From Terriglobia bacterium (GTDB lineage: Bacteria > Acidobacteriota > Terriglobia > Acidiferrales > UBA7541), in contig OY968796.1 in the NCBI GenBank assembly GCA_963695545.1, forward strand, positions 896,001 to 960,000: a stretch of 64,000 bases of DNA. The letters run 5' to 3'. The notes below the pieces were generated by a model. That model was not told where the DNA came from and did no database searches. It worked only from the letters and a program-made list of their open reading frames with translations. Position numbers and translations under genes: made by a program. Of the stretch, positions 1 through 64,000 are shown one piece after another. Within the stretch, counting starts at the first letter, position 1, and every line of letters starts with the position of its first letter.

Positions 1-693
1 CGCGATTGGCCGCCCGGAACCCGCAAATCCTTCAAGGATAGGCAGCAAAAGCTGTGGCCCCACAGTGCAATTCGCTCCCAGCGCTTGAATATCGAGCGCC
101 GCCAATCGCGCGACAACTTCCTCCGGCCGCGCGCCGCCCAACGTCGTCCCTTCGTCGGAAAACGTCATCTCCGCGACGATCGGCAGCACTGAAAATGACC
201 GAATGGCTTCGATCGCGCCGGTCAACTCATCGAAATCCGAAAATGTTTCGAGAATAAACAAATCCACGCCGCGCTCTTCAAGTGCCGCGGCCTGCTCGCG
301 AAACGCCTCGCGCAACTCTTCGGTCGAAAGCGGCCGCATGTGGCGCGCGGCTCCCAGCGGACCGATCGAACCCGCCACCAAAACCTCGCGGCCCGAGGTG
401 TCGCGCACGTCGCGCGCAATCTTCACTCCGGCCGAATTGATCTTTCCCACTTGCTCGGCGAGACCCAACGGCGCAAGCTTCAGCCGATTCGCGCCGAAGG
501 TATTGGTCTCGATGATCTGCGCGCCCGCTTCGATATACGATCTGTGCACCCGAGCGATGGTTTCGGGCTCGATCAGGTTGAGTTCCTCGAAGCAGCGCTG
601 AGCGCCGATGGTTTCGTGCAGCAGCGATCCCATCGCTCCGTCGGCGACGAGAACCGCGTTCTGCAATCGTTGTTTGAAATCGTCAATCTTCAT
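1..693 (-). CDS. Homocysteine S-methyltransferase domain protein (probably bifunctional HMT/MTHFR, YitJ/MetH N-terminal type); runs off the window start
   Basis: Not in the ORF track. Manual minus-strand translation from ATG at 693 gives MKIDDFKQRLQNAVLVADGAMGSLL...VHRSYIEAGAQIIETNTFGANR...AGSIGP...GVDLFILETFSD...LGANCTVGP, which are the standard HMT motifs. It lies directly downstream of the CBS gene. Confidence 0.88.
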   Translation of the reverse strand, partial: MKIDDFKQRLQNAVLVADGAMGSLLHETIGAQRCFEELNLIEPETIARVHRSYIEAGAQIIETNTFGANRLKLAPLGLAEQVGKINSAGVKIARDVRDTSGREVLVAGSIGPLGAARHMRPLSTEELREAFREQAAALEERGVDLFILETFSDFDELTGAIEAIRSFSVLPIVAEMTFSDEGTTLGGARPEEVVARLAALDIQALGANCTVGPQLLLPILEGFAGSGRPIA

Positions 694-753
694 CGTCAAT
701 CCCGGTCAAGAATCCTGCCAATCGCTTTCGATGCCCTTGGTAACTCGGCGGGG

Positions 754-2148
754 TCAGTGGCGCTGCTGCTGTTCCATCAATGCGGCGATGGTGCCCATCA
801 AATCGAATTTGGTAAGAATGTCGAATTTGCCGTCGCCCATTTCGACGAACACCGCCGGGCCTTCGTGGCTCAGAAGATACGTCAGCCGCTCGACCGGGAC
901 CGTCTTCGGCACTTGGGGCAGCGGCTTGCTCATCACTTCGCGGATCACCAGCTTGCGCAGATCTTTGCCCTGCAGCGCCAGATTCAAGATTTGATCCTCG
1001 TAGATCGCGCCCACCGGCGTTGAATCCTCGAACACCGGCAGCTGCGAAATGTCCTGCGTCTGCATGGCGTGCAGCGCGTGGAACACAGTCTGATACGGCC
1101 GCGCGATCACAAGCTCGCGCTCCTTCGTGTTGCGGCTCTTGGCGCGCACCACGTCTTCCGCGGTGAGCGAAACTTCGGTGTCCGCGTAGCCGCGCTCGCG
1201 CATCCATTCGTCGCTATAGACCTTGCTCAAATACCGCGTGCCGGTGTCCGGCAGAAACGCCACAACCATATTGTTCTTCGGCAAATCCTTGGCCACGCGC
1301 AGCGCCGCGACCACGCACCCGCCGCCCGATCCGCCAGTGAAAATGCCCTCCTGTCGAGCCAGGCGCCGCGTCCACACAAAACATTCCTCGTCGCTCACTT
1401 GCATCACGTCGTCGAGTATTTTGAAATTCATCGTGGACGGGAAAATATCTTCGCCGATTCCTTCCACAACGTAGGTTTTGGCCTTCCCTACTTTTCCGGT
1501 CTTGAAAAACTCGTAATAAAGCGAACCGATCGGGTCCACGCCGATCAATTTGATGGCTGGATTTTTCTCTTTCAAGTAGCGGCCCACGCCGCTGATGGTT
1601 CCGCCGGTGCCCATCCCGGCGACGAAATGCGTAATCTTCCCTTCGGTGTCTTCCCAGATTTCGGGGCCGGTGGTGCGGTAATGCGCTTCGGGATTCATCG
1701 GATTTTCGTACTGATTCGGATAAAAGGAATTCGGAATTTCGCGCGCCAGTTTGCGCGCCACCGAATAGTAGCTCCGCGGATCGTCCGGCTCGACTGCGGT
1801 CGGACACACGATCACCTCGGCGCCGAGCGCCTTGAGCTGATCTACTTTTTCCTTCGATTGCTTGTCGGTGGTCGTGAACACGATCTTGTAACCGCGCACG
1901 GCCGCCACCAGCGCGAGTCCAATGCCGGTGTTGCCGGACGTACCCTCGATGATCGTGCCGCCGGGTTTGAGCAATCCCTTCTTCTCGGCGTCGTCGATCA
2001 TCGAAATGCCGATGCGGTCCTTCACAGAACCGCCGGGATTCATGTAATCGACCTTCACGTACAGGGACGCCTGAAGTTCGCGCGTCAGCCGGTTCAAGCG
2101 CACCAGCGGCGTGTGTCCGATGGCCTCGAGGATGTGTTCGCACTTCAT
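754..2148 (-). CDS. Cystathionine beta-synthase (PLP enzyme with C-terminal CBS pair)
   Basis: IGHTPLVRL, NPGGSVKDR (PLP lysine), TSGNTG, GMGTGGT, EGIG and PDTGTRYLSK motifs, plus a C-terminal CBS-domain pair. Confidence 0.92.
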   Translation of the reverse strand: MKCEHILEAIGHTPLVRLNRLTRELQASLYVKVDYMNPGGSVKDRIGISMIDDAEKKGLLKPGGTIIEGTSGNTGIGLALVAAVRGYKIVFTTTDKQSKEKVDQLKALGAEVIVCPTAVEPDDPRSYYSVARKLAREIPNSFYPNQYENPMNPEAHYRTTGPEIWEDTEGKITHFVAGMGTGGTISGVGRYLKEKNPAIKLIGVDPIGSLYYEFFKTGKVGKAKTYVVEGIGEDIFPSTMNFKILDDVMQVSDEECFVWTRRLARQEGIFTGGSGGGCVVAALRVAKDLPKNNMVVAFLPDTGTRYLSKVYSDEWMRERGYADTEVSLTAEDVVRAKSRNTKERELVIARPYQTVFHALHAMQTQDISQLPVFEDSTPVGAIYEDQILNLALQGKDLRKLVIREVMSKPLPQVPKTVPVERLTYLLSHEGPAVFVEMGDGKFDILTKFDLMGTIAALMEQQQRH

Positions 2149-2353
2149 GGTTTATTTGAGCGATTCTTAGAAAGTGTATCACGCAGCGCGCGGGTGTCCG
2201 AACACGCGCGCGGATCACACGTGCGCCCCGCGCAACATCTTGCTTTGTAGAACTTCGCGCTTCGCGTGGGCCGTCAGGCGCGCGCGATGGCGCAATGCGC
2301 TGCGGCAAGCTAATCCCTGTGGCATACTTTCGCCCTGCGAAGGAGGCATGCAC

Positions 2354-2806
2354 ATGATCCGGCGCACAAGCGGGCGGCAGAACTTTTCGACGGGCACCAA
2401 GTGGGAACCCATCGTCGGCTATTCGCGCGCCGTTCGCGTGGGCGCCACCATCCACGTCTCCGGCACGACGGCCAGTGGCGCTAACGGCGAAATCATCGGC
2501 CCCGGCGATCCCTACACGCAAACCGTTCAGACGCTCCGGAACATCAGCACCGCGCTGCGCCAAGCCGGCGCGCGGCTTGAAGATGTGGTGCGCACGCGCA
2601 TCTTCGTAACCGACATCGCGCAATGGGAGGCCGTCGGCCGAGCCCACGGCGAATTCTTCGGCACCATACGCCCGGCCACCGCGATGGTCGAAGTGCGCCG
2701 ATTGATTTCTCCCGAAATGCTCGTTGAAATCGAAGCCGAAGCCATCGTGCTCACTCACGCTCCAAAGCCACGCGCGCGAAAACTTCCGCGCGGGAAGAAA
2801 CGATAA
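2354..2806 (+). CDS. RidA/YjgF family protein
   Basis: [14 protein letters not shown]...HVSGT...DVVRTRIFV...RPATAMVEV...LVEIEAEA. Start chosen at the ATG after the AGGAGG RBS at 2341. Confidence 0.9.
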
Positions 2807-2812
2807 CGCCGG

Positions 2813-5104
2813 ATGCGTCACCGTCGCGTGCCCGCCAAGAGTTTTCGCGTCGCCGTTGCCGCCTTCGCGTTGTCTCTCGCTTCCGGATGGGCCGCGGCGG
2901 CACGCGCGCAAGAAGCGAAACCGCCATCTCCGCTGACTGTTGAGCGCATTTACTCTGCGCCGAGTCTCGCCGGTGTTGAACTCACGGATCTCGCGTGGAG
3001 TCCGGATGGTTCGCACTTGACGTACATGCAGGATGGCGAGGCGGGCGGAGGCGGGCGGCCCGAGATGTGGATCGTGGATGCGGCGACGGGGCAACGGAAA
3101 CTTCTGCTCGACCAGGATCACGTGACGAAACTTCTTGGGCCGCCTATTTCGCGCGGGCAGCAAACCGGTTTGGGCCGCGTGACTCCGCCGAGCTATTTCT
3201 GGGCGCCGGACGGAAAATCTCTCCTTTTCGCTTCCGCGTCCGAGCTTGTGTGGTACGACCTCGCGACGCAAGCCAGCAAAATTCTGGTCCGCGCGAAGGC
3301 CGGCGTTCCGGACGACGAGGGCGACGATGCCGCGGACCTCGAGGATCCTAAGATCTCTCCCGACAGCCACTGGGTCAGCTTCCTCCGCGATCACGATATT
3401 TGGGCGGTGAACGTCGCAACGGTCCAAATCCACGCGGTGACGCAAGGCGGAAGCGAACCGGTGCGCCACGGCGAACTCGATTGGATTTATCCCGAAGAAC
3501 TCGATCTGCACACCGCGTATTGGTGGTCGCCCGACTCGGCGCGGATCGCGTATCTGCAATTGGACGAGCGGCAGGTGACGCGGTACCCGCTGGTGGATCA
3601 ACTTGATCCGCGCGGCACGACAACCTTCGAGCGTTTTCCGGCCGCGGGCGATGCAAATCCGATCGCCAAGGTCGGCGTCGTCTCGCTTTCCGGCGGAGCG
3701 ACGCACTGGATGGACACGGGCACCGACACATCGGTGCTGCTCGCGCGCGTCGCGTGGCTGCCGGATTCGCGGCGCGTGGCGATCGAACGATTCAATCGCG
3801 CGCAGACGCAACTCGATCTGATTTTCGCCGACGCCGGGAGCGGGCGCGCGACGACAATTCTGACGGAGCAGGACAAGAATTGGATCAATGTTTCCGACAT
3901 TCTTTATTTTTTCTCCGACGAGCGCCGCTTTATCTGGTCGAGCGAGCGATCGGGATTCCGGCATCTTTATCTTTACGACGTGAGCGGCGCGCTTATCGCG
4001 CAGCTCACGCACGGCGATTGGGAAGTTGAGAGCCTCGAAGGCGTCGATGAAGCGGCGCAATCCGCGTATTTCATCTCGACCCAAAAAAGCCCAATCGAGC
4101 GGCAGTTGTATCGCGCTTCGCTCTCCGGCGGCGATCCCGTGCCGATCACGCGCGCGGCGGGTACGCACGAAGTGGTGATGGCGCCGGGTTGCGCCGATTT
4201 CGCGGACGCGTTCTCGACCGAAATGACACCGCCGCGCGAGGAGCTCGACCACGCCGACGGCACGCTCGAAACCGTGCTCAACGAGAATCACGTTGCCGAA
4301 CTCGAAACCGATCATCTTTCTCCCGTGGAGTTCATCACGATCCCCGGGGCGGACGGGACGCCGCTTCATGCTTCCGTGATCAAGCCGCCGGATTTCGATC
4401 CGGCCAAAAAATATCCGGTGATCGTGCACTACTACGGCGGTCCGGGCGCGCAGGAAGTTCTGAACGCCTGGGACGACGGAACGCAGTGGCAGATCTTGTT
4501 GTGGCACGAGATCATGGCGCAAAAAGGATTCATCATTTTCACGCTCGACAATCGCGGCACTTCCGGGCGCGGCCACGCGTTTGAGACGCCGATCGCGCGC
4601 CACTTCGGCGCGGTCGAAATGGCCGATCAACTCGCGGGCGTGGCGTGGCTCGCACAGCAGCCGTGGGCCGACACATCCCGCATGGGAATCTGGGGATGGA
4701 GCTACGGCGGTTATTTGACGTGCTACCTGATGCTCAACGCTCCGGGCGTTTTTCGCGCGGGCCTCGCGGTCTCGCCCGTCACCGACTGGCGGATGTACGA
4801 CACGATTTACACCGAGCGGTACATGGGCACGCCGCAAGACAATGCCACGGGCTACAGCGAATCCTCCGTGCTCGACAAGGCCGGCGCGCTTGAAGGCAAA
4901 TTGCTAATCGCGCATGGCACCGACGACGACAACGTGCACTTCGGCCAGACGGTGTCGCTGGCGAATCGCTTCGTGCGCGCCGGCAAATACGCCGAATATC
5001 AAATCTACGCGGGGCGTGGCCACGGTCTGTACGACTCGGTGGCGCGCGTGCATTTATTCGATCGCGCCACGCAATTTTTCCTCGACAACGTGAAGGGGCC
5101 GTAA
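2813..5104 (+). CDS. S9B dipeptidyl peptidase IV family peptidase, secreted
   Basis: Signal peptide ending AARAQ; beta-propeller (DWIYPEEL, YWWSPD); catalytic GWSYGG, DDNVH and GRGHG motifs. Confidence 0.93.
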   Translation: MRHRRVPAKSFRVAVAAFALSLASGWAAAARAQEAKPPSPLTVERIYSAPSLAGVELTDLAWSPDGSHLTYMQDGEAGGGGRPEMWIVDAATGQRKLLLDQDHVTKLLGPPISRGQQTGLGRVTPPSYFWAPDGKSLLFASASELVWYDLATQASKILVRAKAGVPDDEGDDAADLEDPKISPDSHWVSFLRDHDIWAVNVATVQIHAVTQGGSEPVRHGELDWIYPEELDLHTAYWWSPDSARIAYLQLDERQVTRYPLVDQLDPRGTTTFERFPAAGDANPIAKVGVVSLSGGATHWMDTGTDTSVLLARVAWLPDSRRVAIERFNRAQTQLDLIFADAGSGRATTILTEQDKNWINVSDILYFFSDERRFIWSSERSGFRHLYLYDVSGALIAQLTHGDWEVESLEGVDEAAQSAYFISTQKSPIERQLYRASLSGGDPVPITRAAGTHEVVMAPGCADFADAFSTEMTPPREELDHADGTLETVLNENHVAELETDHLSPVEFITIPGADGTPLHASVIKPPDFDPAKKYPVIVHYYGGPGAQEVLNAWDDGTQWQILLWHEIMAQKGFIIFTLDNRGTSGRGHAFETPIARHFGAVEMADQLAGVAWLAQQPWADTSRMGIWGWSYGGYLTCYLMLNAPGVFRAGLAVSPVTDWRMYDTIYTERYMGTPQDNATGYSESSVLDKAGALEGKLLIAHGTDDDNVHFGQTVSLANRFVRAGKYAEYQIYAGRGHGLYDSVARVHLFDRATQFFLDNVKGP

Positions 5105-5138
5105 CGCGTGACGCGCGCCGGCCCCTCCCGAGCAATTC

Positions 5139-6632
5139 CTACCAATGAATGCGGACGCGATAGCGCAGGACCGATGAGGCGTTCGGCGCTACGGGGACTT
5201 CAAATTGCGCGGCGAACGCGCCGGTTTTTTTCGCATCGTAGGTGGAGCTGAGCATTTGCCAATCGCCGCCGATGGGCTCGTTCACTTCGACGGTGATGGG
5301 AACATCCTTGTGATTGCGCAGCGTGATTTCGTATTCCAATTCCACCACATGGTTTGATATCACCTGATAGTCGGTCTGTTTGCGTTCGGCGACGATGTCG
5401 AACGCGTTGCCGACGTGCAGGTCGACGGCTTCATCTTTGGGTGTGTGATCGATTTGGTCTTCGCCGATGAAGAGCACGCCGCCGTGTGAATCGGCTTCGT
5501 AAACGCGCACGATGCCCGCCGGGAGCGGCATGCCGAGGCCGGATTTTTCTTCGTTCTCGAATTTGTAGTAGACCTCGACGGGGTCTTTGAGCGGGGCGCC
5601 GGGGTCCGCGGCGCTGTGATAGTAGCCGGTTTGTCCATTGACGACGTAACGGCGCTCGATGGGAATCGCCGGGGCGCTGAGCAGCGAAATTTGTTTGCTT
5701 TCGTTATTTTCGATCGAGGTGCGGCGGCCGAGCGTGTAGAGATGATATTCGGAGAACGATTCTTGTTGGAACGGCGCGGCCACAACGGCCTCCGTCTGCG
5801 CTCTGGCCATGAGCTCGTCCACTGCGCCTGCTTGCGTTGGAACGCGATGAATGTCGCCGGCGACCAATTGAAGTTGCGCGTTCTCGAATGCGGTGCCGCT
5901 TTTGTTGACCAGCGTGACCCAGCCATTGAGGTCGGCGGAAGTCTCTTCGCGGCCGATGGTGAGAACGTAGTCGGCGCTCCAGGAAAGATTCGCGGTTAAA
6001 TACGACGCTTCGACGGTTTGGCGGCGCTCACCTCGATTGTCGAGCAGCCACAGAAGCGTGGGCCGGTCGTAGAGATTTCCGGGGAGTTCGGGGAAACGAT
6101 AACTGTCGGTGTTCATTCCGGTGACGATTTGATCGCCGATCTTCCAGACCGGGCCGCCAGGATTGTCGGACAACAGCGTGGCTGGAAATTCCTGCAGCTC
6201 GCTCGAATTGTCTTTGAAGACAGTGCGCACGAGTGTGACTTCGCGGCCGACATATTTTTGGAGCAGCTTCTGGGGATCGAGCAGATCGTATTCGTAGTCC
6301 TGCTCGAGAACGTCGAGCTTGGCGGGATCGGCGATCGAGCGGAAGTGGACCGTGGCCGGATTGATCGAAGCGGCGATGTCCATGAAGCGCAGTCGGGATT
6401 CGCCGGCGGGCAAATCGATTTGGCGGAGGTCGCGGACGAGAGCAAGGTCGGAGTTGTAGACGGTGACGGCGAGATCGGTTTGGTCTTTCAAGGTTGTGGT
6501 GGACTCGGCGGGAGAGTCGGCGGCGCGCGCGAAATTTTGCAGCGGCGCGAGCGCGAATAACGCGGCGACGAGAAGCGCGAGCGCCGAGCGGCCGGTGAGC
6601 GTGGGGCGAGTGGAGCGCGATGAGAGTTTCAT
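5139..6632 (-). CDS. DUF4139 domain-containing secreted protein
   Basis: VTVYNSDLALVRDLR, EQDYEYDL, SYLTANLSWSADY, LVAGDI and EYHLYTL motifs. Start set at MKLSS (GGAGGA RBS, then a signal peptide). Confidence 0.82.
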   Translation of the reverse strand: MKLSSRSTRPTLTGRSALALLVAALFALAPLQNFARAADSPAESTTTLKDQTDLAVTVYNSDLALVRDLRQIDLPAGESRLRFMDIAASINPATVHFRSIADPAKLDVLEQDYEYDLLDPQKLLQKYVGREVTLVRTVFKDNSSELQEFPATLLSDNPGGPVWKIGDQIVTGMNTDSYRFPELPGNLYDRPTLLWLLDNRGERRQTVEASYLTANLSWSADYVLTIGREETSADLNGWVTLVNKSGTAFENAQLQLVAGDIHRVPTQAGAVDELMARAQTEAVVAAPFQQESFSEYHLYTLGRRTSIENNESKQISLLSAPAIPIERRYVVNGQTGYYHSAADPGAPLKDPVEVYYKFENEEKSGLGMPLPAGIVRVYEADSHGGVLFIGEDQIDHTPKDEAVDLHVGNAFDIVAERKQTDYQVISNHVVELEYEITLRNHKDVPITVEVNEPIGGDWQMLSSTYDAKKTGAFAAQFEVPVAPNASSVLRYRVRIHW

Positions 6633-6749
6633 TCTTTCCTCCGCAGGCGGCGTTCGAGTGTGTGCGCGGCTTGCCTGCACAGGTTTGAACGGAGCGGCGG
6701 GGATTTCTTGCGTTGGGGAGAGCGAACGGAGACCGGTTTCGACCGGAGA

Positions 6750-6930
6750 GTATATACACCCCCGGTATGTTTTGCGTAAGTATGGCAAACAAAGGAGATG
6801 CAGGAAAAGAGTGCGGATGAGTGTGAAAATAGGCAACTTGATATCGCCTTATATCAATGAGTTGCGCACTCTTTTGCAATCGACTGAAAATAAATGGTTT
6901 GGAGGGAGGGTTTGGTGCAGAAGAGTGCGG
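6750..6930. repeat. AT-rich palindromic intergenic element (MITE/REP-like)
   Basis: AAAAGAGTGCG (6805-6815) is inverted to CGCACTCTTTT (6865-6875). Inner hairpin GCAACTTGATAT-cgcctt-ATATCAAtgAGTTGC. A third AAGAGTGCG lies at 6921. Confidence 0.5.
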
Positions 6931-7216
6931 GATTGATCGGGTATGGCGGGGTCGCGCGGGGAGACGGCTCGGAGGCTGGACGCACGGCGAAGTTGCTTCG
7001 TTTGCCTTGCGGCGGGAGAGAAATCCGGAGGTTTGTGCGACGGACATAGCCTGTGATAGCACAGAATTCCGCGTGATGCAATAGTACTGATTGGTAAGTA
7101 TTCGAATAGGGGCGGCGGGAAGGCGCATTCAGGGCGGCGAAAGTAGTGCCGTGTTCGAATAGACTGTGTCGACCGTACGGTTTTTTGTGACATTACGAGC
7201 GTTGCGGCAACGAAGA

Positions 7217-7296
7217 GGGATTCTTCGACTGCGTCCCGGGCTGTCCGCGGGGCGGGGACGGAGGGAGAAAGCTGCCGGGACTGCGCTCAGAATGAC
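7217..7296. repeat. REP-like palindromic element (GTCATTCTGAGCG...GAAGAATCCC type on the minus strand)
   Basis: GGGATTCTTCGACTGCGTCCCGG ... CCGGGACTGCGCTCAGAATGAC, with an internal inverted repeat. Confidence 0.55.
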
Positions 7297-7343
7297 GGCT
7301 TGACGGTGGTTTGGCCGGAATGATGGTGGCGCGTTCGGGCTTC

Positions 7344-7418
7344 GTAGCGGAGACCTTCGGAACTCTGGTCTTACGCGCGCGAAAGCAAGATGGAGGCCTG
7401 AAGGCCTCCGCTACATAA
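7344..7418. repeat. GTAG-type REP doublet (REPIN-like), copy 1
   Basis: GTAGCGGAGACCTTC at 7344 faces an inverted GTAGCGGAGGCCTTCAGGCCTCCATCTTG. Positions 7386-7418 are identical to 9154-9186. Confidence 0.75.
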
Positions 7419-7464
7419 TGCAAAAACATCTTCGCGATAGAGCTCGGAGTTTACGGGGCGCGGC

Positions 7465-8781
7465 TTACTGCGGCTGCCAGGATTGGCCGGCGTCGGTGGT
7501 GGAGAAGCGGCGGCCGTCTTTTGTGCCGACGACGGCGGATCGGGCGTCGTGGGCGTCGACGAACGTCCAATCGGGAGGCTGGGCATTTTGTTCGGCTTGC
7601 TTGGGCGACGGGAGTTGTTGCCACGTCGCGCCGTCGCTTGAGCGGAGGATTGTGCCGTTGCGGCCGACGAGCCAGCAGACGGTTTCAGAGGGCGCGGAAC
7701 CGGCGAGGAGATCGGTTTGAATGGGGCTCGATTGCGGCGTCCAGGTGCGACCGCTATCGGTTGAGCGCGAAATACGGCCGCCGGCGCCGAAGCGCCAGAC
7801 GACTTGCGAGTTCGACTTCGCGGCTGCTGAGAAAGCGGGAACGAACTGGTCCTGAGGGCGCGCGAGATTACCGCTGGAGGCAAGCGCGTCAACGCGGGCG
7901 GCCTTGGACCGGACGACGACGGATTCGGTTACTGATCTGGGCTGCTCAGGAGCGGCATTCGCGGCCGCCGTGCCGGCAGCGGCCGCGGAAGAATTTTGTG
8001 CGGCGCCGGTGGTCGCTGATTCCTGTGAGTAGGCCTCGCGTGCGGAGGCTTCATCGGATGACTGCGCTTGCGCGGCTGGTGCCGGCGCGGTCACTTCGGC
8101 GGACGGCGAAGTTTCTTTGGGTACGGCTTGGGACGCAGTGACGGCCTGCGCATTCGTTGTGGGCGCGGGAGGGGGCGGCGACGCGGGAAGCGAGGCGCCG
8201 GACTGCGACGGTGCGACGTGCGTGGGAACTTGCGGCGCGGGAGTTGCGGCCGGACGGGCAGCCGGAGCGAGCGATGGCGGCGCCGCGGATTTATCTTCGG
8301 CGACGATGGTTTCGGACGAGGCGGGAGCGGTGGCCAGGTTTTCTGGAGGCGTTACATTCGCCGGATGGATCGCCAGCCAAAGCGCGGCGATGAAGATCGC
8401 GGCGGCGGCGAGGGGCACGAGCGTTCGCGGATCGAGGAAGCGCGGCCAATTCAAGATTCGCGCGCGGGGCGCGGCGGCGGGTGGCGCGGATGCAGCGGCG
8501 ACCAACTCGCCGAGGAGCGCGATTTCTTTTTCGGCCAGGGGATTTGGATCCGAGGCGGCCATAACGGCGAGGGCTTGCTGGCAGCGCGAGCAGCCGGCGA
8601 AGTGGGCGCGCCAGTGCGACGTCTCAGCGGGATTGAGCGCGCGTTCGTAAAACGCGGCGAGGGTTTCGGCGTCGGGGCAATCCGCTTTGCGCGCGGCGGA
8701 AGAGAAGGCTTCGGCGAGGATGCGGTCGAAGGCCTTGGCTTTGCGCTTCTCGAGTTCGGGGTCGTGGTCGTGTGACGCCAT
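7465..8781 (-). CDS. Zinc-finger (zf-HC2) anti-sigma factor with TM helix, Pro/Ala-rich linker and C-terminal BNR/YCF48-like repeats
   Basis: CPDAETLAAF...HFAGCSRC (HxxxCxxC); TM LVPLAAAAIFIAALWLAI; C-terminal STDSGRTW, SSDGATW and TTDAGQSW Asp-box repeats. It lies downstream of a sigma factor gene. Confidence 0.75.
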   Translation of the reverse strand: MASHDHDPELEKRKAKAFDRILAEAFSSAARKADCPDAETLAAFYERALNPAETSHWRAHFAGCSRCQQALAVMAASDPNPLAEKEIALLGELVAAASAPPAAAPRARILNWPRFLDPRTLVPLAAAAIFIAALWLAIHPANVTPPENLATAPASSETIVAEDKSAAPPSLAPAARPAATPAPQVPTHVAPSQSGASLPASPPPPAPTTNAQAVTASQAVPKETSPSAEVTAPAPAAQAQSSDEASAREAYSQESATTGAAQNSSAAAAGTAAANAAPEQPRSVTESVVVRSKAARVDALASSGNLARPQDQFVPAFSAAAKSNSQVVWRFGAGGRISRSTDSGRTWTPQSSPIQTDLLAGSAPSETVCWLVGRNGTILRSSDGATWQQLPSPKQAEQNAQPPDWTFVDAHDARSAVVGTKDGRRFSTTDAGQSWQPQ

Positions 8782-8931
8782 TGGCGATGCCTTCTTTATC
8801 TTCTCCCTAAACGCCGTCGCGGTGATCGTGCATTTGCGGGCCCTATAGATTGAACGATCCGGGCGTGTTGGCTTGCATTCCGCAAATTTGAATTCCTGAA
8901 CGCGTGTCTAGAATTGATGCTCTCAGCGTTC

Positions 8932-9038
8932 AAAGATTGTGTCGCCCCTACGGGGCTGAAAGCATTTGGTAAAAACAAAAGTCCCCTCCGTACCCAGGGC
9001 TTACGCCCTGGGTTAAGCTGTGCCGCCCCTACGGGGCT
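8932..9038. repeat. Composite palindromic element, copy 1
   Basis: Two G(T/C)CGCCCCTACGGGGCT palindromes flank CCCAGGGCTTACGCCCTGGG. A related copy is at 10320-10412. Confidence 0.75.
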
Positions 9039-9111
9039 GATTCTGCGTTGCGCGGGCAAGCGCGCGGCGTTGCGCACATTCTCGATCGGCGCCGGATGCG
9101 AAAATTGCTTT

Positions 9112-9186
9112 TTAGCGCAGGCCATTGGGCCTCCAGCTTATTTCGCGCAACACCAAGATGGAGGCCTGAAGGCCTCCGCTACATAA
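9112..9186. repeat. GTAG-type REP doublet (REPIN-like), copy 2
   Basis: A degenerate TTAGCGCAGGCCATTGGGCCTCCAGCTT faces the perfect inverted copy. The span is 71 bp, as in copy 1. Confidence 0.72.
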
Positions 9187-9245
9187 ACCCTTCGCGTACT
9201 CTGCCTCGGCGCAATCGCGCGGCCCCTGCCGGGCGTACGAAAGTG

Positions 9246-10262
9246 TTAGGGCACTCCGGGTTCGTCGTTGGCGCTGCGATCGAGGGCAAACTTTAGGTCG
9301 AAGGGCCAATCCTCGACGGCGTACTCGAAGCAGAGCGCGACTTGCGCGGGGCTCAGGGCGGATTGCGGCGCGCGGCCATCTTGCCGCGGATCGCCCGCGA
9401 GCAGGCGGCGCTCAACGCTCTCGCGCAGATCGCGGCGGCAGCGTTCGAGGTGGCGCGAGGCGGTGGCTTCGTGTTCGCCGCGTTGTTTGGCGATTTCGGC
9501 GAGGGTGAGCGAATCGAGATAGTAGGCGCGAAGGCGTGAGCGGTCGTCGTCGGAAACGTGCGCGAGGGCTTCGGCTAGCGCGGCATGGAGCAAATTGAGA
9601 TATCGCTCGCGATCGGGATCGCGCGGTTCGGGCGGACGCGACGTCGGCGCGGCCGCGGCGCGCGTGTGCGATCGGGTGGCGCTGCCGCGGTCGTCGTTCG
9701 CGCGAGTTTCGCCGATCTCGGCGACATCATCGAGCGCGATTTGGCGATTGCCGGCGCGGAGTTGATCGACGTAGCGCTGCGACAAGACGGCGCGCAACCA
9801 GGTGGAGAGTTTGCTGCGGCCGTGAAAATAGGAGAACAGCGGTTTGCGGCGCGCGCCTGCGGCGTTCGGAAGGCCGTAGAGATCGGCGTAGAGCGAATCG
9901 GCCAGTTCGCGCGCGCGTTCGGCATCGCGCGGCGCGCCGATGATGGCGCGCGCGGCGGCGTAGAGCGGCTCGCGATAGTGCGCGACGAAATAATCCCAGG
10001 CTTCGGAGTGACCAGCGGCGCAGGCGGCGGCGAGCGCCAAATCTTCGAGGCGAAGTGTTTTGAGATAGCGTTCGATTTCGGCTGGACCGGAGGAGGAATC
10101 GCCGAAGTGGCGCGCGGCGCTTGAGTGCAAACATTCCGTGAAGCGTTCGAGATCGAGGCCCCAGCGGGCGGCGCCGGATTGCGCGTGGAGCGAGGCGGCG
10201 AGCGCGGGCGGGATGTGCGGGCGCGCGCGATCAGTTCGATGGGGGATATTGGCTGGCGTCAT
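9246..10262 (-). CDS. ECF-type sigma-70 factor with N-terminal extension
   Basis: EDLALAAACAAG..AWDYFV, FHGRSKLSTWLRAVL (region 2) and LTLAEIAKQRGEHEATASRHL (region 4 HTH). Confidence 0.85.
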   Translation of the reverse strand: MTPANIPHRTDRARPHIPPALAASLHAQSGAARWGLDLERFTECLHSSAARHFGDSSSGPAEIERYLKTLRLEDLALAAACAAGHSEAWDYFVAHYREPLYAAARAIIGAPRDAERARELADSLYADLYGLPNAAGARRKPLFSYFHGRSKLSTWLRAVLSQRYVDQLRAGNRQIALDDVAEIGETRANDDRGSATRSHTRAAAAPTSRPPEPRDPDRERYLNLLHAALAEALAHVSDDDRSRLRAYYLDSLTLAEIAKQRGEHEATASRHLERCRRDLRESVERRLLAGDPRQDGRAPQSALSPAQVALCFEYAVEDWPFDLKFALDRSANDEPGVP

Positions 10263-10319
10263 TATTAATTCGCTCGGACGGCGCGATTCGTTGGCGCGCT
10301 TATTATCGTGCCGCGTCCG

Positions 10320-10412
10320 AAAGATTGTGTCGCCCCTACGGGGCTTTGGCGAAATCGCGATCCGTACCCAGGGCTTCCGCCCTGGGCCAAAATGTGCCGC
10401 CTCTATGGGGCT
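10320..10412. repeat. Composite palindromic element, copy 2
   Basis: AAAGATTGTGTCGCCCCTACGGGGCT is identical to 8932-8957, followed by CCGTACCCAGGGCTTCCGCCCTGGG and TGTGCCGCCTCTATGGGGCT. Confidence 0.75.
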
Positions 10413-10430
10413 TCAACCGGGCACAGGGCG

Positions 10431-10655
10431 TGGGCGTCAGCGGAACGCGCATCCTTATATGTCTACAAAGACTGTTTGTCACCAAAGACCCCGCACGTAA
10501 GTCCGACGTGCGGGGCACCCGCGAATTCTTGCCCCGATATGGGCGTCAGCGGAAAGCGCATCCTTATATGGTATGTCCCCAAAGACCCCACACGTAATAC
10601 CGACGTGTGGGGCACCGACGAATTTTTGCCCCGTATGGGCGTTAGCGGAGCGCCA
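10431..10655. repeat. Tandem repeat of ~100-bp units (2 full and 1 partial), each with a REP-like hairpin
   Basis: Units begin TGGGCGT(C/T)AGCGGA at 10431, 10540 and 10636. Each full unit carries CCCC(G/A)CACGT-loop-ACGTG(C/T)GGGGCACC. Confidence 0.75.
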
Positions 10656-10887
10656 ACGGAAAACTAGATGACGGGCGCGGGCGCAGCGTTGTTTTAACTG
10701 TTGGATCATAGCGCGGGGCGAGAAAAACGTGGCGATGGTTCCATGAGGCGCGGGACTGGGAGTATGATGCGTCTCGTGCGAGGCAATACGAAACCCGCGC
10801 GGCCTAGAATCCGTCTCTCCATATTAGTGCAGTCTTTCCTGTTGGGGACTTTCGCCTGGGGATACTCCGCAGAATATCGAGGTAGCC

Positions 10888-11526
10888 GTGATGTCTGAGA
10901 ATTGCGATCCGGAAACTAAACCCGGCTGGTTGACGAGACGCGAGCTGATCAAGGGCGTGATTGCGGCCGGGGCGGCGTCCTCGGCGAGCTACCTTTTTCG
11001 GGGCAGCTTGCAGCGAGTGTTTGCGTCGGCGCCGGGATCGGTGGAGCGGCTGATCATTTTGAATGTGAACGGGCAGCAGAGGCCCGTGGACGTGATGAAG
11101 CAGGAGACGCTGGCGATGACTCTGCGCTATAAGCTGGGCCTGACGGGAACGAAAATTGGGTGCGACCGCGCGGAGTGCGGGTGCTGCACGGTGCTGATCG
11201 ACGATGTGCCGCACTATTCGTGCTCGGTGCTGACGCATACCGCTCGAGGCAAGAAAATTCAGACCATCGAAGGGCTGGCGAGCGCGGATGGCACGCTGCA
11301 TCCGGTGCAGCAGGGAGTGGTGGAGGAGCAGGGATTCCAGTGCGCGTTCTGCATGTCGGGCTTCATCATGGCCACGGTGGGATTTCTGAAGGTGAATCCG
11401 AATCCGACGCGCGCGGAACTTGCGCACGGGATTTCGGGCAATCTTTGCCGCTGCCAGGACTACGAGAAAATTCTGAATGCGTTCATGCGCGGGGCCGAGC
11501 TTTCGCGGGGAGTGCACAATGCGTAG
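10888..11526 (+). CDS. Xanthine dehydrogenase family 2Fe-2S subunit with Tat signal (PaoA/YagT-like)
   Basis: LTRRELIKG Tat motif; GTKIGCDRAECGCCTV, QCAFC and GNLCRC iron-sulfur motifs. Confidence 0.9.
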   Translation: MMSENCDPETKPGWLTRRELIKGVIAAGAASSASYLFRGSLQRVFASAPGSVERLIILNVNGQQRPVDVMKQETLAMTLRYKLGLTGTKIGCDRAECGCCTVLIDDVPHYSCSVLTHTARGKKIQTIEGLASADGTLHPVQQGVVEEQGFQCAFCMSGFIMATVGFLKVNPNPTRAELAHGISGNLCRCQDYEKILNAFMRGAELSRGVHNA

Positions 11527-14128
11527 AGCTACGGATTCTGGTTCAACGTCGAATTCAACGCCCGATACGAAGGCGGCTGCGCCGATCGATACTGAAAAGC
11601 TGCTGGTGACGGCCGACACTCCTCCGGACAAGACGAGACTCGTTGGGCAAAACTACGTCACTCCCGATCTGATCGCGAAAGTCACCGGAAGATCGAAATA
11701 CGCGGAGGATTATCGCGCGGACGGAATGTTGTTTACGAAGCTGCTGCTGAGCCCGTATCCGCACGCGCGCGTCACCGGCATCGACGCGTCGGAGGCGCTG
11801 AGGATGCCGGGCGTGCGCGGCATGATCACCATGGACGATCTGCCGGCGCCGGCCGATTCGTATACGGACCTGGGCGCGCTGATCAAGGCCAATCTGCGCG
11901 GGGAACGCGGTCTGGCGATGGAGCCGATTTATCAGGGCGAGCCGATTCTGGCGGTGGCGGCCGTCGATGAACTGACCGCCGCGGACGCGATCGAGAAAAT
12001 TAAGGTTACGTTCGAGCCGCTGCCGTTCGTGCTCGATCCGTTCGATAGTTTGCGGCCGGGCGGACCGAACGCGCGGACCGACGGAAACACATGGATGCGC
12101 GCGCCCGCGCCGCCGCCCGCGAATGGAGGCAGACCGGCGGGTCCGCCGCCGCTTACCGTGGCCGAAATCAAATGGACTGACGAAGAGTTCAAGGATTACG
12201 CGCAAGGCAAGATGCCGATGGGCAAGCCGACCGACCAGTGGACATACGGCGATCTGGACGCGGGATTCAAAAACGCGGCGCTGGTTCTGGATGAATCGTT
12301 CGTGACGCCGGACACGAGCCATCAGTGCATGGAGACGCGCACGGCGATGGCTTACTGGCAGGGCGGAAAATTATTTCTGTGTGGCGGCACGCAAAGCACG
12401 GTGCAGACCGTGCCGGCGATCGCGCGCTGGATGAACATGAGCGCGGACGACGTGGTGCTGATCAGCGAATACACCGGCGGCGGATTCGGGAGCAAGGCGA
12501 GCGGAAACATTCAGATGATTATCCCGGCGATTTTGTCGCGAAAATGCAACGCGCCGGTGATGATGCGCGTGAGCCGCGAGGAGGAACATTATATCGGCAA
12601 GGCGCGGCCGAGCATTACGGGGCGCATCAAGGTGGGCTTCGCGGCGGATGGTCGCATCACGGCGCTCGATATGTATTCGGTGTGCGATAACGGGCCTTAC
12701 GATCAGGTGGGCGACGCGGGAATGTCCGGACGCATCGTTTCGCTGCTCTATCAGCCGCCGGCCATGCGCTGGCGCGGGATTTCTGTGCTGACGAACACGC
12801 CGCCGCGCGGAGCGCAAAGTTCGCCGGGTGGGATACAGGGAATCACTTTGATGGAGCCGATTCTGGCGAAGGCGGCGCGGCAGTTGAATCTGGATCAAGT
12901 GGCGATACACAGAATCAACGCGCCGGAAGGCAAGGCGGAATTCGGGCCGACTCCTCCGAACGGCGGGAAGCGATCGTATCCGACCAGTTGCTTCCTGAAG
13001 GATGCGTTCGATCGCGGCGCCGAGATGTTTAAATGGAACGATCGCAAGGCGCTGAGCGGGAAACGGAACGGGACAAAGGTGCGCGGCATCGGAGTCTCGA
13101 GCAGCACATTCGTCGCGGGCTCGCGCGGATACGATGGGCTTTTCGTGATTAAGCCCGACGGCATGATGTACATCCAATCGGGCATCGGGAATCTGGGGAC
13201 GGAAAATTTTAGCGACGCTCACCGCGTGGCCGCCGAACTCGTGGGCATGCCGTGGGAAAAAGTGCAGCTGACGTGGGGAAACACCTCGAAGAATCTGCCG
13301 TGGAGCTGCGTATCCGGCGGCAGCCAGACGACGCACGCGATGACGCGCGCGGCGCACGCGGCCGGTATGGACGCCAAAACGAAATTGCAACAGATCGCCG
13401 CGAAGGATCACGGCGGGCGGCCGGAGGATTACGAAGTCGCGCACGAGCGCGTCTATCGCAAAGGCGGCGGCGCCGGCATGACGCTGGCTCAGGCCGCGCA
13501 GCGCGCGATTGCGCTGGGCGGCGTGTACGACGGCCATACTCTGCCGAGCGACATCAATAAGATGACCACGGCGTCGGCGACGGCGTTCGCAGGGCAAGGG
13601 CTGATGGGCGTGGCGCGCGACAATTATGGGCAGGATGGCCAATGCTTTTCGTTCGTGGCCACGTTCGCGGAAGTGGAGATCGACGTCGAAACGGGCGCGT
13701 ACGAGATTCTGGATTTTTTGGCTGTAGCCGACGTGGGCACGGTGATTCACCCGAAGGCGCTGAGCGGACAAATACTTGGGCGATCCATGCTGGGGATCGG
13801 GCACGCCGTCGGGCAGAAATGGGTTTATGACAAGCATCTCGGTTGGGCGATGGCCAAGCGCTTTTACCAAAATAATCCGCCGACAATTTTGAACGCGCCG
13901 GTGAACATGCAATGGGCCGCGCTGAACATTCCGGATCCTGAAACGCCGGTGGGCGCGCGCGGCATTGGCGAGCCGCCGGTGGGCGGCGGATGCTGCGCGA
14001 TTTTGAACGCGATTTCGGATGCGATTGGGGACGATATTTTCCGGCGCGCGCCGGTGCTGGCGGACATGATTTTGACTTCGCTAGAGGCCGGGAAGCCGGT
14101 GACCGAGCCGCTTGAGGCGCACATTTAG
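11519..14128 (+). CDS. Xanthine dehydrogenase family molybdopterin-binding subunit
   Basis: KVTGRSKYAED, SPYPHA, HQCMETR, GGGFGSK, DVGTVIHP and GARGIGEPP motifs. The start overlaps the stop of the 2Fe-2S gene. Confidence 0.92.
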   Translation: MRRATDSGSTSNSTPDTKAAAPIDTEKLLVTADTPPDKTRLVGQNYVTPDLIAKVTGRSKYAEDYRADGMLFTKLLLSPYPHARVTGIDASEALRMPGVRGMITMDDLPAPADSYTDLGALIKANLRGERGLAMEPIYQGEPILAVAAVDELTAADAIEKIKVTFEPLPFVLDPFDSLRPGGPNARTDGNTWMRAPAPPPANGGRPAGPPPLTVAEIKWTDEEFKDYAQGKMPMGKPTDQWTYGDLDAGFKNAALVLDESFVTPDTSHQCMETRTAMAYWQGGKLFLCGGTQSTVQTVPAIARWMNMSADDVVLISEYTGGGFGSKASGNIQMIIPAILSRKCNAPVMMRVSREEEHYIGKARPSITGRIKVGFAADGRITALDMYSVCDNGPYDQVGDAGMSGRIVSLLYQPPAMRWRGISVLTNTPPRGAQSSPGGIQGITLMEPILAKAARQLNLDQVAIHRINAPEGKAEFGPTPPNGGKRSYPTSCFLKDAFDRGAEMFKWNDRKALSGKRNGTKVRGIGVSSSTFVAGSRGYDGLFVIKPDGMMYIQSGIGNLGTENFSDAHRVAAELVGMPWEKVQLTWGNTSKNLPWSCVSGGSQTTHAMTRAAHAAGMDAKTKLQQIAAKDHGGRPEDYEVAHERVYRKGGGAGMTLAQAAQRAIALGGVYDGHTLPSDINKMTTASATAFAGQGLMGVARDNYGQDGQCFSFVATFAEVEIDVETGAYEILDFLAVADVGTVIHPKALSGQILGRSMLGIGHAVGQKWVYDKHLGWAMAKRFYQNNPPTILNAPVNMQWAALNIPDPETPVGARGIGEPPVGGGCCAILNAISDAIGDDIFRRAPVLADMILTSLEAGKPVTEPLEAHI

Positions 14129-14161
14129 TTTTTCTGTCGAGAGAGATCAGGAGAACCGAAA

Positions 14162-15166
14162 ATGGCAGTGATTCGCGATGTGATGCCGGACTTCGAGCTG
14201 TTCCAACCGGCCTCGATCGATGACGCGGTGACGTTGCTCGCGGAGTACGGCTCAGACGCGTGGGTGTTGGCCGGCGGACTGGATAGTTTCGATTGGCTGA
14301 AAGATCGCATCAAGCGTCCGAAGGTGGTGGTGGACCTGAGCCAGGTGCAGGAACTTCGCGGCGTGCGTGAGTTCGGCGGCGGCGTCGAAATCGGCGCGAT
14401 GACGACGTTGACCGAAGTTGTGCGAAACCCGATCGTGATCAGCAAATTTAAACTGCTGGCCGATGCGGCCGAAGCTGCCGCGTCTCCGCAGATCCGCAAC
14501 CAGGGCACGATCGGCGGCAACGTTTCACAGGACGCGCGATGCTGGTATTACCGCAGCGGATTTCCCTGCTATCGCGCCGGGGGAAATATTTGCTATGCGG
14601 ATACGCCGGTGGGTATGAATCGCGAGCACGCTATTTTTGGAGCGGACCGCTGCGTGGCAGTCAGCCCGTCGGATTCGGCGCCGGCCATGGTTGCGCTCGA
14701 AGCACAGATGGTGATTCGCAGTTCGCGCGGCGAGCGCGTGGTGGATGCTGAAGATTATTTCACGAATCCCGGCATCGACATCACACGCATGACTGTGCTG
14801 CAGCCCGGCGAACTTCTTACCTCGATCCGCATTCCGGGCACATGGGCAAACACCGATTTCTACTTCGAGAAAGTTCGTGACCGTCCCGTGTGGAATTTTC
14901 CGCTGGTGAATGTTGCGTCGGCGAAAGTCTTAAACGGCGGCGTGATCGAGCGAATACGCATCGTGGTGAATGGCGTGGCGCCGCATCCGTGGCATCTGAA
15001 AGACGTGGAAGACGCCATCGCGGGCAAGCCGGCGAACGAAGAGACCGCCAGCATGGCGGGACAAATGGCGATCAAGGGCGCCGTGCCGCTGCGCTTCAAT
15101 GGTTACAAATTGCCGCTGATGCGAAACCTGGTGAAACGCTCGATTCGCGGGACGATGGAGGCCTAG
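14162..15166 (+). CDS. Xanthine dehydrogenase family FAD-binding subunit (PaoB/YagS-like, with 4Fe-4S Cys insert)
   Basis: LAGG, ASPQIRNQGTIGGN, RCWYYR..PCYRAGGNICYA..DRC and PSDSAPA motifs. Confidence 0.9.
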   Translation: MAVIRDVMPDFELFQPASIDDAVTLLAEYGSDAWVLAGGLDSFDWLKDRIKRPKVVVDLSQVQELRGVREFGGGVEIGAMTTLTEVVRNPIVISKFKLLADAAEAAASPQIRNQGTIGGNVSQDARCWYYRSGFPCYRAGGNICYADTPVGMNREHAIFGADRCVAVSPSDSAPAMVALEAQMVIRSSRGERVVDAEDYFTNPGIDITRMTVLQPGELLTSIRIPGTWANTDFYFEKVRDRPVWNFPLVNVASAKVLNGGVIERIRIVVNGVAPHPWHLKDVEDAIAGKPANEETASMAGQMAIKGAVPLRFNGYKLPLMRNLVKRSIRGTMEA

Positions 15167-16048
15167 GTGCATTTCATTCAATGGGCGACGAACCCCTGGG
15201 GACAGAGCGTTCCGATTCACATTGCCTGGGTGCTGATCTGGGTGGCGGCGATTGCGGGTGTGGCGTTTTTGGTTGTGCATGCGATTTGGATCCGCTTTTT
15301 CGCGGCGCCCGAGGAATTCGCGAACACCACACTTTCCGCGGGCGCTCAAGCTGCGATACCCGAAAAAGTCAGAAGACATTCTCTGACCGCGCGTGTGTTT
15401 CACTGGGTCATGGCGGCGTCCATGCTTGTTCTGTTGTTCAGCGCGTTCCTTCCCAAGGTTGGCGTGCGGTTCGATTGGATCACGTATCACTGGATCGCCG
15501 GCCTCGTGCTGATTGCTTTGATCATCTTCCACATCTTTCACGCGACGTTCTTCATGGATTTCTGGTCGATTTGGCCGGATAAGATCGATATGGTCGACGC
15601 GAAGAACCGCGCGCTGCGCATGATGGGAAAATCCGCGCCGCTTCCGCGGAAATTTGCCAAGTATCCCTTCGAGAACAAGATGTATCACTTCGCGATTCTG
15701 GTTACGGGTCTCGCCGTGGCTGGCACCGGCGCGTGCATGCTGTTCCGGATTCACACCCCGTTTCTGACGCGCAATCCCTATTTGTTCAGCGATATGACCT
15801 GGGGATTGATGTACGTGTTGCACGGCCTCGCAGGGGTGGGATTGATCACGCTGATCACGACTCACATTTATTTCGCATTCCGCCCCGAGAAACTGGTCAT
15901 CACCAAGTCGATGATTTTCGGCACGATGCCCCGCGAATATGTTCTTGAGCACCACGATCCCGCGCGATGGGAGGTCGCAGGGAATCCTCCTTCGGCGCCG
16001 GCGCCGTCGGAATCACCGCTGATCGATCCAGAACGCGGGACTGCCTGA
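15167..16048 (+). CDS. Di-haem cytochrome b (formate dehydrogenase gamma / Ni-hydrogenase b-type) membrane subunit
   Basis: Several TM helices with His ligands: RVFHW, YHWIAG, VLHGL and THIY. AKYPFENKMYH resembles the FdnI GKYNxxQK motif. Confidence 0.8.
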   Translation: MHFIQWATNPWGQSVPIHIAWVLIWVAAIAGVAFLVVHAIWIRFFAAPEEFANTTLSAGAQAAIPEKVRRHSLTARVFHWVMAASMLVLLFSAFLPKVGVRFDWITYHWIAGLVLIALIIFHIFHATFFMDFWSIWPDKIDMVDAKNRALRMMGKSAPLPRKFAKYPFENKMYHFAILVTGLAVAGTGACMLFRIHTPFLTRNPYLFSDMTWGLMYVLHGLAGVGLITLITTHIYFAFRPEKLVITKSMIFGTMPREYVLEHHDPARWEVAGNPPSAPAPSESPLIDPERGTA

Positions 16049-16049
16049 C

Positions 16050-16481
16050 ATGGCGCTGGAAGATCTGGTCGAGCGCTGCGACGCTGTGGAGGAATGTTAC
16101 GAGTTCATGCTTGCGTATGCCGCGCAGGGATTGACGCGCGATGCGGGCAGCGCGTCCGGAGAGCAACTCCGAAATTATCTGGGGCGCGCCGTGAAATCGC
16201 TCGCGGGCTTGCCGGGCGCATACGAGGCCGCCATCACGCAAGCCGGCCTCGAACCCGCCCAACGCCACCAAGAGTTTCTGGCGGTGCTTGATCGTGACTC
16301 GCGCGATGCTCTCGCGGCGATGGAATTGGTTTTGGGGCAGGCCAGCATCAGCTCGCAGCTCATCGATAATTTGAACGCTTCGATTCATCTTCGCGCCTTA
16401 CTGACGGATCTTTTCCTTCTTGACGAAATTGCCAAACTGCACCAATCCGCAGGAGATCGAGCCATATCCGCCGAAACGTGA
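16050..16481 (+). CDS. Hypothetical helical protein in the molybdoenzyme operon
   Basis: Starts 2 bp after the cytochrome b stop, has typical codon usage, and ends in ISSQLIDNLNASIHLRALLTDLFLLDE. Confidence 0.7.
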   Translation: MALEDLVERCDAVEECYEFMLAYAAQGLTRDAGSASGEQLRNYLGRAVKSLAGLPGAYEAAITQAGLEPAQRHQEFLAVLDRDSRDALAAMELVLGQASISSQLIDNLNASIHLRALLTDLFLLDEIAKLHQSAGDRAISAET

Positions 16482-16490
16482 CGATTCCGG

Positions 16491-16889
16491 ATGAAGATTC
16501 TTCTGGTTGCGTGTGTTTTAATGATGAGTGCGTGCCAATCCGCCCCGGAAACGGCGCCGAAGCCTGCGGTAATGGGATGGAGTCCGGTCGCGGCGTGGTC
16601 GGGCCACGCGAACTACCAAACCGATTCCTTCAACATCGGGACCGGCCAGTGGCGCATCAAGTGGGAAGCCGACGCTGCGCAACCCTCGGCGCGCGCAAAT
16701 TTTCGAGTGACGGTCCACAGCTCGATCAGTGGCCGCTTTGTCACGGTAGCCGTGGACCATCAGGGGCCCGGGAGCGGGATTGCGTACGTCTCGGAAGATC
16801 CGCGCGAATTTTTCCTGGTCGTCGAGTCAACCGGCGCCGATTGGAAAGTGGCCGTGGAAGAAGGCACGGTTGGAGAAGAAACAAAGTAG
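16491..16889 (+). CDS. Hypothetical lipoprotein
   Basis: MKILLVACVLMMSAC lipobox-type signal and a beta-rich mature domain. Confidence 0.7.
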   Translation: MKILLVACVLMMSACQSAPETAPKPAVMGWSPVAAWSGHANYQTDSFNIGTGQWRIKWEADAAQPSARANFRVTVHSSISGRFVTVAVDHQGPGSGIAYVSEDPREFFLVVESTGADWKVAVEEGTVGEETK

Positions 16890-16920
16890 ACCCTGACTCG
16901 GTGAGCGAGTTTACCCTTAC

Positions 16921-17481
16921 ATGTACACGTGCCGGCATTGCGAAGAGGAAATCAATCAGGCCACGGAGATTTGTCCGCACTGCGGCGCCGATCTGACGCT
17001 TGATCCGCCGGAGGAAGGCGCGAAGGCGCCACCGAGCCGTCGCAAACGCGTGATTCGCTGGATCGTGTTGCTGACGATTCTGTTTGGATCCCTGTGGAGT
17101 TTTTTGTGGTTTGTGATTTCGCCGCGAACCGGCCAGCCGACGCTGCAAGCCGAGGCGCAAGCGCTCGATACTTTGACCGAGGTGCAAGCAGCGCTCGCTT
17201 CGTATTCGCAAGCAATGTCCGGCGCGTATCCTTCCACGCTCGATCCATTGGGCGCGGCAGTGCGCGTGGCGGCGCAGCGCGCGCAGAGCTTGGGCTATCA
17301 GCTGCAATATGTGCCGGGGCCGCTGGCTTCCGATGGCTCGATACACAGTTATGCGCTGCAGGTTACGGCCGGCAACCACGGCTATCGCAGTTTCTACACG
17401 GATGAATCCGGCGCGGTGCGCGCGACGCGCGAAGAGCGAGCTGCCGTCTCATCTGATCCGCTGCTCGCTCCCGCTCACTAG
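16921..17481 (+). CDS. Zinc-ribbon membrane protein with a pilin-like periplasmic domain
   Basis: CRHC...CPHC, one TM helix, and a C-terminal GYRSFYTDESGAVRAT. Confidence 0.7.
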   Translation: MYTCRHCEEEINQATEICPHCGADLTLDPPEEGAKAPPSRRKRVIRWIVLLTILFGSLWSFLWFVISPRTGQPTLQAEAQALDTLTEVQAALASYSQAMSGAYPSTLDPLGAAVRVAAQRAQSLGYQLQYVPGPLASDGSIHSYALQVTAGNHGYRSFYTDESGAVRATREERAAVSSDPLLAPAH

Positions 17482-17532
17482 CTTTCGGGCCGCGCTCCGC
17501 GACGCGCGAATTCGCCCGGTGTCGGGCGCGAA

Positions 17533-17541
17533 TGCTATACT
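17533..17541 (+). promoter_or_regulatory. Extended -10 promoter candidate for tRNA-Ser
   Basis: TGCTATACT about 50 bp upstream of the tRNA. Confidence 0.45.
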
Positions 17542-17591
17542 TCGCGTAGCAGCGCGCATCAAAATTCAACAATTTCGGCCACGGTCTCCGC

Positions 17592-17685
<94 letters not shown>

Positions 17686-17783
17686 TTCGCGATCCCCCAT
17701 ATCTCCATTTAGTTCCGTCAATCAAAATTGGCGGGCTAGCGTGTTGACCAAGTACTAGAAATGTTCATCGCGCGTCGCGGTGA

Positions 17784-19925
17784 TCACCGTTGCACCGAGA
17801 TCTCGTACCAAGTGGTGACAGGTCTACCGAGTGGGATCTTCCAGGCATCGCCAAGTCGTCGTGCGTTGATGGCGGCACCGATAGGCTGCCCGGCGCCATC
17901 GATTGGATGAACCTGCACGGAACGCGCGCCCTCAAGGCCGCGTAGCGTGATGCTTCCCTCCACCTGCTCAATCAGCGAAGGCGAACCTCCCGAATTCGTC
18001 ACCATGGTGCCCGCAATATTCCATCGTTGCCCGGTATTTTCGACGCGACCTCCTGCAACTAAGAGCAACTTAGATGCCCGCGCGATCGGTTTGCCGTCGA
18101 TGGAACTGAGTTCAATCGCGCAAAAGGTGTTCTCGACTTGCGCGGCGAGATTGCTGATGGACTTTCCATTCGCGCCGACAAATCCGATCAGCGCTTGAGA
18201 TCGGGGCGTGTCGACGGTCACTAGCCCGGTCTGCCGCGAAGACTTGTACCAGACAAGCTGCTTGGTATCGGAGACGATCGGATCGGGTGCCGCAGCTCTA
18301 GGAAAACTTTGCGTTGCGGGACCGCCGAGCGACGAAATGCGAACTTCGTGTTCGAGTGGAAGGTAGAGCGGGAATCCGAAAGTGAAGTAAGGTCGATCGG
18401 TCGCAGGAAGAATCATACTGTCAAAAACCTGATCCGCTGTGTAGGAACGTTCCACCACGCTGCGCGCCTTTTCGACGTCGCCGCGAAGAAACACCAGCGC
18501 GCCCGCGGCAAGTTCCGGCATTTTGACCGGGTCAAATCCGATGTCAAACGCGCCGGCGACGTATGGCTTCCAGGCGGGATCGAGTTTCGGCTCGAAGGTG
18601 TAAAACATGATTGCGTCCCAGTCCTGAAACGCGCCATAGGCGGCGAGGATTGGGATGCCTTCGATGTCATAATCGTTCGGAAAGGGATTGTTGACTTCGC
18701 TTACGGTGTAAGGTTTGCCGGCGATCGCGGAGCGCGAAAGGTCGACCACCGTGGAGTCGAACGGATCGTTGAGCATGGACGATCTGTGGACGTAATAGTG
18801 GGGATGCTCCCAGTAATCGTGGCCATCGATTACGTCCATCGACAAAGTGGCCCGCAGAAGAGGATAGCCGCTAGTCAAATGATAAAAATCGGCTGTGGCG
18901 ATCACCAACGACTTCGAGCCAAGTGTCTGCTGTAAGTAATTTTTCATGTCTGCAAAATAATCGTGTTGCAGGTCGTCATAGAACTCCGCCTCTGCGTGAA
19001 GGCGTTCCGGCGGAGCCACAGCTTCGGGCGGAATCGGACCCGTATACGAAACTTGAGGCTGGATGAGCGGCACAGGCGAATTGTCTCCCTGCACACCTAC
19101 AGCCGAGCGCAGTTCTGCAACTTGTTCAGGGCTGCGGTGCCGCGTAAGCCACTGGTTGTAAAGGTCAGTCAGTTCCTGTAGATAAAACGGCGAAGGAGCG
19201 CGGAAACCGATGTCGATCGCGTTTTCATTGTTGATCTCGATCAGCGCGACGCCAGGGTCTTCCGTGTATTTGAGTTTGGTGTAAGGGTTCAGATGCCCCA
19301 GGAGTTGTCGAGCGTAATCTTTCTGCAGTTCGATCAGGCGCCGATCGTATAGCGACGTTCCTTTCGCGCCTTGGCTCAGCAAATCAGCGTCCTGCACGCC
19401 GTCGGCAGCGTTGAACGGGCGCGCGACGAGAAGATTGAAATCGATATAGATGCCACGCTTCTCAAGCTGGGCGATGAAGTAGTCTTCGCGGTCGAACGCC
19501 TCGGCGTCGAGAGCCTGAGTATCCTGGCGACGGCTATCGATTAGCCCGCGAGGCGTAAGAAAATCGAGAAACTGAAAGCGAACGCAATTCACGCCGAAGC
19601 GTGCCAGCGTCTCGGCCCAGAACGCAGCGTCTTGGAGGGGCGGAATTTGTTGCGAGTCCCTGCCCCAACCCGTGATATTGACCCCCCACAAGCGAACGCG
19701 CTGCCCGTCTGCCGTCGCCAAGTGGCCATCCTCCACTTGGATAAACCCATGCTTTCCGGCTGGAGCGTCGAGCAAGAACGACACATCCACCGGCGACGGG
19801 GAAAGCGTGGCTCGGCGATGTTCCATCGTGAATGGCACCATGCCGTCCGTCGTTTGCGCCGCGAGCAGTCGGCCACCTCCGATCACGCAGATCAAGAGCG
19901 CGAAAATCGTGACACAAATTTTCAT
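17784..19925 (-). CDS. Secreted glycoside hydrolase, clan GH-A-like (family not assigned)
   Basis: Signal peptide (MKICVTIFALL...AAQ); PAGKHGF, RLWGVN, GVNCVRF, HLNPYT, EINNEN (acid/base NE), DGHDYW and PYTVSE (nucleophile) motifs. Confidence 0.7.
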   Translation of the reverse strand: MKICVTIFALLICVIGGGRLLAAQTTDGMVPFTMEHRRATLSPSPVDVSFLLDAPAGKHGFIQVEDGHLATADGQRVRLWGVNITGWGRDSQQIPPLQDAAFWAETLARFGVNCVRFQFLDFLTPRGLIDSRRQDTQALDAEAFDREDYFIAQLEKRGIYIDFNLLVARPFNAADGVQDADLLSQGAKGTSLYDRRLIELQKDYARQLLGHLNPYTKLKYTEDPGVALIEINNENAIDIGFRAPSPFYLQELTDLYNQWLTRHRSPEQVAELRSAVGVQGDNSPVPLIQPQVSYTGPIPPEAVAPPERLHAEAEFYDDLQHDYFADMKNYLQQTLGSKSLVIATADFYHLTSGYPLLRATLSMDVIDGHDYWEHPHYYVHRSSMLNDPFDSTVVDLSRSAIAGKPYTVSEVNNPFPNDYDIEGIPILAAYGAFQDWDAIMFYTFEPKLDPAWKPYVAGAFDIGFDPVKMPELAAGALVFLRGDVEKARSVVERSYTADQVFDSMILPATDRPYFTFGFPLYLPLEHEVRISSLGGPATQSFPRAAAPDPIVSDTKQLVWYKSSRQTGLVTVDTPRSQALIGFVGANGKSISNLAAQVENTFCAIELSSIDGKPIARASKLLLVAGGRVENTGQRWNIAGTMVTNSGGSPSLIEQVEGSITLRGLEGARSVQVHPIDGAGQPIGAAINARRLGDAWKIPLGRPVTTWYEISVQR

Positions 19926-20038
19926 AGTTTCCTCTTCCGGGAATCGTGAACGCTTCTGACAAAGCGGTCGGAGCCAAGGTCGTGAGCGAGTTCTCGAACT
20001 CGAGAGTAGACGGTGCATCGGCCTGGCGACGTTCGTGA

Positions 20039-21718
20039 TCATGGATACCGATACAGTTGCACGCGGCGAATTGTTGGGTCGCCTGCAGGGAACGAGACGC
20101 CTTCACCCGAAGAATTCTGGGAAGCCAATACCGACAAGTCGTAGAGTAGCTGAGTGTCGTCACCGTTGAGCCAGCGCCCGCCGATCCAGCGGTCCCGGCT
20201 GAACGTGCCTTCTTCGACCTTTGCAAGTCCGATCACAGGCGGCCCGGGAGTGTCTGGTGTGAACGTGACTTGAATATCGGTCCCGGCGATTACGAATTCG
20301 TCGGCGCCGCTTTGGAATACAAGCCCATATCCGCGGTCAGGCAGCACAGTTGATTTGCGCGTGACGCGCAATGCGAAATGTAGTGTGTAGCCGCCGAGGG
20401 AGACGTCTTGAGTCGGCCGGTCCGCCGAAAGCCAAACGCCGTCAATTGTTCCGCTCGCTTGGTGCTCAAGGATCATCGGCGCGATTTCGGCAAGGAAACC
20501 GTAGGCCTTGGCAATGGGTCCGGTCGCATCATCCTGATCTTCAATGTCGTATGCGGAGTAACCGATGGACCCGAACCCCACGGCGTAGAAGGCGTTGGCG
20601 GCGCCACCCGGGCCGGCGAGCGACTCCGGCACCCACGGTGGATTGCCGTTGCGACTGTAACGACCCAAAAGGCCGGGAAAATCAGTGAAGTAGATGTCAG
20701 GCGCCAAGATGTCAATGTTGGGCGCAGCGGCCTGCCAGACGTCATGCACCTGCGCGACCGCGCCGCCGCTCGGATAGTCCCCGGGAATTTTGTCCTGGGG
20801 CTTGACGAGCGCAGTATTGATGAACATCGGGAGCGGAAGTTCGGCCTTGCCCGTGCCAGCAACGAAGTTGATATAGCGCGCGTAGTTCCACGCCATGAAG
20901 ATTTCGTCGGTGGCGGGACCCGGCCCGAATACCTGCTGCCACGTGCCGGAATTTTTCGCACCGGCTTCTTCCCAAATCTTGCGAAACTCGGGTAAGAGTG
21001 TGTCTCTGTGTGCGCCGAGGTAGTCCATCAACTGCCGAGGCACGGGCTGGGCGAATGCTTGATTGGCCGCGGGACAATGATCACGCGTATCCGATATCAC
21101 GCCGACTTCGTTTTCAACCTGCAGGAACAGGACCGTGTGTTGCTCTGAGTCCACTTCGCGAAGGTGGCGCAGCAACGCGGCGAACGCGCGGGCGTCGGCA
21201 TCGCGATTGGATTCGCTAAAGGTGGAGAGAACGCCGAGAAGGTTTCCGCTGTTGTTCTGGACAAGCGGAAACCGGACGGGATCCTTCCGCACCCACACCG
21301 GAGCGTAGCTTGAGACGCCGTTCTTCCAGCTTCCAAACCAGAGCAGAACCAAGCGCAAATTGTTGCCGCGCGCATCGCGAAGGAGCGCGTCGAGCACGCT
21401 GAAATCGAAGTGTTCTTCCTCTGGCTCGATCTGCTGCCATGTAACAGGCGCGAGCACCGTATTGAGCTGAGCGGCGGCGAGCTTGGGCCAGATGGGTTTC
21501 ATATAATCGACGCTGGACGTCGCCGAATTTCGCACCTCCCCACCGAGCACAAGATAAGGCTTGCCGTCCACGATGAGCTGCGTGGCGGCACCCATCTTTT
21601 GCAAATGGGGAAGGGTGCTGACTTCCGCGGGCTGCTGTGCCGCGACAGATAGCGACCCCACCAGCATCGCCGTACACACGGCGGTCAACATGCACCGAGC
21701 TGTTTGATTCAGCTTCAC
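20039..21718 (-). CDS. GH35-like beta-galactosidase with C-terminal DUF5597
   Basis: LIVDGKPYLVLGGE, NTVLAPVTWQQIEPEE, LLWFGSWKNG, QVENEVG, YPSGG, APDIY and RWLNGD motifs. GTG start follows an AGGAG RBS. Confidence 0.85.
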   Translation of the reverse strand: MKLNQTARCMLTAVCTAMLVGSLSVAAQQPAEVSTLPHLQKMGAATQLIVDGKPYLVLGGEVRNSATSSVDYMKPIWPKLAAAQLNTVLAPVTWQQIEPEEEHFDFSVLDALLRDARGNNLRLVLLWFGSWKNGVSSYAPVWVRKDPVRFPLVQNNSGNLLGVLSTFSESNRDADARAFAALLRHLREVDSEQHTVLFLQVENEVGVISDTRDHCPAANQAFAQPVPRQLMDYLGAHRDTLLPEFRKIWEEAGAKNSGTWQQVFGPGPATDEIFMAWNYARYINFVAGTGKAELPLPMFINTALVKPQDKIPGDYPSGGAVAQVHDVWQAAAPNIDILAPDIYFTDFPGLLGRYSRNGNPPWVPESLAGPGGAANAFYAVGFGSIGYSAYDIEDQDDATGPIAKAYGFLAEIAPMILEHQASGTIDGVWLSADRPTQDVSLGGYTLHFALRVTRKSTVLPDRGYGLVFQSGADEFVIAGTDIQVTFTPDTPGPPVIGLAKVEEGTFSRDRWIGGRWLNGDDTQLLYDLSVLASQNSSGEGVSFPAGDPTIRRVQLYRYP

Positions 21719-21860
21719 TGGTTTGCTCCTAGACTCGCAAACTGGTTCGCTCGCTGAGGACATGGCTCCGCATAGTAGGCGGAAATTCGATCGGTATTTG
21801 AACAGAAGAACTGGGGTGCTCCTCCGACGGCATGAAGAGCACCCCAGCAATTAGAAAACC

Positions 21861-24800
21861 TCAGAACACAAACTTCGCGGAGACCCAGACCTGCCGCGCA
21901 CCCGAGCTGACAGCCGAAGCGTTGCTTCCGCTGGAGCCCAACGTAGATGTGATTTCTCCAAAGGTGCCGTTGTTCGACGTGCAGCAGGATGAATTGGGAT
22001 TGGCGAAATGGGGCGTGTTCGTGAGACTGAATGCCTGCAGCTCAAGCAGCAGGCTCATTTGCTCACGAATCGGGAATGCGCGGGAGACGCTCATGTCCAG
22101 GTTGAAGATGCCCGGCCCGCGGAATTCATCTCTGCCCGAATTCCCGAATGCACCAGGTGTGGGATTGGTCATCGTGGCTGCAGGAAAACAATAGGGGGAA
22201 GGAAGCGCTGTGGAAGCGCCGCATACCGCCACTTGCGCGAACGCCGCGGTGTTGAAGTATGTGCACGACGGAGACCCGGAAACGCATGGCGGGCCATTGG
22301 GTGTCGAGCCAATGTTGCCGTATATCGCGACGTTAGGCAGGATCTGATTGGCCAGCTGAGTGCTGGCGGCCGCATTCAAAGTGTTCGAGGCGCCGGTGAC
22401 GGTAAAGGGCATGCCGCTCGTTTTGGTCAGTACCTCGTTGAGCTGCCAGCCGCCCAAAATAGCGGACGCAGCGCCATGTCTCATCCAGTGGCCGTTTTTG
22501 CCGAAGGGCGAAGGCTCGACGCCGACGATTTCCAGGTTGTTGGTTTGGTCAAATCCAGCATCCGCCCGGTTTCGGGAAAAGTAATTGGGCTGTGGGAAGA
22601 GGAACGACCCATCATCGTTGTCGCCATTTATGTTATTGATCGCCTTGGAGTACGCGTAGTTGATGGCAAAGAATCCACCGTTTCCGATCCGGTGGCTTAG
22701 CTGCGTCTGCAAGGCGTTGTAGCTGGCCGTACCATAGGGGCCTTGAATGGTGATGGCTCCCCAATTCGTTGCGCCCGGCCCAAATAGATTCGGGAGCAAC
22801 GCGTTCTCAGCCTCCGCTGTACCACTGGTACCCGCACCCGGTTCGGAGTAATTGAGGGCAAGGTCTGCCTGTAGACGAATTCCAAGAGTACGAACATAGG
22901 CCACGTTCCAGTTAAAGCCGGCCCCCAGTTCGCGCTGCACGGTTAGATTGAAGGATTCGATGTAGCCTCGGTTGTAGTTCTGCGGGAACGTAAACGTTGT
23001 ATCGGTGTTGGGGAGAGTAATCGAGCCCGAGCTAATGTTGGGCCCGACCAGCGGCACAGGGAGACCGACGGGAACTCCTGTATATACTCCGATCGTGCAG
23101 GTAGTCGTACAAACTATCGGCGAACCCGCCGCGGGAAGCGAAAGGACTCCGGATGGCGAATAATTATTGCCGGCAATCTGATTTTCACTGACATCCGACG
23201 GGAATACGTCTCGTATATCTCTGAAGTTCGAGGGGTCAATGCTCATTCCGTAGCCCGCACGAATCACCGTCTTGGGCGTCAATCGATAAGCCAGACCGAA
23301 GCGGGGAGCAAACTGTGGGGTTGTTTTGACGCCGTCCAAGAGCGGCGTGGAGCCCATGCCGCCGATGGCAATCTGGCCGGTCGCGGGATTGAACAGGGGA
23401 ACTCCAAAAGGAGATCCTTCGTAATTTGCGTGCGTCACGAAGGGATAGTATTCCCATCGAATTCCATAAGTGATGGTCAACTTTTGGTTTACCTGCCACT
23501 GATCCCGTGCGTATAGCGACCATACTGACTCGCGCTCGGTATTCGGGTCGAATTCCTCACCTGTCTTGCCCTGCGAGTTCGGCAATCCGAGTAGGAAATC
23601 GGCCCACGTATTGAAGGCATTGGACGTCGTGCCACCCTGAGACGTCAAATCGCCATTAAACGTGAACGCCCCGCGGGGGCCGAAAGATCCCTGCGGTTGG
23701 AAGTGGTTGAGTGCCCAGTGTACGCGCTCGAAACCAAACCGGAGCGCATGGGTGTGCCTTTGCCAACTTAGGTTCACGTCGCTCACGTATTGGTTGTCCC
23801 TGAACAGGAAGGGGTTCGAAGAGGTAGGGTCTCCGGCCCCGCCAGCTTGGCTAAAAATACCGTTGTTGGTAAAGAACGAGGGGAATCCACCTTCGAGACT
23901 CGTGGTGCCGTTTGTGTTAGGGATTCCGAACTGTTGCCCGTAGTTCGTGCCGAGGTCAAGATTTAGCGCGCTGAGTCGTTGCCGGGTATATCCAAAGTTT
24001 CCGTCCAGGATAACGGCTGGCGAGAAGGCGTAAGTGCCGCCGAGTCCCACAACCTGAATCCGACCGGCCGCATTCCCCTGTTGGCCGCCATTGGTGGCTC
24101 CGCCACCGGCGACTCCGAGGTCCGGCGGGTCGAGAATGTCGCTGCCCGATTCGCTATAGCGCCCAAAGAGCGTGGACCTGCTGTTGGGAAGGTATGTGAA
24201 CTTCGTGTCTATGTCGTTCCGGGTGTAATTGCCGTCTGCGTCATTCTCGTAGTTGTTGCCACCGCCCAGCGTAAACTGCTGGAAATCCAGACCCGCCGGC
24301 ACTGAGAGATATTTCAGGTAATCGAGCACCGCAGGATTGATGTCCATGTTCGGAATGGTATTACCGGGAAATTGCGTGCGGCCAGTTCCGTTGGCGATGC
24401 CGGTCCATGGCTCATAGATTGGCGTGGCGGCCGGGAATGTGACGCCAGTGGCGCTCGAGCTGCCGGTGGCCGCGGTACACGAGGCCGAACTGATGCCGTA
24501 GGGGGCCGGAAAGAGGCAAAGGCCCGGGACCTCCTGGAGTAGGGAAGCGTTTTGCCTTTGTACGGTACGCTCGTAATCTCCGAAGAAAAATAGTTTATTC
24601 CGCTTGATCGGGCCGCCCACGTTGGCAGCGATCTGGTTGTTGATGTTCTTTTTTATATCGCCGCACCCGACGATGGAAACCGACGGCACGCAGTTGGGGC
24701 CGGAATATTCATTGACTTGCGTAAAGTAGGGCAGAGCCGTCATATGCTGGTCGTTGTGGCTGTAAAAGGCGCCGCCGTGGAACTGATTTGTGCCGGACTT

Positions 24801-25592
24801 GATCGTTACGTTGATGGCCGCGCCGCCCGCCATGCCTTGCTCGGCGTCGAATGCATCGGTGACGACGTTTACGGTCTCAATCGAATCCGGAGGCGGCACA
24901 TACGCCACGTTCGCCGGTAGGTAGTTGTAAACATCGGTCATGCCGTCGATCCTCATGGTATTGCCCTGGTCGGACTGACCGTTGACGTAAGAAGTCATCG
25001 CGCGCTGTGGATTCGCTCCGGCAGAATTTTGTTCTGTCGGCGTGCTGAAACCAGGGATGACCTTGTACAAAATCTGGAAATTTCGTCCTTGCGAAGAGTT
25101 CAACGGCAGGTTGGACAACTCCGTCGTATTCAAGTCCGTGTGAACGTCGGCCCGATCCGCCTGGAGCACGGGAGCCGTCGCGGTAACGGTGACGGTATCG
25201 GTCGTTCCGGACACCGCCAGCACCGTGTCTGCCCGGACCACGTTGTTGGCTTCGACTCTTAGCCCGTTCTCAACCGAAGTTCCAAAGCCGGTGGCCGTGA
25301 TCGTCAATTTGTACACGCCCGGCGTGAGGTCTGTGAACTCAAAAACGCCGTGGTCATCAGTCTTGGTGTCAGTTGCAAGTCCAGTGCCGGAATTCGTCGT
25401 CTCGACCGAGGCATTCGCCACAACGGCGCCGGTTTGGTCAGTTACGTTCCCCGTGAGGTCACCGTACAGCACTTGCGCTGAGCCCGTATTGACACACACC
25501 ATCAGAATCGCCATCAAGAAACCTGCCGCAATTCCCAAGGGCAGTTTTCTTCCCCATCCAAACGAGGTATATCCGTGAAGTTTTCTCAACAT
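21861..25592 (-). CDS. TonB-dependent receptor (Oar-like, with N-terminal carboxypeptidase-regulatory-like domain)
   Basis: GNVTDQTGAVV, PPPDSIE, IKSGTNQFHG, GGPIKRNKLFFF, FAPRFGLAY and a C-terminal aromatic (AKFVF). Confidence 0.92.
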   Translation of the reverse strand: MLRKLHGYTSFGWGRKLPLGIAAGFLMAILMVCVNTGSAQVLYGDLTGNVTDQTGAVVANASVETTNSGTGLATDTKTDDHGVFEFTDLTPGVYKLTITATGFGTSVENGLRVEANNVVRADTVLAVSGTTDTVTVTATAPVLQADRADVHTDLNTTELSNLPLNSSQGRNFQILYKVIPGFSTPTEQNSAGANPQRAMTSYVNGQSDQGNTMRIDGMTDVYNYLPANVAYVPPPDSIETVNVVTDAFDAEQGMAGGAAINVTIKSGTNQFHGGAFYSHNDQHMTALPYFTQVNEYSGPNCVPSVSIVGCGDIKKNINNQIAANVGGPIKRNKLFFFGDYERTVQRQNASLLQEVPGLCLFPAPYGISSASCTAATGSSSATGVTFPAATPIYEPWTGIANGTGRTQFPGNTIPNMDINPAVLDYLKYLSVPAGLDFQQFTLGGGNNYENDADGNYTRNDIDTKFTYLPNSRSTLFGRYSESGSDILDPPDLGVAGGGATNGGQQGNAAGRIQVVGLGGTYAFSPAVILDGNFGYTRQRLSALNLDLGTNYGQQFGIPNTNGTTSLEGGFPSFFTNNGIFSQAGGAGDPTSSNPFLFRDNQYVSDVNLSWQRHTHALRFGFERVHWALNHFQPQGSFGPRGAFTFNGDLTSQGGTTSNAFNTWADFLLGLPNSQGKTGEEFDPNTERESVWSLYARDQWQVNQKLTITYGIRWEYYPFVTHANYEGSPFGVPLFNPATGQIAIGGMGSTPLLDGVKTTPQFAPRFGLAYRLTPKTVIRAGYGMSIDPSNFRDIRDVFPSDVSENQIAGNNYSPSGVLSLPAAGSPIVCTTTCTIGVYTGVPVGLPVPLVGPNISSGSITLPNTDTTFTFPQNYNRGYIESFNLTVQRELGAGFNWNVAYVRTLGIRLQADLALNYSEPGAGTSGTAEAENALLPNLFGPGATNWGAITIQGPYGTASYNALQTQLSHRIGNGGFFAINYAYSKAINNINGDNDDGSFLFPQPNYFSRNRADAGFDQTNNLEIVGVEPSPFGKNGHWMRHGAASAILGGWQLNEVLTKTSGMPFTVTGASNTLNAAASTQLANQILPNVAIYGNIGSTPNGPPCVSGSPSCTYFNTAAFAQVAVCGASTALPSPYCFPAATMTNPTPGAFGNSGRDEFRGPGIFNLDMSVSRAFPIREQMSLLLELQAFSLTNTPHFANPNSSCCTSNNGTFGEITSTLGSSGSNASAVSSGARQVWVSAKFVF

Positions 25593-25914
25593 GGAGCCCC
25601 CTAGTCGAAAGTTCGGACCACACCCGCGATGGGAGCCCATGTAGCATGAGTTCAAGCGGCCGAAGAAGTTAGACAACCGTTAAATAACGTTAAGAATTCG
25701 GAGAACGAGGGGTGAGTAAGGTGAGCGGTACCGCACAAGATGAGGAATTCACGCTAATGCGTGGCCCTGATCGTGAGGATCGCGCGACTCGTCGAGGCAC
25801 GAATAAAATCCGGTCCCGGCGAAAACCTCCGGGCAATCTGGTCTCCAAATTTGAGTTATACTCCCCCCACTGCGAGCGATTCGGATCGGGGCGGCACGCT
25901 TTTCGGGGTGGGTT

Positions 25915-27507
25915 GTGGAATCCACGATTAACAAATTCGAAGCCGAACGCGCCGAATTGGACTCCGTCCTCAGTTCGGAGACATTTGGTCGGGCCGGCAA
26001 TCTGGCCAAGACCCTGAACTTTATCTGCGAGAAATATTTCGAGGGGTCGACCGAAGACGTTAGGGAATACGACATCGCGGTTCACGCCCTGGGTCGCTCC
26101 AAGGATTTCGATCCTCAAATCGACACAGTCGTCCGAGTGACGGTACACTTTCTTCGAAAGCGTCTGGAACAATATTATCGGACCGAAGGCGCGGGGCACG
26201 AAGTTCAGATCCACGTCCGCACCGGCCGCTATTCCCCTAGATTCGTCCGCAAGGCCGATCGGGAGACCCAAAAACTCGAGCTCGGGTTACGAGAGCCTAG
26301 TGAGGCCGAGGCAATCCCTTCGGTTTCCTCTGCAGCTTCCGAATTTCAGCGGGCAACTTTGGGCGACGAAGCGTCAGAGCCCGCCGCAAACCCAAGCAAA
26401 GAAAATTTGGGATCAGCCGTTCTTGAGCCGGCCGCCGAGAAATGGCGTCGCAGCGGAATCTGGAGGTTTGTCGCCGTAATCCTCGTATCTCTTTGCGTCA
26501 TCGCCGCCGCAACGTCCTACACGCGCATCCATGCTCGAAAAAGCAGTATCCCCGTCCGATCCGAAGCCCCGCTTCCATTGCCCACCGATGCCTCCGGAGA
26601 CACCGTCCGCGCACTCGTCGGAGAAGGCCGCGCAGCCTACATAGATGGCGCCGGACGAACCTGGACTAGCGACACCGCCTGCTCAGGAGGAAGTACTGTT
26701 TCGGTCCCGTATCGCGCAATTGGGGGTACGCAGGACCCGCAGATCTTTCTCGGGGAGCGCCTCGGTCTGTTCCAGTGCGCATACCCCGTATCGACGGGAA
26801 CTTACGAAGTACACCTTTTGTTTTCCGAAACTTCAAACCTTGAGGAAAGCGCACGCATCGTTGCTCTCTCGGTGAACCGCGGTCCATCGACTCGCTTGGA
26901 TGTAGTGTTCGATACTGGCGGCGATAACATCGAGACGGAGAAGATTCTGACGGACGTTCACCCCGACCAGGACGGCAAGATTCACATCGATTCCACATCA
27001 GTCGATTCCTACCTGAATGCCGTCGAGATTCTGCCGGGTACCGAGAATCGAATGTTGCCGCTGAGGATCTACACAGGACACACTCCGTACCGCGATTCCG
27101 GGGGCAATCTCTGGCTTCCCAATCGATACTTCTTCGGTGGACGCGTGAGCCAGTTTGAGGCGAATACGACGGGGTTGGCGGATGGTCCCCTTTACGCCAC
27201 CCCGTGGGTCGGGAATTTCCACTACGTGATACCGGTCGCGCACGGAGAAACGTACAGGGTGCGGCTCCATTTTAGAGAGTCCCTCTTCACGGCGCCGGGC
27301 AGCCGAGTTTTCGACGTGTGGTGCAACGGAACCGCGATACTTAAGGATTTCGATATTTTTCGGGAGGCTGGTTCAGAACCCATGACGCGGACCTTTTCTT
27401 ACGTAGAGCCCACGAAGCAGGACAAAATCGAGATATTTTTCGTGCCCGGGGTCAGCTACCCATTGGTGGATGCCATCGAAGTGATCCCGGAACCGGACAC
27501 GTACTGA
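25915..27507 (+). CDS. Transmembrane one-component regulator: N-terminal wHTH-like domain, TM helix and two malectin domains
   Basis: EYDIAVHALGR..FDP..DTVVRV....LRKRL..YY N-terminal domain; TM FVAVILVSLCVIAAA; two malectin repeats (YIDGAGRTW...YEVHLLFSE and YRDSGGNLW...YRVRLHFRE..GSRVFDV). Confidence 0.8.
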   Translation: MESTINKFEAERAELDSVLSSETFGRAGNLAKTLNFICEKYFEGSTEDVREYDIAVHALGRSKDFDPQIDTVVRVTVHFLRKRLEQYYRTEGAGHEVQIHVRTGRYSPRFVRKADRETQKLELGLREPSEAEAIPSVSSAASEFQRATLGDEASEPAANPSKENLGSAVLEPAAEKWRRSGIWRFVAVILVSLCVIAAATSYTRIHARKSSIPVRSEAPLPLPTDASGDTVRALVGEGRAAYIDGAGRTWTSDTACSGGSTVSVPYRAIGGTQDPQIFLGERLGLFQCAYPVSTGTYEVHLLFSETSNLEESARIVALSVNRGPSTRLDVVFDTGGDNIETEKILTDVHPDQDGKIHIDSTSVDSYLNAVEILPGTENRMLPLRIYTGHTPYRDSGGNLWLPNRYFFGGRVSQFEANTTGLADGPLYATPWVGNFHYVIPVAHGETYRVRLHFRESLFTAPGSRVFDVWCNGTAILKDFDIFREAGSEPMTRTFSYVEPTKQDKIEIFFVPGVSYPLVDAIEVIPEPDTY

Positions 27508-27820
27508 CATTCTCTTTCTGCAACGCGACCTCCCTAATTCACCACTCCCGGTTAGTCGGATTACCGGCCAAGTGCCCGCGACAGGTCGATCTTGCTTCAT
27601 AGTGAGCGACCCCGGGCGTACTCGGACACTATCGTCCGTCGAGCAGGCATTCAGCGATCGGGCTACTGCGGGCTACCGTTTTTCGCCACTTTTGGGGTTT
27701 CGAAGGGCTTTGCCGGACCTTGTGCGGCTTCACACGTAAAATTTGAAACGTCTTGCCAGTAAAGGAGATCCCGGCGTTTTGCCGCGTAAAATGAAACGTC
27801 CGCCGACGGTGGGGTTTAGC

Positions 27821-27838
27821 TCCCCCCCTCTCCGCCAT
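27821..27838 (+). repeat. att-like duplicate of the tRNA-Ser 3' end
   Basis: Identical to 17666-17683 and preceded by GGGGTT, a degenerate T-arm. Confidence 0.8.
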
Positions 27839-28134
27839 CCAGTCTTGATTTTTCTCCAGCTGGCTTATGATTTGCGCGAAAGCAATAATTTGCCGGCCAC
27901 AGTGCGAGGAGTTGTCGCGGGCAAGCCGGCTTCTCAGAACCAATCCCGCGGCGGAACCGGGATCGCTGCCGGTCAGACGCTCATCTGGGTACAGTTGCGC
28001 AAGGTGAAGGTTGGTGGTTTCGGACGTGGTGTTACTGGGGGAAGTCGCGCCTCATGATTCCACAGCAATCTCTCGCCCGGCGCTCAGGTCGTTTCAAAAC
28101 CACGCGAGCGCAGCGGCAAGCAAACGCATAAGTC

Positions 28135-28165
28135 TTGATAAAATCTAACATTAGACATAATCTAA
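28135..28165 (+). promoter_or_regulatory. Candidate promoter and Fur/PerR-type operator
   Basis: TTGATA (-35-like) at 28135. Palindrome TTAGA-CATAA-TCTAA at 28151-28165, just before the fur start codon. Confidence 0.55.
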
Positions 28166-28172
28166 ATAAGCC

Positions 28173-28628
28173 ATGGACGCTGCGGCAATTAAACAGGCCT
28201 TCGACGGTAGCGGTTTGCGGTGCACGCCGCAGCGCTACGCTGTGATGGCATTCTTGATGGATCACAACAGCCATCCCACGGCTGCAGAAATCCTCGAAGC
28301 CGTGAATCGTGTGGACCCACGGTCTTCCAGGGCTACGACTTATAACAATCTGCGAGACCTTGTGCAGGCAGGTTTGGTGCGCGAAGTGGCCGTCGAGGGG
28401 CGCTCGGCGCGATTCGATGCGAAAGGCGTGCGGCATCACCACTTCATCTGCGACCGCTGCGATAATGTTGAGGACATAGAGTGGCGCGCCGTGCCCAGGC
28501 CCGGCTCGCGCTCGCTCGGTAAGCGGGTTCTTCGCGAATGCGAACTGATTTTCCGGGGACTCTGCACAAAGTGCGCGCTCCGCGACGCGCTTCCCGTTCG
28601 ACGCCGCAGGAGTGCGGATACCCGATGA
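28173..28628 (+). CDS. Fur family regulator (PerR/FurA-like)
   Basis: LRCTPQR, HPTAAEI, RATTYNNL, HHHFICDRC and CTKC motifs; directly upstream of katG. Confidence 0.92.
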   Translation: MDAAAIKQAFDGSGLRCTPQRYAVMAFLMDHNSHPTAAEILEAVNRVDPRSSRATTYNNLRDLVQAGLVREVAVEGRSARFDAKGVRHHHFICDRCDNVEDIEWRAVPRPGSRSLGKRVLRECELIFRGLCTKCALRDALPVRRRRSADTR

Positions 28629-31040
<2,412 letters not shown>

Positions 31041-31141
31041 GCTCTTCGGAAGATGCGAGCTGCCGACTTGGAACTGACCCGCGTTCCTGTTGTTCGAACC
31101 TGTGTGCATGGCAGCCAAACCTGAAGCAGGCACCAAGTAAT

Positions 31142-32701
31142 CTACCTTTTTTCAGAGGGTATGATTAGCCCTGCGACCCCAGCGCTTGCCAGGGACAGGC
31201 CCGCGCAGGCCAACATTAATATTCGGAATCCAAAAACGAACGCTTGAGAAATTGAGTTGCGGATCAGCGCTGCGGTAGCGGAATCCAAATTGGAGGGCAG
31301 GTCAAGGCCGGCGAGCTTGATCGCATTGGACCGAACATACTGAAAGACGCCTGGCGGAAACCATCCGGCGGCGAGACTGCGATTCAAACTAAAACTGAAT
31401 AATTTCACCATCACGATTCCGACGAGGGCAATGGCAAGCACCGCTGCGATCCGGGCGACGGCGTTATTCGTTCCCGATGCGGCGCCAGAACGGTCCTGAT
31501 CTACGGAGCTCATGACCACTGTGGTGAGAGGAGCCACAGTGACGGCCATTCCAATACCGAGAACGACGAACGCAGGGAAGAATCCTTTCCAATAGTTGAC
31601 CCCGACACCGGGCACGGCGAAGAGAATGAAACCGGTCGCTGCGATGAGCGGCCCGACGATCAGCGGCGCTCGGGACCCGAAACGCGTGACCAGTCCGCCT
31701 GACCACCGCGAAAGAAAAAACATCAGCAGAATGAGCGGGAGTGCGGCAGCGCCGGTGCGAGTGGTCGAATATCCCTGCACCTGGATAAAGTCCATCGGAA
31801 ACAGGAAAAAGAAGATTCCAAGCGCGGCATAAAGGAATAGTGTGAGCAGGTTTGCGCCGCTGAAACTGCGGGACTCGAACAGTGTGAGCGGAACCATCGG
31901 TGAAGCCACCGTGCCCTCCACGAATGCGAATCCAAGCAGACAGGCGAAGCCGGCAACCAGGCTTCCGATAACCAGAGGTTGAGCCCAACCGAGATTTGCG
32001 GACTCGATAAAGCCATAGACCACTCCACCCAGCCCGGCTGTGGCGAGCGAGGCTCCCAGCCAATCGATGCGTCCGGCGGCGCGTTCCCGACTTTCAGGAA
32101 TATGCCATAGCGAAATCACGATCACTGCGGCCGCAACTGGAACGTTAATGAAAAACGCCCAGCGCCAGGAAGCATGTTGAATCAGCCATCCACCCAGAAC
32201 AGGTCCGATCGCCGTGGTGATTGCGGTGAAGCCAGACCAGGTACCGATCGCTCGTCCTCGGGTTTTCTCATCGAACGATGCACTGATAATCGACAGACTG
32301 CCGGGCACGAGGAACGCGGCACCCAGGCCTTGCACGCTGCGCGCGATAACCAGCTGCTGAATGCTCGACGCAAGACCGCAAGCGATCGAAGCAGCCGCAA
32401 AAATGACCACACCAACTAAGAACATCGATCGGCGGCCTAACAAGTCTCCGAGAGAACCGCCGACCAGAATCAGGGCTCCAAGGAACAATCCGTACGACTC
32501 GACGACCCATTGCATTCCGACAACGGTTGCATGCAGATTTGATTGCAGCGCAGGTAGAGCGACGTTAACGACAGTGCTGTCGATAAACGCCATGCTGGAA
32601 CCGAGAATGGTCGCTGCGAGGATCCAACGACCGGCTTGCGGTGCGCATGGGACGTCAGCATTCCCAGATCCGACAACGGCTACGTCGCATGGCGGCTTCA
32701 T
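31142..32701 (-). CDS. MFS transporter, DHA2 (14-TM) family
   Basis: DSTVVNVALP, GGSLGDLLGRR and GPVLGG..WRWAFFINVP motifs. Start uncertain (32701 or 32743). Confidence 0.9.
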   Translation of the reverse strand: MKPPCDVAVVGSGNADVPCAPQAGRWILAATILGSSMAFIDSTVVNVALPALQSNLHATVVGMQWVVESYGLFLGALILVGGSLGDLLGRRSMFLVGVVIFAAASIACGLASSIQQLVIARSVQGLGAAFLVPGSLSIISASFDEKTRGRAIGTWSGFTAITTAIGPVLGGWLIQHASWRWAFFINVPVAAAVIVISLWHIPESRERAAGRIDWLGASLATAGLGGVVYGFIESANLGWAQPLVIGSLVAGFACLLGFAFVEGTVASPMVPLTLFESRSFSGANLLTLFLYAALGIFFFLFPMDFIQVQGYSTTRTGAAALPLILLMFFLSRWSGGLVTRFGSRAPLIVGPLIAATGFILFAVPGVGVNYWKGFFPAFVVLGIGMAVTVAPLTTVVMSSVDQDRSGAASGTNNAVARIAAVLAIALVGIVMVKLFSFSLNRSLAAGWFPPGVFQYVRSNAIKLAGLDLPSNLDSATAALIRNSISQAFVFGFRILMLACAGLSLASAGVAGLIIPSEKR

Positions 32702-33044
32702 GGTGGTTGCGGATGTATTGTCGCCCGGATTCCGCACAACCATCGAAATTGTTTAGTGTTGCCATTCAGGCGACCGTTAATCGCTAATGGGCGCGCGAAT
32801 TTGCAACGATTCCCTAGATCGGTGAAGTGGGGATTTTACCCAGGGAAGGGCTTTTGAGCAGAATCGATGCCACTTGGGGAGAAAACACCAGCCACGTATT
32901 CGTCCGATAATCCGACTAATCAGGAGTTAGACGCTTCGACGCGGTGTAGACTCTGGGGTGATCGAAGAAACAGCACGACTTGACGAGTCGTGCGCTCCGA
33001 TTCCGCTAAAGCATTTAGCTTCTTGGCAAATTGAAAGACTCAAG

Positions 33045-33464
33045 ATGAACGATCAACAAAAGAAGGAACGGGATTCTGGAGCGCGAGATCAAGAGATCCG
33101 TGCGGCGCTGGATCAGCATTGGGCAGCGTCCGATCCTAACGATTTTGAAAGCGAACACCGCATATATCACGAGGACGCGGTGCTGGACTACCCGCAGTCA
33201 GGCAAGCGAACTCGCGGTCGAAGCAACCTACAGAACCAACGCGCTAGTCAGCCGAGCAAAAAGCGGTTCACCGTCCGACAAATCATCGGCGGCGGCGATC
33301 TTTGGGTCACGGAATTGATCATCACCTATGACGGCAAGCCGTCCTACACCGTCAGCATCGTGGAGTTCACAGGCGACAAGGTTGCGCACGAAACACAATA
33401 CTATGCGGATCCACTTCCGGCTCCCGCTTGGCGCGCTCAATGGGTCGAACGGATGAACACATAA
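33045..33464 (+). CDS. NTF2/SnoaL-like protein
   Basis: YHEDAVLDYPQSG...GGGDLWVTE...VSIVEF..DKVAHETQY. Confidence 0.82.
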   Translation: MNDQQKKERDSGARDQEIRAALDQHWAASDPNDFESEHRIYHEDAVLDYPQSGKRTRGRSNLQNQRASQPSKKRFTVRQIIGGGDLWVTELIITYDGKPSYTVSIVEFTGDKVAHETQYYADPLPAPAWRAQWVERMNT

Positions 33465-33640
33465 TCTCGAGGCGCCAGAATTCGCCAACGACGCTGCCAT
33501 TTGCGGTTTGCTGCATAATTGTCGACAAGAAAGATTAACGCCGGATCCCCGCTGAATGCTGATGAACGCGGTTACCAGAGAAGTCGAACGGTATGAATTG
33601 GGGGATCGTTAAAGCACATCCTCCGATGGAGGGACAACAG

Positions 33641-34114
33641 ATGGATTGGAAACGGTTGGTCCAGTTTGCGCTACTGGGTAGCGGCGATTTGGAACAATAT
33701 GCCATCCTGCTGGTGCGCGTTTCGATCGGCGTATTCTTCGCCATCACCGGGGCAAACAAATTGTTTGTCGCCGGCAGCAAGCAAACGATGTACGAAACGC
33801 TCGTTAATGCCAAAGTCCCGTTTCCCCGCGTGATGACTTATTTCGTGTCGGGTGTCGAGTTCGTTGGCGGATTATTGCTGGCCGTGGGGTTTCTTTCGAG
33901 CCTGGCCTGCGTGGCTTTATTGGTCGATATGATTGTCGCCATCCTGACCGCCAAGCTTTCCGCCATGCCTAAAGGACTTTCGCCTCTTAACTGGCTCGAC
34001 GATTTCCTCTACCTTCCGGAAGTACTGTACGTGCTGTTTTTTATCTGGCTGATCTGCTCCGGTCCGGGAAAGCTAAGTGTCGATTACTGGCTGGCCGGCA
34101 AGTTACTGAGGTGA
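33641..34114 (+). CDS. DoxX family membrane protein
   Basis: LLVRVSIGVFF..G..KL, VEFVGGLLLAVG and GPGKLSVD motifs. Confidence 0.87.
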   Translation: MDWKRLVQFALLGSGDLEQYAILLVRVSIGVFFAITGANKLFVAGSKQTMYETLVNAKVPFPRVMTYFVSGVEFVGGLLLAVGFLSSLACVALLVDMIVAILTAKLSAMPKGLSPLNWLDDFLYLPEVLYVLFFIWLICSGPGKLSVDYWLAGKLLR

Positions 34115-34156
34115 TCGACACAAGCAGCGACATGGACTCATAGGAGGAATCGAATC

Positions 34157-34777
34157 ATGCGTTCTGACATTGTACCCGGAGGAATTTTCCCCGACTACGA
34201 ACTGCCCGATCACGCAGACACACGGCGCAAACTCAGCGAACTCCAGGGCGACGACCCGCTGATCCTCACGCTTGCGCGCGGCCACTACTGCCCGAAGGAG
34301 CATCAGCAGCATCTGGAGCTCGCCGCGTTCTACCCGAAGATCGCCGTGGCGTACACTAAGATCGCGACGATCTCGACCGACGATCACCACACGACTCAAG
34401 AGTTTCGCGCGTCGATCGGTGCCCAGTGGCCTTTCCTCTCCGACCCTGAGCGAAAAGTTCAGAAGGATCTCGACATCCAGGAGTACACCGACCCCGAACA
34501 CAATCCGATGATTCCGTACACGCTCGTGCTCAAGCCGCGCCTCGTGATCTACAGCATCTACAACGGCTATTGGTTTTGGGGCCGCCCGTCGATCGCGGAC
34601 CTCTGGCATGATCTGCGCATTGTGACGAGCGAAATCCGTCCCGACTGGGATCTGAGCACGCCTGGACTCCGCGAGGCCTGGAATGCGGGCGACTTGTCGC
34701 GCTTCCACGGCTGGGATAAGCGTGGCGCCGCGAAGGCGCCCTCTGCAGGACAGAAAGAATCGGGACAGAAAGAATAA
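34157..34777 (+). CDS. Redoxin / AhpC-TSA-like protein
   Basis: FPDYELPDH, RGHYCPKE, ISTD and WPFLSDPER thioredoxin-fold motifs; AGGAGG RBS. Confidence 0.82.
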   Translation: MRSDIVPGGIFPDYELPDHADTRRKLSELQGDDPLILTLARGHYCPKEHQQHLELAAFYPKIAVAYTKIATISTDDHHTTQEFRASIGAQWPFLSDPERKVQKDLDIQEYTDPEHNPMIPYTLVLKPRLVIYSIYNGYWFWGRPSIADLWHDLRIVTSEIRPDWDLSTPGLREAWNAGDLSRFHGWDKRGAAKAPSAGQKESGQKE

Positions 34778-34863
34778 CGATGACTTCCAGCGATGAACGC
34801 TGCGCTTGCGCCGGGCGCTTTTCTTGAGGCAGACGTAATTCCAGAATGTTGAACGGAGGAATC

Positions 34864-35616
34864 ATGAGCATCGCAACCGGCGCCTCCCCCATTCAGCCCG
34901 AACCGGGACTCCTCGGACAAACTATCGTGGTGATCGGCGGCACATCCGGCATCGGACTCGAAACGGCCCGGCGAGCGCGCGCGGAAGGAGCCAAGCTGAT
35001 TCTCGCGGCGCGAAATCCGGAGCACTTGGAAAACGCCTCCCGCGAACTCGGCCCTCTAAGCACCGCGGCGTTCGACGCCACCAACTTCGATCAACTCAAA
35101 ATCTTCTTCGACGGACTTCCGGCACCGATCGACCACGTGCTGGTCACCGGCCCCGGTCCCTACTACTCAACGCTAGCGGACCTCGACGTCGAAAAGGCGC
35201 GCCGCGACGTGGACGCCCATCTATTTCTGCCGATGCAGGTCGCTCGGTTCGCCGCCAAGAAGGTTCGCGCGGGAGGGACGTTACTGTTCATGGGCGGAAC
35301 GGGCGGTCGCGCGCCGACCGCGGGCGCAGTCATCACTGCGCTTACTGCCGCTATGCCAGCGCTCACCAAGGCGCTCGCGCTCGAGGTGGCTCCGGTCCGA
35401 GTCAATTTGATCGCCGCCGGCTTCGTGGACACTCCGCTCTCAGCGTCCCTGCTCGGCGACCAATTGGGCGCGCGGCGCGCGCAACTGCGCGCGACACTCC
35501 CGATCCGCCGCGTGGTCGGCCCAGCGGACATCGCAGCGCTCGCCGTCCACCTCATGATGAACACGGCCGTCACCGGAGCAACGTACGACATCGACGGCGG
35601 CCAGCAGCTCGTCTAG
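34864..35616 (+). CDS. Short-chain dehydrogenase/reductase family protein (atypical)
   Basis: VIGGTSGIG, VRVNLIAAGFVDTP and TGATYDIDGG motifs; no YxxxK motif. Confidence 0.85.
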   Translation: MSIATGASPIQPEPGLLGQTIVVIGGTSGIGLETARRARAEGAKLILAARNPEHLENASRELGPLSTAAFDATNFDQLKIFFDGLPAPIDHVLVTGPGPYYSTLADLDVEKARRDVDAHLFLPMQVARFAAKKVRAGGTLLFMGGTGGRAPTAGAVITALTAAMPALTKALALEVAPVRVNLIAAGFVDTPLSASLLGDQLGARRAQLRATLPIRRVVGPADIAALAVHLMMNTAVTGATYDIDGGQQLV

Positions 35617-35882
35617 GAGTGAGCCGGTGACGAACGCAACCCGTTCGGGCTGCGATAGATCCTTACAAGCGGGATTTCCGGACTGTCGGTAATCACGTCC
35701 AAACTAACCTCTCGTCTCAGCCGATACAGCAAATCATGTATCTGCCCAGCGCTCGCGCGGCGCCTGCCCTTAGAGACACTTTGTACGCGAACTCGGGCCA
35801 TTTATCGATTGAGCTCAATACATGTTCTTACGGATGCCAATCTCCATGCCGCGCGTGACACCCTCGGGAAGGGGACGCACAA

Positions 35883-37640
35883 ATGGCCTCGCGAATTCTG
35901 GTAGCAGACGACCACGAAATGGTGAGAAGGGGAATTCGCTCGCTTCTAGAGGCGCGTCACCGCGACGTCCAAGTGTTAGAGGCTGCCGATGGCAGAGAAG
36001 CGGTCGAGAAAACGATAGATTTAAAACCGGATCTGGTGATTTTGGATCTTTCCATGCCGCTACTTGACGGCCTCAGCGCCGCGAGGGAAATAAGAAAAGT
36101 GGCGGCCACTACGCCAATTCTGATCTTGACCTTCGAGAAGACCGGCGTGCTCACAGAGTTGGCGCAAAGTATCGGAGTCTGCGGGTACATCACCAAGAGC
36201 GAAGACAGCGATACCCTCCTACGGGCGATCGATGCCGCGATTGGCATCCAGACCACCGTAGATTCCGACGGAGACGACGCATACGGATCTCGAACAGCAG
36301 GGGTTCGGGAGAACCGACAAGCGTCAAGGAAAGATGATCCTTCGCGCTTGCGTGCAGAGACCGTACGAAGCCCGACGCTGCGCGTTCTCCTTCTCCACAG
36401 CGATATTGCATGCAGAAAACGGTGCCTTGAAGAACTTACGGGAGCGCAACCGCATATCGAACCCGACGTCGCTCTAACCTTCGAGCAATTCACCGAACGA
36501 CTGAATTCAATACACTACGACGTCGCTGTTGCCGAATATCCAATCCCAAGACCGTGGGGAGCGCCGACGGTGAATCTTTCACCTGGATCCCGCGGACATG
36601 TTCCGCTAATTCTTCTGACTCACCAAATGAAACGGATCATCGCGGCCGACCTGATCACGGGTGGTGCCGCCGATTGCGTTGAGATCGATGATCTCGGACA
36701 GCTTCCCATCGCGATTCGCCGAGCGCTTAAAGAAAATGCTTTGCACGGGGAGCGCAATCGGGTCGAGCAAAAACTGCAACATACTGAGGCGCACTACCGC
36801 GCTCTGACTGGGAATCTCGCATTCGGAATTTGCCGCTGCGGCATGGACGGCCAGTTTGTCGATGCGAATCCAGCGCTGGTGAGAATGCTCGGTTACTCCT
36901 CAAAAGAGGAACTCTTGAAGATGAGCCTTGCCACCGACATCATTAACGACTCGTCCGCGCGGGCGCGGCTACTGGGCGAGGTGGGCGAGAACGGTCGCGT
37001 CGATCTGCTGGAAGCCGTTTGGAGCCGGAAAAACGGAATACGACTCAGGGTTCGTCTTAGCGGTCGGGAAATCAGAGGCGCTGAAGGCCACAAAGAAGGC
37101 TACGAAATTATTGTTCAGGATGTGACCAAACAGCGCGAGCTCGAAGAGAACCTGCGGCGGCAAGCATCTCGAGACCCGCTGACTGGTCTGGCCAATTACC
37201 GCTATCTCCTTGGAGTGCTGGGCAGCGAAATTCGGCGGTTCAGCCGCACCGGCCGAGAATTCGCTCTCTTGCTGTTCGATTTGGACAGGTTGAAACAACT
37301 CAACGATCGTTACGGGCATTTGACCGGCAGCGAAGCACTCTGTCGAGTAGCCGATGTCTTAGGTGCGGGGTGTCGAAATATCGATACCGCTGCGCGTTTT
37401 GGAGGAGATGAGTTTGCGGTAGTGCTGCCTGAAACAGGGAGAGAAGCGGCCAAATTGGTCGCTCAGCGTCTGTGCGACAACTTGACGAATGACGGGAGGA
37501 ACCCCCAATTGTCTATGAGCGCGGGCGTTGCTATCTATCCCACGGATGGCGAGACGATCGAAACACTGTTGGTTGCCGCGGACAGAGAGTTGTACGGAAA
37601 AAAGTCCAAGGCTCACCAAGCGGCGCGCGTCGGGCATTGA
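35883..37640 (+). CDS. Diguanylate cyclase (REC, degenerate REC, PAS, GGDEF)
   Basis: ILVADDH...LDLSMP receiver; PAS (DANPALVRMLGYS); DPLTGLAN, DLDRLKQLND, RNID I-site and RFGGDEF. Confidence 0.9.
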   Translation: MASRILVADDHEMVRRGIRSLLEARHRDVQVLEAADGREAVEKTIDLKPDLVILDLSMPLLDGLSAAREIRKVAATTPILILTFEKTGVLTELAQSIGVCGYITKSEDSDTLLRAIDAAIGIQTTVDSDGDDAYGSRTAGVRENRQASRKDDPSRLRAETVRSPTLRVLLLHSDIACRKRCLEELTGAQPHIEPDVALTFEQFTERLNSIHYDVAVAEYPIPRPWGAPTVNLSPGSRGHVPLILLTHQMKRIIAADLITGGAADCVEIDDLGQLPIAIRRALKENALHGERNRVEQKLQHTEAHYRALTGNLAFGICRCGMDGQFVDANPALVRMLGYSSKEELLKMSLATDIINDSSARARLLGEVGENGRVDLLEAVWSRKNGIRLRVRLSGREIRGAEGHKEGYEIIVQDVTKQRELEENLRRQASRDPLTGLANYRYLLGVLGSEIRRFSRTGREFALLLFDLDRLKQLNDRYGHLTGSEALCRVADVLGAGCRNIDTAARFGGDEFAVVLPETGREAAKLVAQRLCDNLTNDGRNPQLSMSAGVAIYPTDGETIETLLVAADRELYGKKSKAHQAARVGH

Positions 37641-37984
37641 CGCAAGTTCCAATCATCGCGCCTGCGCTCGACGCTTGAGAGTCGTGGCGCATCATTAGTT
37701 CCCCGCGTCAGGCTCTGCAATACTTCCAGTTAGACAGTCAAGTTTTAGATCGGGTGTGTCACTCTGAACCAGACCGTGTCCTAAGGTAGCTGGGACCGGT
37801 TACTGCAGGAAAGTGTGTATTGAGGAGTTGCCGGCAATCATCTCTCATTAGAGGGTGGCGAGGCCCGAATTGGGGGCAGGAGTGAATGAAACGAGTCCGC
37901 GCCGGAAACACTCGTATTCCGGACCCCGACTAGTCGCAGAACTGCACTGCAAATGATGAAAGCGAATTGCTAAGTGACTCGACG

Positions 37985-38833
37985 ATGATTCTCCATCCCA
38001 TTGCTCTCGTTTGCGCTCTTGCGACGGTCTCAGTCGCTACGACCGTAGATCGCGGCGGAATCATCTCGACCATCGGCGAATTGGCCATCGACTTTTTTGA
38101 ATGGTTCGGAAACGTGACCCTGTTCTGCGGCCGGCTGCTTCGCGCAGCTTTCGCTCCGCCCTATGAATTTCGTGAGTTCTTTCACCAATTTGACGAGCTG
38201 GGTTCGAAATCTGCGCCCTTGGTGGCGCTCGCTGGCGCCGCGACTGGCGTGGTCCTTACGCTCTCAACGCGCGACAGCCTCATCCGCTTCGGCGCGAAAG
38301 GATTTCTCCCGGCCGTCGTGGTCTTCTCGATTATCAAGGAGAGCGGGCCCATCATCACGGCGCTCGTGGTAAGCGGGCGCGCGGCCGCGGGCATCGGCTC
38401 AGAACTCGCCGCAATGAAAGTCTCCGAGCAGATCGATGCGATGGAGGCGTCCGCCGTCAACCCCTACAGGTATCTGGCGGCCACGCGCATCCTGGCGTGC
38501 ATGCTGATGCTTCCGCTGCTTACACTGGTGAGCGATTTTTGCGGAATCTTCATGGGTTGGGTGGCCAACGTAGCCGCAGAACCCATATCTCTGCGCCTGT
38601 TCATTCACGATGGATTCAAAAGCGTCACGTTCAACGATTTTTTGCCTTCGACGCTTAAAACAATCATTTTCGGGCTGCTGATCGGCGTGATCGCCTGCTA
38701 CCAGGGAATGCACGCGACTGGCGGCACGGAAGGAGTTGAGCGCGCGGCAACTAGTTCCGTGGTGCTCGCCTCGCTCTTCATCATTCTCGCGGATGTGATC
38801 CTCGTCCACTTGATCCTCGTATTCTTTCCGTGA
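37985..38833 (+). CDS. mlaE: MlaE family ABC permease
   Basis: KESGPIITALVVSGR, ELAAMKVSEQIDAME and GGTEGVERAATSSVV motifs. Start uncertain. Confidence 0.88.
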   Translation: MILHPIALVCALATVSVATTVDRGGIISTIGELAIDFFEWFGNVTLFCGRLLRAAFAPPYEFREFFHQFDELGSKSAPLVALAGAATGVVLTLSTRDSLIRFGAKGFLPAVVVFSIIKESGPIITALVVSGRAAAGIGSELAAMKVSEQIDAMEASAVNPYRYLAATRILACMLMLPLLTLVSDFCGIFMGWVANVAAEPISLRLFIHDGFKSVTFNDFLPSTLKTIIFGLLIGVIACYQGMHATGGTEGVERAATSSVVLASLFIILADVILVHLILVFFP

Positions 38834-38842
38834 AAGGCGCCG

Positions 38843-39610
38843 ATGCCAAGCCAAGAGATCGAGAAAGACGACGACAAAAACTCGCGGCCGGTCCAGGTGA
38901 AGTCGCTCAGCAAATCCTTCGGCCGGCAGAAAGTGCTCAAAGGAATTGATCTGGAGGTCTGCGCCGGTCAGACACTGTCGGTTCTTGGACGCAGCGGAAC
39001 AGGAAAGAGCGTCTTGCTCAAACTGATCATCGGCTTGCAGAAGCCGGATTCCGGGACAATCTTTGTAAATGGAGAAGAGGTTACAAAACTGCCGGTGAAG
39101 GAATTGAACAAGGTCCGAAAAAAAGTCGGCTTCTTATTTCAGCAAGCAGCGCTCTACGATTCGATGACCGTCGAGGAAAACGTCGCGTTTCCGTTGCGTC
39201 GTCACACCCAGCTGTCCGACGCCGACCGCAAGAGCAAGGTTCGCGAACTCCTTGCAAGTGTCGGGATGGACGCAGACCTGCAAAAACTGCCCTCGGACAT
39301 TTCCGGCGGAATGCAAAAGCGCGTGGGCCTGGCGCGCGCCCTGGCTCTGGATCCGGAGATCCTGCTGTTCGACGAGCCCACCGCCGGCCTCGATCCGATC
39401 ACAGCGTCAGAGATCGACGAGCTGATCGTGAAATTGCAGAAAGAGCGCCATATCACCTCCGTCGTGGTGACCCACGATATCCATGGCGCGCGAACCATCT
39501 CCGATCGCCTGGCCCTGATGCGTGAGGGCCAAATTTTAATCGAAGGAACGTTTGACCACCTGCAGAAGAGCTGCGATCCCTTCGTCGTGCAGTTTCTAAA
39601 GGGATGTTAG
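38843..39610 (+). CDS. mlaF: MlaF family ABC ATP-binding protein
   Basis: GRSGTGKS, FQQAALYDSMTV, ISGGMQKRVGLAR, DEPTAGLDP and VTHD motifs. Confidence 0.9.
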   Translation: MPSQEIEKDDDKNSRPVQVKSLSKSFGRQKVLKGIDLEVCAGQTLSVLGRSGTGKSVLLKLIIGLQKPDSGTIFVNGEEVTKLPVKELNKVRKKVGFLFQQAALYDSMTVEENVAFPLRRHTQLSDADRKSKVRELLASVGMDADLQKLPSDISGGMQKRVGLARALALDPEILLFDEPTAGLDPITASEIDELIVKLQKERHITSVVVTHDIHGARTISDRLALMREGQILIEGTFDHLQKSCDPFVVQFLKGC

Positions 39611-39619
39611 GAAAAAATC

Positions 39620-40567
39620 ATGTCCACAGCCTTTCGAGTTGGGGTCTTTGTTGTTCTCGCGCTCCTGTTCCTTTCCGTCGGCGTCTTCTTGATCGGAAAT
39701 AAAGACGCACTTTTCTCCCCCACTTATGAATTGAAAGCGGAGTTCCAGAACGTCGACGGCCTCAACAATGGCGCCGAGGTTCGCGTCGGCGGAATCGACC
39801 AGGGCACTGTCACCTCGATATTTCTGCCTTCGCAACCGAACGGCAGCGTGACCGTTGTGATGAAGCTGCGCAGTTACACCCGCGATATCATCAAGAAGGA
39901 TTCGCGCGCCTCCATTAGCACCGAAGGACTCCTCGGCGACAAGTTCGTCGATATCTCCTTTGGATCGATGAAAGCTCCGGGGGTTGCGAATGATGACGTC
40001 ATTGCCAGCGATGAGCCGCAGGACATGTCTCAACAAGCTCATGCCATCGGCGACGAAGCCAGCCAGGCCATCGAGGCCTTTCGTGACGATGCAGTCGCGC
40101 TTCAGCACAATTTCTTGTTTCGCGGATTTTTCGACAAGCGGGGCTATGGCGATACGCAAGAATTGACGCAACATTCCATATCGCATCTCCCGGCTGCCAG
40201 GCCCATCAAGGAATTTGACTACGACGCGGGAGACATTTTCGACAAGCCCGACAACGCCGAGCTAAAAGACAAGAAACGGCTCGATGAAGCTGGAAACTAT
40301 CTGGAGCAGAATCCGTTCGGCCTTGCGGTTATTGCCTCGTCGGTAGCAAAAGGCGATTCAGATCAGGATCATGTGCTCACCGAAGCTCGCGCGAAGGCCG
40401 CGCGCGATTACCTTGTCCAAACCTTCAATATCGACGACAAGCGCCTGAAGACCATCGGCCTTGGCAAAACCAAGGACGCTGACGATGCCTCAAAGCTCGA
40501 CATCTTGGTTTACGCGGCAAACACTTCTACTGGGCCGGCGCAGGCGTCTTCGTCATCTGGCCCTTAG
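39620..40567 (+). CDS. MlaD/MCE protein with C-terminal OmpA-like domain
   Basis: N-terminal TM; MCE (VDGLNNGAEVRVGG, TEGLLGDKFVDI); C-terminal LTEARAKAARDYLV...IDDKRLKTIGLGK. Confidence 0.85.
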   Translation: MSTAFRVGVFVVLALLFLSVGVFLIGNKDALFSPTYELKAEFQNVDGLNNGAEVRVGGIDQGTVTSIFLPSQPNGSVTVVMKLRSYTRDIIKKDSRASISTEGLLGDKFVDISFGSMKAPGVANDDVIASDEPQDMSQQAHAIGDEASQAIEAFRDDAVALQHNFLFRGFFDKRGYGDTQELTQHSISHLPAARPIKEFDYDAGDIFDKPDNAELKDKKRLDEAGNYLEQNPFGLAVIASSVAKGDSDQDHVLTEARAKAARDYLVQTFNIDDKRLKTIGLGKTKDADDASKLDILVYAANTSTGPAQASSSSGP

Positions 40568-40770
40568 GCGAAAATCGTGTTGTTTGGGTATTTGACGTTT
40601 ATTTATCTTAATAGGCCTACAATAAACGCGTCACACTGGCATCCTTCCGCCGTCGTCCTGCTCAAAAAAGGTTCGTTGCGAAATTTAACGGCCCTTCGCG
40701 ACAAGTTGCCCATGTTCCGCACCGAGAATCCAGTCTGAATTACTTCGAATGGGTCCGTCCGAACTTCCTC

Positions 40771-41181
40771 TTATTCAGCCTGCTGCAGATCCTCTTGGCG
40801 CAAGTCAATCTGATGGGAGCCTCTCGCGTGCTGCTTGATGGTTGGAATCAGTCTGGCGGCGAGGTCAATCTTGTCCAGTAACGACAAAGCGCCAAAGGTG
40901 TCGGCGAGCGCCTTTGAATCGGCGTCGTTCCAGATGGAGATAGCGACTATTTTCGAACCAGCCAAGGACGATCTCACTTGTGACGGTTGCACGTCTTTTT
41001 CATCGCTCATGTGCAGGTCCATCACGATCACCTGGGGTCGCAGCTCGCGCGCCATCTGTATTGTTTGGAAGAAGGTAGTCGCTTCGGCGAGGAGTTGAAT
41101 TTCAGGATCGCTCACGAGGAGACGTCGAATCGCGTTGCGCACTGGTTCATTGTCGTCTGCCAAAAGCACTTTGATGGACAT
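40771..41181 (-). CDS. Single-domain response regulator
   Basis: VLLADD, IVMDLHM and LLDK motifs; no output domain. Confidence 0.8.
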   Translation of the reverse strand: MSIKVLLADDNEPVRNAIRRLLVSDPEIQLLAEATTFFQTIQMARELRPQVIVMDLHMSDEKDVQPSQVRSSLAGSKIVAISIWNDADSKALADTFGALSLLDKIDLAARLIPTIKQHARGSHQIDLRQEDLQQAE

Positions 41182-41739
41182 TAGTGGTCCCTAAGGACGT
41201 ACTTCACTACACCATATTAGCTCGTGGGTTTGTACGCCAACGTACCGATCGCGACTCCAGGCCGTCCACGTGCCATCGACCAATTATTTGACGACTCGGC
41301 CCAGCTGGCGGTCAACCGAAATCTCGCGCTTCGTCGCACATGGCTGTTTCCAATTGGCGTATGGGTCTTTCGGCGTCCCGCCCGCGCGGCATCGGCAATT
41401 CGCCCGGCGCAAACTAGCGCGAATATCGAATGATTTGGGCGCGCTTGGAAACGGTCGAAGGTAGCGATTTTTCGGCGAGGGCGCAAGGCCGGGAGGGTGT
41501 GTCGGTACGGCTATTCGGGGGCGCGGCTAATCGCTGTATCTGAACGAAAAGAATGAGTTTGTTTACGTTCAGGCTCCTGTCGACGTGTTCGGGTCGTCTA
41601 ATTGCGGACGTCCCGATGGCTCTGCCTTAGTCCCTGCCAACGCTCGTCCCGGACGCCGCCAAATAAGATTTCAGCGCAGCGAGACTCGGCAAAGGTATGG
41701 CAAACCGCGACAGCAAGCAACGTCTGGCGAAGAGCTACG

Positions 41740-41897
41740 CTAGGGGCGCGCCACAGTGAGCAAGACGACGATCTCAAGGAGAACCACACCTAGGCCGGCG
41801 CTCGGGTAGAAGCCTCAGGCCCGGTTATGGGGCCATGCGGGAAACGAACCGACGAAGCCTCGAACAAAATCACTAACCAGACTGTAAGGAGAATTCG
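41740..41897 (-). pseudogene. DUF3309-like small membrane protein pseudogene
   Basis: Minus strand reads VGSFPAWPHNRA*GFYPSAGLGVVLLEIVVLLTVARP*, with TGA at 41815-41817 where the family has Trp. The hydrophobic N-terminus ILLTVWLVILF is in another frame. Confidence 0.7.
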
Positions 41898-42363
41898 GCC
41901 TCCACTCGCTCTTCACATGCCTTACTTATTGGATGGCGACGGGAGAAGAAGAAAGGGGGAGCCGGCCCAGCCCTCGAATCCCAAAAGGATCCCTCGACAC
42001 CCTTTTTCTTTTCTTCTCCCGCCGGCGCGATAATCCGAGAAGTCCGCAAACGAGGCAATACAGGCAAATCTTTAGACGACTTCGGGGTTTGCTGTAAGCC
42101 GCGATATTTTGCGATTCCCTCCCGTCTGGAATCTTGTTCTGTATCGCCGAGCGCCGTCGACCGCTGGCTAACTGCGTCGTGGAGCCCCCGTGAATGCGGC
42201 TCAACGCAAGGCTTCCAAGTTAACTCATTACAAGATCATGCTTCGCCGTCGTACAGGCTTTGCCGCATGGTCGGCCGCATCCATCGGCAATACCATGGAA
42301 CTCGAAGCAAGCGATTTCGATGACGGTAGAGTTCCGAAACACCATCCGAGAGGAGAGACTTTC

Positions 42364-42945
42364 ATGACCGAAAATAAAAAAACGGCGGTATTCGGAATCT
42401 ATTCCACGCTCGCAGACGTAGACAACGCCACCTACTCTCTGTTGGATGCCGGCTTTTTCGCCCCGAGCATTTCGGTGCTTCTTCCGGAAAATATCGGCCC
42501 TCATCAGATTGGCACGGAAAAGGCCACAAAGGCGCTGGAAGGGGCCACCACGGGAGCAGGTTCGGGCGCTATCGTTGGGGGTGCGTTGGGTCTCTTGGCT
42601 GGGATCGGCGCGCTCGCGATTCCGGGTCTTGGTCCGCTGATCGCAGCGGGGCCTATCGTGGCGACGCTGGCAGGAATGGGCGCGGGCGGCGCGGTTGGCG
42701 GACTTACCGGAGCCCTGATCGGCTTGGGCATTCCAGAATATGAGGCCAAGCGCTATGAGGGGCATCTGCAAAAAGGGGCGATTCTGCTCTCGGTTCATTG
42801 CGACACGTCCGACGAAATCAAGCGAGCTAAAGACGTAATAAAGACGGCGGGCGCCCGAGACGTGTCATCGGCTGCTGAAGCGTCTGTCGACTCCGCACGA
42901 TCGGATCAGTTGCTTCACGACACTGCGCGAGACCGCAAGCGATAG
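42364..42945 (+). CDS. General-stress-type glycine-zipper membrane protein (DUF3341/YflT-like)
   Basis: AVFGIY..., GALGLLAGIGALAIPGLGPLIAAGP and GLGIPEYEAKRYE motifs; GAGGAG RBS. Confidence 0.85.
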   Translation: MTENKKTAVFGIYSTLADVDNATYSLLDAGFFAPSISVLLPENIGPHQIGTEKATKALEGATTGAGSGAIVGGALGLLAGIGALAIPGLGPLIAAGPIVATLAGMGAGGAVGGLTGALIGLGIPEYEAKRYEGHLQKGAILLSVHCDTSDEIKRAKDVIKTAGARDVSSAAEASVDSARSDQLLHDTARDRKR

Positions 42946-43052
42946 TTGTTCCAGGAGGAAGGAAGGCGGGAGGGGGTTCGTCCCGCGTTCTTTAGCCATG
43001 CTCGTGAGATTCAGGATTCGCCGTGAATTCGGCGTAGGAACAGAGAAAACCA

Positions 43053-43208
43053 ATGAGTAGACGAAATCGATGGCCAGAAACAATCTCACTCTTTGTGCTC
43101 GGCGTCGCTGTAGGTGCCGCTGTGGGAATACTCTTTGGACCCAAATCCGGCGACAAATTGCGCAAAGCTATCACGGACGGTGTGCAGGGACGCTTGGGGT
43201 GGATTTAG
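43053..43208 (+). CDS. Small YtxH-like protein (51 aa, possibly truncated)
   Basis: Too short for the ORF track. Translates as MSRRNRWPETISLFVLGVAVGAAVGILFGPKSGDKLRKAITDGVQGRLGWI, matching the YtxH pattern GxxxGAAVGLLFAPKSGxxLR. Confidence 0.68.
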   Translation: MSRRNRWPETISLFVLGVAVGAAVGILFGPKSGDKLRKAITDGVQGRLGWI

Positions 43209-43236
43209 TTATTGTGAAATCACGTGGAGATAGGCC

Positions 43237-43626
43237 ATGGAACTTCGCATATTGGTTGTGGAAGATTCAGCCATAACTCGGCAGATGATCAGATCGATCG
43301 CGCAGCAGCGCGATTGGACGATCTGTGGCGAAGCGGAAGACGGTTGGGCAGGAATCGTTAAATTTAAGGCACTCAGGCCGGACGTTGTGGTTCTCGATTT
43401 TACAATGCCGGGCATCAACGGAATCGAAACAGCAAGGCGCATGTCAATGCTTGATCCTGATGTTCCGCTGATTCTTTTCACCATTCTTGACGAGGATGAA
43501 CTAAATAAAGCCGCACGCGCGGCTGGAATATACGCTACCGTCTCGAAGATGCGGACGCCGGATTTGGTCGAGGCCATCAAATCCGCAGCGTCGCAGGGCG
43601 GCAAGCCCAATCAAGCCGTAGGATAG
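43237..43626 (+). CDS. Single-domain response regulator
   Basis: ILVVED, VVLDFTMPGINGIE and VSK motifs; GGAG RBS. Confidence 0.85.
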   Translation: MELRILVVEDSAITRQMIRSIAQQRDWTICGEAEDGWAGIVKFKALRPDVVVLDFTMPGINGIETARRMSMLDPDVPLILFTILDEDELNKAARAAGIYATVSKMRTPDLVEAIKSAASQGGKPNQAVG

Positions 43627-44130
43627 AGTGGCGTAGCAGCAACTCCCTTCGACGTTCTGCGCGTATCACCGGGATCAAGCTGCGCCGGCGGCAAAGGGCA
43701 GGTTCCAAGTCAATCAATCTGCTAAGGCTCGCTCGGGCCACCGTCTGCAGTCACTCCCTCGTGGACATCGCCGCCAGCCTGCGCCTGAGGACGCCAGCTC
43801 GCGCATTGCGTCCAAGCATCTAGTCTAGTTTCGTGATAACAGCGGGCGCCAGGATACGTGTGGGCGGCGCGCGCGGACAGTGCCGCAAATTCTTTACAAG
43901 TACCGGGGAACATCGTGCATTCACTCGCAGGCTCAAGCCGAAATCGACCTTCAAATCAATTCGCCTTGTATTCGCCATTTATATACAGCGATTGTGGTAG
44001 ATGGTTGAGAACAGCTTTGTGGTATGAGATTCCCCTACTGGGAAATTCCGGCATCGTGCTGCTCAGCAAAAGCTCTGCCAGGTCGACAGATGTATGTGCG
44101 ACGCGAACTTGTGTGATTGGGAGATAAGGC

Positions 44131-47100
44131 ATGAAAAGACCTGATCAAACTGTTACCACTGCGAGCGCGACGATCGACTCCCCGCCAATTGCGAAGACCA
44201 ATGGAAAGCGAGACGTGCCCTCCGACGTCTCGTTCGGCGATTTGGGCGTGATTCTTTCGAGCCTCCAAACTATGCGCGATGGGGATTTTTCTGTGCGCCT
44301 TCCCGGCAACTGGACCGGCTTGCAGGGAAAAATCGCAGACACATTCAACGAGATCGTCACGGCCAACCAACAAATGGCCAAAGAGCTGAAGCGTGTTGGA
44401 CAGGTCGTCGGTAAGGAAGGAAGAACCCGCGAGCGAATGAGATTCGATCTTCCGAAAGCCGCCTGGGGAGAGATGGAGGTATCGGTTAACACACTCGTAG
44501 ATGACCTGCTCCGCCCCACCACTGAGGTCACGCGCGCAATTGCCGCCGTTGCGAAGGGCAATCTGACGCAGACCGTGCAGCTCGATGTTGACGGGCGCCC
44601 ACTCGAGGGCGAATTCCTTCGCTCGGCGACGATTGTAAACACCATGATTCAGCAGCTCGGCGTATTTACGTCGGAGGTTACGCGCGTCGCGCGCGAAGTC
44701 GGTACCGACGGAAAGCTGGGCGGCCAGGCGCAGGTGCCCGGCGTGGCCGGCACATGGAAAGACCTCACGGACTCCGTGAACTCCATGGCCAGCAACTTGA
44801 CGGGACAGGTCCGCAACATCGCTGAAGTGGCAACCGCCGTGGCGAGCGGCGACCTGTCACGCAAGATCACGGTCGACGTCAGAGGCGAAATTTTGCAGCT
44901 CAAAGAAGCCATCAACACGATGGTGGATCAGTTGCGATCGTTCGCGTCGGAAGTCACGCGCGTGGCGCGCGAAGTCGGTACGGACGGCAAGCTCGGCGGA
45001 CAAGCAGTTGTGCCCGGCGTGGCCGGAACCTGGAAGGATCTTACGGACTCTGTGAATGCCATGGCCGGAAACCTCACGGCGCAAGTGCGCAACATCGCGG
45101 AGGTCACCACGGCCGTGGCTCGCGGAGATCTATCGCGCAAGATCACCGTCGACGTGAAGGGCGAAATCCTCGAACTAAAAGACACCATCAACACCATGGT
45201 TGACCAGCTCAACGCGTTCGCAGGCGAAGTTACGCGCGTGGCGCGCGAAGTCGGCACAGAAGGCAAGTTGGGCGGTCAAGCGCAGGTCCCCGGCGTGGGC
45301 GGCACGTGGAAGGACCTCACGGACAACGTGAATTTCATGGCCAGCAACCTGACGGGCCAGGTTCGCAACATCGCCGAGGTCGCAACCGCGATCGCCAGAG
45401 GAGATCTCTCGCGGAAAATTACCGTCGACGTCCGCGGAGAAATTCTCGAGCTCAAAGAGACGTTGAATACCATGGTGGACCAGCTCAATCGATTCGCCGG
45501 CGAGGTGACGCGTGTGGCGCGCGAAGTCGGCAGTGAAGGGCGGCTCGGCGGCCAAGCCAACGTGCCCGGTGTCGCGGGAACGTGGAAGGATTTGACCGAC
45601 TCGGTCAACTCAATGGCCAGAAACTTGACTGCGCAAGTGCGCAACATCGCCGAGGTTACGACGGCGGTGGCGCTCGGAGACTTGTCGCGCAAAATCACGG
45701 TCGACGTTAAAGGCGAGATCCTCGAACTGAAAAACACCATCAACACAATGGTTGACCAACTCAACGCGTTCGCCGGAGAAGTCACCCGCGTGGCTCGCGA
45801 GGTCGGCACCGAAGGCAAGCTGGGCGGCCAGGCACAAGTCCCCGGCGCCGGTACCTGGAAGGACTTGACCGACAACGTGAACTTCATGGCCAGTAACTTG
45901 ACCGGCCAAGTCCGCAACATCGCCGAAGTCGCCACCGCCGTGGCACGCGGCGATTTGTCCCGCAAAATCACGGTCGACGTTAAGGGCGAAATCCTCGAAC
46001 TCAAGGACACGCTGAACACCATGGTTGATCAGCTGCGCGCGTTCGCATCTGAAGTCACGCGCGTGGCGCGCGAAGTCGGTACCGACGGAAAGCTAGGTGG
46101 TCAGGCGCAGGTTCCAGGAGTGGCCGGAACCTGGAAGGATCTCACCGATTCTGTGAACTCGATGGCCAGCAACTTGACGGGCCAGGTCCGCAATATCGCT
46201 GAAGTCGCGACCGCCATCGCGAGCGGCGACCTCTCGAAGAAAATTACCGTGAACGTGAGCGGCGAGATTTTGCTTCTCAAAGAAACCATCAACACGATGG
46301 TGGACCAACTCAACGCGTTCGCCGGAGAAGTCACGCGCGTCGCGCGCGAGGTCGGCAGCGAAGGCCGCCTTGGTGGTCAAGCCAACGTGCCCGGCGTGGC
46401 CGGAACCTGGAAGGATCTCACGGACTCTGTCAACTCGATGGCCGGCAACTTGACGGGCCAGGTTCGTAACATCGCGGAGGTCACCACGGCCGTCGCGCGC
46501 GGCGACCTGTCGCGCAAAATCACGGTCGACGTGAAGGGCGAAATCCTTGAATTGAAGAACACGATTAACACCATGGTTGACCAGCTCAACGCCTTCGCCG
46601 GAGAAGTCACGCGCGTGGCTCGCGAAGTCGGCACCGAGGGGAAATTGGGTGGCCAGGCCGAAGTGCCCGGTGTCGGCGGAACGTGGAAAGACCTCACCGA
46701 CAACGTAAATTTCATGGCCAGCAACTTGACCGGCCAGGTCCGCAACATCGCCGAAGTGGCGACGGCCATTGCCAGTGGCGACCTCTCGCGCAAAATCACG
46801 GTCGACGTTCGCGGAGAAATTCTCCAACTCAAAGAAACGCTCAACACGATGGTCGAACAGCTGCGTTCGTTCGCTGCTGAAGTCACGCGCGTTGCGCGCG
46901 AAGTCGGAAGCGAAGGGCGCCTCGGCGGTCAAGCCAACGTCACGGGCGTGGCCGGCACCTGGAAGGACCTGACCGATTCGGTCAACGCGATGGCTGGTAA
47001 CCTGACCGGTCAGGTGCGCAACATCGCCGAAGTCACCACAGCCGTGGCTCGCGGCGACTTGTCCCGCAAAATCACGGTCGACGTGAAAGGCGAAATTCTC

Positions 47101-50100
47101 GAGCTCAAGAACACCATCAACACGATGGTCGACCAGCTCAACGCGTTCGCCGCCGAAGTCACGCGCGTGGCTCGCGAGGTCGGCACTGACGGTAAGTTGG
47201 GCGGTCAGGCGCAAGTTCCTGGCGTCGCCGGCACTTGGAAAGACCTCACCGACAACGTAAACGTGATGGCCGCAAACCTTACGGAACAGGTCCGGGGCAT
47301 TGTGAAGGTCGTGACCGCCGTGGCAAACGGCGAGCTAACAAAAAAGCTCACGGTTCAGGCGAAGGGCGAAGTGGCCGCGCTCGCCGATACCATCAACAAC
47401 ATGACCGACACCCTGGCAACCTTCGCCGATCAGGTAACTACTGTGGCTCGTGAAGTCGGCGTGGAAGGTCGGCTCGGTGGCCAAGCGAACGTACCCGGCG
47501 CGGCCGGCACATGGAAGGATCTCACAGGCAACGTGAACCTCCTCGCCGACAACCTCACCAACCAGGTCCGCGCCATCGCGGAAGTCACCACCGCCGTGAC
47601 CAAGGGCGACTTGACTCGTTCGATTCAAGTCGAGGCCAGCGGCGAAGTGGCGGAGCTGAAAGATTACATCAACACCATGATCGACAATCTCCGCCTCACG
47701 ACCGACCGCAATAACGAACAGGACTGGTTGAAAACGAACCTCGCGCGGTTCACCGGAATGCTGCAGGGGCAACGAGATCTAGCAACCGTCGGCCGAATGC
47801 TTCTGTCCGAGCTCGCGCCGCTCGTCAGCGCTCAGCAAGGTGTGATCTATCAGATGGAGGACGAGGAAACCGGCAACATGGCCTTGCTCTCGGCCTTTGC
47901 CGATCGCGTGGAAGAAGGGCATCCCGATCAGTTGCGATCCGGCAGCGGCCTTGTCGGACAGTGCGCGGCCGAAAAGAGACGCATGCTCATTACCGATGTG
48001 CCGGCGCATGCGATCCCGATCCGCTCCGGATTGTTTGAAGCTGTCCCGCGGAACATCATTGTGCTCCCGGTTCTTTTTGAGGACAGGGTCAAGGCCGTCA
48101 TCGAATTGGCATCGCTGAGCGTCTTCACCCCCTCCCATCTAGCGTTCCTCGAGCAGCTCACTTCCAGCATCGGTATCGTGCTAAACAGCATTGAAGCCAC
48201 AATGCAGACGGAAGGCTTGCTGAAGCAGTCTCAACAGCTTGCCGCCGAGCTTCAAACCCAGCAAACCGAATTGCAGCAAACCAACGAGCAGCTTGCGCAA
48301 AAAGCCCAGCAGCTTGCCGAGCAGAACGTCGAAGTCGAGCGCAAGAACCAGGAAATTGAACAGGCCCGCAGAGCCGTCGAAGAAAAAGCCAAAGAATTGG
48401 CACTCACGTCCAAATACAAATCGGAGTTCCTGGCCAACATGTCACACGAGCTGCGCACACCGCTCAACAGCATTCTCGTGCTGGGCCAGCAACTCACCGA
48501 CAATCCGGACGGCAATTTGACGCTCAAGCAAGTGGAGTTCGCTCGCACGATTCATGGCGCGGGAACCGATCTCTTGAATTTGATCACGGATATTCTGGAT
48601 CTCTCGAAGATCGAATCCGGAACCGTCTCGGTCCAGGCGGAAGAAGTATTCTTCGCGAGCCTGCTTGATATGATCGCTCGCCCATTCCGTCACGAAGCTG
48701 AGGGTCGTCATCTCGATTTTGAAATTCAAACCGACCCGAGGCTCACCCGTAGTCTAGTCACCGACTCAAAGCGGTTGCAGCAAGTTCTCAAGAATCTGCT
48801 TTCCAACGCGCTCAAATTCACGGAACACGGAAGCGTTCGCTTGAGCGTGTACCCTGCCGAAAACGGCTGGAGCGAGAACCATCCGGTGCTCGGAAAGTTG
48901 GCCTCCGTGGTGGCCTTCGAGGTGTCGGACACCGGGATCGGAATACCGGTCGAAAAGCAGCGGCTTATCTTTGAGGCCTTCCAGCAAGCCGACGCGGGCA
49001 CTAGCCGTAAGTACGGCGGCACGGGTCTCGGACTTGCGATCAGCCGCGAACTCGCCGGTTTGCTCGGAGGTGAAATTCAACTACGCAGCGCTCCAGGCAA
49101 GGGCAGCACCTTCACGCTCTACTTACCGCAAACTTACGTTGGACCGTCATCCGGAATTGCGACGGCCGACGCCAAGGCTACCTTTGTGTCCCCCGCGCTT
49201 CGACCCTCGAGCGTTACAGTATCGGAGCGTCCCAACGAACAGATTCCCGACGACCGCGAAACTCTAACGCAAGACGACGCTATCCTCCTGATTGTAGAGG
49301 ACGATCCGCACTACGCGCGACTCCTCCGCGACCTGTCTCGCGACAAAGGCTTCAAGGTTCTCATCGCCACCCGAGGGACGGAAGCCTTGGAGCTGGCTCG
49401 CGAATTCCATCCCACCGCCATCTCGCTCGACGTGTTCTTGCCCGACATGTTGGGCTGGACCGTTCTGAATCATTTCAAGCAAGATCCCACGATGCGCCAC
49501 ATTCCGATTCAGATGTTGACTCTGGACGAAGACCGTCAGCATGGCTTGGCGAGCGGCGCATTCGCGTACGTGAACAAACCGACCTCGCCCGACGAACTGA
49601 ACGCTGCGTTCGCACGCATCAAGGAATACACAGCGCCGCGCCGCAAACGTCTGCTCGTGGTCGAAGACGATCCGAGCGAGCAGCTCAGCATTACCGAACT
49701 TCTCGGATATAACGATATCGACGTTCAGGTCGCTGCAACTGGCGCCGAGGCGCTCGACTCCGTCACCAACGAGTCGTTCGATTGCGTAGTCCTCGATCTG
49801 CGCCTTCCCGACATGTCCGGCTTCGACGTGCTCGAGCGTTTCCGCGAAAACCCATCGCTGAGCAATTTGCCCGTTGTGGTGTTCACCGGGAAAGATTTGT
49901 CGCCCGAGGAAGACGCGCGTCTGCACATGCTCGCGCGCAGCGTCGTCGTCAAAGGTGTGGAATCGCCGGAAAGATTGCTCGATGAAACGGCGTTGTTCCT
50001 GCATCGCGTGGTCACCGACCTTCCGCCCGAAAAGCAAAAAATGCTTGAGCGCTTGCACAATTCCGATGAAGCGCTCGTCGGAAAGAAGGTACTGGTCGTC

Positions 50101-50448
50101 GACGACGACGTCCGGAACATTTTCGCGCTTAGCAGCGTCCTCGAGCGCCGTGGCATGACCGTACTCACCGCCGGCACGGGCCGCGAGGCTATCGCCACGC
50201 TCGAGTCGACTCCGGACGTGGCTATCGTGTTGATGGATATCATGATGCCAGAGATGGACGGATATGAAACGATGCAGGTGATTCGCCAGAATACGTCATT
50301 TCGGCGATTGCCCATCGTCGCCTTGACCGCCAAAGCCATGAAAGGCGATCGCGAAAAGTGCCTCGAAGCCGGCGCATCCGAATATCTGGCAAAGCCGGTC
50401 AATACCGAGCAACTGCTCTCGGCCCTTAGAATGTGGTTCCATCGGTAG
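44131..50448 (+). CDS. Cytoplasmic poly-HAMP hybrid histidine kinase (HAMP array, GAF, HisKA, HATPase, 3 REC)
   Basis: 11 TWKDLT repeats; [30 protein letters not shown] and GGTGLGL motifs; three receiver domains; no TM helix. Confidence 0.95.
44660..47700 (+). repeat. Intragenic 276-bp tandem repeat (92-aa di-HAMP unit)
   Basis: Trp codons at 44755, 45031, 45307, 45583, 45856, 46132, 46408, 46684, 46960, 47236 and 47512. Confidence 0.95.
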
Positions 50449-50561
50449 AGGTCGCGGGCTCGATTTAGAGTTCGCCCCGAAAATGCTATCTTTGTTTGGT
50501 ATGGCCTGATTGATGTCGCTGCGTGTGAAACTTATCTTCTTTTGATTCGATGAGAGGACAG

Positions 50562-51659
50562 ATGAGCGACCACCAAAAGGTCAACATTCTCATGGTAGAC
50601 GATCAGCCTGCCAAGCTGCTCAGCTATGAAGTCATGCTCAAGGAGCTGGACGAGAGTCTCATTAAAGCCCATTCCGCCCGGGAAGCCCTCGATCAGCTGC
50701 TCAGGACCGATATTGCGGTCGTTCTGATGGACGTCAGCATGCCGGAACTCGACGGTTTCGAGCTGGCTGGCATGATCCGCGAGCATCCGCGATTTCAGAA
50801 GACCGCGATCATTTTCATCTCCGCCGTGTACCTAACCGATATGGACCGCCTTAAAGGTTATGAGCGCGGGGCGGTGGATTACATATCCGTTCCAGTTGTT
50901 CCGGAGCTCTTGCGAGCGAAAGTTAGCGTGTTCGCGGACTTGCATCGCAAAACCCGGCAGATGGAAAGCTTGAATCGCGAACTGCGAAGTCTTTCGGCGC
51001 GCCTGATCGCGACTCAGGATGAGGAACGCCGGCGAATCGCTCGCGATTTGCACGATAGCGTCGGCCAATTAGTCGCCTCGCTCTCGATGAATAACGGACT
51101 GGCTTTGATGCAAGCCGAGAATCTCAGCCCTTCCGCTGCCAACGCGTTGCGGCAAAATTCCGACCTGGTTCAACAACTTTCCAAAGAGGTCCGCACCATC
51201 TCCCATCTGCTTCATCCGCCTCTTCTCGATGAAATTGGCCTGTTGCCTGCCATAAAAATGTATGCGGACGGGTTCGCCGAACGCAGCAACCTGAAAGTCA
51301 CTGTGGAATTTTCGCCTGAGATCGGCCGCCTCGCTCCCAATGCGGAGATTTCGGTATTTCGGATCGTGCAAGAATGTTTGACCAACGTTTATCGCCACTC
51401 AGGAAGCGAAACGGCGCACATCAGAATTCATCCCGACGAGAAGAATGTGCTTACGATTCAGGTCATTGACCACGGCAAGGGAATGCCGAAGCGGCAGCTC
51501 ATCTCCATGTCTCTGGGAAGGAACGACGGCGTTGGCCTGAGCGGCATGCGGGAACGGGTAAGAGAGCTTGGGGGTGTGCTTGACATACAATCCGACGAAA
51601 ATGGCACTACGGTCACGGCTGCATTTCCGGTCACCTCAGAGGCGGCAGTTGGTGCGTGA
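50562..51659 (+). CDS. Receiver-HisKA_3 histidine kinase (OsaB-like N-terminal receiver)
   Basis: ILMVDD, LMDVSMP, LRAKVSVF; ERRRIARDLHD, FRIVQECLTNVYRH, DHGKG and GVGLSGMRER motifs. Confidence 0.92.
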   Translation: MSDHQKVNILMVDDQPAKLLSYEVMLKELDESLIKAHSAREALDQLLRTDIAVVLMDVSMPELDGFELAGMIREHPRFQKTAIIFISAVYLTDMDRLKGYERGAVDYISVPVVPELLRAKVSVFADLHRKTRQMESLNRELRSLSARLIATQDEERRRIARDLHDSVGQLVASLSMNNGLALMQAENLSPSAANALRQNSDLVQQLSKEVRTISHLLHPPLLDEIGLLPAIKMYADGFAERSNLKVTVEFSPEIGRLAPNAEISVFRIVQECLTNVYRHSGSETAHIRIHPDEKNVLTIQVIDHGKGMPKRQLISMSLGRNDGVGLSGMRERVRELGGVLDIQSDENGTTVTAAFPVTSEAAVGA

Positions 51660-51751
51660 CGCCTGCGGTCGGTAAATACATCTCGTTCGACCCGCGCATC
51701 CAAGATCGGCGCTGGCTGAATTGTGGGCGAGTGACTGGGAGGATTTTTCGG

Positions 51752-52156
51752 GTGCGCACGCGGTTTCTACTTGTTGACGACAATCGTGTTGTACGGCAAG
51801 GTCTCCGCACTGTGCTCCAAGCGAATCCCGATTGGGAAATTTGCGGCGAGGCAAATACCGGTTTGGCCGCCGTGGACCTCTTCAAAGAATTGCATCCCAA
51901 CGTCGTGATCGTGGATTTCAAAATGCCGGGAATAAATGGCGTTGAGACTGCGCGCCGCATGTTGGAATTTGCTCCCGCCGTGCCGATTGCAATGTTTACC
52001 GAGCACGCGAGCCCCGAATTGGAGAAGCACGCGCTCGATGCCGGCATTCGGAAAGTTGTCTCGAAGATTGACGCGTTTCCGATGGTTGGCATTATCGAGG
52101 CGCTCCTTGGGTCGGACGGAACGGAGTCCAGCATCGAGGAACCGATTAAGAATTAA
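51752..52156 (+). CDS. Single-domain response regulator
   Basis: LLVDDN, IVDFKMPGINGVE and VSK motifs. GTG start inferred. Confidence 0.85.
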   Translation: MRTRFLLVDDNRVVRQGLRTVLQANPDWEICGEANTGLAAVDLFKELHPNVVIVDFKMPGINGVETARRMLEFAPAVPIAMFTEHASPELEKHALDAGIRKVVSKIDAFPMVGIIEALLGSDGTESSIEEPIKN

Positions 52157-52815
52157 GCGCCGCTTGGTCCCGTGGAGCACTATTAAAACTAGGGATCATC
52201 ACGTCGCCGTAAATCGCGAAATAGAGAATTCGGATTCCCCGCTCGTTCGCTGTTCGGCCACTGTTCCATTTTGTCGCAAGTGCTCTTTGCCTGTTACGAC
52301 GGAACATAGAGGCGAGGCGCGACTTGAGCGATCCGTCTCCGAGCGCGTGCCCGATGGTGCAGTCCCGCCGGTCTCAGGAAACCGGGCCGGATTGATGGCT
52401 GTGCGCCGAGGGTCCGCATTTTGCTTCTCTCACATTGGCCGGCAGGTGAGGACGGCCTCGGGGTGACCGACGCAGCGGGATTTCGCCTCATTGCGTAACC
52501 CGTACCCGGTTCAGATGGACCGCTCCGGCCCGGTGTATGGCAAATCAGCTTTGCTCGGCATGACACCACTCGCGACGATTTGCCGCACGAAAAACATTGT
52601 CTCTCAACGATTGAGCGGGTGCTGTCCACGCTGACAAAGGAGGACATTTCCAGCAAGGTCCGGGCCGAACTTCTCGAACTTGCTCTCGACATATGGCCGC
52701 AGCCGTGGCAGGCTGCCGTTGTGCATGCTCTTCGGGCTGGCGATGAACGTGTGTTATCGGGCAACTATGCCCCTAAGATGACTTGAAGCCACATCAGCCA
52801 CCAAGGAGACTAACG

Positions 52816-53340
52816 ATGAGCATTATCGATAAGGCGCTAGAAGCAAACCGCAATTATGCAAAAAACTACAATCCACCGCCCGGGAACCGTCCGTTCCCCA
52901 AAATCGTAGACGTAACCTGCATGGATCCTCGCCTCTCAGACCTCCCTGGAATTCTGGGTTTGCCGCAAGCCGATATCGACGTTATCCGGACCGGCGGACC
53001 CGCGGTAACAGACGATGTTCTCGCAGAGCTTATTGTTTCCAACCGCGTACTTGGAACCACGGAGATACTGCTTCTCAACCACACCGGCTGTGGGTTTACC
53101 ACATTCACCGACGCCGGGCTGAACGCGAAGCTGAGCGCTTCTACCGGTGACGCGTCGCCCGCTCCCGTGCGTTTCTTCTCTTTCAGCGACCCCGACCAGA
53201 ACACGCGCGAACAGATCAAGAAGGTCAGATCGCATCCCTGGATCTCAAAAGATGTCCCCGTGCGAGGATTTATCTTCGACGTGCACACCGGTCTGCTTCG
53301 CGAAGTGCAGCCAATCGCGCAGCAGACTGCTTCTGCTTGA
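52816..53340 (+). CDS. Beta-class carbonic anhydrase
   Basis: TCMDPR (CxDxR) and NHTGCG (HxxC) zinc ligands; AAGGAG RBS. Confidence 0.9.
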   Translation: MSIIDKALEANRNYAKNYNPPPGNRPFPKIVDVTCMDPRLSDLPGILGLPQADIDVIRTGGPAVTDDVLAELIVSNRVLGTTEILLLNHTGCGFTTFTDAGLNAKLSASTGDASPAPVRFFSFSDPDQNTREQIKKVRSHPWISKDVPVRGFIFDVHTGLLREVQPIAQQTASA

Positions 53341-53352
53341 GAGAGTCCGGGC

Positions 53353-54063
53353 TTGCGAGTTAGCCGGCCGCGCAGACAGGATCAGGGCATTCCATCGCGA
53401 TCCGCGCTTCATCTCGCTCACGAAGTCCGGCGGCTATCGCGGGCCAACTTGCCGAGCGATGCGGCTGAACTGGCCAGATATCTCATCGGAAAAACCATTG
53501 TGCACAAGATCGGGCGAATCAGAATCAGCGGCCGTATTGTCGAGACAGAGGCTTACCCACCCGGCGATCGAAGTGGGCATGCCTATCATGGACGAACGGC
53601 CAGAAACCAATCCCTATTCCTGCACAGGGGATTTGCCTACGTGTACTTCATCTATGGGACGTCATACATGCTCAACGTGACGGCTGACGAGCCGGGGGTT
53701 GGTGCCGGAGTGCTGCTGCGCGCCGTCGAGCCTCTCGAAGGAATCAACCTGATGAAGCGGCTCCGAAAGACCGACAATCTCAGAGATTTGGCGAGAGGGC
53801 CAGGGCGCCTTGCGGCCGCATTTCAAATCGACCAGCGATTGGACGGAGTTGACCTGTGTGCAGACGGTCCGCTTTGGCTTGGGACTGCGGTTCGAGAGAC
53901 CTCGCGCATCAGCACAACTGTGCGCATCGGCATCACACGTGAAGTGCACCGGCCGCTGCGCTTTTTTGAGGCGGGCAGTCCGTTTGTTAGCGGCCCCTCA
54001 GCGCGAACGATGCGTCGTCGTCGCACTTTGCTTCAAGTTCGACCGCGACGTCCAAGTCATTGA
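53353..54063 (+). CDS. DNA-3-methyladenine glycosylase (MPG/AAG family)
   Basis: GRIVETEAY, YVYFIYG, VLLRAVEP, GPGRL and RIGI motifs. Start uncertain. Confidence 0.92.
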   Translation: MRVSRPRRQDQGIPSRSALHLAHEVRRLSRANLPSDAAELARYLIGKTIVHKIGRIRISGRIVETEAYPPGDRSGHAYHGRTARNQSLFLHRGFAYVYFIYGTSYMLNVTADEPGVGAGVLLRAVEPLEGINLMKRLRKTDNLRDLARGPGRLAAAFQIDQRLDGVDLCADGPLWLGTAVRETSRISTTVRIGITREVHRPLRFFEAGSPFVSGPSARTMRRRRTLLQVRPRRPSH

Positions 54064-54274
54064 GCCGCTCCGCTTTGCACAGATAGCTGCCGAATCCGAC
54101 TGATGACGCTCCTCCAGACCCCGTCAGGCGGGGACTACTTGGTATTCTCGAGGGTCGTTTTGACACTCGCGAGAGTATCTTGAAGATTCGTAACTGATCG
54201 GCCCACGGCGACCTTGCGAATCACGGATCCCTTGACGCCCGTCAGGCCCGCCTGCTCGGAACCCATGGCCATGA

Positions 54275-54505
54275 TCAGGTAGAAGCCGGGGTGAGCTGCC
54301 GGACATGCTCCCCGAGGAATGCGTCACCCTCGATCGTTGCGAAGGTTTGCTCGGGATCAGGCCGCATATCGACGGCTCCGCACGGCAAGTGGTCGGGATG
54401 TGTGTCCAGAATTTCGTCAGGCGAGGCCTCCAAGTGAGCGACCTTCCCGCGGCGAGCCGTGGGCGCCGCGTTAATTACGATGCGCGTGAGCCAAGTGGAA
54501 AACGT
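54275..54505 (-). pseudogene. ECF sigma factor remnant
   Basis: [14 protein letters not shown]...DMRPDPEQTF..E...LGEHVRQLTP*. This is region 2.3 through the start of region 4, with no start codon and no HTH. Confidence 0.65.
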
Positions 54506-54954
54506 CAGGCGTGGGATTTGCGCTCCACGAGCAGCAAGTGCTCGCACGCGAGAATTGTTTCTCCATGTTGATTGATCGCTTGGCAGGATTCGACCACGAT
54601 GCCGTGCGCGGGACGCTTGGGATCGTCGCGCTTTTCCTTGATCGCAACGACCACGTGAATCGTGTCTCCGATAAATACCGGCTTGATGAATCGAAGGCGA
54701 TCGTAGCCGTACGACATCGCGCGCGGATTGATGGCGCCCGCCGTCAATCCCACGGCGATGCTAAACACCAGTGTGCCGTGGGCCATGCGCTGACCGAAAG
54801 GCTGCTTGCTGCACCATTCCGCGTCCATGTGGTGCGGGAAAAAATCGCCGGTTTGTCCGGCGTGCAGCACGATGTCGGTTTCTGTAATGGTTCGCCCGGC
54901 GGTTTCGCGCCGCGCGTTGACCGTGTAATCCTCGAAATACTGTTCGCTCAGCAT
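54505..54954 (-). CDS. MaoC family dehydratase
   Basis: [30 protein letters not shown] and [12 protein letters not shown] motifs. Confidence 0.9.
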
Positions 54955-55018
54955 GCGTGTGTCCGCTCCGGGCGCCAACCACTCTAGCGCACCGGCCGGC
55001 CCCCGGCTTGATCTTTAA

Positions 55019-55047
55019 TTGACAATTGCTTCCATAAAATTTAGATT
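55019..55047 (+). promoter_or_regulatory. Sigma-70 promoter candidate for the SBP/CoA-transferase operon
   Basis: TTGACA-17 bp-TAGATT in an AT-rich patch. Confidence 0.65.
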
Positions 55048-55174
55048 TACTGGTAAAATCGCCGAACTGAGAGTTTATCAAATAGGGTGAGTCCGGGCTA
55101 ATTCGAGATTCGTGTTGGTTACGGTTCAAACGCGCGCCGCCGTCAAACAGGGGCGCGTTCGGTTTTGAGGCCAG

Positions 55175-56350
55175 ATGAGCGTCGACCGGGTCGTTCGACT
55201 GCGTGGCACTGCGTGGTGTCACACTCGGGGTTTTCTCCCGATGGTGGCGACGGCGCAAAGGTTTGCCGAGGCGCATCCCGGCTTCGAAATAGAATGGGAT
55301 GCCAGATCGTTGCAGGAATTCGCCGACTCCTCGATTGCGGAGTTGGCGCGGCAGTACGACTTGATGGTCATCGACCATCCCTCCATCGGACAAGCCGCCG
55401 AGGAAAACGTTCTCCTTCCCCTTAACGAATGGATTCCCGAAGAGTTCCTGGGCATGCAAGCCGCGGCCTCGGTGGGAGCCTCGCATGCAAGTTACGCATA
55501 CGCAGGCCGACAGTGGGCCTTGGCGATTGACGCGGCCGCGCCAATTGCCGGATGGCGCCCGGACCTGTTGAGGCGAGCGGAAGCAGCGATTCCGCGGACG
55601 TGGTCGGAGCTGCTGGAGCTCGCGGGACGCGGCCTGGTGACGTTTCCAGCGAAGGCCATCGACAGCCTGATGCACTTTTACATGTTCTGCGACGCTCTGG
55701 GCGCGGGCCCGTTCCGAGAAGACAACGCTGTGGTGAGCGAAGAAATCGGGATTCGGGCGCTCAAGATGCTCGGCCAGCTTTTCTCGCTTTGCGACGCCCA
55801 ATGTTTGAAGAGAAATCCTATTGCGACCTGGGAGCTCCTCTCCACGAGCGACACGGTGGCTTACTGTCCCTTCGCATACGGATATTCGAACTATTCTCGG
55901 GCAGGCTACTCGACGCATGCGCTCGAGACCGGCAACCTGATCGCGACCGATGATGGACTTCTCTTCCACTCCACGCTGGGTGGAGCGGGCCTGGCGATCT
56001 CCGCGCGCTGCGCGCACAAAGCGATCGCCGCGGAGTACGCCCAGTTTGTCGCTAGCCCGCATTGCCAGAGCACGCTCTACTTCGATTCAGGCGGGCAGCC
56101 GGGGAATCGAACAGCCTGGATGGATGACGAGGTCAACCGGCGCTGCATCAATTTTTTCAGGAACACGCTGCACACTTTGGAACGGGCCTACGTGCGGCCG
56201 CGTTTCGCTGGATATCTCGAATTCCAGGAACACGCTGCCGTCGCGGTGCACCGATACCTGGCTGCGGGGCGGCCCGAAGAGGACGTGATTGCAGAAATGA
56301 ACGATCGGCTGCGCGAAGCGCGGTCAGAGAAATGGCGAGGTGTGGCATGA
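55175..56350 (+). CDS. Solute-binding-protein-fold protein (sugar SBP family) with no signal peptide
   Basis: IEWDARSLQEF, YDLMVIDHP, LLPL, QWALAIDAA, PRTWSEL, STLGGAGLAIS and YVRPR motifs; no hydrophobic N-terminus. Confidence 0.8.
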   Translation: MSVDRVVRLRGTAWCHTRGFLPMVATAQRFAEAHPGFEIEWDARSLQEFADSSIAELARQYDLMVIDHPSIGQAAEENVLLPLNEWIPEEFLGMQAAASVGASHASYAYAGRQWALAIDAAAPIAGWRPDLLRRAEAAIPRTWSELLELAGRGLVTFPAKAIDSLMHFYMFCDALGAGPFREDNAVVSEEIGIRALKMLGQLFSLCDAQCLKRNPIATWELLSTSDTVAYCPFAYGYSNYSRAGYSTHALETGNLIATDDGLLFHSTLGGAGLAISARCAHKAIAAEYAQFVASPHCQSTLYFDSGGQPGNRTAWMDDEVNRRCINFFRNTLHTLERAYVRPRFAGYLEFQEHAAVAVHRYLAAGRPEEDVIAEMNDRLREARSEKWRGVA

Positions 56351-57510
56351 AACCATTGGATGGGCTCTTTGTCGTGGATCTAAGCCAATTTCTCTCGGGG
56401 CCGTCCGCGTCGCTGCGCTTGGCGGATTTGGGCGCCCGCGTGGTGAAGGTGGAGCGGCCGGACGGCGGAGATCTTTGCCGCCAACTCTACATCTCCGACC
56501 TCAAGCTGGACGGGGACAGCACGCTGTTTCATTCCATCAATCGCAACAAGGAGAGTTTCGCCGCGGACCTGAAAAACCCAAAGGACTGCCGGCGATTGTG
56601 GTCGCTGCTGGATCACGCTGACGTGATGATCCACAATTTTCGTCCCGGCGTGATTGACCGGCTGGGGTTCAGCTATGAGGCCGTCAGCAAAAGAAATTCG
56701 CGGCTGGTATACGGAGAGATCAGCGGCTACGGCAAGTTGGGGCCGTGGCGACAAAAACCGGGACAAGATCTGCTGGTGCAATCTCTGTCGGGGCTGCCGT
56801 GGCTGAGCGGTGATGCGAGCCAGCCGCCGATCCCATTCGGCATCGCCGTGGCCGATCTCTACGCAGGCGCTCACCTGGTGCAGGGAATTCTTAGCTGCCT
56901 GGTGCGCAGAGGAATATCCGGGAAGGGCGGAAAGGTTGAAGTCAGTTTGCTTGAATCTATTCTGGATCTTCAATTCGAGTTGCTGACGACCTATCTGAAC
57001 GATGGCGGCCGATTGCCGCAGCGAAGCAAGGTGAATAGCGCGCACGTTTACCTGGGAGCTCCGTATGGGATTTATCCGACTTCCGACGGTTACATCGCAC
57101 TGGCGATGAGCTCCGTGCCCCAGTTGGGCAAACTGCTGAACTGCTCGCAACTCCTTGCTTATAAGAGTCCGGACGCGCTCTTCACGCAACGCGACGAGAT
57201 CAAGCAGATTCTGATCGATCACCTGAAAAAGAAAACCACGAAGCACTGGCTCGGCGTGTTGGAGCCCGCCGACGTGTGGTGCTCGGAAGTGTTGACTTGG
57301 CCGCGCTTGCTTGAGCACGAGGCGTTTCGTCTGCTGGACATGGTGCAGGAAGTGAAACGAAGCAACGGCGTGAAGTTAAAGACGCTGCGCTGTCCCATTC
57401 GGATTGACGGCCAGATCATGAAAAACGAACTGGGCGCTCCGCGCCTGGGCGCCGATACAAATCGATTATTGCGCGAGTTTGCGGGGGAGGCCCGCGGAAT
57501 CGCCGGATGA
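56347..57510 (+). CDS. Family III CoA-transferase (CaiB/BaiF)
   Basis: PLDG..VVDLSQFLSGP, LADLGARVVKVE, NRNKES, NFRPGV, ISGYG and PGQD (catalytic Asp) motifs. Confidence 0.93.
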   Translation: MKPLDGLFVVDLSQFLSGPSASLRLADLGARVVKVERPDGGDLCRQLYISDLKLDGDSTLFHSINRNKESFAADLKNPKDCRRLWSLLDHADVMIHNFRPGVIDRLGFSYEAVSKRNSRLVYGEISGYGKLGPWRQKPGQDLLVQSLSGLPWLSGDASQPPIPFGIAVADLYAGAHLVQGILSCLVRRGISGKGGKVEVSLLESILDLQFELLTTYLNDGGRLPQRSKVNSAHVYLGAPYGIYPTSDGYIALAMSSVPQLGKLLNCSQLLAYKSPDALFTQRDEIKQILIDHLKKKTTKHWLGVLEPADVWCSEVLTWPRLLEHEAFRLLDMVQEVKRSNGVKLKTLRCPIRIDGQIMKNELGAPRLGADTNRLLREFAGEARGIAG

Positions 57511-58760
57511 CCGGACGCAAAACATTCAGGATCGCTGTCCGGAAATTCGGCCCTTTTGAATCGGCGATTCAAAAGCAGTGGGATTCGTTTAATTCCTTCG
57601 GGCAAACCGGCCTCACATTGGAAGCAGTTGCTTTTGATTTGCAGCCGCTTTCGAAATCCCTCTTCGATCACGAAGGCCTCGTGCGCGGAGACTGGGACGT
57701 CGCCTTTCTCGACACGGATTGGCTGGCGCACGCGCACGCATCGAAGGCGCTCCTGAATTTGGCACCGTACGTGAAGGCCGCTCCTCCTAGCGATTTCCCA
57801 CACGGATGGAGCGACTCCCTCTTGCGGTTGCAATCCATCGAGGGCGAAATTCTGGGCCTTCCCTATCACGATGGGCCGGAATGTTTGATCTACAGGAAGG
57901 ACCTGTTTGACGATCCGCGGGAACAACGCGCATACGAAGGACGCTTCGGAGAGAAGTTGCGCGTTCCGCAGACATGGACGGAGTTCCGGCGAGTGGCGAG
58001 CTTTTTTCAGCGCCCGCAGGAGAAGTTGTTCGGCACGGCTGTCGCGGCTTATCCCGACGGCCACAATTCGGTCTACGATTTTCTGCTTCAGCTTTGGACG
58101 CGAGGCGGCGAACTTGTCGATGATGCCGGCGAATTTCACGTGGATACCGCGCAAGCCGTCGAGGCGCTTGAATTTTACCGCGACATTCTTCAAGACGCTT
58201 CCGTGGTTCATCCGCGCTGCGCGGAAATGGATTCGGTGAAATGCGGCTTGGCGTTCGTGAAGGGCGAAATCGCCATGATGGTGAACTGGTTCGGTTTTGC
58301 GGCGATGGCCGAGACCATTGAGAATTCCCGCGTCCGCGGAAAAGTGGATATCGCCGCCATACCTCGCGCGGATGGCTGTGCGTCCTGTTCGCTGAATGTG
58401 TACTGGGTGCTGGCCATCGCCGCGGGAAGTCCGCACCGCGAGGCCGCCTACCAATTCCTGCGGCACGCGATTTCCCCGGCAATGGACAAACTGCTCACGC
58501 TCGAAGGCGCGGTGGGATGCCGCAAATCAACGTGGGGCGACGCGGACGTAAATCGAATGGTGCCGTTTTACAACCGTCTCGATGATCTTCACGCACACGC
58601 GCGCGAACTGCCGCGGCTCGTGGAATGGCCCGAAATCGCATCCGTGATCGATCGAATGATCGTGAAGGCAACGGGCACGCGCGACTCGGCGCAGAAAATT
58701 GCCGGCGAAGCGCAGCGAGAACTCAATCACGTTTCGTCTCCGAAGCCCACGATTCTTTGA
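57507..58760 (+). CDS. Second solute-binding-protein-fold protein with no signal peptide
   Basis: DVAFLDTDWL, GLPYHDGP..LIYRKDLF, VPQTWTEF and GEIAMMVNW motifs; N-terminus MTGRKTFRIAVRKFGPFE is not a signal peptide. Confidence 0.82.
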   Translation: MTGRKTFRIAVRKFGPFESAIQKQWDSFNSFGQTGLTLEAVAFDLQPLSKSLFDHEGLVRGDWDVAFLDTDWLAHAHASKALLNLAPYVKAAPPSDFPHGWSDSLLRLQSIEGEILGLPYHDGPECLIYRKDLFDDPREQRAYEGRFGEKLRVPQTWTEFRRVASFFQRPQEKLFGTAVAAYPDGHNSVYDFLLQLWTRGGELVDDAGEFHVDTAQAVEALEFYRDILQDASVVHPRCAEMDSVKCGLAFVKGEIAMMVNWFGFAAMAETIENSRVRGKVDIAAIPRADGCASCSLNVYWVLAIAAGSPHREAAYQFLRHAISPAMDKLLTLEGAVGCRKSTWGDADVNRMVPFYNRLDDLHAHARELPRLVEWPEIASVIDRMIVKATGTRDSAQKIAGEAQRELNHVSSPKPTIL

Positions 58761-58772
58761 AGGAGTTCCGGA

Positions 58773-59801
58773 ATGGACGCGTCAATTCTGACTGGCGTCG
58801 GAATCATACTGGCCGCGGGGATTCTTCAGGGGATTTTCGCGCTGCCCATGAAATTCGCGCGCGGCTGGAACCACGAGAATATCTGGCTGGTCTTCGCATT
58901 CACCGGACTGGTTGTTTTCCCGTGGCTGCTGGTCGCGGCGACGATACCCCACGCAATCGGCGTGTATCACCTCACGTCGTGGAAGGCCGTGCTGGCAATT
59001 TTTGGTTTCGGCGTGCTGTGGGGCGTGGGAGCGACGCTCACGGGCGTGGGGTTGAAACAGCTTGGAATCGGTTTGGGGCTCTCCATTATTCTTGGGCTCA
59101 GCGCGTCGGTCGGTTCGTTGGTTCCCCTGATCATCTTGGCGCCTCAAAAACTCGCGACGCATCAGGGGCACCTCTTCTTGCTGGGCACCGTGGTGATGCT
59201 TGCCGGCGTGGCATTCTGTGCGCGCGCCGGCGCGCGCCGCGATGCCCAGCAGAGATCGCAGACCGACCCGCAAGGCGCGCGACGGACCTCTTTCCTTTAC
59301 GGCCTGTTGATTTGCATTTGCTCGGGGATACTTTCAGCCAGCCTTAACTTCAGCTACGCCTTCGGAGGTGAAGCGATCGACCACGCCCGCGCTTTGGGCG
59401 CTTCCTCGGCGTGGGCGGCGAATATTGTGGCGGCTCCGGCGACGAGCGGCGGGTTCATCGCGAATCTGATTTTTTGCGTCTACATGCTGAGGAAAAATTC
59501 ATCCGCATCTTTGTTCATGCGGGCCGGGTCGACCGTGAATTGGCTGCACGGAACTCTGATGGGTGCGTTTTGGTTTGGCGGTCTGGCGCTGTACGGTCTG
59601 GGATTATCGCGGTTGGGCAACCTGAGCGCGGTGGTGGGATGGCCGGTGCTGATGGGAACCATCATTCTGGCCAGCAACGCGGCGGGTTATCTGAGCGGAG
59701 AGTGGAAGCAGGCCGGCAGACGCTGTGGCATCTTGCTGGGGGTGGGAATGGCAATTGTGCTTGGGGCGTTGTGGATACTTGGTATGGCGCAACAGGCTTG
59801 A
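58773..59801 (+). CDS. L-rhamnose/H+ symporter (RhaT) family transporter
   Basis: About 10 TM helices; FALPMK..W..ENIW, GVLWGVG, LGLSASVGSLVP, VGWP and GEWK motifs. Confidence 0.85.
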   Translation: MDASILTGVGIILAAGILQGIFALPMKFARGWNHENIWLVFAFTGLVVFPWLLVAATIPHAIGVYHLTSWKAVLAIFGFGVLWGVGATLTGVGLKQLGIGLGLSIILGLSASVGSLVPLIILAPQKLATHQGHLFLLGTVVMLAGVAFCARAGARRDAQQRSQTDPQGARRTSFLYGLLICICSGILSASLNFSYAFGGEAIDHARALGASSAWAANIVAAPATSGGFIANLIFCVYMLRKNSSASLFMRAGSTVNWLHGTLMGAFWFGGLALYGLGLSRLGNLSAVVGWPVLMGTIILASNAAGYLSGEWKQAGRRCGILLGVGMAIVLGALWILGMAQQA

Positions 59802-59833
59802 CGGCGTTATCTTGCAGCGGGGTTATCTAGGCC

Positions 59834-60613
59834 ATGAAAAAAAGAACATCGCAAAGCTACTCGGTCCCGGGACTTGAAAAGGGCTTGGATGCTCTCGAAG
59901 CCCTCGCGAGCGCCAACGTGTCGGAATCGCTCACGCAACTCGCGCGGCGCCTGAATCGGACATCCAGCGAATTGTTCCGGATGATCGCGGTTCTCGAACG
60001 TCGAAACTATATTGCCCGCGATCCGGCGTCGGAAGGCTACCACCTCACGCTCAAGCTTTACGAATTGGCGCACACCCATTCGCCCGTCAATCAACTGCTC
60101 AAAGCAGCCGCACTGCCCATGCAGGAGCTCTCGGACATGGTGCTGGAATCGTGCCATCTCTGCGTGCTCAGCGGTCCGCTGCTCACCGTAATCGCGCAAG
60201 CCGAGAGTCCCGAGGCCGTTCGGCTTTCGGTTGAAGTCGGATACAAGGCTCTTCCTCTCAACACGGTCTCCGGCCGCCTAATGGTGGCTTTCCTGAGCCC
60301 GGAGGAGCGCGAGACCTTTCTGACGACGGACACTTTTTTTCGGAAGCTGGCGCCGCCCAAACAAAAGCAGCTTCGAACCGAACTGACGAAGATCCGCAGC
60401 GACGGCTATCACGTTGCGCCCAGCAGCAGGCGAACAGGACTGGACGCCTCTTGTCTGGTTGGAAATCCGAGGGTCGGTGTGCTCGCTGCGCTCGGGGTTC
60501 CCTTCATTCCCGGTGGCGCAAACGACGGAAAAGAGCGCAAGTTGATTCCAGTAATTCAGCGCTATGCGGATCGAATCACCGCGGCGGTGGGCCTGTCGAA
60601 GTCATCCATTTGA
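59834..60613 (+). CDS. IclR family transcriptional regulator
   Basis: YSVPGLEKGLDALEAL, ELFRM, LTLKLYEL and ESCHL motifs. Confidence 0.92.
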   Translation: MKKRTSQSYSVPGLEKGLDALEALASANVSESLTQLARRLNRTSSELFRMIAVLERRNYIARDPASEGYHLTLKLYELAHTHSPVNQLLKAAALPMQELSDMVLESCHLCVLSGPLLTVIAQAESPEAVRLSVEVGYKALPLNTVSGRLMVAFLSPEERETFLTTDTFFRKLAPPKQKQLRTELTKIRSDGYHVAPSSRRTGLDASCLVGNPRVGVLAALGVPFIPGGANDGKERKLIPVIQRYADRITAAVGLSKSSI

Positions 60614-60619
60614 CGCCGC

Positions 60620-61729
60620 TCAATTCTGGTCAAGAGGAAGCGGCTCGGCTTCTCGGGCGCTCGATGCGTAAGCAGCCTCGACCAGCGCCATCGTTTGGTA
60701 GGCGTCCTCGAAATGTGACGGAAGCTCGGAGACGCTTCCCTCCACGTACGCTTGCAGGGCACCCATGCTTCCCACGAATGCATCGGGAAACCAATTCCCG
60801 CGAATCGGGCAGGATTGCCATCCATCTTTTATTTCGCTTCTCTGAATGTATTCGAGTGAATCGGGTTTGCCCTTTGGATAGTCGAGATTGATGCCGAGCG
60901 TCGCGCGCATCGAGCCCGCAGTTCCTTCCCATTGGACAAAACTGCGCTGCTGCTTCTCGCCGTAGTCGTGGCCATGGTTGGTGGCAACGAAAACCCGTTT
61001 CGAGTCGCCATAATCGAGGATCATCACGGATTTGGTCGCGGCCAATTTCGGGTACGCCGGGTGACGCACGGTCTTGGCGTAAATGCCGCGAGGGTTTCCG
61101 AACCAGGAGCGGATCAGATCCAGATAATGAATGCTGTGGTACAGAATCTCGAGGCGCGGCGCCGTGGCCAGGAACGTCCACAAGTGCCAGGGCGTATAAT
61201 TCCGGACCTGCGCTTCGAAATCGTGACATTCACCGAGCAGCCCGCCCGCCGCTAGCGCGCGGGCCGCGAGGTTGCAGGGCGCATAACGAAGCTGAAAATT
61301 GACCGCGGCGACCAACGATTTCCGACGGCACAAATCGCGTATCTCCGTCGCTTCGGCAAGGGTCTCGCCCATGGGCTTTTGCATCAGAACGGGAACGCCG
61401 TCTGGTAGATCGACCAAAATCCCCGGAATCCCGGAAGCCGGCACGGCAACGTCGTAGACGGCGTCGGGCGGCGCGAAGGCCACCGCTTCCTTTATGGAGG
61501 TGAAGCTACTGGGAACGCCTGAGCGTCGTGCGAGTTCCTCCGCTTTTCCGGCGACGATATCGATGAGCGCGAGAACAGGAAAGCCCGCTTTGGCATATGC
61601 TGGAAGATGCGCCGCGCTGACGATGCCGCCGGCACCGATAATAATGATTGGGCGCACTCGCTCGGGGCGAGGCGGCTGCGCAGCGAGGGCAACCGTTTTC
61701 CAGCTATCTATCGGTAACTCGTTTGTCAA
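60620..61729 (-). CDS. Gfo/Idh/MocA family oxidoreductase
   Basis: IIGAGGIV..AHLPAY, QKPM, VNFQLRY and HSIHYLD motifs. Start uncertain. Confidence 0.9.
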   Translation of the reverse strand: MTNELPIDSWKTVALAAQPPRPERVRPIIIIGAGGIVSAAHLPAYAKAGFPVLALIDIVAGKAEELARRSGVPSSFTSIKEAVAFAPPDAVYDVAVPASGIPGILVDLPDGVPVLMQKPMGETLAEATEIRDLCRRKSLVAAVNFQLRYAPCNLAARALAAGGLLGECHDFEAQVRNYTPWHLWTFLATAPRLEILYHSIHYLDLIRSWFGNPRGIYAKTVRHPAYPKLAATKSVMILDYGDSKRVFVATNHGHDYGEKQQRSFVQWEGTAGSMRATLGINLDYPKGKPDSLEYIQRSEIKDGWQSCPIRGNWFPDAFVGSMGALQAYVEGSVSELPSHFEDAYQTMALVEAAYASSAREAEPLPLDQN

Positions 61730-61938
61730 AATCGTCTCCGAATCAGGCGCTATCGGCGTGCTTACAGCCGCGTCGCCGGATCGAGATGGGGCCGCGCACC
61801 CGTACTCATTCTATGTGATTATGGGTGTGGCGACTGGGGAAAGTTCTCCCCGCCGTATTTCTATAAATGACTCATTACAGGGCAGTTAGTGAGGGTACGT
61901 CAACGAAGTGCGGCAGGCGGATATCGCGTCTCGACCAC

Positions 61939-61967
61939 TTGACATTGTTTCCCTATGGGAATAGTTT
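61939..61967 (+). promoter_or_regulatory. Sigma-70 promoter with a palindromic operator in the spacer
   Basis: TTGACA-17 bp-TAGTTT, with palindrome TTCCC-TAT-GGGAA at 61949-61961. Confidence 0.65.
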
Positions 61968-62090
61968 TCCTATAAACATTTGGGACATTTGAGGTATCGT
62001 GCGCTCACGCGTGATCCTTAATAACAAGGTGATCGTGGGGGCTCGGCGACTGCCATTTACGCCGGATCCAAGGTAGACGAGGGGACCAAC

Positions 62091-62948
62091 TTGCGGGAGA
62101 GCGTGAGCCGGGATCAGACCTTGCAAGAAAAAGTCTCCTGGTTGCAAAGGCAGGCGAACCGAATTCGCATTTCAAGCCTTCGGATGGTGCACGCCGCCAA
62201 TCTGGGCCACCCCGGCGGCGATCTTTCCTCAGCCGACATTTTGGCGACTCTTTATCTGGCAGTTCTGCGCGTCGACAAGACGCGGCCCGACGCGCCGGAT
62301 CGCGATCGCTTCATCATGAGCAAGGGACATTGCTCTGGAGCGCTTTATTCGACGTTGGCCGCGGCGGGAATTCTGCAGCAATCCTCGTTGGACACGTACA
62401 TGAAACCGCTCTCGCCGCTGAACGGACATCCGGATCGAAACAAAGTTCCGGGTGTCGAAGCCAATACCGGACCTCTGGGTCACGGGTTGCCGATCGCCGT
62501 CGGCTGCGCGATGGCCGGGAAAATCGATTCCGCGGCGTGGCGCGTATTCGTGCTCACCGGCGATGGCGAACTACAGGAAGGCAGCAATTGGGAAGCGGCC
62601 ATGGCCGCAGCGCACTACAAACTCGACAATTTGACCCTAATCGTCGATCGCAACGGGATCCAGCAGGGCGACTTCACGGAAAACACGATCCGCATGGAGC
62701 CGCTTGCGGACAAGTGGCGCGCTTTTGGTTGGAGCGTGCGTGAAGTGAACGGCAACGACCCCGCTGGGCTGCTTGCGTGCTTTGAAAGCTTGCCGGCGGA
62801 AACGGGAAAACCCACCTGTGTGATTGCACACACGGAAAAAGGATACGGCGTCTCTTTCATTCGCAATCGGCCTGAGTGGCATCACCACGTCCCCACTGCG
62901 GCAGAGCTTGAGGCCGCGATTCGCGAGCTTGAGGCGCGCGCGGAGTGA
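62091..62948 (+). CDS. Split transketolase, N-terminal (ThDP-binding) subunit; apulose-4-phosphate transketolase A-like
   Basis: GHPGGDLS, DRFIMSKGH, NGHP, TGPLGHG and GDGELQEG..WEA motifs. Confidence 0.9.
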   Translation: MRESVSRDQTLQEKVSWLQRQANRIRISSLRMVHAANLGHPGGDLSSADILATLYLAVLRVDKTRPDAPDRDRFIMSKGHCSGALYSTLAAAGILQQSSLDTYMKPLSPLNGHPDRNKVPGVEANTGPLGHGLPIAVGCAMAGKIDSAAWRVFVLTGDGELQEGSNWEAAMAAAHYKLDNLTLIVDRNGIQQGDFTENTIRMEPLADKWRAFGWSVREVNGNDPAGLLACFESLPAETGKPTCVIAHTEKGYGVSFIRNRPEWHHHVPTAAELEAAIRELEARAE

Positions 62949-63892
62949 GTGAACTTTTCGATTGCCGGGACGCCTTTTCTCAAACGCTCGAGGAACTCGC
63001 CGCGAACGACCCACGCGTCGTCGCCGTCGTGAACGATTCGGTGAGTTCGACGAAGCTGAAGAATTTCAGCAAGCGGTTTCCCAATCGCTTCATCAACGTC
63101 GGGATCGCTGAGCAGAACATGGTGGGCGTGGGCGCGGGCCTGGCCAACGGAGGCAAATTACCGTTCGTCTGCGCGGCTTCCTGCTTTATGACGGCGAGAG
63201 CCATGGAGCAGATCAAAGTGGATCTCGGATACTCGCGCTACAACGTGAAACTCTGCGGAATGTCCAGCGGAATGGCATACGGAGAATTGGGCCCGACGCA
63301 TCACTCGATTGAAGACCTGGCCTGGATGCGCGCGATTCCGAATCTGACGGTCGTCGTTCCTGCGGACCCGATTGAAACGCGATCGGCGATGGAGGCCATC
63401 GCGCGGTACGAAGGTCCGGTGTTTTTTCGTCTGAGCCGCATGCCTGTGCCCAATATCCATCCGCGCGATTACCGGTACGAAATCGGCAAGTCGGTGCGCC
63501 TGCGCGAAGGCGACGACATCACTTTGGTCGCGAACGGCGTACTGGTGTCCCGCGCGCTGGAAGCGGCCGATGTGCTCGAACGGAGTGGCATCTCAGCTCG
63601 CGTGATCAATATGTCCACCGTGAAGCCGCTCGACCGCGCCGCGATTATTGATGCGGCGACGACTACCGGAGGGATCGTAACGGTGGAAGAACACTCGATC
63701 TACGGCGGACTCGGCGGCGCGATTGCGGAAGTTGTGGCAACGACTTGCCCGGTGCGAATGCGAATTCTCGGCGTACCCGGCGAATTTGCGCCGACAGGTA
63801 CTGAAGAATTTCTGCTCGAGCATTTTGGATTGACGGCGCAAGGCATCGCGAAGGCAGCCGTTGAACTTCTCGAGGTCGTGCGACGCGTATGA
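62945..63892 (+). CDS. Split transketolase, C-terminal subunit; apulose-4-phosphate transketolase B-like
   Basis: NVGIAEQNM, RAMEQIK, LGPTHHSIED, VKPLD and EEHS..GGLG motifs. Confidence 0.9.
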   Translation: MSELFDCRDAFSQTLEELAANDPRVVAVVNDSVSSTKLKNFSKRFPNRFINVGIAEQNMVGVGAGLANGGKLPFVCAASCFMTARAMEQIKVDLGYSRYNVKLCGMSSGMAYGELGPTHHSIEDLAWMRAIPNLTVVVPADPIETRSAMEAIARYEGPVFFRLSRMPVPNIHPRDYRYEIGKSVRLREGDDITLVANGVLVSRALEAADVLERSGISARVINMSTVKPLDRAAIIDAATTTGGIVTVEEHSIYGGLGGAIAEVVATTCPVRMRILGVPGEFAPTGTEEFLLEHFGLTAQGIAKAAVELLEVVRRV

Positions 63893-64000
63893 GCGCGCAG
63901 TACATTCTGGCGATCGATCAGGGCACGACTAACACCAAAGCTGTGTTGGTCGATGCCGCGGGACGTCCGGTTTTTCGGGCCTCGGCGCCGGTTCGCGTCA
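63889..64000 (+). CDS. FGGY/glycerol kinase family carbohydrate kinase (partial; apulose kinase-like)
   Basis: Not in the ORF track. Reads MSAQYILAIDQGTTNTKAVLVDAAG... and overlaps the transketolase B stop (ATGA). Confidence 0.85.
   Translation, partial: MSAQYILAIDQGTTNTKAVLVDAAGRPVFRASAPVRV

Follow-up and report, generated by a model that had tools for sequence, protein, structure and literature searches.

A conserved CoA-transferase module with two signal-less maltose-binding-protein-fold proteins: a candidate side route for modified cell-wall sugars

The locus studied here, from a Terriglobia bacterium, raises the question of what two proteins with the fold of sugar-binding proteins (SBPs) do on either side of a family III CoA-transferase. 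The window, i.e. the whole stretch of DNA that was analysed, measures 64,000 nucleotides. All seven genes of the cluster were recovered by domain search with the families that the initial annotation had given them (Table 1), and the ATGA overlaps that join the CoA-transferase gene to SBP-A (56347-56350) and to SBP-B (57507-57510) were verified.

Table 1. Genes of the cluster and the first gene of the neighbouring operon (positions in the window)
Feature	Position	Strand	Size and domain evidence
MaoC-type (R)-hydratase/dehydratase	54505-54954	-	149 aa; PF01575, E 1e-22
SBP-A, signal-less maltose-binding-protein (MBP)-fold protein	55175-56350	+	391 aa; PF01547
Family III (CaiB/Frc) CoA-transferase	56347-57510	+	387 aa; PF02515, E 2e-90, 304 bits
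SBP-B, second signal-less MBP-fold protein	57507-58760	+	417 aa; PF01547
RhaT-family sugar:proton symporter-like protein	58773-59801	+	PF06379, E 1e-26
IclR-family regulator	59834-60613	+	PF01614 and PF09339
Gfo/Idh/MocA dehydrogenase	60620-61729	-	PF01408
Split transketolase, start of divergent neighbouring operon (context, outside the conserved module)	62091-63892	+	

In the MaoC protein (best PDB match 4ffu, E 5e-61) the Asp37/His42 motif, which is catalytic in hydratases of this type, is intact. The PF02515 match of the CoA-transferase spans its full length and Asp170, presumably the equivalent of Frc Asp169, is invariant in 58 homologues; the protein scores below every NCBIfam equivalog cut-off. 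A role of this CaiB protein as a methylacyl-CoA racemase is disfavoured, because racemases match it more weakly than transferases do and the racemase His is absent from its expected position. The RhaT-like protein, at 237 bits, falls below the cut-off of 369 for RhaT proper. The Gfo/Idh/MocA protein, for which no close solved structure was found (best match E 2e-8), is proposed to be an aldose 1-dehydrogenase yielding a lactone. Inspection of the two divergent intergenic regions for a shared IclR operator revealed no convincing repeat.

The reported absence of an ABC permease and ATPase holds for 54505-61729 but not just beyond the window end, where a complete ribose-type ABC transporter is encoded. 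It is part of the divergent operon, which also holds an FGGY kinase and an isomerase, and consists of an ATPase, a permease and its own signal-bearing binding protein (L001:5217-9031, including the kinase). That binding protein is closest to 5ibq/4ry0 (324 bits), a type whose ligand we take to be apiose, a branched sugar; the operon is likely to serve apiose-type catabolism, presumably by the AptAB/AplK pathway.

Location and linkage of SBP-A and SBP-B

Predicted models and structural searches assign both proteins to the type II periplasmic-binding (MBP) fold. The SBP-A model (pLDDT 93.8) resembles MalE3 of T. maritima over 366 residues (6dtq; Z 38.7, rmsd 2.4), the SBP-B model (pLDDT 93.1) Arad_9887 over 391 residues (5iai; Z 43.5, rmsd 2.8), and the two are 17% identical to each other in a profile comparison. 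All solved structures among the fold matches listed are binding proteins; cyclohexadienyl dehydratase, thiaminase I and MqnA/D were not among the best 50 for either protein, and the ESM Atlas returned generic SBP clusters only. In 134 SBP-A sequences W14, H16, R18, R44, D67, H68, D119, Y237, Y240, Q308 and R341 are conserved.

As had been claimed, both genes lack a signal or lipoprotein peptide, and the same is true of their homologues: a heuristic hydropathy, lipobox and Tat screen (not SignalP) found an export signal in none of 120 SBP-A and none of 120 SBP-B matches, queries included. When in-frame upstream sequence was added, the hydropathy cut was passed by 3 of 118 SBP-A and 1 of 52 SBP-B sequences, against 11 of 16 secreted neighbours that served as controls. 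The ATG of SBP-A is preceded, two codons upstream, by an in-frame stop; upstream of the SBP-B start 33 codons are open, but they are basic and non-hydrophobic, which leaves no room for a hidden signal peptide. In the models the first strand of the fold begins at residue 7 (SBP-A) and residue 6 (SBP-B).

The gene neighbourhoods agree with the expectation that SBP-A accompanies CoA enzymes and not, consistently, ABC permeases. Among 91 fully flanked SBP-A loci, 87 hold a family III CoA-transferase (in the other four it is not within the examined stretch) and 87 a hydratase, either MaoC or a crotonase. The transporter varies (RhaT, FucP, SSF, ABC or TRAP). CUT1 permeases occur in 27 of the 91, mostly with a separate SBP; one screen detected no such SBP in 11 of the 27, six of which were explained on further inspection and five not. 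SBP-A is also fused, with intact junctions, to the CoA-transferase (P0395, three members from two sources; P0392, two members) and to an enolase (P0394, four long members from several sources). The singleton fusions P0391 and P0397 (the latter to LacI) were not relied on, and the apparent fusions L117, P0393 and P0396 were rejected as frameshifts with scrambled junctions.

Since export signals are absent, the linkage to CoA enzymes persists amid varying transporters and the enzyme fusions are clean, SBP-A and SBP-B are almost certainly cytoplasmic and not transport proteins. Very probably they work within the CoA module, and it is somewhat probable that at least one of them is catalytic.

Mutarotase, lactonase-like and enolase genes recur beside the module. 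The core contains no lyase, thiolase or aldolase, no lyase family appears among 105 recurrent neighbour clusters, and the module loci share no conserved gene for the use of methanol. The module comprises named genes in cultured strains of Sinorhizobium, Sphingobacterium, Paenibacillus and Colwellia. Among 250 sampled Bacillota genomes it was found in none besides the centre, although Paenibacillus loci do exist; presence in the Actinomycetota rests on one Streptomyces plasmid, and a haloarchaeal SBP-B locus additionally holds an AMP-forming ligase. Proteins annotated as ABC sugar-binding include a mis-annotated cytoplasmic family, for which the 5,666 and 2,991 matches (from 8,000 candidates each), ordinary SBPs among them, set an upper bound.

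A possible route for O-methylated sugars

The core of the module is present in fucose/pectin loci and, with a crotonase, in agar loci. The fucose operon of S. meliloti contains counterparts of the window genes (MaoC 65%, Gfo 48%, IclR 35% identical). Five loci with an aldehyde dehydrogenase lie in agar regions with agarase domains and a cycloisomerase (E 1e-153 to 5xd7). Five of 300 sampled genomes bear this cycloisomerase; three of them carry the module, and each of the three holds a second, separate aldehyde dehydrogenase. Canonical fucose-type enzymes coexist with the module, and the full canonical routes there cleave the 2-keto-3-deoxy acid. At the locus itself no lactonase, fuconate dehydratase, KDF dehydrogenase or hydrolase was found within 54505-61729; the same genome encodes a dehydratase/SDR/lactonase-like/mutarotase set elsewhere (G000:C1:2.52 Mb). 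In the SBP-A tree the agar-locus proteins nest among the fucose-type ones, hence SBP-A does not track the sugar backbone. That one core occurs in both settings, always beside the canonical route, points to a side route that handles a modified sugar.

The distribution of SBP-B points in a more specific direction. In 59 loci with a Gfo dehydrogenase, SBP-B occurs alone in 26, a lactonase-like amidohydrolase alone in 22, both in 6 and neither in 5; a table without 'both' is obtained only by a subtype split chosen after the data were seen, and many of the loci are kin. The amidohydrolase occupies the very gene slot of SBP-B in L152, L154 and L157, and at least four switches between the two map onto the SBP-A tree. 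Where an aldehyde dehydrogenase would make the acid directly, neither protein is present (0 of 5 loci). From this alternation and this absence SBP-B may be an (aldono)lactonase, an assignment to which we give nearly an even chance. The amidohydrolases score 211 against the NCBIfam fuconolactonase cut-off of 400, and in Persicobacter SBP-B occurs together with a propeller lactonase.

Our tentative reading, which we hold somewhat short of even, is that the module may be a mobile cytoplasmic side route in which two MBP-fold enzymes help to bring a common sugar, in a chemically blocked form, into the non-phosphorylative pathway. The substrate is possibly, though with some doubt, O-methylated, most simply at C2. 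In agar the corresponding sugar would be 2-O-methyl-anhydrogalactose. Crotonases usually act on (S)-3-hydroxyacyl-CoA, a poor obvious fit to an L-galacto substrate. The passages available from agar papers (including PMC8360166 and PMC10033563) hold no statement on 2-O-methyl-anhydrogalactose in agar; 2-O-methyl-L-fucose is described as a sugar of RG-II (10.64898/2026.03.13.711244). Genes for P450 demethylation of 6-O-methyl-D-galactose lie near the agar-type module, and a literature search for the fate of other methylated cell-wall sugars found no account of it.

The order of events, sugar oxidation followed by CoA activation of the acid, was already proposed in the initial annotation and is favoured by the gene content. 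The RhaT-like symporter would import the sugar and the Gfo protein oxidise it to a lactone, which SBP-B, judged by gene replacement, could well open. By family chemistry the CoA-transferase, with Asp170 intact, would then form the acyl-CoA, and MaoC would take off the C3 hydroxyl. With an O-methyl group at C2, such as 2-O-methyl-L-fucose has, this step would yield a 2-methoxy-enoyl-CoA, an enol ether unable to tautomerise. SBP-A is proposed to be an enol-ether hydrolase or a ligand-handling partner; that it hydrolyses the enol ether to methanol and a 2-keto-3-deoxy acyl-CoA is speculative and rather unlikely. Transfer of the CoA to a further substrate molecule would then free the keto-deoxy acid for the canonical route, whose genes lie at another site of the genome. 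The complete scheme would be an oxygen-free, CoA-cycling O-demethylation with a lactonase and an enol-ether hydrolase of the MBP fold and release of methanol, by which 2-O-methyl sugars of pectin RG-II and agar become usable to bacteria and to a haloarchaeon; as a whole we consider it unlikely.

Alternative readings

Both proteins could be cytoplasmic and yet non-catalytic, binding a sugar acid or lactone and delivering it to the CoA-transferase or dehydratase, or sensing it for regulation. The intact two-lobed binding fold with its exclusively binding-protein structural matches, the fusion to two different enzymes, which suits a delivery domain, and the singleton LacI fusion are in line with this. 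However, a pure binder is not expected to swap with a lactonase-like enzyme in one gene slot, the His/Asp/Arg set of SBP-A is kept at 32% mean identity, and SBP-A does not follow the sugar backbone, so that we regard a purely binding role as fairly unlikely.

It had further been suggested that the SBP folds supply a missing cleavage step. The cytoplasmic, CoA-linked part of that suggestion stands, whereas itaconate-type C-C cleavage is so far unsupported, because gene replacement points to SBP-B as a lactonase and the canonical routes already cleave the 2-keto-3-deoxy acid. In such a scheme the sugar acid that is CoA-activated would be a branched one (apionate, aceric acid or hamamelonate), and an SBP fold would split it in the manner of citramalyl-CoA lyase. 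The core indeed has no lyase, thiolase or aldolase of its own, an apiose-type operon adjoins the locus, and a RuBisCO-like protein together with an OiaK-like kinase occurs in 10 of 81 loci and GH127 in 5. Since the RuBisCO-like set and the transketolase set each constitute a branched-sugar route, their co-location may reflect only a shared polysaccharide; the agar and rhizobial fucose loci, moreover, have no branched-sugar context. We consider this scheme quite improbable.

In a further reading the SBP folds are accessories, and plain aldonates (fuconate, rhamnonate, arabinonate) might be dehydrated or epimerised by the CoA-transferase and hydratase acting together in a CoA cycle like that of CaiB/CaiD. 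Both enzymes are near-constant in the loci, no dehydratase lies near the window locus or L158-L160, and an (R)-specific MaoC suits C3 of L-fuconate. Yet conventional dehydratases (substrate predicted) share the operon in S. meliloti and Shinella and are encoded in the own genome and in 5 of 5 Bacteroidota genomes, and a second entry dehydrogenase would be superfluous, which makes this very doubtful.

It is highly improbable that the two are normal ABC binding proteins whose starts were wrongly called or whose permeases are encoded elsewhere: homologues do bear the database name ABC substrate-binding protein and SBP-B lies directly 3' of permease genes in L031, L058 and L090, but there a separate SBP precedes the permeases, and the stop before SBP-A, the signal-less homologues and the fusions to cytoplasmic enzymes speak against it.

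Comparison with known systems

The cluster was not matched to any characterised pathway, in line with its earlier description as undescribed; no account of the module was found in a literature search outside of which subscription papers and bioRxiv supplements lay. In fold (Z 38.7 and 43.5, rmsd 2.4-2.8 Å) and Pfam family (SBP_bac_1) SBP-A and SBP-B resemble the CUT1 (cluster D) ABC binding proteins MalE3 (6dtq), Arad_9887 (5iai) and SmoF. They differ in sequence (16-24% identity), in lacking a signal, and in being tied or fused to cytoplasmic enzymes, without the consistent linkage to cognate permeases and an ATPase that goes with CUT1 membership.

The carnitine system CaiB/CaiD and the itaconate route Ict/Ich/Ccl are CoA-cycling hydro-lyases. 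The module shares with them a family III CoA-transferase with intact Asp and an enoyl-CoA hydratase (MaoC or crotonase), but it scores far below the equivalog cut-offs and adds a sugar dehydrogenase, a sugar transporter and the SBP folds. With respect to Ict-Ich-Ccl, the RipB/Ich model reaches 67 of 340 bits and no CitE-type lyase was found in the cluster.

Thiaminase I and MqnD are enzymes derived from SBPs. A precedent for the step from type II binding fold to enzyme is described for cyclohexadienyl dehydratase (PMC7683729). The substrates of all three differ from those considered here; if SBP-A or SBP-B is catalytic, the evolution of enzymes from binding proteins would extend to the maltose-binding fold.

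For the non-phosphorylative L-fucose pathway the passages available (PMC11378808, PMC6336799) name no CoA step, and the module adjoins the full route but does not replace it. Handling of a sugar acid as CoA thioester is reported for deoxyribonate oxidation in Klebsiella michiganensis, by a ligase, a 3-hydroxyacyl-CoA dehydrogenase and a thiolase, with no hydratase mentioned in the part available (PMC6365646); none of these three enzymes is in the module core. Finally, one cell-wall sugar that is freed of its O-methyl block is 6-O-methyl-D-galactose; its P450 demethylation is oxidative and yields formaldehyde (PMC8360166, PMC10033563), whereas the route proposed for the module would be hydrolytic and CoA-dependent.

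The solute-binding folds and their gene context

The seven genes noticed at the locus, their families and both ATGA overlaps (Table) were all confirmed. According to structure comparison of predicted models, SBP-A and SBP-B, the two maltose-binding-type proteins, have a common fold at an identity of only 17%. Neither hides a signal peptide: an in-frame stop lies two codons upstream of SBP-A, the 33 open codons upstream of SBP-B are non-hydrophobic, and each modelled fold begins within seven residues. Mis-called starts in homologues had been raised as a possible objection, but a heuristic screen (11-residue hydropathy of at least 2.0 within the first 45 residues, lipobox, Tat motif) detected export signals in 0/120 SBP-A and 0/120 SBP-B matches, queries counted. 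When as many as 45 in-frame codons from further upstream were included, 3/118 SBP-A and 1/52 SBP-B sequences passed, always upstream of the apparent start, compared with 11/16 secreted neighbours; the match starts beyond residue 30 in 5 of 150 listed 50%-cluster representatives.

The comparison covered 119 loci. Besides the window locus these were the best 80 of 565 GTDB matches (the closest labelled Acidobacteriota), 13 plasmid records chosen by hand and, from sampled genomes, 16 loci of Pseudomonadota/Acidobacteriota and nine of Bacteroidota. Flanks of 6 kb or more on each side were available for 91. Of these, 87 encode a CoA-transferase and 87 a hydratase (MaoC or crotonase), 59 have the Gfo/Idh/MocA dehydrogenase (Gfo), 40 SBP-B and 27 CUT1 permeases, so that the suggested comparison of CaiB/MaoC with ABC permeases supports the enzymatic context. 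CoA-transferase and MaoC are frequently present as paralogue pairs, and the transporter type varies freely. Seven long SBP-A homologues were found among 7,999 candidates, with three credible fusion clusters: P0395 and P0392 to CoA-transferase, P0394 to an enolase-family enzyme. Taken together, export screen, neighbourhoods and fusions make a transport role very unlikely for SBP-A and SBP-B, and their cytoplasmic role is firm.

The module (SBP-A with CoA-transferase and hydratase) has a patchy distribution: 1/200 other genomes of its own phylum, 12/300 Pseudomonadota, 9/250 Bacteroidota and 0/250 Bacillota among those sampled. In a divergent SBP-A branch (32-35%), transferase, SBP and crotonase stay together as a trio, with examples in Sinorhizobium, Vibrio, Pseudosulfitobacter, Streptomyces and Variovorax. 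At L095, L097, L098, L099 and L117 the divergent module is joined by a DUF4432 epimerase-like protein, an SDR and a crotonase, and mostly also by Gfo, a sugar-phosphate isomerase or FAH; these loci may represent a third substrate type. On a haloarchaeal plasmid SBP-B accompanies an AMP-forming ligase, transferase, MaoC and fucosidase. A RuBisCO-like protein and an OiaK-like kinase, scoring under the OiaX/OiaK cut-offs and often with an Asp/Glu racemase-family gene, occur at L006, L022, L024, L025, L027, L047, L049, L051, L057 and L078, possibly as an uncharacterised branched-acid route.

Features at and around the module (L, homologous loci compared; G000, the window's own genome)
Feature	Location	Strand	Remark
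HAMP-repeat hybrid histidine kinase (2105 aa), response regulators	window 44131-52156		large; upstream of module; from ORF list
Short ORF	window 54275-54547	minus	immediately downstream of MaoC; resembles a sigma-factor remnant
MaoC	window 54505-54954		close homologue solved as PDB 4ffu, named only 'oxidase'
SBP-A	window 55175-56350
CoA-transferase	window 56347-57510
SBP-B	window 57507-58760
Split transketolase, FGGY kinase, ribose-type ABC, 472-aa isomerase	window 62091-63892 and L001:3890-10459		divergent operon
GH28, UxaA/GarD dehydratase, SDR, lactonase-like gene, mutarotase	G000:C1:2521000-2525300 (L087)		own genome's canonical fucose/arabinose-type oxidative cluster
Module CoA-transferase, S. 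meliloti 1021 pSymB	L085:9301-10451		split across two reading frames; whole in strain Ak57
PhyH-family dioxygenase, Colwellia	L070:15969-16751		between module aldehyde dehydrogenase and cycloisomerase

Sugar context and proposed substrate

The Gfo/MaoC form is found in fucose and pectin settings, beside fucosidases, GH78, GH106, GH127, GH141, apiosidase, pectate lyase and pectin esterase. The operons of S. meliloti, Roseibium and Shinella contain a mutarotase and an enolase, with fuconate dehydratase in S. meliloti and Shinella; in S. meliloti 1021 some 10 kb separates the transferase and SBP-A genes from the fucose operon, with which they are contiguous in the other two. The crotonase/aldehyde-dehydrogenase form (L070, L118, L119, L120, L156) sits in agar regions with 3,6-anhydro-L-galactonate cycloisomerase, agarase domains and P450. 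Adjoining L156 is a set read by eye as a 6-O-methylgalactose P450 cluster, its gene order matching that in the available text of PMC10033563. Cycloisomerase of at least 57% occurs in only 5/300 sampled Pseudomonadota, three of which, possibly relatives, are the three with this form.

A second aldehyde dehydrogenase is present in 4/4 genomes examined (in G001, 927 bits to 3k2w, the module enzyme 414); the module therefore has its own entry enzyme. Conventional dehydratases, of putative substrate, accompany the Gfo form in the window's own genome and in 5/5 Bacteroidota, and agar-type SBP-A is nested within fucose-type sequences in the SBP-A tree. That one side route, equipped with a dedicated dehydrogenase, is attached to two unrelated canonical routes points to a modification common to both sugar backbones, of which 2-O-methylation would be the simplest. 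2-O-Methyl-anhydrogalactose probably occurs in agar; no confirmation was found in the available passages on methylated agar sugars. RG-II sugars include 2-O-methyl-L-fucose and 2-O-methyl-xylose (available text of 10.64898/2026.03.13.711244). The Colwellia dioxygenase is a possible alternative demethylase.

A rival reading, CoA activation of a branched sugar acid and C-C cleavage by an SBP fold, is favoured by the apiose-type neighbours of the window locus. The initial annotation saw no ABC permease or ATPase, which holds inside the locus, but a self-complete ABC transporter of another type lies nearby, past the window, in a divergent operon (split transketolase, FGGY kinase, ribose-type ABC ATPase, permease, signal-bearing binding protein, isomerase). 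The closest match of its binding protein is 5ibq/4ry0, the former presumably containing apiose, and the isomerase has a sole, weak NCBIfam match, to sulfoquinovose isomerase (110 of 700 bits). The operon looks like apiose catabolism using a non-standard isomerase.

Proposed chemistry

When a normal aldonate is dehydrated, the resulting enol tautomerises to the 2-keto-3-deoxy acid; a 2-methoxy aldonate would halt at the enol ether. In the proposed 2-O-methyl route the CoA-transferase, whose Asp170 is invariant in the homologue alignment, would activate the acid to a CoA ester, MaoC or crotonase would then eliminate, and after hydrolysis of the enol ether and return of CoA the products would be the normal keto-deoxy acid and methanol. 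This would require neither aldolase nor thiolase, and recurrent neighbour clusters place neither in the module core. Enol-ether hydrolysis would fall to SBP-A because it is the sole constant gene remaining, a speculative assignment. Its His16, Arg18, Asp67, His68, Asp119, Tyr237 and Arg341 are conserved in 90% or more of 134 sequences and, judged from maltose-binding-protein positions rather than coordinates, presumably line the cleft. The hydrolysis step is disfavoured by the stereochemistry of crotonases and by the absence of conserved methanol genes at module loci.

SBP-B may be a lactonase, as its alternation with an amidohydrolase suggests: among 59 full Gfo loci, 26 have SBP-B only, 22 amidohydrolase only, six both and five neither (Fisher p 1.6e-6, overstated since the loci are kin). 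The slot behind the transferases, filled by SBP-B elsewhere, is taken by the amidohydrolase at L152, L154 and L157. A FastTree of SBP-A, rooted at the midpoint and with 51 and 31 tips in the two states, implies at least four switches between them (no shuffle control). The five aldehyde-dehydrogenase loci, where the acid would be produced directly, have neither. Against this role, six loci have both genes, Persicobacter has a propeller lactonase adjoining SBP-B, and the amidohydrolases score under the fuconolactonase cut-off. Four of the six carry another amidohydrolase subtype (a split drawn post hoc, with the data already seen) in a separate block with an L-fucose dehydrogenase that exceeds the NCBIfam cut-off.

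Relation to known systems

The module is real, widespread and mis-annotated, and apparently undescribed: literature searches, which miss most subscription papers, returned no description of the gene combination, and the supplement of PMC9007349 gave no matches. Precedents exist both for sugar-acid catabolism through CoA (PMC6365646) and for enzymes derived from SBPs (PMC7683729). The proposed chemistry is now open to testing. If the demethylation is true, the module is categorically new. SBP-A and SBP-B do not belong with ABC binding proteins, nor does the module belong to the itaconate route to which it had been likened. Its mode of action would resemble CoA cycling of the CaiB/CaiD type, attached to oxidative sugar catabolism.
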